DNA of 38,382 bases, taken from Candidatus Thalassarchaeaceae archaeon (GTDB taxonomy: Archaea; Thermoplasmatota; Poseidoniia; Poseidoniales; Thalassarchaeaceae). The stretch is from assembly GCA_046710875.1 (NCBI GenBank), contig JBKEHQ010000004.1, forward strand, positions 1-38,382, in the 5' to 3' direction. The notes beneath the pieces are model-generated. The model did no database searches. It saw only the letters and a list, made by a program, of their open reading frames with translations, and was not told where the DNA came from. Position numbers and translations under genes: made by a program. Shown here in pieces: positions 1-38,382 of the stretch (position 1 is its first letter; every line of letters starts with the position of its first letter).

Positions 1-2
1 TA

Positions 3-293
3 CCTGAAGATATGAGTAGGGAGCATATCTATAATCATAGTCAATATGTTTGGGACATGAAGATGGTCGGCATGATGAGGGATGGAAAAATGCGAGAAGT
101 AGTTGATATCACGCCAGAATATACTGAACAAACTATTGCAGAAACAGAAGCCGGTGGTCTTACTTGGATGATGGCTGCTATGAATTTCCCACAATATCCT
201 GCCGAAATTTATGGGTACCAATCAGTCATTGGGACTGGAAATGCAATTGTTGCATGGGACCCTAATTCAGAAACTAGGGAAATAGTTCTTTGA
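3..293 (+). CDS. amnB: 2-aminophenol 1,6-dioxygenase-type beta (catalytic) subunit, 3' part only (LigB/class III extradiol dioxygenase)
   Basis: The frame is open from the window edge (PEDMSREH). Motifs WDMKM..MRDG, AETEAGGLTWM and YQSVIGTGNA match the AmnB/CnbCb C-terminus. An alpha-like paralogue follows. Confidence 0.75.
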   Translation, partial: PEDMSREHIYNHSQYVWDMKMVGMMRDGKMREVVDITPEYTEQTIAETEAGGLTWMMAAMNFPQYPAEIYGYQSVIGTGNAIVAWDPNSETREIVL

Positions 294-302
294 GGTATTC
301 AA

Positions 303-1229
303 ATGTCGACTAAATCAAACATATTATTTGGAATTTACTGCCCACCGCATCCCCAACCGCTCCTTGCTCCTGAATTAAATCAAGGATATGGTAATTTACG
401 TTCAGCATATGATACTCTTAAAACTCGGATTGAAGAAAGTGGTGCAGATATAATATTAGTTTATTCTACTACATGGCCAAGTATAGTCGGGCATCAAATC
501 CAGGCACATCCGGAGCCAGAATGGACCCATGTCGATGATGATTTTCATTTTTTAGGCAGTATGCCCTACAAATTTAAAATTGACTCAGATTTTTCTAATG
601 AATACATGGAAGCTGCAAAGAAACGTGGCCTCCATTCAAGAACTGTGGCTTATGATGGATTTCCTATAGATACTGGTTCAATAGTCGCCCTATCTCTTTT
701 AAATCCAGATAATAAAATTCCAGCATGTATAATTTCAAGTAATATGTATTCCAATAGGTCAGAGACTATAGTTCTAGGAAAGGCTGCGAATGATGCCCTT
801 TCAACTCAGGGAAAAAAGGCAGTAGTAGTAGTAGTTGCTAGCTTGTCTAACAGAATGTTTACTGAACATATCGATCCATCAAAAGATAGGATTCATAGTC
901 CTAAAGATGATGAGTGGAATAGGAAAATATTGGAATTCTTCAAAGACGGTAGACTAGAGGATCTTAGTCAATTATCTAGAGATATTCATGGTCAAATAAG
1001 GATACAAAAGGTAGCTGCCTACAAGCCAGTATGGTGGATGGCAGCAACAATGGGCCAACATAATAATTATGACGGGGAAATTCTTGCTTACGAAGCCTTA
1101 CATGGCTCTGGAGGAGCAATTATTCAACTAACGCCGTCACATGAATCTGTAGGGGACAAAGAATTCGATGAAGATGATGTTGAATATTATCAAGGAGATC
1201 GTAACGTCTTAGGGCAGGGCGCATTATGA
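303..1229 (+). CDS. amnA: 2-aminophenol 1,6-dioxygenase-type alpha subunit (LigB family)
   Basis: PHPQPLL, VYSTTW, GHQ, GFPIDTGSIVA and DDEWNRKILE are LigB-family motifs. It lies directly downstream of the beta subunit. Confidence 0.7.
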   Translation: MSTKSNILFGIYCPPHPQPLLAPELNQGYGNLRSAYDTLKTRIEESGADIILVYSTTWPSIVGHQIQAHPEPEWTHVDDDFHFLGSMPYKFKIDSDFSNEYMEAAKKRGLHSRTVAYDGFPIDTGSIVALSLLNPDNKIPACIISSNMYSNRSETIVLGKAANDALSTQGKKAVVVVVASLSNRMFTEHIDPSKDRIHSPKDDEWNRKILEFFKDGRLEDLSQLSRDIHGQIRIQKVAAYKPVWWMAATMGQHNNYDGEILAYEALHGSGGAIIQLTPSHESVGDKEFDEDDVEYYQGDRNVLGQGAL

Positions 1230-1696
1230 ATGAAAATAATCAAACAGATGATAAAGGCCTAATTGAAAAATTATTGCCAGAAGATGGCCCATTTATTGCA
1301 ACTAAAGGACCATCTTCTGTAGGGGCATATCCTCACCTCTACAGGTCTGGTGACCTAATTTTTGTTAGCGGAATAGGTCCAAGATCCCCCCTCACTAATG
1401 AGATAATAGGGGGTGCGATTAGAGATAAAAACGGCAATTCTTTAGAATATGATATACGTAAACAAACAAGGTCAGTTATCGAGAATATTAGTATTATTTT
1501 GGAAGAATATGGTTCAAATTTGTCAAAAGTTATTGATGTTTATTCAATGCTAATAGATATGGATCGTGATTTTGAGGGATATAATGAAATATATGCTGAA
1601 TATTTTTCGAAAATAATGCCTTCACGTACGACTTGTTCGGTTTCAGCACTGCCAACTCCAATTGCCGTTGAGTTGAAAGTTATCGCAAAAGTATGA
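1226..1696 (+). CDS. RidA/YjgF-family protein, probable 2-aminomuconate deaminase
   Basis: Motifs GAYPH, FVSGIGPR, PSRTT and LPTPIAVELKVIA. ATGA overlap with the upstream dioxygenase gene. Confidence 0.8.
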   Translation: MNENNQTDDKGLIEKLLPEDGPFIATKGPSSVGAYPHLYRSGDLIFVSGIGPRSPLTNEIIGGAIRDKNGNSLEYDIRKQTRSVIENISIILEEYGSNLSKVIDVYSMLIDMDRDFEGYNEIYAEYFSKIMPSRTTCSVSALPTPIAVELKVIAKV

Positions 1697-1721
1697 AAAA
1701 AATCAATGTAGATATTAATAA

Positions 1722-1729
1722 TTTAATAC
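1722..1729 (+). promoter_or_regulatory. Putative TATA box for the permease gene (probable leaderless transcript)
   Basis: TTTAATAC starts 29 nt upstream of ATG 1751, with no SD sequence. Confidence 0.4.
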
Positions 1730-1750
1730 TACGCCGTCATCCCAAAAGTC

Positions 1751-3418
1751 ATGAGAAGATTTTCTCCTAACGAACTTTTTGGTATAGTTCTACAACCAAT
1801 TGAACAAGTATCAGATACTTTGGAACGAAAATTGGGATTATTCTCAGTTGTAATAATATCCCTCTCCGCAATGTTAGGTTCAGGATTGTTTGTCCTCCCT
1901 GCATTGGCTATGCTTGAATTGGGAGGTGGTTCAAATCCAGCAGGAGGAGTTTGGCTAGCCTATTTGCTAGCAGCATTAGTTGTTCTACCTGGTGCTATTT
2001 CAAAATCAGAACTTGCAACGGCCATGCCATCCTCTGGGGGCTCATATGTTTACATCGAGAGAACCTTCGGGCCATTGATTGGAACTATTTCAGGATTGGG
2101 ACTCTGGGCCAATTTTATGCTCAAATCTGCTTTCGCATTAATAGGATTCAAGGCTTATTTATGGGTTCTTGAAGATATTTTTGGGATGAAAATAAATCTC
2201 GAATATGCTTCATTAATTTTATTGATTTTTATTGTCATAATAAATATTATGGGAGTTAAGAGAATTAAAAAAGTACAAACTCCAATAGTACTTTTGTCAA
2301 CTATATTTCTATTTTTAACATGTATTTTAGCAATTTTTACAGTTGAAATGAATTGGAATAATGTATTTTCTGGAGATGCCTTTGGGTCGGGCTGGGAATC
2401 AGTTGCATCCACTGCAGCATTAGTATTTGTTTCATATGCTGGAGTTACGAAGATTGCAGCAGTTGGCGGAGAAATAAAAAATCCAACTAATAATATACCA
2501 AAAGGGATATTATTATCATTATTTTTTAGTACATTTCTTTATGTATTTGTTACTTTGATAATGGCTGCAAGTGTAGATCCATCATTCTACGTAGAAGAAG
2601 GAACGAGTCATGCTAGGGAAGATCCAGTTTACATTTTCGCAAATGAGGTTGGAGGTTATAATTTTGGAATTTTTGCTGCTTTTTTGGCTGTATTGACAAT
2701 GACTTCTATGGCATTAGCCGGAATTATGGCATCTTCACGTTTTCTTTTTGCAATGGCGAGAGATAGTTTACTGCCAGATTTCCTTGAAGATGTACACGGG
2801 AAATTCGAAACTCCTCATTGGGCCATAATCTCTACAGGAGCCGCAATGTACTTCGCAATTACCTTTTTACCAGTCCATGATGTAGCAGAATTAGCATCCG
2901 GATTTAAAATTATGATATTTATTATTATCAATTCTTCAGTAATAATTCTACGTCGTTCAAGTAATTCTCATTCATGGTATAATCCAGAATGGAAATCTCC
3001 CTTATTCCCTTTTTTCCAAATAATGGGAATAATTACTAGCATTGGCCTATTATATCTAATGGGGTCCAAAGCAATCATTGGAGCATCAGTTGCAATTATT
3101 ATTGGGTCGATAATTTATTTTTCATATGGGAAGAAACATCAAAAACCTGAAATTACTCCTTGGAATACCTTTAGGTTGATGTTAACTAATCCTGATGAGG
3201 TCGAACATCGTCGCCGACATGCAGCATTCCATGCTGCAGATATCGAGGGAACCAATCATCTAAATTTACATGAATTTGTAGCTGCAATGACAGCACTTGG
3301 TTACAATGGAGAAAATCAAGATACTCTTAGGTCATATTTCCATAGTGTCGATGAAAACGAAGATGGCGTAATTGATATAGATGAATTTTTAATTTATGTC
3401 GAAGAAACTGAATTTTAG
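1751..3418 (+). CDS. APC-family amino acid permease with C-terminal EF-hand pair
   Basis: LERKLGL, MLGSGLFVLP, ELATAMPSSGGSYVY, FVSYAG and SRFLFAMARD, with about 12 hydrophobic segments. The C-terminal loop DENEDGVIDIDE is a canonical EF-hand. Confidence 0.9.
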   Translation: MRRFSPNELFGIVLQPIEQVSDTLERKLGLFSVVIISLSAMLGSGLFVLPALAMLELGGGSNPAGGVWLAYLLAALVVLPGAISKSELATAMPSSGGSYVYIERTFGPLIGTISGLGLWANFMLKSAFALIGFKAYLWVLEDIFGMKINLEYASLILLIFIVIINIMGVKRIKKVQTPIVLLSTIFLFLTCILAIFTVEMNWNNVFSGDAFGSGWESVASTAALVFVSYAGVTKIAAVGGEIKNPTNNIPKGILLSLFFSTFLYVFVTLIMAASVDPSFYVEEGTSHAREDPVYIFANEVGGYNFGIFAAFLAVLTMTSMALAGIMASSRFLFAMARDSLLPDFLEDVHGKFETPHWAIISTGAAMYFAITFLPVHDVAELASGFKIMIFIIINSSVIILRRSSNSHSWYNPEWKSPLFPFFQIMGIITSIGLLYLMGSKAIIGASVAIIIGSIIYFSYGKKHQKPEITPWNTFRLMLTNPDEVEHRRRHAAFHAADIEGTNHLNLHEFVAAMTALGYNGENQDTLRSYFHSVDENEDGVIDIDEFLIYVEETEF

Positions 3419-3481
3419 GATACGCCATTATATCGCTTAGTTGAAGTCATCACTCCTCTTCCGCCTAATTGGAGTAAGCAT

Positions 3482-4297
3482 ATGTCAATCGCGAGTCGAG
3501 CCAAGAAAGTAACAACACATACCCTGCAAGAGATGAAGCATGAGGGTGAGAAAATTACTATGCTCACTTCTTATGATTATTCCTTGGCAAAGTTGGTCGA
3601 CGGCGCGGGAATAGATGTAATTCTTGTTGGAGATTCTGCTTCTAATGTAATGGCAGGAAATGATACGACTGTTCCAATAACATTAGATCACATGATATAT
3701 CATGCCCAATGTGTCGAAAAAGCCGTAGATAGAGCATTAGTTGTTGTCGATATGCCGTTTGGTTCTTATCAGGGGGATTCAAAAAATGCTCTAGACTCTG
3801 CAATACGAATAATGAAAGAAACAGGGGGGCATGCCGTTAAATTAGAAGGTGGAATCGAAGTAACCGATTCAATAAAGAGAATAATGACTGCTGGAATACC
3901 AGTTATGGGGCATCTTGGATTAACTCCTCAGTCTATTTATAAATTTGGTACTTATACCGTAAGGGCAAAAGAAGATTTGGAAGCTAAGAAACTATTAGAT
4001 GATGCTATAGCATTAGAAAATGCAGGGTGCTTTTCAATAGTTTTCGAAAAGATACCTGCAGAATTAGCCAAGAAGGTGACTAAGTCATTATCTATTCCAA
4101 CTATTGGAATAGGGGCTGGCCCGGACTGTGATGGGCAAGTATTAGTATTACATGATATGCTTGGGATGACAAAAGATTTTAGTCCAAGATTTTTAAGAAG
4201 ATATGCAAACCTAGGCGAGATTATCGATCTAGCAGTCAAGCAATATATTGTAGATGTTAGGAGTTCTGAATTTCCAAATGAAGATGAAAAATATTAA
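3482..4297 (+). CDS. panB: 3-methyl-2-oxobutanoate hydroxymethyltransferase
   Basis: [33 protein letters not shown] and GIGAG..CDGQVLV. Confidence 0.97.
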
Positions 4298-4323
4298 GAT
4301 AAATTTCTAGGAGTAGATTAGAT

Positions 4324-5280
4324 ATGAGTGAATTATGGGTTGAAAGATATCGTCCAAAAACAGTATCTGAAATAAAAGGTCAGCAGGCGGTTGTAGCAAG
4401 ACTTAGTGCGTATGCAAATAATAAATCATTCCCTCATTTACTTTTTGCCGGGCCGCCTGGAACTGGTAAGACTACTGCTGCATTGGCCCTAACTAGAGAT
4501 GTCTTTGGGAAAGAATTTAGAAGAAATATTTTAGAAATGAATGCAAGTGATGAGCGTAAGTTAGAGTCAATACGTACAAAGGTGAAACAATTTGCTAGAA
4601 CTGCACCAAGTCCAGGAACCTCATTTAAGGTAATTTTTCTAGATGAAGCAGATGCACTAACTCCGGATGCACAAGGTGCATTACGCAGGATAATGGAACA
4701 AAATTCTGAAACGTGCAGATTTATCCTATCCTGTAATTATTCTTCTAAGATAATTGAACCAATTCAGTCTAGATGCGCTGTTTTTAGATTTAGGCCATTA
4801 GAAAATGAACAAATATTGGAGAGAATATCAATTGTAGCTAAAAATGAAAATATTATGATAGAGCATGAAGCAGCAAAGGCGATTGCACAAGTTAGCCTTG
4901 GAGACCTTAGAAAGGCAATAACATCATTGCAAGTTGCAGCATCTTTGGATTCAAACGTAACAAGGGATTTAGTTTATGAGACCACAGCAACAGCACCTCC
5001 TGAGGCCTTACATCGTTATTTTCTAGCCTGTAAAGAAGATGGTTTCCAACCAGCAAGAAGGCGTTTGAAAGAAATTTTAAACAATTTTGGATTAGCCGGT
5101 ACAGATTTTGTGAATCAATTACATAGAGAATTAAGTATGGTAAAATTTCTTGACGAATTACAAAAATTAAGTATTACTGAAATTATGGCGGAGACTGACT
5201 TTAGAATGGTTGAAGGAGGGGGCGAATCTCTTCAACTTGATGCCATGACTGCAAAAATATGTGCAATATTAAATATCTAA
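4324..5280 (+). CDS. rfcS: Replication factor C small subunit
   Basis: LWVERYRP, Walker A GPPGTGKT, NASDER, Walker B DEAD, SRC motif and GDLRKAI. Confidence 0.97.
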   Translation: MSELWVERYRPKTVSEIKGQQAVVARLSAYANNKSFPHLLFAGPPGTGKTTAALALTRDVFGKEFRRNILEMNASDERKLESIRTKVKQFARTAPSPGTSFKVIFLDEADALTPDAQGALRRIMEQNSETCRFILSCNYSSKIIEPIQSRCAVFRFRPLENEQILERISIVAKNENIMIEHEAAKAIAQVSLGDLRKAITSLQVAASLDSNVTRDLVYETTATAPPEALHRYFLACKEDGFQPARRRLKEILNNFGLAGTDFVNQLHRELSMVKFLDELQKLSITEIMAETDFRMVEGGGESLQLDAMTAKICAILNI

Positions 5281-5284
5281 GTAT

Positions 5285-6220
5285 TCAACTTTCGGTCCTA
5301 ATTATTTTCAATGTATATGTCTTTTCCCATGTATTCTCATCAAATGGTTTTACATCTTTACCTATTTCCATCAGATATATTTTAATTTCATATTCTCCGA
5401 GATTAATATTATTAATATCTAATTCTTCAGCCAAATTCCAAGCTAATCCTATGTCATTACTATTGGGTGCAACATCTGGTTTTCCAGTAAATTCTTTCTC
5501 AATATTTTTATCTTCTCCCCTTAACCATTTGTCAACATTATCAAATCTTTCAATTGCTTGTTGCTGATTAATTACAGATCCATTAGCAAGAATTATCGAT
5601 TCTGATAATGTGCTATGATTAATTTCTATTCGTATTATGGCATTTTCAGCATCAACATTATCCCTTACTGACATTCCTAAGATAATTTCTGCGGTATTTT
5701 CTTTAAGATTTATTTCAAATACATCTCCGTCCCATGAGTGCCCTATGATTGCAGTATCATTATTGTCTTGAATATCTATTCCTGATGCGATAGTAGGGGC
5801 GGCAATATCTGCCATAGGGGGATTAAGCAATATAAATGAAAGTGCTAACCATGAAAAAAGAAATAGAAATCCTCCTCTGAACCAATTGCCCCTTGTGTAA
5901 AGCTCACTGTAATTTTTAGGAATTACAATTTTATGTAAAGAAGGTATAGTTGCAGTTAGCATAACTGGTAAAAGCCATAATATCCCTTCCATTGAGTCTT
6001 GAGTGGGCATAAATATATAGCGCATAAAAAGTGCAATTAGGAATCCATATATTATTACTAGCCACATGGAATAAGCATCAGCTACTTCTTTTTTTGCATG
6101 TACTTTTGGGTCAAAAGGTTCCAAACCCTTTTTAGGTACATCTTTATTATCATCGCTGGTATTTTTATTTTTTTTTCCTGAGTAAGCGCTGGCTCTAAGA
6201 GCTGAGTCAATATCTACCAT
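5285..6220 (-). CDS. Hypothetical membrane protein (about 3-4 TM segments followed by a soluble C-terminal domain)
   Basis: Long ORF filling the gap, with hydrophobic stretches in the N-terminal half. ATG at 6220 preferred over TTG at 6229. Confidence 0.7.
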   Translation of the reverse strand: MVDIDSALRASAYSGKKNKNTSDDNKDVPKKGLEPFDPKVHAKKEVADAYSMWLVIIYGFLIALFMRYIFMPTQDSMEGILWLLPVMLTATIPSLHKIVIPKNYSELYTRGNWFRGGFLFLFSWLALSFILLNPPMADIAAPTIASGIDIQDNNDTAIIGHSWDGDVFEINLKENTAEIILGMSVRDNVDAENAIIRIEINHSTLSESIILANGSVINQQQAIERFDNVDKWLRGEDKNIEKEFTGKPDVAPNSNDIGLAWNLAEELDINNINLGEYEIKIYLMEIGKDVKPFDENTWEKTYTLKIIRTES

Positions 6221-6336
6221 GCGTCTCAAACTAATGCGAGACTAACTCCCACATCAACCCTATGATGGATATTGTAATCTATTAATTTGATTTTGTGGCG
6301 AATGCTCAAATGGTGTTTTTGATTCGGAGGTATATC

Positions 6337-6489
6337 GCCGGGGTGGCGTAGTTGGTAGCGCGTCGGACTCATAGGGTATTTTTTGTTGGAGATTCTATCT
6401 TCTACGAAACTAACGATGAGCGTAACACAGCCCCTGAGAATGTCTGAGACATCCGAAGGTCGCGGGTTCAAGTCCCGCTCCCGGCACCA
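6337..6489 (+). tRNA. tRNA-Met(CAT), elongator type, with 77-nt intron (6374-6450) and encoded CCA
   Basis: Acceptor GCCGGGG/TCCCGGC-ACCA; anticodon stem TCGGA/TCCGA around CT-CAT-A; T arm GCGGG-TTCAAGT-CCCGC. Exons of 37+39 nt give 76 nt. G1-C72 and the absence of three consecutive G-C pairs in the anticodon stem argue against the initiator tRNA. Confidence 0.93.
6374..6450 (+). other. Archaeal tRNA intron at canonical position 37/38 with bulge-helix-bulge splice motif
   Basis: Central helix CTCA(6368-6371)/TGAG(6445-6448), 3-nt bulges TAG and ACA, closing intron stem GGTATTTT/AGAATGTC. Confidence 0.9.
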
Positions 6490-6562
6490 TAATTTTATGC
6501 CATATATAAAATTGAAATATATGTGTTATTAATAATTATCTTGGGTTTTGTTCATGGAGTAG

Positions 6563-7927
6563 ATGCCTTACCCAGTATCAATGGATGAGTTACCGGAACC
6601 GGGTACTTCGATAAAAATTTTTGTCAAAACATGGTCAGGTGAAGATATTCATGCGGGAATATTGCTACCATCATCAGATGTAGATTTATTAACAATTAAA
6701 CTATTAAATGGATATAATATATCATTTCCAATGACCTATATTTCTAATTTTGAAATAATTTCCGAACCTTTAAAAAATAGTCCAATTAATAATTTAAAAT
6801 ATGATGCTGATAAATCTCTCCCACTAGTATACTTAATTCATACTGGAGGGACTATTGCAAGTAAGGTAGATTATAAGACAGGCGCAGTATCTGCAAGTTT
6901 TGAGCCAATTGAATTAATTAATGCAATGCCTGAATTGGAAACTATAGCTAGGATTAAAGTATTAAAATTAGGTAATATGTGGTCAGACGATATTCGTCCA
7001 AGGCACTGGAATATGATGCTAAAGGCAACTGAAAAAGCATTTTCAGAAGGAGCATCCGGAGTTGTAATAACTCATGGTACAGATACTCTTCATCTATCTG
7101 CTGCAGCAATGGCATACGGATGGGGGGGAGAAGGATGTAAACCCCCTGGGAGAATTGTGTTAACTGGCTCTCAAAGATCTCCTGATAGGGGATCCTCAGA
7201 TGCATCGGAGAATATTATTGCTTCGGTGATGTGGGCTGCCAACGGTCCAAAACCATCGGGATATCGTGATTCTTCAGTAATAATCCTTCATGCAAGTTCT
7301 TCTGATGGTAATTGTGTAGTTTTGCCCGGTTGTGCAAGTAGAAAATATCACTCATCTAGACGTGACTCATTTAAATCTATAAATCAAAAACCTATTGCAA
7401 ATATTATGATTCAGAAGAAAGAAATAACAATTATCATGAGAGATTATCAACCTCTTGAATCTAGATTTGAAACTCAGAGTCCAAAAATATTTAATGAAAA
7501 TATCAGAATTGCAGAATTTATTGCAGGCCCCCATATGCAATCAGAATTAATTGAAGCAGCTATCAAACTAAATTTTGATGCTTTATTGTTACATGGAACT
7601 GGATTGGGGCATCTGCCAATATCAAATCCTGAAAATGATAGTATTGAAAATACTCGCCTAAAGTCCGTAATTGAAGATTATTGCCTTGATGATGGCATAG
7701 TAGTAATAGTGGCTCAAACTATTAATGGACCAATTAACATGAATATTTATTCCAAAGGAAGAAAACAACAACAGATGGGAATTTTGGGGCATGATTCTCT
7801 ATGCCCTCCTGGTTCGGCTCTAGTAAAGCTACATTATCTACTTTCAATTAATGGTAAAAAGGAATATATTGCCAAACAATGGTCATCAGATTTAGTGGGA
7901 GAAAATCCTAAATTTGTCAGTGAATAG
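6563..7927 (+). CDS. gatD: Glu-tRNA(Gln) amidotransferase subunit D
   Basis: N-terminal IKLLNGYNI domain, TGGTIASKVDYKTGAV, HGTDT, TGSQRSPDRGSSDA, RKYHSSRRD and GTGLGH. Confidence 0.93.
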   Translation: MPYPVSMDELPEPGTSIKIFVKTWSGEDIHAGILLPSSDVDLLTIKLLNGYNISFPMTYISNFEIISEPLKNSPINNLKYDADKSLPLVYLIHTGGTIASKVDYKTGAVSASFEPIELINAMPELETIARIKVLKLGNMWSDDIRPRHWNMMLKATEKAFSEGASGVVITHGTDTLHLSAAAMAYGWGGEGCKPPGRIVLTGSQRSPDRGSSDASENIIASVMWAANGPKPSGYRDSSVIILHASSSDGNCVVLPGCASRKYHSSRRDSFKSINQKPIANIMIQKKEITIIMRDYQPLESRFETQSPKIFNENIRIAEFIAGPHMQSELIEAAIKLNFDALLLHGTGLGHLPISNPENDSIENTRLKSVIEDYCLDDGIVVIVAQTINGPINMNIYSKGRKQQQMGILGHDSLCPPGSALVKLHYLLSINGKKEYIAKQWSSDLVGENPKFVSE

Positions 7928-7975
7928 TTATATTCTATCCGCTTTAATGATGAACCCGTTACACGACCGAGGCTT

Positions 7976-9490
7976 ATGGCGGGAGTATCTCCAAGTGAAA
8001 ATCTAGATGCAATCCAATATGAGGCTCAAAATTCTGGAGATAAGGAAGTATTGGCAAAATTAAGGTCCGAGGGAAAATTAAATGCTAGGGAAAGAATTAT
8101 TTCTTTACTTGATTCAGATTCTTTTGTAGAAATAGATGCATTTGTAAATCACCGTTCATATGATTATAATTTACATTTACATAAAACGCTTGGTGATGGT
8201 ATTGTTGCAGGGCATGGTATGCTAAATGACAGACGAGTCGTTTGTTTTTCTCAAGATAAATCTATACTTTCTGGATCAATTGGAGAAATGCATGGGAAAA
8301 AAATTGTCAAGATTTTAGAATTTGCTGAAAAATCTCTTCTACCAGTTATTGCAATTTGGGATGGCATAGGTCAAAGGCCTGAAGAGGGCATTAAATCATT
8401 AGGGCCATCTGGAGAAATTCTAAATATATTATCTGCTTGTTCCGGAAGAGTTCCATTGATATCGATAGTTTTAGGTGATGTAACTGGAGTTAGTGCTTTA
8501 GCAGTAGGGTTATCTGATTTCATCATAATGGACATATCTTCAGGAAAAATATCTCTCTCAAATCCCGATTATCCTGAACATACATCCGAGGAAGAAACGG
8601 ATATTATGGATGATATGGAGTCATATGATGCTAGAGGCGGCATTGCATGTTTATTGGCCGAAGATGAAAACACCGCGTTAGATATGGTATCTAAGATAAT
8701 TTCTTATATTCCTGATAATCTGTCTTCTAATCCTATTATGGGAAAAAATGATGATCCATGGAATCGTAAATGCCATTCTTTGGATAAGATAATCAACAAT
8801 GATCAAGAATCACCATATGATGTCAAATCAGTCATATCTCAAGTTACGGATAAAGATAGTTTTTTAGAATTTTTTCCCAATTATGCGTGTAATTTAGTGA
8901 TAGGATTTGCACGTTTAGACGGTTATTCAATCGGTATCGTTGCCAATCAACCTAATGTTTTATCAGGATTCCTCGACGCAAAATCATCCATAAAGGCCGC
9001 TAGATTTATTAGTTTCTGCGATTGCTTCAACGTCCCTATTATTTCATTTGTCGATTCACCAGGCTTTATTCCAGGGGTAATTCAAGAATGGGAAGGGATA
9101 ATTAGGGACAGTGCAAAATTACTTTTTGCGTATTCTGAAGCTACAGTTCCTAAACTATCTGTAATCATGAAAAAAGCATATGGTGAAGCTTATTTAGCCA
9201 TGGGCTGTAAACAACTTGGTTCAGATTATAATGTTTCATGGCCATCGGGAGATATTGCTCTAATGGATTCTAAATGGATTTCCAATACTAAATATGATGA
9301 AGAAATATACGGTTCTGGAGGTGATGAAATGATGAAATTTGATAATCCTTTCTCTGCTGCAAAAAAAGGTTGGCTCGAAGACATTATTGATCCTAGCCTG
9401 ACTCGTGAATATTTAGTAAGAGCATTAAGGGCGTTGTTATCAAAAAGGGAATTTACATTACCCAAAAAACATAGTAATATTCCTCTTTAG
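7976..9490 (+). CDS. Acyl-CoA carboxylase carboxyltransferase (PccB/MmdA-like) subunit, divergent
   Basis: GKLNARERI..LLD..SFVE, GDGIVAGHG, GFARLDG..IGIVANQP, KAARFI.FCD.FNVP and LPKKHSNIPL. The glycine motifs are altered (see findings). Confidence 0.85.
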   Translation: MAGVSPSENLDAIQYEAQNSGDKEVLAKLRSEGKLNARERIISLLDSDSFVEIDAFVNHRSYDYNLHLHKTLGDGIVAGHGMLNDRRVVCFSQDKSILSGSIGEMHGKKIVKILEFAEKSLLPVIAIWDGIGQRPEEGIKSLGPSGEILNILSACSGRVPLISIVLGDVTGVSALAVGLSDFIIMDISSGKISLSNPDYPEHTSEEETDIMDDMESYDARGGIACLLAEDENTALDMVSKIISYIPDNLSSNPIMGKNDDPWNRKCHSLDKIINNDQESPYDVKSVISQVTDKDSFLEFFPNYACNLVIGFARLDGYSIGIVANQPNVLSGFLDAKSSIKAARFISFCDCFNVPIISFVDSPGFIPGVIQEWEGIIRDSAKLLFAYSEATVPKLSVIMKKAYGEAYLAMGCKQLGSDYNVSWPSGDIALMDSKWISNTKYDEEIYGSGGDEMMKFDNPFSAAKKGWLEDIIDPSLTREYLVRALRALLSKREFTLPKKHSNIPL

Positions 9491-10215
9491 GAATTAAATA
9501 ACTCATTTAATACAATTTTAATACTTGGTAAAATTAATTTTTCATTTTTATAAAATATTTCCCAAGCCTTCAATTGCTGGGCAACTAACATAATAATTGC
9601 AAAATCATTTTCAGTTGAGAATTTATTATAAGTGATGGATAATTTATTTTTTATAGAATCTCTATTAATTGGAGATCCAGGATTTTCATCCAGATCTAGA
9701 AAAAAATCTGCCCCAGTGTCTTTGATTATCGATTTATCCCAAGGTCCATTAATTAATTCACGACTTCCTTTAATTATTATTAACTTGCCACCTTCTTTAC
9801 TCCACGAATTTGCAATGGACCTAGCGGAAGAACCCCCTCCCTTTAATTTCAATTTAGAGCCACTTATACTAATTCCCAAATATCTTAATGCATTAACAAA
9901 TCCATCTCCATCAGTATCAATTCCAAATAATTTATCTGAAATTCTCATTATCTGATTAATTGAATTTACTTTAGTATCTGGGCTATTGTCCATCATGGTG
10001 CCAATAGCGTGCTTCAAAGGAGTTGTAATTGATATCCAAATATCTCCTTCTAATCTACTAATTTTATTTTCAAATTCTTCTATATTTTTTACATCAATAA
10101 ATACTATTTTTGGATTAATAATTCCAAGGTGTTTACCTATTATTTTGAAAATCTTGGGAGTCAGTGAATGTTTTATTGGATGACCTGCAATTCCCCAGTA
10201 CTCTGGCATAATCAT
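9487..10215 (-). CDS. aroE: Shikimate dehydrogenase-family protein, compact and divergent
   Basis: GHPIKHSLTP, ITTPLK, IDTDGDGF, GGGSSARS and MLVAQ. Confidence 0.7.
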   Translation of the reverse strand: MIMPEYWGIAGHPIKHSLTPKIFKIIGKHLGIINPKIVFIDVKNIEEFENKISRLEGDIWISITTPLKHAIGTMMDNSPDTKVNSINQIMRISDKLFGIDTDGDGFVNALRYLGISISGSKLKLKGGGSSARSIANSWSKEGGKLIIIKGSRELINGPWDKSIIKDTGADFFLDLDENPGSPINRDSIKNKLSITYNKFSTENDFAIIMLVAQQLKAWEIFYKNEKLILPSIKIVLNELFNS

Positions 10216-10271
10216 ATGCGTGCCAATCGATTATTACCAATGAAGGTTTCAAACAAGGTTAGTTCTACGGA

Positions 10272-11993
10272 ATGGGTATGGACAGCGACTTAGACATTGC
10301 AAGAGCAGCAAAACCTGCCGCGATAGAAGAAATTGCAAAGCAATTAAATTTGGACCGCAGTGACTTGATTTTACAGGGCCCTCACATAGCCAAAATATCC
10401 TGGAAAGCATTACAAAAAAATATTACTAACAAACAAGGTTCATTGGTTCTTGTTACGAGTGTCAATCCCACGCCTTTTGGTGAAGGTAAAACTGTAACAA
10501 CAATTGGGCTTAATCAAGGACTAAATAAACAAGGACATAATGCATGCTGCGTCATTAGAGAACCTTCATTAGGGCCTGTTTTTGGAATTAAAGGTGGAGC
10601 TGCAGGAGGAGGGTTTTCCCAAGTATTGCCAATGGAACAAATTAATCTGCATTTTACTGGAGATTTGCATGCTATAACTTCTGCACATAATTTATGCTCT
10701 GCAATTTTAGATAATTACTTGCACCAAGGAAATCAAATTAAAATTGATACAAATAGGATATTTTGGCCGAGAGTTATAGATATGAATGATAGAAGTTTAC
10801 GAGAAGTAACAATAGGCCTAGGTGGTGCTTCCAATGGACTAGATCGAACAGATCGTTTTGACATCACAGCCGCAAGCGAAGTAATGGCAATATTGTCTTT
10901 ATCATCCGACTATCAAGACTTAAGATTAAGATTAGGGCGAATCATTGTTGCTGAAACAAAAGGTGGAGAACCCGTTACTGCAAATGATATAGGCGCCGCA
11001 GGTGCTATGGGGCTCTTACTTAGGGATGCATTCCTACCAAATTTAGTTCAAACAATAGAAGGAAATCCTGCGTTTGTTCACTGCGGCCCATTTGCAAATA
11101 TTGCGCATGGAAACTCTTCAATAATTGCTGATAAAATAGCATTATCATGTTCAGATTATGTTGTTACCGAAGCAGGATTTGGGGCTGAGATGGGGGCTGA
11201 AAAGGCACTTAATATCAAATCATTAGCATCGGGAATTATCCCTAGTTGTATTGTCTTAAATGTTACTATTAGGAGTATGAAATTACATGGAGGAGGATTT
11301 TCTACAGGGGGGGGCGCTCGGCCCAACAAATCCGAAATAAGCTTAGAAAATATAGATGCAGTCAGAAAAGGCTCTGCTACTAATTTAAGGAGACATATTA
11401 GGAATCTAAAATCTACAAAAATACCCATTATTGTCTCCATAAATAAATTCTCAACGGATACAGTCGGCGAAATAGATGCATTAACTAATGAAGCAAAAAC
11501 GGCAGGAGCTAATGCAGTAGTACTTTTTGAAGGTCACTCCAAAGGAGGCATTGGAGCAATAGATCTTGCAGATGCAGTAGTCGCAGCCTGTAATGACTAC
11601 AAACAAGCTAATAGCCCATATGTCCCTATTGTTGATCCGACTTTAGATGTAAGGCAAAAAATATTGAAAATTGCAACAAATGTATATGGTGCGCAAACAG
11701 TCGATTTTAGTCCTGAAGCCATTAGAACATTAAACACAATAGAAAAATGGAATAAAAACACACTACCTGTCTGCATGGCTAAAAATCAATATTCATTTAG
11801 TCATGATAAGAAAATATTGGGTGCGCCAGATGGATTTATAATGCCAATTAGAGAACTTAGGATAAATGCTGGAGCAGGTTTTATTGTAGCAGTATGTGGT
11901 TCTATGATGACTATGCCAGGACTGCCTTCAAGGCCCGCTGCCCTAGATATGGATATGGATGAAGATGGTAATTTAACAGGCGTATTTGGATAA
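10272..11993 (+). CDS. fhs: Formate--tetrahydrofolate ligase
   Basis: PTPFGEGKT, REPSLGPVFGIKGGAAGGG, INLHFTGD, GPFANIAHGNSS, VTEAGFG and MMTMPGLP. Confidence 0.97.
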   Translation: MGMDSDLDIARAAKPAAIEEIAKQLNLDRSDLILQGPHIAKISWKALQKNITNKQGSLVLVTSVNPTPFGEGKTVTTIGLNQGLNKQGHNACCVIREPSLGPVFGIKGGAAGGGFSQVLPMEQINLHFTGDLHAITSAHNLCSAILDNYLHQGNQIKIDTNRIFWPRVIDMNDRSLREVTIGLGGASNGLDRTDRFDITAASEVMAILSLSSDYQDLRLRLGRIIVAETKGGEPVTANDIGAAGAMGLLLRDAFLPNLVQTIEGNPAFVHCGPFANIAHGNSSIIADKIALSCSDYVVTEAGFGAEMGAEKALNIKSLASGIIPSCIVLNVTIRSMKLHGGGFSTGGGARPNKSEISLENIDAVRKGSATNLRRHIRNLKSTKIPIIVSINKFSTDTVGEIDALTNEAKTAGANAVVLFEGHSKGGIGAIDLADAVVAACNDYKQANSPYVPIVDPTLDVRQKILKIATNVYGAQTVDFSPEAIRTLNTIEKWNKNTLPVCMAKNQYSFSHDKKILGAPDGFIMPIRELRINAGAGFIVAVCGSMMTMPGLPSRPAALDMDMDEDGNLTGVFG

Positions 11994-12003
11994 GTGAATT
12001 AAA

Positions 12004-13062
12004 GTGCGTAAAATTAAAATCCTTGATGAAGGCTTTAGAGTCAGGGTGGATAGTGAAAGTGATCTTTGGACTTTATATCAAATTTGTAGCAATGGCGCTT
12101 ATTTAGGTATGCTCTCAAATCGTAGAGATTCTACGACTGGAACTCAAGAAGATGGAAGGGCAAAGAGTGCCGAGAGAAAACCAATGTGGATTGTTTTGAA
12201 AGTTCTATCTGGGGCATTTCAATCCTTTTCGGAGAATTTGAGAATCCATGGACTTATATCTGAAGCAACAATAGATATCGGAAGCCACCATACTCATATT
12301 ATAATTGTTGGAAGTGAGTTAGAAATAACTAGAGAAGGTGGAATCCCAAATTATGATAGAGATTTACTAAAAGAATCTTTTTCAAATTCAAAAAAAATAA
12401 ATTCTGGATTAATAGTTGTAGAAAATGATGATATTTTAGTATTCGAAGTTACACAACATGGTATGAGAAATATTTCTTCATTTTCAATGAGGGGGGGAGG
12501 GAAAAGATATTCTGATACAACTGAAATTAGGAATAATTTTTTTGTAAAGGTCGCTAAAGAATGTATGTTAATTTTCAACGATCAAATACCCTTGATTATT
12601 TGTGGCCCAGGGCTTGCAAGAGAGTCATTCGAGAAAAGCCTTAGAAATTTAGGTGCAAAAAATGAATGCCTCAATGCCCCAACTTCAATCGGAGGGAGGC
12701 CAGCAGCAAATGAAGTTCTTGCAGAAGGACTAGCAGATACTTTAATAGGAAAAAATGCCTTAATAGGGCAAATTAGGACAATAGAAGAAGGATTGAAAAG
12801 AATCTCTATGGGAGGTAATGTGTGCTTTGGAATTGATGAAATATATGAGGCCTCAAATCTCGGAGCAGTAGAAAAATTGGTGATTAAAGCATCACTTTTA
12901 CGCGAGGGAGATATTGAGGATAATGGGGCATGGGCGTCTATTGTTGATATTATATCAGAGTCAAAAGGCATAGTCATTCAATCTTCAGAAGATCACGACG
13001 CAGGTCAACAATTAACAAGTTTTGGAGGGGCAATAGCCCTTCTTCGTTGGAAATTAACTTGA
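12004..13062 (+). CDS. pelA: mRNA surveillance protein pelota (eRF1-like)
   Basis: DLWTL, ERKPM, LRIHG, GSHHT, GPGLAR, GAVEKL and GQQL.SFGGAIALLRW. Confidence 0.9.
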   Translation: MRKIKILDEGFRVRVDSESDLWTLYQICSNGAYLGMLSNRRDSTTGTQEDGRAKSAERKPMWIVLKVLSGAFQSFSENLRIHGLISEATIDIGSHHTHIIIVGSELEITREGGIPNYDRDLLKESFSNSKKINSGLIVVENDDILVFEVTQHGMRNISSFSMRGGGKRYSDTTEIRNNFFVKVAKECMLIFNDQIPLIICGPGLARESFEKSLRNLGAKNECLNAPTSIGGRPAANEVLAEGLADTLIGKNALIGQIRTIEEGLKRISMGGNVCFGIDEIYEASNLGAVEKLVIKASLLREGDIEDNGAWASIVDIISESKGIVIQSSEDHDAGQQLTSFGGAIALLRWKLT

Positions 13063-13098
13063 GATAAGTCCTTTATCTCTGCAATACTCGTGTGGTAA

Positions 13099-13752
13099 GT
13101 GAACAACACAGTATCAATTGCTAACTTTAGACATCCGGAAGGTACAGATTCAGGTGCATTAGTGTCAAATTATGCAGATTCAATGGGATCTAAAATAATT
13201 AAAATAACTTCTAAATCTCATGAATATTTTCATAATTTTAATTATGGAGATATAGATTGGAGAAAAAATCTTCAAAATATACATTGGTTAATCATTTCCT
13301 CTACTACTGTCCTTGAAGGACTATCTCCGAAAAATGCCTGGGCGGCTTCAATGACTTTTGGAGAATTAGAAGGATCAAAAACCGTGATGATAGTTGACGT
13401 TCCAAAAGATATATCTCTTCTTTCAGAAATGTGGGGCGCTGTTATAGGAAAAATTAGACAAATAAACATCTTATTTATGACAACTGATGCGATAAAATAT
13501 ATTTCAAAATTAGAAAATATTGAAATGAATGATCTATTAAGTAATATAAGAATTAAAGGCATCGTACCAATAGTCTGTACTTATGATGAAAAATCAAAAG
13601 AAGCAATAATCGTACATTCTAGGGGGTCATTGAATGTTACACTTGAAAGTAATATTCCATATCAAAAATGGATTGCTAACTTTCTAAATATGTTGCCACT
13701 GCAAAGTCTCGACAATGAAGGAATATATATCGCGGCTAAATATTCTGATTAA
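13099..13752 (+). CDS. Hypothetical protein with weak PfkB/ribokinase-like core
   Basis: IHWLIISSTT, VMIVDV and INILFMT resemble PfkB strands. No GAGD motif is present. Confidence 0.5.
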   Translation: MNNTVSIANFRHPEGTDSGALVSNYADSMGSKIIKITSKSHEYFHNFNYGDIDWRKNLQNIHWLIISSTTVLEGLSPKNAWAASMTFGELEGSKTVMIVDVPKDISLLSEMWGAVIGKIRQINILFMTTDAIKYISKLENIEMNDLLSNIRIKGIVPIVCTYDEKSKEAIIVHSRGSLNVTLESNIPYQKWIANFLNMLPLQSLDNEGIYIAAKYSD

Positions 13753-13846
13753 TATTGAAATAACAAATTAATTGATATTATTTGAAGTTTTTAGAAAACT
13801 CCTTTTGAAGGGATGGCATTTCCCAAGAGCCCTAGGTGCACCAAGT

Positions 13847-14971
13847 ATGTCATTAAAATTAGGTCCCGCTGGAGTCCCACTTTCTTGTAAAGGTAGGACT
13901 ATCGTGGAAGGAATGGATGATATTACTGTGCTAGGACTTGACGCGATGGAAGTGCAAACCGTAAGGACAGTTCAGCCGCACCATTTTGATCAATATTGGC
14001 AAGCAGGAATCCTGTCATGGAAATCAGATTTTGAGATGAACATGCATGGTCCATACTATGCTGAATTACTGGGCAGTAAAAGAGAAAGAAATCGAACTCT
14101 TTCAAAAATGGAAGCTAGTATGCAGGCAGGAAAATTAGTAAATGCTAGGCATATTACCTACCATGTTGGCCCATATGGAGATTATGAGCCAGGAGGAAAA
14201 GCTAATGAAGAACTAGTGAATATATTTTCAGGAGTTGTTGACAGAGTACGTAGTATATGGGGTGATGAAAAAGAAGAAGAAGAATATTCTGCGTTCCCCT
14301 GGGTCCACGAAGCAGAACCATCTTTAGTTGGGATTGAAACATCTGGAAGGCAGGAATTATGGGGTACTGTAGAAGAAGTTCTAGAAGTATGTAATCACGT
14401 TGAAGGGACAGTCCCAGTTCTTAATATGGCTCACATACATGCCAGAGGACATGGCAGAATGAGGACAAGTGAGGATTATGCAGAATTATTTGACCAAGTA
14501 AGAGAAAATTATGGCGGGTCAAAATTTTATTGTCATTTCGCAGGTGTTGAACACAGAATGGGGAATGCACTACATTATACTCAGATTAAAAAATCGGATT
14601 TAAAATTTGAACCCTTTGCAGAATTTCTAGCAGAAGAAGGAGATTGGATGGATATTACTATAATTTCTGACTCTCCGTTGCTTGAGCACGACGCTATGTA
14701 TATGTTACAGCATTATGATAAGGCAAGGCAGAGATTATTGGAAATAAGGGCAAGAGATGAGCGTAAATTAAGACTCGCGACTCACCATGGGCTTGATCCA
14801 GAATCACTGGAAATGGATGAGCAAGAAATTTTAATACCGAAAGTTTCAGATGTAGAGTCTAAAAATAAACCTACAAACGATATTTCAACTATAAAGCCTA
14901 AGAAAACTAGTAATAAGGCCAATGATATGATTTCATTTGAAGAGAAAAATGATGACGATGACATTTTTTAA
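13847..14971 (+). CDS. Endonuclease IV / xylose-isomerase-like TIM-barrel protein with long acidic C-terminal tail
   Basis: LGPAGVP, GLDAMEV, HGPYY, YHVG, GIETSG...GTVEE, AHIHAR, HFAG and ISDSPLLEHDA. ATG at 13847 preferred. Confidence 0.8.
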   Translation: MSLKLGPAGVPLSCKGRTIVEGMDDITVLGLDAMEVQTVRTVQPHHFDQYWQAGILSWKSDFEMNMHGPYYAELLGSKRERNRTLSKMEASMQAGKLVNARHITYHVGPYGDYEPGGKANEELVNIFSGVVDRVRSIWGDEKEEEEYSAFPWVHEAEPSLVGIETSGRQELWGTVEEVLEVCNHVEGTVPVLNMAHIHARGHGRMRTSEDYAELFDQVRENYGGSKFYCHFAGVEHRMGNALHYTQIKKSDLKFEPFAEFLAEEGDWMDITIISDSPLLEHDAMYMLQHYDKARQRLLEIRARDERKLRLATHHGLDPESLEMDEQEILIPKVSDVESKNKPTNDISTIKPKKTSNKANDMISFEEKNDDDDIF

Positions 14972-14980
14972 GTCTATTCT

Positions 14981-14995
14981 TGGAAGGTTTGAAGT
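14981..14995 (+). promoter_or_regulatory. Putative BRE/TATA-like promoter of tRNA-Phe
   Basis: GGAAGG-TTTGAAGT about 33 nt upstream of the tRNA. A similar GAAGGTTTCAAA precedes fhs. Confidence 0.35.
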
Positions 14996-15020
14996 CTTAC
15001 TTGTCTTAGGAACGGAATAA

Positions 15021-15096
15021 GGGACTGTAGCTCAGTTGGGAGAGCGCCGCACTGAAGATGCGGAGGCCGCCGGTTCAAGTCCGGCCAGTCCCACCA
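15021..15096 (+). tRNA. tRNA-Phe(GAA), encoded CCA
   Basis: GGGACTG/CAGTCCC-ACCA acceptor; CCGCA-CTGAAGA-TGCGG anticodon arm; GCCGG-TTCAAGT-CCGGC T arm. Confidence 0.97.
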
Positions 15097-15106
15097 TTAA
15101 TGCTAG

Positions 15107-15931
15107 TTATTCAGAAGATAAAATTTCCTTTTGAAGTACGTGTAATTGAATAATTGCAGAAGTTGCCGAATCCAGTAAATCATCTAATTGCGCCCTGGAG
15201 TAAGTAGCTTCTTCACCTGTTCCTTGAACTTCAACAAATTCTCCATCACTTGTCATGACTACATTCATATCTACATCAGCGTTACTATCTAATATGTAAT
15301 CCAGATCTGTCCAGATTTGACCATCTACTATTCCTACACTAATTGCTGCAACATCATTGACGATAACGGTATTCTCATGTTTGATTTTTTCTTCATCAGA
15401 CAACAAAGGGGCGCTCCACCCATTCTTCAAATCTTCTTTAGTAGCTCTCAATTCCATTGGCAAACAGTCTCCAGATGAAATAAGCCTTCTTACTGCGAGC
15501 CGCATTGCTATGCAAGCCGCAGTAATTGAGGCACATCTTGTTCCTCCGTCAGCGTTGAGCACATCGCAATCAATTGTCAATGCAATTGGCCCTAATGCTT
15601 CTAAATCTATAGCTCCCCTTAGGGACCTTGCAACTAATCTTTCTATTTCCTGAGTTCTGCCTTTTGCTCCGCCCCTCTCTCTTCTAAATCTAGTATTTGT
15701 AGATCCTGGCAATAATGAATATTCTGCATGTACCCATCCTTTTTGAGAATCTCTTGGAAACCACCTAGGCAAAGACGGCGCCTTTGTGACACAGACCAAT
15801 ATCGTTGTATTTCCCTGAGTATAAAGTACGGATGAAAGGGCATTAGGAGTAAAGTCCAATTCTACTTTTATTTTTCTAATTTCATTCGTGCCTCTTGCGG
15901 CATTGATGCCGCCACCCTTCGCCTTTACCAT
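15107..15931 (-). CDS. rph: Ribonuclease PH (bacterial type)
   Basis: GWVHAEYSLLPGST, RRER, GRTQEIERLVARSLR, IDCDVLNADGGTRCASIT, DLDY..DSNADVDMNVVMT and EVQGTGE. Confidence 0.9.
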   Translation of the reverse strand: MVKAKGGGINAARGTNEIRKIKVELDFTPNALSSVLYTQGNTTILVCVTKAPSLPRWFPRDSQKGWVHAEYSLLPGSTNTRFRRERGGAKGRTQEIERLVARSLRGAIDLEALGPIALTIDCDVLNADGGTRCASITAACIAMRLAVRRLISSGDCLPMELRATKEDLKNGWSAPLLSDEEKIKHENTVIVNDVAAISVGIVDGQIWTDLDYILDSNADVDMNVVMTSDGEFVEVQGTGEEATYSRAQLDDLLDSATSAIIQLHVLQKEILSSE

Positions 15932-15994
15932 GCCATCCCGTTGGCATATATCTCATGAATCATTCGTGTCAATAATTTAATTTTATTTGATATT

Positions 15995-16396
15995 TTATGT
16001 ATCATTTTTATTAAATGGAGGCCAATTACCTATGTAAAGAGCCATAAAAATTAATATTATTTGCATGCAAAGTCTTACAAAATGTTCCAAATTATTGAAT
16101 TTTTCTCCCCCTATTGGAATATCATTGATCCACATGTTTAAATTGGCTAAGTAAAGAATAACCAACAATAAAACTATTCCAAGAGATGCAATTTTTCTAT
16201 GTTCCTTCGATAATATTAAAATTCCAAGTAAAATTTCAAATATTCCGGATAAATATATCCAAAAACTAGGTCTACCTAATATTTCAGGAACGATCGGCTC
16301 GAACCATTTAGTATCTAAAAAATGATTTATTCCAACTCCTACGAACATTAAGCTAAAAATTATAGTAATGCAAATTCTAAAATTTAACATAAACAT
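15995..16396 (-). CDS. DoxX-like small membrane protein
   Basis: GINHF, IVP, LSGIFEILLG, ANLNM and RLCMQ in a 4-TM protein. It abuts the mog stop codon. Confidence 0.7.
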   Translation of the reverse strand: MFMLNFRICITIIFSLMFVGVGINHFLDTKWFEPIVPEILGRPSFWIYLSGIFEILLGILILSKEHRKIASLGIVLLLVILYLANLNMWINDIPIGGEKFNNLEHFVRLCMQIILIFMALYIGNWPPFNKNDT

Positions 16397-16945
16397 TCAC
16401 TTATTTTTTTTTGAAGGCCTGAATGTTTGAATAATATTAGGATTTGTAGTTATGTAGGGCCCGCCTAATAAATCTACACAATACGGCACGCTGGTAAAAA
16501 TTATATCCAAAATTTCTCTAATTGATCTCGGGGATCCTGGCAAATTGATAATCAGGCACTTACCCCTTATTCCTGCCACTTGTCTAGAAAGTATTGCAGT
16601 AGGGACGTATTGTAATGATATATTCCTCATTTGTTCTCCAAAACCTGGAAGAATTTTATCGCAAATATTTATAGTTGCCTCAGGAGTTACATCTCTCGCC
16701 GAAGGGCCAGTCCCTCCAGTTGTTATTATCACATCACAATTCTGATGATCAATTAAATCAATTAGTGAACTTTCAATTTCGCCTTGAATGTCTGGAACTA
16801 ATTTTCTAGTGATATTGAATGGAGATGTCAAACATTTCTCTAAGAACTCCTCAATTGCAGGTCCACTTTCATCAAGATATTCCCCTTGACTGGCCCTATC
16901 TGATGCGGTCAAAACTCCAAATCGACAGAGCCCATGATCTTTCAT
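16397..16945 (-). CDS. mog: Molybdopterin adenylyltransferase
   Basis: SDRASQGEYLDESG, TTGGTGPSARDVTPEAT, LPGFGEQMR, AILSRQ, NLPGSP and VPYCVDL. The start is either ATG 16945 or GTG 16960. Confidence 0.93.
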   Translation of the reverse strand: MKDHGLCRFGVLTASDRASQGEYLDESGPAIEEFLEKCLTSPFNITRKLVPDIQGEIESSLIDLIDHQNCDVIITTGGTGPSARDVTPEATINICDKILPGFGEQMRNISLQYVPTAILSRQVAGIRGKCLIINLPGSPRSIREILDIIFTSVPYCVDLLGGPYITTNPNIIQTFRPSKKNK

Positions 16946-17018
16946 GTCATAATCACACAACCTATCCTAGAAAACTACGCCGGTCATTTTTAGATATTAT
17001 CTAGGGACATATTCAAAG

Positions 17019-17130
17019 ACCGCCCACCATTTAGCGAAAACTCAAGAGGTGTTGAAGTGTTGAGTCTACCCCAAATTGCACATATAATCGCACCTGTAAT
17101 GAGGGCGGTAATTCGATACTCTCGCATCGA
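17019..17130 (-). ncRNA. Candidate structured RNA (multi-stem element plus GNRA hairpin), family unknown
   Basis: Minus-strand stems ACCGCCC/GGGCGGT, AGACTCAA/TTGAGTTT and TCGATGC-GAGA-GTATCGA, with G-U pairs that only work on this strand. Confidence 0.45.
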
Positions 17131-17187
17131 TAAATTGTTTTCTCCCGTAGGCTCAAATTTTGTCGACCTCTAATTTTGGTGATACGA

Positions 17188-18876
17188 ATGTCTAATGATG
17201 GAAAATATGATTTACAAATTAAAACAGTTAAGCAAGAATGCCCAGATTCATCTGAAAACGACATTTTTGAAGAATTTAAAAGGTATGAAGAAGAATTTTT
17301 AATACCTCCAGAAGATGCTCTAAGGTCCGTAATTAGAAAATTTCAATTAGCTACTGGGAAAGAAGAGACTACTTTTTCCATGCCTCAAAAAATCGAGAAA
17401 AAAGTTACCAGATTTTCCGAATTAAATTCAGATGATAAAAACATAACTATTGAGGTATTTGTGGCAACTTATACGCCTAGAATACAAAATGTTCGGGGTG
17501 AAGAAAAACAAATTGCATTTGGATGGATTGAGGATAATCCTTGGGAGGAAGCTAATAGCCGTGAACGCTGGGACTTCAAAGATTGGGGGCAACATTCGAA
17601 ATACCTTTCTCCTAACTCTATTGTCCGGTTAGAAGGGGTATCTGTAAATGAGTGGAATGGTAAAAAATCTATTAATATTAACAGATCAACCAGGGTCACT
17701 ACTCTTCAAGAAGGTAATTCTTCACCAATACAAATATCAAATGAACCATTGAATATTGCTAAAATATCTGAAAATGAAGGATTTGGTAGTACAATAGGAA
17801 GAGTAATTTCTGTTAAAAGTGATGTGATAGTCAAAAAAGATGGTAGTGGAACATTAGATATTTTTAGAGGTAAAATCGCAGATGAATCTGGAAATATAGG
17901 CTTTTTGTCATGGGTACCTTTTGAATTCATTGAAGGAGATTTAATAAAATTAAATAATATTTCTGTCCGTAAATTCCGTGACACTCCTGAGATCAATATC
18001 AGTAATGATGCAAAAATCGAATTATATATTGATAATAGTTTCCCAGATATGGTTAATTTATCTAAAACTTCAATATCCAGTATTTCTGATTTAAGAAATG
18101 GAATGAGAGATATTTCAATAATATTGCAAATCACTTCTTGGGAAGAAAGAACTTTCACTTCCGAAGATGGTACAGAGCGTGTAGTTAGGAGTGGCGATGT
18201 TATGGATCCAACTGGCAGATGTAGATTGACTGCATGGTGCGAATTTAATCCAAAAGTTGGAGATTATATCCAAATTAATTCTGCAAGGGCTCAATTTTGG
18301 CAAGGTTCTCCGGATTTAGTAGTTGATGATTTGGAACAAATTACAAATGTATCCAATCCTCCTTGGGACGATATAGATCCTAGTAACCATTGGGTTGAAG
18401 TTGATATTGACGATTTATCAAATGGAGGCTCTAGGAGGGGAATTAGCGTTTCAGGTACAATAGTTTCAGTTAGAAAAGATTCGGGCATAATTTATAGGTG
18501 TACAAAATGCCGTAGAGTATTGAGGGATGATGCTTGTTCTGAACATGGAATGGTGGAAGGAATTGAAGATATAAGATTAAGATTCGTTCTTGACAATGGT
18601 GTATCCAATGCCTCACTATTACTTTCTAAAGAACCATCTGAATTATTTTTACAACAAAAATCCGATGAAATAAAATCTCAAATATCTTCATTAGGTCCAG
18701 ATGGATTTATTAATAATCTACGTAATTCTTTACTTTCAAAGAAAGTAAATGTTAAGGGGCGGGCATTAATAGATGCTCAGGGTACAATGATACTTGCAGA
18801 GGAAATGCAATTATTACAGATTCCGGTGAAAGATGAAGCACTTAGAATAATGAATAAATGGGGGGTAGAATTATGA
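17188..18876 (+). CDS. rpa: Replication protein A large subunit (multiple OB folds plus Zn ribbon)
   Basis: Repeated OB motifs (IADESGNI..W, MDPTGRCRLTAW), zinc motif CTKC..CSEH and RLRFVLDNG. GGTGA SD precedes ATG 17188. Confidence 0.88.
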   Translation: MSNDGKYDLQIKTVKQECPDSSENDIFEEFKRYEEEFLIPPEDALRSVIRKFQLATGKEETTFSMPQKIEKKVTRFSELNSDDKNITIEVFVATYTPRIQNVRGEEKQIAFGWIEDNPWEEANSRERWDFKDWGQHSKYLSPNSIVRLEGVSVNEWNGKKSININRSTRVTTLQEGNSSPIQISNEPLNIAKISENEGFGSTIGRVISVKSDVIVKKDGSGTLDIFRGKIADESGNIGFLSWVPFEFIEGDLIKLNNISVRKFRDTPEINISNDAKIELYIDNSFPDMVNLSKTSISSISDLRNGMRDISIILQITSWEERTFTSEDGTERVVRSGDVMDPTGRCRLTAWCEFNPKVGDYIQINSARAQFWQGSPDLVVDDLEQITNVSNPPWDDIDPSNHWVEVDIDDLSNGGSRRGISVSGTIVSVRKDSGIIYRCTKCRRVLRDDACSEHGMVEGIEDIRLRFVLDNGVSNASLLLSKEPSELFLQQKSDEIKSQISSLGPDGFINNLRNSLLSKKVNVKGRALIDAQGTMILAEEMQLLQIPVKDEALRIMNKWGVEL

Positions 18877-19805
18877 TTTCAGAAGGAAGCCAAAGAATAA
18901 AAAGACAATCTGCAATTAGAATTTTTGCACAAGAGTTCGCTGAAGCGAATCTTACTTCTAGAGGTTCGGGAGAATATGATCCAGCGTTCGTAATCACTAA
19001 ATTAGGCATAATGGTCAATCGTGCATTAGTATGTGGCGTAATTGAAAGGCTTGACAGAAGAGAAGGAGACAATGGGCCTAGTTTTAGTGGAGTATTGAGG
19101 GATCCAACAGGAAATCACAGATTCAATGTAGCACCATTTCAAACAGAGTTACAATTAGACATAGAAGAATTACATGCTAGATTTGAATCTGGCGACCGAT
19201 TCTTGATGGCACTTATCGGTAAATCGAACTGGTTTGAAGGTGAGGAGGGAGGAATTTTTACCTCATTTCGAGCAGAAGAATTTTGTGTTATAGATCAAGA
19301 AACATATTTGAATTGGTTAATTGATGCCTCAGATGCAACTCTGAGAAGACTTAATTCTCATGATAATTCCATAGGGGCAGATTTAACTCAGGAATCTATG
19401 AAGTCCTCAGGCGTCCCTGATGATCTAATAGAAGGAACAATAATGGCAAGACAACATTATCCAGATTTTGATTCTGAAGTGTATCGCTTGGGAATTCTGA
19501 AAGCATTATCTAGTGCCCTAGGTAGGACAAATGCTCCCGAAATTGAGAACTCTGAAATAACTGAAAATATACCTGTTATTGATGATAATTCTTCAACATT
19601 AAATTCTAAAGACGCTCCTCAAGTAATAATTGAGACAATCAAGAGACTGGATACTGGCGTTGGCGTGGAGTATGATGCTTTGGTTGAAGCATGTACCTTG
19701 GTAGGAATTTCCCGAGAAATTGCTGAGGATTCAATTGAAGATTTAAGAGATTTAAGAAGCGAAATACTTGAGCCAAGATTTGGGTTTTTCCGATTACCTG
19801 AATAA
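18873..19805 (+). CDS. RPA-associated protein / RPA2-like subunit (OB fold plus C-terminal winged helix)
   Basis: RQSAIRIFAQEF, ITKLGIMVNRALVCG, RDPTG and the C-terminal EILEPRFG. ATGA overlap with rpa. Confidence 0.8.
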   Translation: MISEGSQRIKRQSAIRIFAQEFAEANLTSRGSGEYDPAFVITKLGIMVNRALVCGVIERLDRREGDNGPSFSGVLRDPTGNHRFNVAPFQTELQLDIEELHARFESGDRFLMALIGKSNWFEGEEGGIFTSFRAEEFCVIDQETYLNWLIDASDATLRRLNSHDNSIGADLTQESMKSSGVPDDLIEGTIMARQHYPDFDSEVYRLGILKALSSALGRTNAPEIENSEITENIPVIDDNSSTLNSKDAPQVIIETIKRLDTGVGVEYDALVEACTLVGISREIAEDSIEDLRDLRSEILEPRFGFFRLPE

Positions 19806-19813
19806 TTCTCTCT

Positions 19814-20743
19814 TTAAAAATTATTTATTTTGAACCTAATTCTTTCTATTGTTTTCTCAGTACTCATATTTAGATTAGATCCAACTATATTTATTTCAAT
19901 CATCGATGCACCTTTTGCTTCAGCAATATCATTTGATACTGCTATAAACCTTTTTTTAACAATTTTTTCTTCAATTGGCCACTCAGTTCGTGTTGCCAAA
20001 CGAATCAATAATTCTCTTTCTTTCTGGCCCCATTTGCCCATATATTGCTTTAAGATTGTCCCAATTAATCTGTCTAAGTCCTCTATTCTGGATATTATCA
20101 ATTTTATATCATTTTTTATTTTTTCATTTTCTTTATCAATTCCAATTTTCAATAAATCCTTTGCGTCTTCAATCGTAGCAATAGGTACTGGAATTATAAA
20201 ATCTTCATAATTTTTTTCATTTTCCACATGTGAATTCAATATTCCGTTTAATGATATTTTGTCATTATCTAATTTCAATCCGTTTCTATTGAGGTTCCGC
20301 TTTATTTTCCCCCACCCATTCAAATGATTAGTCAGTACTCCTGCTACTCTTCCCATTAATACTGCTCTAGTTCCTGTTAATGGCATTTCTAATTTCTGAC
20401 ATAAATCATACAATGTCTCTCTATCCAATTCCACAAGTCTTTCTATGGTCATTCTTCTTGAATCAAAATTTAAATGAAGCCATAATCGTTGCCTCCTCTC
20501 TTTATGTGAGCCAGAAGATTTTATTCCAAATATTTTTAATATTTTTCCAATTTCTTTGTGAGATATGGCCTGAATACCATCCCAAGATAAGTCACATAAT
20601 CCAAGTATTTCATTTTTAATCAGCTTAGCTCTTAGAACTTCTACCGATCCATTTTTAGATGTCTCTCTATTTTCAGCAAAATCTCTAAGCTCTGTTAATC
20701 TTTTTTTATAGAGAGAATCTAATAAAATCATGTCAATGCTCAA
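19814..20743 (-). CDS. Protein with three tandem SAP (helix-extended-helix)-like motifs
   Basis: Three repeats of the pattern L..L......G....L..RL in the first 140 aa. A purine-rich SD precedes the TTG start. Confidence 0.6.
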   Translation of the reverse strand: MSIDMILLDSLYKKRLTELRDFAENRETSKNGSVEVLRAKLIKNEILGLCDLSWDGIQAISHKEIGKILKIFGIKSSGSHKERRQRLWLHLNFDSRRMTIERLVELDRETLYDLCQKLEMPLTGTRAVLMGRVAGVLTNHLNGWGKIKRNLNRNGLKLDNDKISLNGILNSHVENEKNYEDFIIPVPIATIEDAKDLLKIGIDKENEKIKNDIKLIISRIEDLDRLIGTILKQYMGKWGQKERELLIRLATRTEWPIEEKIVKKRFIAVSNDIAEAKGASMIEINIVGSNLNMSTEKTIERIRFKINNF

Positions 20744-20839
20744 TACGTTCCCCTCTTTGATGCTAGGGCCCTCTAACTGATATCGATTCCGCTTAATTTT
20801 ATACTAAAACTATACTTTTGACAATATAAAAATATATCA

Positions 20840-21910
20840 TTATTCATTTAAATTAATAAATGGTTCTCCCATAATATCTATATTAAAATCATGTGGTATT
20901 TCTTGTGAAGCCTCTTTCAGTATAATATTCCAATCTTTAATCAATGATATGGTGGCATATTCGAATTTAGATATTGGTATTAATCGATGTATGCCAACTG
21001 TCCTCTTTCCATTTTTGGAAATTTTTTCAATTTTAATTTCAACGTGTACTTCAGAATCCAAAACTTCCCCTTCGGAATTATGACATGCTTGCTCTAATGT
21101 CAAATCTTTATTTTTTTCTGCTTCTTCCATTAATGACCTTACTCTTCTGTGCCTTACTAAGATTCCTATATTTTGTAACTCAGATGATTCTATTTTGCCA
21201 ATAATTTTATTTTGAATCCACCAAATAGTAGCCCCTTCTTTTTCAGATATTGAATTAGTTAATGATTTAGGAGAACTCTTCCTAACTATTAATATAATTA
21301 AATCTGAATAAGGCAAGGGAAGAAAATGTGAACCACCTCTGTCTTTAGGGTCTGGAAGTAAAGTGTGCCTTCTCCCATTTAGGCTTAATTCATCATACAT
21401 TTTTCTAGAAGTTACATAACCGTCTATGATTCCATTCTTTTTACTTTCTTCCATCCATTTTACTTTTTCAACTTGATTTTCATGTTCTAAATTCAGTTTA
21501 GATATTGACAAGAAAGCTTCACTACTTAGGACCCTTAAATCTTTTCTTGATCTTCTCAATTGCCTTCTTATTATTTTATAATCGCAAAGAATAATTGCAG
21601 ATTTAGGTTGATAGTCAATTTTATTTTCAGAAATTAATAAAAGATTTGGCCTTTTTGGAGTGATTGCACCATTTACTTCACATTCAAATCTAATCATGTC
21701 TGCTTCATTTCCATGCAAATCAATCGCCGGCAGCGCTAAAATATCAAATCTGCCTTGACTAAGGTCTTCCAAACTACTATTAAAACCGGTTCCTATTGAC
21801 ACTTCGGCATCAATATTCTTAATTTCGTTTGAACTTATGTTAGATGTTAATATTTCTGTAACATTACATTCAGAAGAATTTAAAGTAACGATATTAATTT
21901 TATCACCCAT
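20840..21910 (-). CDS. Divergent porphobilinogen deaminase (HemC)-like protein
   Basis: LSQGRFDILALPAIDL and PKSAIILCDYKIIRRQLRRSRKDLRV echo HemC segments, but most invariant residues are changed. Confidence 0.5.
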   Translation of the reverse strand: MGDKINIVTLNSSECNVTEILTSNISSNEIKNIDAEVSIGTGFNSSLEDLSQGRFDILALPAIDLHGNEADMIRFECEVNGAITPKRPNLLLISENKIDYQPKSAIILCDYKIIRRQLRRSRKDLRVLSSEAFLSISKLNLEHENQVEKVKWMEESKKNGIIDGYVTSRKMYDELSLNGRRHTLLPDPKDRGGSHFLPLPYSDLIILIVRKSSPKSLTNSISEKEGATIWWIQNKIIGKIESSELQNIGILVRHRRVRSLMEEAEKNKDLTLEQACHNSEGEVLDSEVHVEIKIEKISKNGKRTVGIHRLIPISKFEYATISLIKDWNIILKEASQEIPHDFNIDIMGEPFINLNE

Positions 21911-22002
21911 CGCGTCCACCTTATTGGGAGTATGTACTATACTCGTTCTGAGCGCACACACACTTGTTGATATATGCGACCCCTACCAGTCGAAATAATA
22001 AT

Positions 22003-22983
22003 ATGGAAAATGTATTCTTTATCAACCCCTACTTGTCAGATATAAAAAATCGTATCGACGAGGCTCTAGAGGAATTAGTATTGCATAAAATGGCAGGTAA
22101 TGAGGCTCCCACGATGTCTCTTGTAAGGGATATATTATTGGTCGGAGGTAAAAGATTTCGCCCTATTTTAGCACTATTAGCATTTGATGCAGCCGGGGGA
22201 AAAGATGAATCAATAGTAATGGATTTGGCCCTTGCATCAGAAATAATTCATACTGCTACATTGATTCACGACGACGTATATGATCAGTCTAAAACTAGGA
22301 GGGGAATGCCCACTTTACATACCAGTCATGGTTTGTCTCATGCAATTATCGCAGGAGATTATTTATTTGTTATTGGATTTTCATTAGGCGGAAAATATGA
22401 TAATATAGTTATCGAAAAAATGGCAAAATCAGCAGCTAATCTTGCCTCTGGGGAATTATTGCAGTTTGAACATATTAGTAATTTAAGTACAACTCCCGAA
22501 AATTATTATTCAATAGTAGATGGTAAAACTGCCGGAGTATTCGCATCGGCTTGTTCGTGTGCTGGAATAATTGCAGGAGCAAACTCAGATGTTATCAAAT
22601 CTTTAGAAAATTTTGGAATAGAATTAGGTCGAGCATTTCAATTGGTTGATGATTTACTTGATTTGACTGGAGATACTTCTATGGGTAAACCAAAGGGTAC
22701 TGATATTCATGAAGGTAAAATGACATTGCCATTGATACATTCTTTAACAATCCTTCATGGTGTTGAAAGAGAACAATTAGCAGATATTCTGAATAATTTT
22801 AGCGATGATAGGTGGCAGGAATTAACTTCCTTACTGGTAAAATCAGGCTCATTTGAATATGTCGAGCAGTTAATCATGAACCATATAGATAGGGCATTAA
22901 ATCATCTTGACTTATTGCCTGAAAGTAATGCTAAAAATCTAATGAAAGATATAGCCATTGCTTCACAAAATAGGAGATTATAA
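22003..22983 (+). CDS. trans-polyprenyl diphosphate synthase
   Basis: GGKRFRP, FARM HTATLIHDDVYD..RRG, GKTA, SARM FQLVDDLLD and GKPKGTDIHEGKMTLP. Confidence 0.92.
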   Translation: MENVFFINPYLSDIKNRIDEALEELVLHKMAGNEAPTMSLVRDILLVGGKRFRPILALLAFDAAGGKDESIVMDLALASEIIHTATLIHDDVYDQSKTRRGMPTLHTSHGLSHAIIAGDYLFVIGFSLGGKYDNIVIEKMAKSAANLASGELLQFEHISNLSTTPENYYSIVDGKTAGVFASACSCAGIIAGANSDVIKSLENFGIELGRAFQLVDDLLDLTGDTSMGKPKGTDIHEGKMTLPLIHSLTILHGVEREQLADILNNFSDDRWQELTSLLVKSGSFEYVEQLIMNHIDRALNHLDLLPESNAKNLMKDIAIASQNRRL

Positions 22984-23005
22984 TTATTAAAATGATGGTG
23001 CCATT

Positions 23006-24112
23006 ATGGTCGAAAATGAGTTTTGGGACGTAATAATAATAGGTGGAGGTCCGGCCGGTTCCACTACTGCTAGATATATAGCAAAGAATGGTTATAAGGT
23101 ACTTGTTGTAGATGGACGAAATCCGATAGGTTCCCCCCTGCAATGTGGGGAATTAGTACCTACCAATGAAGAAATGCGTCGTTTGTGTCCAAACGTTCCC
23201 GATATGGATGATCTTTTCAGGACCTCTGATGCTGCTATTTCTAGGCGCACGGAAGAAATGCATCTTGTTCCTCCTTCTGGCAAACCTCTTAAATATAAAT
23301 TCGAAGGATTAATTCTTAATCGAGTTAAACATGATGAAGAGTTAGTTGATTTAGCCAAATCAAATGGTGCGAAGTACCTCTTAGGGGAACGAGTTTTAGA
23401 AATTGAAGGCGAATATGTGACGCTTAAAGGAGGAATGAGGCTAAGGTCAAAAATAATAGTTGGTGCTGGAGGGCATAATGATCCCTTACGTAAGAAGTTC
23501 TGGTCTGCCAAATCTTTGAATATTCCAGTTAAATTTGTACTAATGGATGGTATTTTTAGTGATTCAGTAGAACTACATTTTGGTTCTATTGCACCTGGAG
23601 GATATGCTTGGATGTTTCCTAAAAAAAATGGAGCAAATATAGGTTTAGGCATACAAAGAAGTTTTTCCAAAGGTAAGTCAATAAATCACCTATCGGAAGA
23701 ATTTATTTCAAATTACGATGGAAATATAACTTTTAGAGGAGCCGGATCTCTTCCTATGTCAGGCACTATCAAATCATTTGTCAAAGGTAACTATCTCCTT
23801 GTTGGTGATTCTGCTGGAATGGTTCTACCTTCAAATGGAGCAGGCATAACTATTGCCATGGTAGGAGGTAGAATTGCAGGCCAAGTAATTTCTGAACACT
23901 TAACTTCAGGCGTGCCATTAATTGAATATGAACGTAGGTGGAATAATCAAATGGGTAAAGTAATGAGAAATTCAAAAAGGGCATTCAATTTAGGTAGTAT
24001 AATATTCAGATTACCAGATTGGATAATAAATATACTTTTCAATCGTTTTACTAAACCGTTTATATGGAATGCCATTACATGTAGATCATTTTTTAAATTA
24101 TCTAAATATTAA
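23006..24112 (+). CDS. Geranylgeranyl reductase family flavoprotein
   Basis: GGGPAG FAD motif, QCGE, PGGYAWMFPK (PxxYxWxFP) and VGDSAG...GAGI. Confidence 0.9.
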   Translation: MVENEFWDVIIIGGGPAGSTTARYIAKNGYKVLVVDGRNPIGSPLQCGELVPTNEEMRRLCPNVPDMDDLFRTSDAAISRRTEEMHLVPPSGKPLKYKFEGLILNRVKHDEELVDLAKSNGAKYLLGERVLEIEGEYVTLKGGMRLRSKIIVGAGGHNDPLRKKFWSAKSLNIPVKFVLMDGIFSDSVELHFGSIAPGGYAWMFPKKNGANIGLGIQRSFSKGKSINHLSEEFISNYDGNITFRGAGSLPMSGTIKSFVKGNYLLVGDSAGMVLPSNGAGITIAMVGGRIAGQVISEHLTSGVPLIEYERRWNNQMGKVMRNSKRAFNLGSIIFRLPDWIINILFNRFTKPFIWNAITCRSFFKLSKY

Positions 24113-24819
24113 TCAACTCTGCCGGTCCATATTGTCGCCATGCCAGGAAATATCACTCTACCTCTAACCTCTTGAAAACCTTCTTCCTTGAGCATTTTTG
24201 TATATTTTTTTGTAGTTCCGAAACTTACATATGTCTTTGTTAACCATTTCCAAGGATGTTCTTTTTGTTTACAAACTAATCTTGCATAACCTCCAACCCA
24301 GTACTTCATCCAAATCAACCCTAAATATCCATGAAAAGAATTAATTTTCGCTGGATCTAAAATTATAAGTAAACCTCCAGGTTTCAAAACTCTCTTTGCT
24401 TCTGATAAACCCTTCCTTTTGTCAAACCAATCTCTAAATGAGAATAATGTACAAACTGCGTCAAAGAAATTATCTTCAAATGGCAAATCTTCAGCAGTTC
24501 CTTTATGAAATTCAGCCATCGAATAGCCGCAATTATTTCTTATTTTATTAACTCTTAATTCAGCGATTCTTAGCATCTCAGGTATCGGATCAAGACAAAA
24601 TAATTTTCGCCCATCAATAGTTTCTGCGAAGCTCCCGGGTCCACATCCAATTTCTAGAATATTGCCTTCCTTGGGTAACAAATTTTGAGCCTTATTCCTC
24701 CATCTTTTAACTTGCCCCAGTGTGGCAAAATTATTTATTTTGTCATAAACAGGAATCGTAGCTTCTAAATTACGTTGCAACTCATTCCAATCGGACTCTC
24801 CAATTATTTCTGTATCCAC
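24109..24819 (-). CDS. UbiE/MenG-family SAM-dependent methyltransferase
   Basis: YDKINNFATLG...WR, LEIGCGPG, AEDLPFEDNFFD, FSFRD and RVLKPGG. Confidence 0.85.
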   Translation of the reverse strand: MDTEIIGESDWNELQRNLEATIPVYDKINNFATLGQVKRWRNKAQNLLPKEGNILEIGCGPGSFAETIDGRKLFCLDPIPEMLRIAELRVNKIRNNCGYSMAEFHKGTAEDLPFEDNFFDAVCTLFSFRDWFDKRKGLSEAKRVLKPGGLLIILDPAKINSFHGYLGLIWMKYWVGGYARLVCKQKEHPWKWLTKTYVSFGTTKKYTKMLKEEGFQEVRGRVIFPGMATIWTGRVD

Positions 24820-24947
24820 ATAACGCCTAGTTGTCCCTCATATTTGGTTAGTTCGTTTTCGAGATTACATATTTTAGAATATTGTACTCTTATGTAGGTT
24901 ACCATGATAAACTACTCTCAAGTCCCGCAGCCATACAAGGTGTTACT

Positions 24948-25262
24948 ATGTCTCGAGCAGATGTCCTAAGAGCAATAAAAGATGCAGAAATAGCCGCATC
25001 CGAATCTATAAAAATGGCAAATAAGGAAGCTTCTTCAATAATTTCAAACGCACGTCAGAATGCTAATGAAATCATAAATTCAGGACGTGCAAATTCAGAA
25101 TTAGATTCACAGGGGTTGATTTCTAAAGCACGTTCCGAGGCCGGTTCGAAAGCTGAAATTGTATCTACCGATGGAAAGTTGGAACAAGAAAATATACACA
25201 AATCTGGTGATAAAAATCGTATTAAGGCTGTAAATATAGTCATAGATGCATTCAGTAAATAA
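24948..25262 (+). CDS. atpH: A/V-type ATP synthase subunit H (peripheral stalk)
   Basis: MSRADVLRAIKDAE, Ala-rich coiled coil, and first position in the ATPase operon. Confidence 0.75.
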   Translation: MSRADVLRAIKDAEIAASESIKMANKEASSIISNARQNANEIINSGRANSELDSQGLISKARSEAGSKAEIVSTDGKLEQENIHKSGDKNRIKAVNIVIDAFSK

Positions 25263-25285
25263 CTCTATTATTCGGTGGTTTCAAT

Positions 25286-27358
25286 ATGTCCCAAATAAAT
25301 ACTCAGCAAATGGGTCGATTGACCGCTGCTGGAAGTAAAAGTAAAATTGATGATGTAGTTGATGCATTAGCAAATCTTAATGCTTTACATTTCATAGAAT
25401 ATGATGGTTCGGAGGATGGGATTGACCTAGGGACTCCTAAGGACGAGGCCGAAATAATTGGAAAAAGGTTGTCAAAGTTACGTTCTGCAGCATCAATCGT
25501 AAATGCCAAAGGGCCGAGTGAACAAGTGCCAGTAAACAAAGTTCGTTCAGAACTCGACGGATCTTTGATAGATGCAGTAGAATTATTACTTGAGAAGAGT
25601 ACAAAACTTGATATTGCTGAGAATCAACTATCTTCTTTAATCGAGCAAATACAAGTTTTGGAATTATTGTCTTCTTTGGATATTGATGTTGAATTATTAT
25701 CTGATTATGACAATATCACTTCATTTGTAGGTACGGTTTCAGATATTGATATAGTCGAAAACATGGGATATGATGGACTACTATTCACAGGAATATCCAA
25801 TAAAATTAAAGTAATAGCCATATTTATCAAAAATAAAGATTCCCATCATATACAATCTAAATTAAATAATGCTGGATTTCAAGCAATCAATGTTCCAATT
25901 AACCAAAAAGGAAATGCAAACTCGTTACTATCAGAATCAAAAATAAAATTCTCTACAATTTCCGAAGAAAAAAAATCTATTTCTGACGATATAGATTCAT
26001 GGTCTGAAGATTTTGGGGCCTCTTTAGTATGTGGTTTAGAATTGCTAGAAAGAGAACATGATATCTTGACTGCACCAGTTAAAATAGGAGTATCAAATCA
26101 TGCATTTTTGATAGATGGTTGGATCGAAATGTCTCGTTCGAATGAGGTTTTATCGGCTTTAGCCGATTCTTGCCTTTACATGGAAGTTTCTCCGTTTGTT
26201 ATTGAAGCTGGAAATGGGGGGCACGGGCATTCAGATCACGCTATTAAAAAAGAAATGCCTCCAATTGCTTATGCAAATAGAAAAATAAGTAAGCCAATGG
26301 AACTACTCACAAATGCAGTCGGTAGGCCGGCTTATGGTAGGATTGATCCAACTTTATTTATGTTTTTCACTTATCCATTATTTTTTGGAATGATGCTTGG
26401 AGATATGGCATATGGATTGATCACAATGAGTCTCGGCGCACTAGTAATACAACGTTCAGGTTCAAACGAAATGATGAATTTAGGTGGAAAATTCCTAGTT
26501 TACATAGGTTTAGGAACCTTTGGTTTTGGTTACCTTTATGCTGAATTTGCAGGATGGGAAATAATTCATCCTCATCATAATAACCCGGCAGAAGCACTTT
26601 CCTTCTTGTATCCGGAAGCTGCTTTATCTTCATCTCATAATTATCATGCTTGGCATAAATCACTACCATTTGGTATAGAATTGGCTTATCCATTCCATCG
26701 CGTTACGACTAATCTGGAAGATTTAATAATATTGACAATATATCTTGGTTTTGTACATATTATATTTGGTAGATTAATAGGTTTCAGAGATGTATTATTC
26801 TACGGCACTGATCATGGCCATGTAGGTTTACTGGCTGCATTTTTTGAACATGGTGTATGGATTGTTTTGCTCCTCGGTGGCTTTATGTTCTCATATGGTT
26901 ACCTCGGTCCAAGTGAGGCAGAAGATATGATGATTCCAGGGGCTGTAATTGCCATAATAGCAGTGTTTATGCTAATGTGGACTCTATATAATTATCATGG
27001 CATACCATTGGCGATAAGTTTAATTTTGGCACCAATCGAAGCAATAGGTATGATGCCGTCAGTAATATCTTATGTACGGATATTTGCTGTCGGGATCGTT
27101 GGAGTTAAAATAGCCGAAACGGGCAACATGTTGTGGGATCCAATGAAAGATGCCCTCTTAGAATATAATCCATTAGCTATAGTATTATTTTTAGGTTGGT
27201 TATTAGTCCAATTATTCGCATGGGGCCTCGGAGTATTTAGTCCTAACATCCATGCAGCCAGGCTTCATTTTGTAGAATGGATGAGGCAATATTATGATTC
27301 TAGCGGAGAGGTATTCTTGCCCTTCGGTTTTCGAACTCGCCACGTGGAGGTTGAGTGA
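25286..27358 (+). CDS. atpI: A/V-type ATP synthase subunit I (a)
   Basis: IDGW, P.Y..IDPT, FFGMMLGD..YG, essential Arg in SYVRIFA, and IHAARLHFVEW. Confidence 0.93.
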   Translation: MSQINTQQMGRLTAAGSKSKIDDVVDALANLNALHFIEYDGSEDGIDLGTPKDEAEIIGKRLSKLRSAASIVNAKGPSEQVPVNKVRSELDGSLIDAVELLLEKSTKLDIAENQLSSLIEQIQVLELLSSLDIDVELLSDYDNITSFVGTVSDIDIVENMGYDGLLFTGISNKIKVIAIFIKNKDSHHIQSKLNNAGFQAINVPINQKGNANSLLSESKIKFSTISEEKKSISDDIDSWSEDFGASLVCGLELLEREHDILTAPVKIGVSNHAFLIDGWIEMSRSNEVLSALADSCLYMEVSPFVIEAGNGGHGHSDHAIKKEMPPIAYANRKISKPMELLTNAVGRPAYGRIDPTLFMFFTYPLFFGMMLGDMAYGLITMSLGALVIQRSGSNEMMNLGGKFLVYIGLGTFGFGYLYAEFAGWEIIHPHHNNPAEALSFLYPEAALSSSHNYHAWHKSLPFGIELAYPFHRVTTNLEDLIILTIYLGFVHIIFGRLIGFRDVLFYGTDHGHVGLLAAFFEHGVWIVLLLGGFMFSYGYLGPSEAEDMMIPGAVIAIIAVFMLMWTLYNYHGIPLAISLILAPIEAIGMMPSVISYVRIFAVGIVGVKIAETGNMLWDPMKDALLEYNPLAIVLFLGWLLVQLFAWGLGVFSPNIHAARLHFVEWMRQYYDSSGEVFLPFGFRTRHVEVE

Positions 27359-27405
27359 TATCACATTCCAAGCTATTATGCTTAGAAAAAATGGAGGAAA
27401 AAAAT

Positions 27406-27711
27406 ATGAATAATAAAAATAAAATGAGTGGACTAAGTATTGTGCTAGCTATAACATCAATTGTGATGATTGCTAGTGGAGTACAAGCTGAACAAACTGG
27501 AGATATGGCAGTAGCATATGCTAAGCTAGGTGCTGGAATAGCTCTGGGATTATGTGGAATTGGTACTGGTTTAAGCCAAGGCCCTATAGGAGCAGCAGCT
27601 GTAGGCATGATTGCAGAAGATAGTAGTAAGTTCGTTAACGGACTAATCTTTACAGCTTTACCTGAGACCATTGTACTTTTCGGATTCTTAGCTCTATTCT
27701 TACTTAAGTAA
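27406..27711 (+). CDS. atpK: A/V-type ATP synthase subunit K (c, proteolipid) with N-terminal signal-like segment
   Basis: GAGIALGLCGIGTG, SQGPIGAAAVG..AE and LPETIVLFG. GGAGG SD precedes ATG 27406. Confidence 0.92.
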   Translation: MNNKNKMSGLSIVLAITSIVMIASGVQAEQTGDMAVAYAKLGAGIALGLCGIGTGLSQGPIGAAAVGMIAEDSSKFVNGLIFTALPETIVLFGFLALFLLK

Positions 27712-27749
27712 TATCAACGGAGACCAAGAATAAAAAGGAGAGATATTAT

Positions 27750-28307
27750 ATGACATTGGACGCATTAGCATATGAAATTGCAGCACAGGCTAAAGTCGAA
27801 GCTGAATTGATTATTTTGGCGGCTAAAGAACAAGCTAATAAAATTGAAGAACAAGCCAAGATGGAAAATTCATCTTTTTCTACTGATATGAATGTCCGAG
27901 CAGAAAAAGAAAGTGCACAGTTATCGGTGGAACTTGTTGCTTCAGCCAAACAAGCTAATCAAAAGCATCTGTTAATCGCTAGACGTGAAGAACTAGATGC
28001 AACTTGGAATTCTATTCAAGAAATGGTGTCTTCACCAAATCTTGAAGGCCGTTCAGATATTTTAAAATCACTTATGGATGAAGCGAGTAAATCTGGAAAA
28101 GATATGGTTCTTCGTCCGGTTTCAATCGATCGTAAAGCACTCGATGATGGAAATTTTACACTCGGCGAAGATGTAGAGGGACTAGGTGGTTTTGTCCTTG
28201 AATCAAAAGACCGATCAATGGTACTTGACTACCGTTTCGATAATCGTTTAGAAGAAGCATGGAAAAATAATCTAGGTATTGTAAATAAAACATTATTTGA
28301 TAATTAA
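27750..28307 (+). CDS. atpE: A/V-type ATP synthase subunit E
   Basis: N-terminal coiled coil, GLGGFVLES...LDYRF and operon position. Confidence 0.88.
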   Translation: MTLDALAYEIAAQAKVEAELIILAAKEQANKIEEQAKMENSSFSTDMNVRAEKESAQLSVELVASAKQANQKHLLIARREELDATWNSIQEMVSSPNLEGRSDILKSLMDEASKSGKDMVLRPVSIDRKALDDGNFTLGEDVEGLGGFVLESKDRSMVLDYRFDNRLEEAWKNNLGIVNKTLFDN

Positions 28308-28318
28308 AAGGTGATTGT

Positions 28319-29374
28319 ATGGCAGGGGTAGTAAGTGGTCGTTCTAATATTTACAATGCATCAGCTAGGGCTAAAGCTCGCAAGGCATCTCTAATCGACA
28401 CAACCCGCATGCGGCAATTGTTACAATTGGGGCCAGATTCCATTGGCGCAAGTATCGCAGAGTTAGGATATCGAAACGAGATGGATATATATTCTGCCCG
28501 AATGAGTGGTGCGGATGCTGTAGAGGCAGCACTTTTTCATAACCTGGATAACGATTTATCTGAAGTAATGAGATTCTGTCAAGGCCCACTTAAATCGATA
28601 GTTTCAATTTATGTCGATCGATTTGCATATGAGAAAGCTAAAACAGTTCTTAGGGCAGTTAATGGAGGGTGTTCAGATGAATTAATAGAATCTCAGATTC
28701 TACCTTCGGAAAATCCTATGAATACATCATGGCTTGAAATTGTTCGAACTACCGAGACAGTTTCTGAGGCGGCTAATGCAATGTCTGGAACTCCATGGGG
28801 TAATGAATTAGCAAAGCTCGAAGGCTCCGAATCTACGCTTGAAGAAATGGAAGATGCTTTAGATCGTCAATATTACAGTAATGCATTAAAAGTATCTAAG
28901 GGAAAAGACTCTAACATACATTTGATGAAATATATTAGAACTGAAATAGATCACCTTAATATAATTAATCAATTTCGTGAATTACGTCAGAATATTTCTC
29001 CAGACAAACGTTTACAGACGATTATTCAAGGTGGAAGAATTCCTAATTCTGTGATGTTACAGGTATCGCAATCAACATCTCAAGAAACTATAGTCGATGC
29101 CCTTAGGCGCAGTAAATCTTTCGATGATGATGGCTTTGATGAAGCACTTAATCAGTCGAGTATAACTGGTTCACTAGATCCAATTGCATCATTATTGACT
29201 CATAAAAGGCACGCAATGCTAAAGCGCTTTGCGTATCTTAATCCTGTTTCATCATTCCCTGTAATTTACTACATAGAACGTAAAGTGCTTGAGATACAAA
29301 ATCTTCGTCTTCTCGTTCGAGGGAAGGCAATTGGCCTCACGTCCGAGGTTTTAGAATCGCATATGGATTTTTGA
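28319..29374 (+). CDS. atpC: A/V-type ATP synthase subunit C
   Basis: ARAKARKASL, LDRQYY, EIDHLN and KVLEIQNLRLLVRGK. Confidence 0.9.
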   Translation: MAGVVSGRSNIYNASARAKARKASLIDTTRMRQLLQLGPDSIGASIAELGYRNEMDIYSARMSGADAVEAALFHNLDNDLSEVMRFCQGPLKSIVSIYVDRFAYEKAKTVLRAVNGGCSDELIESQILPSENPMNTSWLEIVRTTETVSEAANAMSGTPWGNELAKLEGSESTLEEMEDALDRQYYSNALKVSKGKDSNIHLMKYIRTEIDHLNIINQFRELRQNISPDKRLQTIIQGGRIPNSVMLQVSQSTSQETIVDALRRSKSFDDDGFDEALNQSSITGSLDPIASLLTHKRHAMLKRFAYLNPVSSFPVIYYIERKVLEIQNLRLLVRGKAIGLTSEVLESHMDF

Positions 29375-29385
29375 GGTGAATAATT

Positions 29386-29685
29386 ATGGAAATAGCTGTA
29401 GTAGGTTCTCTTGATTTTACCTTAGGTTTCCAGCTTGCAGGTATTTTGAGATTACATAATCCAAAAAATATCGAGGAATTGACTTCTACAATGAAGTCTT
29501 TATTGAATGAAAAAGAAGTAGGCGTTATTGTGATTGATAACTCTGATCTATTAAACCTACCAGAAAGATTACGAACACAACTTTCTGAAAGTATCACGCC
29601 TACAGTATTGGGCATTGGGACTGAAGAGGATAATACCCTCAGAGAGTCTATCAAATCGGCACTAGGAGTCGATTTGTGGAAGTAA
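29386..29685 (+). CDS. atpF: A/V-type ATP synthase subunit F
   Basis: MEIAVVG..DFTLGFQLAG and IKSALGVDLWK. Confidence 0.93.
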   Translation: MEIAVVGSLDFTLGFQLAGILRLHNPKNIEELTSTMKSLLNEKEVGVIVIDNSDLLNLPERLRTQLSESITPTVLGIGTEEDNTLRESIKSALGVDLWK

Positions 29686-29719
29686 ATCCTAGAAAAAAAT
29701 AAATGGAAGTGAATTAAAT

Positions 29720-31462
29720 ATGAGTGAAGAAAATGGAGTGATTTATCGCATATCTGGACCAGTTGTGACTGCAGTAGGAATATCGCCAAGAATGTATGAA
29801 GTTGTGCGAGTGGGCGATGAAGGTTTGATGGGTGAAGTAATTGAATTACACGGCGACCAATCCGTTATACAGGTATATGAAGAGACATCAGGCGTTAGGC
29901 CCGGTGAGCCAGTTATTAGGACAGGGCAGACTTTATCTGTTCAACTTGGACCAGGTCTTTTGACTAAAATCTATGATGGTATTCAAAGACCTTTACCAGA
30001 ACTTGAGAAAACAATGGGTGTTTTCATCAAAAGAGGTGTCGACGCAGATGGACTTGATTTAGAAAAAATATGGAACTTCAACGCAACTGCAAATATAGGA
30101 GATTCTGTATCTTCAGGAGATATTCTCGGAACGGTTCAGGAAACCAAAACTATTGAACACAGAGTTATGGTCCCACCTGGAACTTCAGGAGTCATTAAGA
30201 GTATTAATTCTGGGGAATTTAATGTTACTCAGACAATTTGTTCATTTGAAGATGGTACGGAAGTTCAGATGATGCAAAAATGGCCAGTTCGAACTCCACG
30301 GCCTTTCACAAAGAAGCACGCACCAGAAGTTCCTTTACAAACAGGTCAAAGAATTTTAGATTTTCTTTTCCCACTTGCAAAAGGGGGAACAGCAGGAATA
30401 CCTGGGCCATTCGGTTCAGGAAAAACAGTTACCCAACAGCAACTGGCGAAGTGGTCAGATGCAGATATAGTTGTATACATTGGATGTGGAGAACGTGGTA
30501 ATGAAATGACTGAAGTTCTTGATGAATTCCCTCACCTTATAGATCCCAAGACAGGAGAGGCATTGATGAATAGGACTACTATGATTGCTAATACTTCGAA
30601 TATGCCGGTCGCAGCAAGAGAAGCTTCCGTGTATACTGGGATTACAATAGCAGAATATTTTAGAGATATGGGCTATGATGTTGCTCTAATGGCAGATTCT
30701 ACTAGTCGTTGGGCTGAAGCAATGAGAGAAATTTCATCCCGTTTAGAAGAGATGCCAGGGGAAGAAGGTTATCCAGCATATCTATCTAGCCGACTTGCAG
30801 AATTCTATGAACGAGCAGGCCGTGTAGAAACACTCGCAGGAGGGGATGGCTCAGTATCTGTGATTGGTGCAGTTTCACCGCCGGGAGGAGATATTTCTGA
30901 ACCAGTAAGCCAAGGAACTCTACGTATTGTTAAAGTATTCTGGGGGTTAGATGCAGGTCTTGCACGTCAAAGGCATTTCCCCGCAATTAATTGGCTAAAT
31001 TCTTATTCACTTTATCCACCTTCGCTTGATCAATGGTACAGGGACAACATTAACAGTAATTTCCCTGAAATTAGGACTGAAATCAGCGCTTTACTTCAAG
31101 TTGAAGCAGAATTACAAGAAATTGTTCAATTAGTTGGTTCCGATGCTTTACCAGTTGATCAACAGTTGACTTTAGAAGTCGCACGTATGATTAGAGAATT
31201 TTTCTTACAACAAAATGCTTTCCATGATGTAGATACATACACTGATTTAAAGTTACAGTATACAATGGCTAACGCCATTCTTACATTCCAAGAAGAATCA
31301 AAGAAAGCACTTGCAGCAGGTGCTTCTCTTGAAGACGTAGTAAATGTGCCAGCGCGAACAGACCTCATGAGAGGAAGGTTCGAATCTGGCTATGACGTTA
31401 AGATTGACAAATTGATAGAAGCTATGAAGGCACAAATTGCTGAGACTATGGAGAATAACTGA
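29720..31462 (+). CDS. atpA: A/V-type ATP synthase subunit A
   Basis: [43 protein letters not shown] and HFPAINW. No intein. Confidence 0.98.
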
Positions 31463-31474
31463 GAGGTGTTATAA

Positions 31475-32860
31475 ATGACTGGAAAAGAATATAGAACAAT
31501 TACTGATGTAAAGGGACCTCTTGTGTTCCTAAATAAAACCGAACCTGTTGCATTTGGAGAAATCGTTGAACTGCGACTTACTGATGGAACCTTGAAGAAT
31601 GGCCAAGTACTAGATACATCTGATGACCAAGTCATTGTCCAAGTTTTCGAAGGTACTGCTTCAATTGATAAGCAGACTGGGATTAAATTTCTCGGAGACG
31701 TGTTTAAGTTACCAGTTAGTACTGATATGATTGGCAGAATTCTCGATGGTGCAGGCCGCCCAAGAGATGGTGGTCCTGCAATAGTTCCAGATGAAATGGC
31801 AGATATTATTGGTGCAGCTATAAATCCTTATTCGCGACAGAGTCCAGATACATTTATTCAAACTGGAATATCTGCAATTGATGCGTGCACTTCATTAGTT
31901 CGTGGGCAAAAATTGCCCATCTTTAGTGCATCCGGACTCCCTCACAATGATATCGCGTTACAAATTGCTAGGCAGGCTAAACTAGTTGACAGTGATGACG
32001 ATTTCGTAGTAGTTTTCTGTGCTATGGGGATAACTGCAGAAGAATATAACTTCTTCGTTCATGATTTGGAAAGAACTGGGGCACTCGAGAATGCGTGCCT
32101 TTTCGTCAATCTTGCAGATGATCCTGCTGTAGAGAGATTAATTACTCCTAGGTTGGCCCTTACTGCCGCTGAATATCTTGCTTTTGAAAAGGATTACCAC
32201 GTTTTAGTCATTTATACTGATATGACTAACTATTGTGAATCACTACGTCAAATTGGCGCTGCCCGTGAAGAAGTTCCTGGACGTAGGGGATATCCTGGTT
32301 ATATGTATACAGATTTAGCAATGTTATATGAACGTGCAGGAATAATTAAAGGAAAGAAAGGATCTATCACTCAGTTTCCGATACTTACTATGCCAGGTGA
32401 CGATATCACTCATCCCATACCTGATCTTTCAGGATATATTACCGAAGGGCAGATTGTAATTTCCCGAGAACTACATCAGAAAGGAATATATCCACCGATT
32501 AACGTATTGCCTTCTCTATCTAGGCTTATGAATGCAGGTATTGGTGATGGGAAAACTAGGGAAGATCATAAATCAGTATCTGACCAACTCTACGCAGCTT
32601 ATGCACAGGGAAGGGAATTACGAGGCCTAGTTGCCATTGTAGGTGAAGATGCTCTAAATGAGCGTGACTTACAGTTGCTTAAATTCTCGGATATCTTTGA
32701 AGATAAATTCCTCAGACAAAGTCGAGATGAAGATCGCCCGATTCAAGAAGGAACTCTTGATTTAGCATGGGAATTACTCTCAAATATTGATACAAAGTAT
32801 CTTGTACGTTTAGATCAGAAGTGGATTGATAAATATCATCCTACAGATAAAAAAGAATGA
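31475..32860 (+). CDS. atpB: A/V-type ATP synthase subunit B
   Basis: [41 protein letters not shown] and [13 protein letters not shown]. Confidence 0.98.
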
Positions 32861-32896
32861 TCATGTTTTGGAAATTATAGTCAGGAGATGAGAAAT

Positions 32897-33514
32897 ATGG
32901 CACTAGATATTAAGCCTACGCGTTCAGAATTAATTAATCTAAAACGTAGGATTAAGCAAACTTCGAGTGGGTACAATCTTCTAAAGATGAAAAGAGATGG
33001 ACTGTTTTTTGAATTCCGAACATTATTGGCAGAGATGATTAAAGCCAGGGAAGAACTTGTTGGAACTTACCGCGATGCGGTAAAATCAATCGCCTTAGCA
33101 TCATCAATAGAAGGTGGATTGGCAGTAAAAAGTGCAGCAATCGCAGCAACCTCGGGGCCTGAAGTAATGGTATCTAGAAGAAACATAATGGGAGTAGTAG
33201 TTCCAAAAGTAGATGGAACAAATCTTACGACAACCGTTGAAACAAGGCCGACAGGAATAATTGGGGGCTCCCCTTATATTGACGAATCCGCCGATGCATA
33301 TTCGATATTAATTTCTAAAATCGTAAAGGCTGCAGAAATGGAAGCTACCTTAAAACGCCTCCTCGAAGAAATAGAGGCGACTAAAAGACGAGTCAATGCC
33401 CTTGAATTCGTTGTGATTCCTGAAATGAAGGAAGCACAATCTTTTATCCAATTAAGATTAGAAGAAATGGAAAGAGAAGAGACGTTCAGGCTAAAGCGAT
33501 TCAAGAATAAGTAA
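32897..33514 (+). CDS. atpD: A/V-type ATP synthase subunit D
   Basis: KPTRSEL, LLKMKRD, RNIMGVVVP and TKRRVNALE. The start is 32897 or 32888. Confidence 0.95.
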   Translation: MALDIKPTRSELINLKRRIKQTSSGYNLLKMKRDGLFFEFRTLLAEMIKAREELVGTYRDAVKSIALASSIEGGLAVKSAAIAATSGPEVMVSRRNIMGVVVPKVDGTNLTTTVETRPTGIIGGSPYIDESADAYSILISKIVKAAEMEATLKRLLEEIEATKRRVNALEFVVIPEMKEAQSFIQLRLEEMEREETFRLKRFKNK

Positions 33515-33577
33515 TACTCATCGTACGAAGTATCTTATCATCAAACATTATCCGTGGAACTATAGAGGTGATTTTAG

Positions 33578-35998
33578 TTGGACGACTCTAAAAGATTATC
33601 ATTGGATACAGAAACTTGGAGTAATCAAGAATTATATGAGGTAATTTCTTCAAGATACTTTATTCTTGGTAATGAGTCATCTAAAATGGGGTCATGGGAA
33701 GTTAAAGGAGCAAATGGGCATAATTCTAGTGAAGCTTTATTATTACTCAATAATCATCTTAAATCCTTGGGTATGATTGGGACTCTGAGTGAGCACTCAA
33801 TCCCAATTCTTACTATTAGGGCCCTACCTCCTTCTGGTGAAACTCTCAAGAAATGGCAGCAATTATCTATTTGGTCATTAATGTCTCTATTTTTAACTAT
33901 TGTCGGTTCAGAATGGTTGGGGAGATATGATCCTAATAAAAATATTTTAAGTATGAATACAATGCAAGAGTCTCTAATTTATTTCACATTACCAGTAATT
34001 TTTTCACTTCTATTTGCTAGCGTATTAAGATCATTTATTGCTAGTAAAAGTAATTTAAAAACAGGACTTATGATCCCAATAATATTTCCAATATTATATC
34101 CTGTATGGCCATTCGGATTAGCAGGATTGATATCTCAAAAAAGAATAGATTTTATACCATTTCCAAATAGGAAAAGGCTAGCTATAATAGAATCTATAGT
34201 TCCTGTTATGATTATTTTTATGGGTTTAATATTTACTATGATTGGTCTAATGTTGACTTCGAATGAACCTCCAGAAATTACCAAATCTCCCATAGTTTTC
34301 ACATCAAGTATTTTATCTCAATTTATTTCATCAATTTTCATTGGAGATATAGTAGAACTAAGGCTTCAATGGCTACATCCTATTGGAATATCTGGCATTG
34401 GTTTATCTATGATTGGATGGATACTACTATTGCCTATTCCTGGATTTCCCGGCGATAGAATTGTTTATTCTTTATTAGGCCAATCAAAGATGGAATCTGG
34501 CAGTCAACAAACAACACTATTCATAGGCTCATTGATATTTATGATAATTATTTTCGCTTCTGTTGATTACCTCCCTTGGCTTTTCTTATCTGCGTTTGCC
34601 GCATGGCAACGTTTTAGTCCTGAAAATGTAGTTGGCCCATTTGTAGTCGATCACAATGACACTCTTAGTCAAGATTTTAAATCAAAATCTACTATCGCAT
34701 TTGTATTAATTTTAATTTTAGGTTTCCCAGGTATCACTCCACTTTCAAATTTAGAAAGTTATGATTCAGGACTTTCTACTGAAAATTGGGATGAAGATAT
34801 ATATTTTATAAATTATGAAAACATAACTATCAATATACCTCTTGAACCTGACGGCATATTGCCGGTCTCTGGTTTTTTACAATTTAGTTTAGAAGGTAGT
34901 AATTCAGATTTGTGGGAAATTACTTCTGATTGTTCTAGTGGTGATGAAATTTGTATATTTAATAATATTACTCAAAATACAGAAAAATATGTACAGATTT
35001 TCCTTACAATGCCAGAAATAATCATGGAAGAAAAAATCTATTTAAAAATAGTAATTGATGTCATAGATAATGAAAAAGAACATCTCATCGAGATATCAAA
35101 TAAAAATTATTCCGGTCCAACACAAGTTTTTTGGGAATTGGTAGAAGATTCCGATACTCCACTTATTTGTACTAAAATAAATATACTTACAGGCGACTTT
35201 GGAAATTTATCAACTAATAATTCATATTGGAAATTTATCAACTCCACGATTCCTGATGAGGGGATCAATGATCTTTGCCTCCGAGGATATGAAGGTGCAA
35301 TAATGTCTTCAAACCGCGTAGATCAACAATTTCGTAAATATGGGCCTTCCATAGAATTCAAAATGGCCAATAATTCAACATTAAATTGGGATATGCCTAT
35401 TGAAAATACTAATCCTAAAATTATGATATCAGGTACCGAATGGCAAATTCCTGAGTGGTTCAATTCAAATAATTCTGAATATTCAATTATGTATGGTCCG
35501 AATAATCCTTCATTTTGTAAATCTATGGATTCAATAAATGAAGTTGGTTCCAATTGGTCTTGGTTAATTGAGGCATATTCACCTATCAAATTTAAACAGG
35601 GGGAAGTCATAAATGGTACTCTGATAATGCCTTCTTCAGGTTGGTTAATATTATGTGATGGTCCAGAAATTATATCAAAATATACATTATCAGAAGGATT
35701 AGATATAATTATTAAAAATAGTTCCATTGGAGAAAAAATAACTAATTCTAATTTTACTATCTCCAACAGGGAATCTAAAAATATGTCAATATCAATTGAG
35801 TGGCATGGAGATTCAATTAATACTGAAATATGGGATGTGGATATTCCTTCGCAGGTTAATTCAAATGATACCGTCCAAATATCTATTAATGAAAAAAGTA
35901 ATGACTTACTTCACAGGGCGGTTTGGGTAAAAGTTGATGATAATGGGATAACTATTCATCTTGCTGCCAGGTGCCCATTACAAGGGTGTTCAACTTGA
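33578..35998 (+). CDS. Site-2 protease (M50)-like multi-pass membrane protein with large C-terminal extracytoplasmic region; catalytic motifs absent
   Basis: PIIFP...PFG..G, PFPNRK, LHPIG..GIG...GW..LLPIPGFPGDRI follow the M50 layout. No HExxH motif. Confidence 0.6.
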   Translation: MDDSKRLSLDTETWSNQELYEVISSRYFILGNESSKMGSWEVKGANGHNSSEALLLLNNHLKSLGMIGTLSEHSIPILTIRALPPSGETLKKWQQLSIWSLMSLFLTIVGSEWLGRYDPNKNILSMNTMQESLIYFTLPVIFSLLFASVLRSFIASKSNLKTGLMIPIIFPILYPVWPFGLAGLISQKRIDFIPFPNRKRLAIIESIVPVMIIFMGLIFTMIGLMLTSNEPPEITKSPIVFTSSILSQFISSIFIGDIVELRLQWLHPIGISGIGLSMIGWILLLPIPGFPGDRIVYSLLGQSKMESGSQQTTLFIGSLIFMIIIFASVDYLPWLFLSAFAAWQRFSPENVVGPFVVDHNDTLSQDFKSKSTIAFVLILILGFPGITPLSNLESYDSGLSTENWDEDIYFINYENITINIPLEPDGILPVSGFLQFSLEGSNSDLWEITSDCSSGDEICIFNNITQNTEKYVQIFLTMPEIIMEEKIYLKIVIDVIDNEKEHLIEISNKNYSGPTQVFWELVEDSDTPLICTKINILTGDFGNLSTNNSYWKFINSTIPDEGINDLCLRGYEGAIMSSNRVDQQFRKYGPSIEFKMANNSTLNWDMPIENTNPKIMISGTEWQIPEWFNSNNSEYSIMYGPNNPSFCKSMDSINEVGSNWSWLIEAYSPIKFKQGEVINGTLIMPSSGWLILCDGPEIISKYTLSEGLDIIIKNSSIGEKITNSNFTISNRESKNMSISIEWHGDSINTEIWDVDIPSQVNSNDTVQISINEKSNDLLHRAVWVKVDDNGITIHLAARCPLQGCST

Positions 35999-36945
35999 GA
36001 ATTGCAATATTGGGACTAGGTTCAATTGGAGGATTATTTCTTTCTGCATTGGTTGATTCCGATGCTGACTTGGTAGTAGGGACTCGTGGGATCAAATTAA
36101 AACAAATTTTGGAGGAAGGAATTGTCATACATTCTCCAGAAGGTGCCATGGAAAATATACCTTCTAATTATTTTGAATTAATTGATACTGAAAATACATC
36201 AATTCCTAAGGAATTAATGCACTCTTGTGATATTGTGCTGATATGCGGTAAGTCAAACTCAATTCCAGTCTTGTCTGAACTAGCATCAAAATTACTTTCA
36301 GATAATGGATTCGTTATGGGCATACAAAATGGACTCAGTCATTTAGATTATCTGTCTGACAAATTCAGTCAAAAAAAAGTTCTTGGCTCTACCGTGACTC
36401 ACGGAGCTTGGCACAATAAAAATACATTTTATTGGGAAGGAAGAGGTATTATCAAAATAGGCAACTTGGATGACTCTAAGCCATCAGATTTAGCTTTAAA
36501 TTTTATAAAGTTACTAAATGAATCGCATCTATCCCCTATTTGGAGTAATGATATCAGAAAAGAACTGTGGATTAAATTATTAATTAATATAGGAATAAAT
36601 CCTATATGTGCAATAACAGGTTTAAAAAACGGAGCTATAAAATCAATATCAAATATGTGGGAGCAGGCTATTTCATGTATGGGTGAAGCATCTCACATTG
36701 CGGTTGCATCAGGTATTGATATGTCAGGTATTGATATTGAAAATCTGTTAATGGATGTAGTTTTATCAACTGCTAATAATAGATGTTCTATGCTACAGGA
36801 TATAATGGCGAATAGATTAACTGAAATAGATTCATTATGTGGTGAAATAATAACTCGGGGAGAATCTCTAGGAATGCCAACTCCATTAAATTTAATGCTT
36901 TTAACTTTGATAAAAGGGATAGAAAACTCATCTATTATTGAATAA
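35995..36945 (+). CDS. panE: 2-dehydropantoate 2-reductase
   Basis: RIAILGLGSIG, CGKS, QNGL, LWIKLLIN..INP, SMLQD and TEIDSLCG. TTG start overlaps the upstream stop (TTGA). Confidence 0.9.
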   Translation: MRIAILGLGSIGGLFLSALVDSDADLVVGTRGIKLKQILEEGIVIHSPEGAMENIPSNYFELIDTENTSIPKELMHSCDIVLICGKSNSIPVLSELASKLLSDNGFVMGIQNGLSHLDYLSDKFSQKKVLGSTVTHGAWHNKNTFYWEGRGIIKIGNLDDSKPSDLALNFIKLLNESHLSPIWSNDIRKELWIKLLINIGINPICAITGLKNGAIKSISNMWEQAISCMGEASHIAVASGIDMSGIDIENLLMDVVLSTANNRCSMLQDIMANRLTEIDSLCGEIITRGESLGMPTPLNLMLLTLIKGIENSSIIE

Positions 36946-36949
36946 AAAA

Positions 36950-37843
36950 TTATCTTTGACATTTAGGGCAATAAAATGTTGATCTGTTCGATTGAATAAT
37001 TCTTTTTATTATTCCTATACAATTTTTATTTAGGCATTTTTCTCCCTCTCTGCCATATGCCATGAATGAATTTGGAAAGTAACCCAATGCATCATCACCA
37101 TCTACTCCCCTAAAGTCCTGAAGTGTCGAACCCCCTGCATCAATGGCTTCTACGATGACGGCATGTGTCTCAAAGACTATCCTTTCAATCATCTTACTAA
37201 TTCCAATTTTTCCAGAAACATTTTCTGCTATCCTTTTCGGTGAAACTTTGGCCCTGTTTAGGATTTCACATACGTATATATTTCCAAGTCCTGCAACAAT
37301 TTTTTGATTTAATAAAGCACTCTTTATATTCATTTTCCTCCCTCTTAACCTATCTGTTAGTTTTTCAGGAGTAAGTGATTCAGGAGTAGGTTCAGGGCCT
37401 ATGTCTTTCAATAATTTATGAAAACCCTCATCTTTTGTATTTACTATGTCCATTATCCCAAATCTTCTATGATCTGAGTAGACTCCCTTTCCTCCATCAT
37501 CCATATGGATGACTACCCAATCATGTGGTCCATTTCCACTTCCTAGTTCTGCACCATGTGCAAATTTTCCCGGCATTCCGATTTTACCTTCGCCAAGCAA
37601 TGTCCATCTGCCGCTCATCCCAAGATGGCAAATCCAAGTAATATGATTTTCTAACCTAATTAATAGATATTTAGCACGTCTACCTATATTTGCTACTTTA
37701 TTTCCTTCTATTTTAGATTTAAAATCTTCAGGAAATGGAAATCTTAAATCCTTTCTTCTCAATTCAACATTTATAATGGTCCTACCAATTAAATGTTTAG
37801 CAAGTCCTTTTCGAACCGTCTCAACTTCTGGTAATTCAGGCAT
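36950..37843 (-). CDS. mutM: Formamidopyrimidine-DNA glycosylase
   Basis: N-terminal MPELPEVE, RRAKYL, HLGMSG, RRFG, LLNQ..VAGLGNIY and a C-terminal Zn finger ending RSTFYCPKCQ. Confidence 0.96.
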   Translation of the reverse strand: MPELPEVETVRKGLAKHLIGRTIINVELRRKDLRFPFPEDFKSKIEGNKVANIGRRAKYLLIRLENHITWICHLGMSGRWTLLGEGKIGMPGKFAHGAELGSGNGPHDWVVIHMDDGGKGVYSDHRRFGIMDIVNTKDEGFHKLLKDIGPEPTPESLTPEKLTDRLRGRKMNIKSALLNQKIVAGLGNIYVCEILNRAKVSPKRIAENVSGKIGISKMIERIVFETHAVIVEAIDAGGSTLQDFRGVDGDDALGYFPNSFMAYGREGEKCLNKNCIGIIKRIIQSNRSTFYCPKCQR

Positions 37844-37912
37844 ATTAATGCGTACCAATCATTGCCATTGATATTTTCTACTTTAGCAAGTTTTTTTTAA
37901 TGTAATTTACTA

Positions 37913-38380
37913 TTATCTCAACTTACAATTGAATAATATGTGTTGTTCTTCTAAGCCTTTTAAATCAATAATTTCAATAATTTTTAGTCTAGAATTTTCA
38001 ATAATTGTTTTTGCATTTTGAAATCTAATTTTCATATCTCCCTCAGAATTCCTTTCACTGGCTCCTTTTAGGCTGAGAAGTGCGACTCCATCTCTCTTCA
38101 GGAAGGCTTCTGAAACTTTAATAAAAGTCTTAGCCTGATCTGCAATACTTAAATCTTGATGTAACCAATCTACTTTTTTTTGTAAAAAAGGAGATAATTC
38201 AGATACATTTCTGGCATCTGCAAGTATCGGAAAGATACCAGGCCTTTTATCGCATAATTGAACTAAATCTCTCATCATCCTTGGGGATATATCTACTGCA
38301 AATATTTCTCCTCTATGGTGATTTCCTGAACCACAAACACAATCATGTATGTGACTCACAGTCCCTCCTACAGAAGCGCC
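37913..38380 (-). CDS. flpA: Fibrillarin-like rRNA/tRNA 2'-O-methyltransferase, 5' end outside window
   Basis: GASVGGTVSH, FAVDISPR..RDL, RP.I.PILADAR, VDWLHQD...DQA and the C-terminal EEQH. The frame is open to the window edge. Confidence 0.85.
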   Translation of the reverse strand, partial: GASVGGTVSHIHDCVCGSGNHHRGEIFAVDISPRMMRDLVQLCDKRPGIFPILADARNVSELSPFLQKKVDWLHQDLSIADQAKTFIKVSEAFLKRDGVALLSLKGASERNSEGDMKIRFQNAKTIIENSRLKIIEIIDLKGLEEQHILFNCKLR

Positions 38381-38382
38381 AA

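Follow-up and report, generated by a model that had tools for sequence, protein, structure and literature searches.

A gene in the window (the whole 38,382-nucleotide stretch of DNA analysed here, from a Candidatus Thalassarchaeaceae archaeon) encodes a 555-residue protein in which a 12-helix transporter of the APC fold is followed, in the same reading frame, by a C-terminal pair of EF-hands. The preferred reading, held tentatively and drawn from sequence comparison, is that the tail would serve as an optional Ca2+ modulator, with a single site, of an APC carrier preferring anions (anionic amino acids or related organic acids), and that it is likely to lie in the cytoplasm, where it is predicted to dock on the transporter’s inner side.

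The transport domain matches the Pfam family AA_permease_2 (PF13520) over residues 28–437 (E = 2.7e-41), with PF00324 also above its cut-off, and is the product of the single gene with a PF13520 match found in the source genome (87% complete). The tail matches EF-hand_7 (PF13499) over residues 491–550 at 33.9 bits, against a cut-off of 30, and reaches 38.3 bits for EF-hand when scored alone. In the AlphaFold model, computed from a 43-sequence alignment (mean pLDDT 80, pTM 0.78), the 12 transmembrane helices are followed by a linker helix (residues 470–479 in the model) and two helix–loop–helix units, made up of helices 481–496, 506–515, 523–533 and 543–552 with short strands in both loops. Pfam, AlphaFold and Foldseek all place the transport domain in the APC/LeuT fold, with ten core and two additional helices and with TM1 and TM6 broken; the tail has the paired helix–loop–helix arrangement and short inter-loop strand of an EF-hand lobe. 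A chance motif or an assembly chimera is ruled out practically beyond doubt, as 116 homologues align across the junction of transmembrane domain and tail, an EF-hand Pfam family being precomputed for 110 of these, and two single-contig genomes (G006 and G066) contain the fusion. Parts of the gene are covered by RNA contigs that come from two runs of one sample, with positions 3010–3363 in none; such contigs cannot show transcription or its level.

Features of the transporter gene and of the genes around it (window positions; residues are those of the 555-residue protein)
Feature	Position	Strand	Basis
LigB-family dioxygenase ORFs, two	3–293 (partial), 303–1229	+	Pfam, conserved neighbours
RidA-family ORF	1226–1696	+	Pfam, conserved neighbour
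Whole gene, APC-fold transporter with C-terminal EF-hand pair	1751–3418	+	ORF, Pfam, AlphaFold
N-terminal extension, residues 6–14, predicted tail contact	1766–1792	+	Structure prediction
12-TM APC/LeuT-fold transport domain, residues 28–463, colinear with GkApcT	1832–3139	+	Pfam, AlphaFold, Foldseek
K125 (TM3), aligned with GkApcT Ala119, ligand-pocket wall	2123–2125	+	Alignment
K234 (TM6b), beside GkApcT Asp237 position (Thr here)	2450–2452	+	Alignment
G324 (TM8), aligned with GkApcT Met321; invariant in 43-sequence alignment	2720–2722	+	Alignment
Linker helix after TM12, residues 467–479, TPW motif; main predicted docking element	3149–3187	+	Model
EF-hand 1, residues 481–515, loop 3239–3274; non-canonical, probably structural partner	3191–3295	+	Sequence, model
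EF-hand 2, residues 523–552, loop 3350–3385; canonical D-x-N-x-D-G-x-I-D-x-x-E, likely Ca2+ site	3317–3406	+	Sequence, model
panB	3482–4297	+	Pfam
Replication factor C small subunit	4324–5280	+	Pfam

Loop 1 (bases 3239–3274, DIEGTNHLNLHE) and loop 2 (bases 3350–3385, DENEDGVIDIDE) lie in frame with the transporter, as the preliminary description of this DNA had it, and are surrounded by the phenylalanine anchors that it pointed out (F493, F509, F530 and F546). It had also named poor conservation of the loops in orthologues as something that would refute its reading. A PROSITE-type EF-loop pattern was scored in 51 sequences under 90% identity, drawn from a set of 147 that are 500 residues or longer; it fits loop 2 in 46/51 but loop 1 in 4/51 (47/53 and 1/53 in an overlapping set), and the whole tail has been lost about eight times in the Poseidoniaceae-type family. 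The EF2 ligand positions are nearly fixed (D1 in 51, N/D3 in 50, D/N5 in 50, G6 in 50 and E12 in 47 of the 51 orthologues) while the non-ligand positions 2 and 4 vary, their commonest residues occurring in 19/51 and 13/51, a pattern expected under selection for metal ligation. EF1 retains D1 (47/51), L8 (48/51) and E12 (46/51), with G, K or P often found at positions 3 and 5 and N mostly at position 6; the window’s own loop 1 departs from the canonical pattern, having E at position 3, T at position 5 and N instead of G at position 6. Several lineages have an EF1 with insertions or without D1 and an EF2 that is still canonical. Glutamate at position 12 of an EF loop is a bidentate ligand of the Ca2+ type. 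Judged from these residues, only EF2 looks functional, EF1 probably being a dead site, and EF2 very likely binds Ca2+. The pair had been called calmodulin-like, which overstates it: calmodulin-family proteins have four EF-hands in two lobes, and here there is one two-EF lobe (residues 481–552) with one site probably dead. An F-H-x-x-D motif precedes both loops (positions 3227–3241 and 3338–3352), a hint at an origin of the pair through internal duplication; H494, H503 and H531 are unusually conserved.

The family profile aligns with GkApcT across the 12 helices, up to residue 463. Since the GkApcT N terminus is cytoplasmic, as a passage of PMC5803215 states, this colinearity would place the tail after TM12 inside the cell, in line with the earlier expectation of a cytoplasmic tail. 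Docking was predicted by folding residues 1–463 against residues 466–555 with two Ca2+ ions and an alignment of its own. The transmembrane domain and tail scored 0.69, versus 0.00 for the best of three controls, the runs agreeing in at least 95% of contacts with a partner pLDDT of at least 79. In calibration, 116/157 solved complexes and 2/215 mismatched pairs reached the mark, figures that hold only roughly here because the run used its own alignment and a ligand; that the docked partners are neighbouring parts of a single polypeptide counts against the weight of the result. The predicted contacts, which express model confidence and not measurement, join tail residues 467–494 and 515 with residues 6–14, 104–110 and 399–410, and are made by the linker helix and EF1, leaving the EF2 loop outside the interface. 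The tail is predicted by this model to dock on intracellular loops, at the inner face of the transporter. Alignments of most relatives with USP or EIIA tails begin only at about residue 23, past the N-terminal extension.

The fusion is an order-wide architecture of Poseidoniales in which the tail is not universal. Homologues that have names are Ca. Poseidoniales or Thalassarchaeaceae, which puts the source genome in Marine Group II (MGII). Matches to the tail query were obtained in 139/165 genomes of the family taken to be Thalassarchaeaceae (f1), 124/189 of that taken to be Poseidoniaceae (f2), 1/1 of f3, 0/43 of the presumed sister order (f4) and 0/2 of f5; the overall figure of 265/401 includes weak matches to other EF proteins and is not a count of fusions. 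The transmembrane domain was matched at E = 1e-40 or better in 17/21 f1, 41/42 f2 and 0/8 f4 genomes, and is present in 138/151 f2 and 122/141 f1 genomes. Searched with the whole protein, the ESM Atlas gave two clusters that combine both domains; of their few members for which a record exists, 100% and 83% are archaeal; among proteins of 973–2775 residues none was found with this tail, which is weak evidence. A homologue labelled Woeseiaceae (P0063) is probably mis-binned, as it comes from a 3.5-kb contig and its tail region is identical to that of the archaeal P0060–62.

Tail loss was followed in Poseidoniaceae, where all 43 short-frame orthologues whose sequence was read out stop 6–45 residues past TM12, and no trace of an EF-hand is left in any reading frame; with 11 further short frames, the tail-less count is 43–54 of 138. 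The tail-less genes fall in eight separate clades of a gene tree that includes 53 EF-bearing loci, and several are well-supported sisters of tailed genes. The tail was not found elsewhere in 20 tail-less and 5 further short-frame genomes (positive controls, 3/3; completeness, 71–93%). With the clean stops, this means that transport does not need the tail, which so many relatives have dropped that it is likely to be an optional regulator. The gene tree mixes genera, and transfer may therefore account for part of the spread of tail loss; near-identical second copies of the fusion in two genera (G006:C1:1126950–1128254 and G103:C139), together with the mixing of genera g14–g18 in the tree, suggest transfer within the family. 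Of the 43 tail-less genes, 19 have tyrosine in place of T233 (the GkApcT Asp237 position), and tyrosine is not common there in EF-bearing genes; the number matches the size of the largest tail-less clade (19 loci; L040, L042–L045, L048 and others). In the window’s own family there are 12 short or interrupted frames, of which ten were examined: three run off contig ends, six have a tail match and one is that of genome G370, so that the 122 Thalassarchaeaceae genomes gave no confirmed case of a clean tail-less gene. The G370 gene (contig C16; L200:1642–2121) is interrupted by one in-frame stop codon where TM12 ends and keeps an intact EF tail downstream, possibly an assembly error, or else a very recent loss or an intermediate of tail loss.

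Relatives with other tails were collected by searching 1.84 billion representatives, with Pfam run on 56 of the best 150 matches. The nearest relatives without EF-hands, at 44–50% identity in the transmembrane domain, carry USP, PTS-EIIA or TrkA_C tails. Of the tails previously named as usual for prokaryotic APC permeases, USP and PTS-EIIA do occur among these close relatives; CBS is found in none of the 56 scanned, and TrkA_C is to be added. In a midpoint-rooted FastTree phylogeny of 144 transmembrane domains (22 EF-type and 122 others, leaving out matches under 500 residues, one partial EF match and two short alignments), the 22 EF-type domains form one clade with support of 1.0 among the 122 longer-tailed relatives, next to proteins of about 900 residues, several of which scored for USP plus EIIA. 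Related loci in GTDB number 571, and the best 80 of them belong to Planctomycetota, Myxococcota, Bacteroidota and Bdellovibrionota. From one such clade amid USP/EIIA-tailed relatives we infer a single tail swap, in which a Poseidoniales ancestor would have exchanged the USP/PTS-EIIA tail of a permease of the two-lysine APC subfamily for an EF module. In the ESM Atlas the tail alone gave only generic EF clusters scoring below 0.9, including small stand-alone archaeal EF proteins, and none that points to a donor.

After such a swap, EF1 would have taken on a structural role, for which the N-lobe of cardiac troponin C is a parallel. Ca2+ at EF2 would then move two helices, the one that enters EF1 and the TPW linker. 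Both are predicted to rest on the loop between TM2 and TM3, on the TM10 end and on the N-terminal stretch preceding TM1a, and the movement would bias the inner gate, with activation and inhibition both possible. That Ca2+ binding alters transport in some such way is somewhat favoured.

The tail could instead be a structural module, or one constitutively loaded with Mg2+ or Ca2+ (acting in stability or oligomerization), or a sensor of bulk divalent ions, so that there is no switch and transport is largely indifferent. Such a role would accommodate the roughly eight losses with clean stops, the degenerate EF1 and an EF2 loop outside the predicted interface. It would also suit the five shallow loss clades, in which no clear compensation is seen: their divergence at conserved sites is 0.03–0.04, versus 0.035 in EF-bearing relatives. 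Ten of 158 conserved transmembrane sites (R337, E346 and H407 included) depart in at least three of the eight loss clades, a comparison biased by a site set that was taken from EF-bearing sequences. The docking residues show no clear decay in tail-less orthologues (R104 is kept in 40/43 and G107 in 42/43), and the TP motif is kept in 24/43. We nevertheless regard a tail of this kind as rather unlikely, given that the position-12 glutamate of EF2 is of the Ca2+ type in 47/51 sequences, that the window’s own family has yielded no confirmed clean loss in 122 genomes, and that the tails found at the same position in relatives are of regulatory type.

The substrate pocket is marked by two lysines. 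K125 is present in 51/51 EF-type orthologues and 121/122 non-EF relatives, and K234 in 51/51 and 111/122; both are kept in 60/60 EF-bearing sequences, and in 42/43 (one gap) and 43/43 tail-less sequences, respectively. The acidic residues of the SLC7/CAT type, Asp237 and Glu115 in GkApcT, correspond to T233 and N121, with neither Asp nor Glu among the commonest orthologue residues, and the TM5 lysine of GkApcT (Lys191, at the Na2 position) is S, A or T in 51/51; this replacement, with the TM8 hydroxyl S319 mostly kept, hints weakly at Na+ coupling. Glycine at position 324 would leave room in the pocket for a bulkier side chain. An open, positively charged pocket, with two invariant lysines and without the counterparts of E115, D237 and K191, argues for an anionic substrate and not for cationic amino acids, and an anionic amino or organic acid is reasonably likely. 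With such a pocket, the amino-acid uptake originally proposed is not established. In SLC7/CAT proteins the TM1 motif G(S/T)G binds the α-carboxylate of the substrate, and the window’s protein has it as G43-S44-G45. It is replaced by PG in 29/96 orthologous loci, all in one Poseidoniaceae clade, so that an amino-acid substrate is not secure; in that clade (L017, L021, L038 and others) TM1 reads ‘MLPGIF’ versus ‘MLGSGLF’, the motif being one residue shorter, which suggests a shift of substrate or mechanism. None of the 21 NCBIfam models matched (TIGR00909, BcaP and FrlA among them) passes its cut-off, the best being TIGR00909 at 218 versus 556.8 bits.

The same lysines could bind Cl− or another inorganic anion in an ion carrier resembling the cation–chloride cotransporters (CCC), in which Ca2+ would gate ion flux and which would be no nutrient permease. 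USP, EIIA and TrkA_C tails are typical of K+ and osmotic systems, and it is these that the relatives carry; two of the relatives’ tails weakly match the C-terminal domain of prokaryotic CCC (PF21554; 26.6 and 23.8 bits, cut-off 27), and the GSG-to-PG replacement would also be at home in such a carrier. A gene for a CPA1 antiporter with TrkA_N is found in 29/84 loci of non-EF relatives; these loci are mostly from Flavobacteria, however, and are thus not independent. An ion carrier is unlikely in view of the score for the K–Cl cotransporter model (TIGR00930), 48.8 bits against a cut-off of 953 and against 218 bits for TIGR00909, and of the rank of GkApcT and other SLC7-type proteins above NKCC1 in both Foldseek and HMM comparisons. 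Its neighbours in Poseidoniales, moreover, are catabolic or biosynthetic enzymes. Among the non-EF two-lysine permeases, the permease gene often lies directly upstream of the CPA1–TrkA_N antiporter gene (L127:8251–10098 and 28 other loci).

Genes for LigB-type dioxygenases and RidA, and panB, are each found in 18 of 20 loci across the order (see the window, L016 and L019–L035). The place of panB varies between genomes, either downstream or on the upstream side of the dioxygenases. Inspection by eye of the 30 commonest neighbour families in the 84 non-EF loci (two families being Pfam-scanned) gave none resembling the dioxygenase, RidA or panB genes. An assignment of the substrate from these neighbours was rejected, because synteny within one order is not independent.

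EF pairs had been described as uncommon in archaea. They are indeed rare in control genomes (PF13499 in 1/14, no archaeon), but Poseidoniales are an exception: all 30 genomes scanned have matches, with 3–17 domain matches each, as do 2/6 genomes of the sister order. The source genome has two Pfam EF matches, two more frames fitting a strict pattern and two genes for CaCA-family exchangers. The exchangers speak for the Ca2+-modulator reading, as do EF fusions in other genomes of the order; the small number of other EF proteins in the source genome counts against it. Other fusions in the order include a receiver domain with an EF pair (L219:1378–2298), a double zinc ribbon with several EF pairs and two transmembrane segments (L221:691–2565), and a multi-pass membrane protein with an EF pair (L228:1291–3129). 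The zinc-ribbon proteins are without an N-terminal hydrophobic segment in a simple scan. A proline-rich 328-residue protein (L002:1003–1989; G000:C8) has one canonical EF loop, and the ORF just before it looks, by eye, like a primase small subunit. Calcium-binding families specific to MGII, such as fam02101 with two transmembrane segments, are listed in PMC9258230, the one paper found that has both ‘EF-hand’ and Poseidoniales or MGII, whereas this fusion does not occur in its accessible part. According to a section of PMC7016017, the EF proteins of calmodulin type in eukaryotes go back to bacteria, and prokaryotes show Ca2+ transients. A cytoplasmic Ca2+ signalling network in MGII, of many EF proteins, receiver fusions and CaCA exchangers, with this EF-switched carrier as one effector, is a doubtful extrapolation for now.

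The original idea in its strong form, a switch with two calmodulin-like sites that is required for general amino-acid uptake, is very unlikely. The modelled paired helix–loop–helix, the resemblance of the tail sequence to troponin C and calmodulin, retention of EF1 D1 and E12 (47/51 and 46/51) and the lone PF13520 gene of the source genome are what such a switch would predict. They are outweighed by the insertions in EF1 and its frequently non-ligand positions 3 and 5 (G, K, P and others), by the absence of the tail from at least 43/138 Poseidoniaceae genomes, and by a pocket unlike that of GkApcT/CAT. For amino-acid uptake in MGIIb, the highly transcribed genes singled out in PMC9723583 encode ABC receptors; the word calcium is absent from the accessible part of that paper.

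If an EF-hand switch of the kind we favour operates, a secondary transporter bearing a cytoplasmic EF-hand would show directly that internal Ca2+ controls a membrane flux in an archaeon. An APC carrier switched by a fused EF-hand would be a design that we have not found described for prokaryotes, a literature search having returned no description of an APC/EF-hand fusion, and the tail-less orthologues would be natural unregulated controls; close tailed and tail-less pairs are offered by genomes G052 and G072, and by the G034/G099 clade and its sister clade in g17. Poseidoniales are abundant, uncultivated marine heterotrophs. The comparison also marks out a large subfamily of two-lysine APC permeases, usually annotated ‘amino acid permease’, with a pocket that argues for an anionic substrate.

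Among proteins of known structure, GkApcT (the SLC7/CAT homologue of Geobacillus kaustophilus; PDB 5OQT and 6F34) is the first Foldseek match, with a TM-score of 0.85 by target and E = 2e-18. It shares the 12-TM APC fold at about 25% identity, the TM1 glycine motif and the TM6 Y-x-G, but has no cytoplasmic tail and differs in its pocket, where E115 is N, S or T in the present family, D237 mostly T, K191 S, T or A, F231 V, M321 G, and A119 and A238 both K. Closer in sequence are the two-lysine APC permeases of Pirellulaceae, Myxococcota, Bacteroidota and other Thermoplasmatota, which have K125 and K234 and up to 44–50% identity in the transmembrane domain. They differ in bearing USP, PTS-EIIA or TrkA_C tails of about 190–520 residues in place of a 90-residue EF lobe, and some lie beside CPA1 antiporters; no functional study of them was found in the literature. 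The cation–chloride cotransporters (SLC12; maCCC, whose C-terminal domain is described in a portion of PMC4301019) likewise combine an APC fold with a cytoplasmic C-terminal domain, which the tails of relatives weakly resemble. The window’s protein is set apart from them by its TIGR00930 score and by a tail that is an EF pair with no USP-like domain.

Regulation of a carrier by EF-hands has eukaryotic counterparts in SLC25A12/13 (aralar/citrin) and SLC25A24 (SCaMC), in which an EF module is likewise fused to a solute carrier, and the SCaMC-1 EF domain is among the PDB matches of the tail. Those proteins, however, have the mitochondrial carrier fold, and their multi-EF domains are N-terminal and exposed to the intermembrane space. 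The tail’s best sequence matches in the PDB include troponin C chains (E about 1e-9); troponin C is a soluble eukaryotic protein with four EF-hands, and the similarity is that of the EF fold in general and does not imply direct descent. Its cardiac N-lobe has an inactive site I and a regulatory site II, and is likewise made of two EF-hands, of which one loop is degenerate and the other canonical. By analogy with that precedent, a lobe with one dead site can still be a switch.
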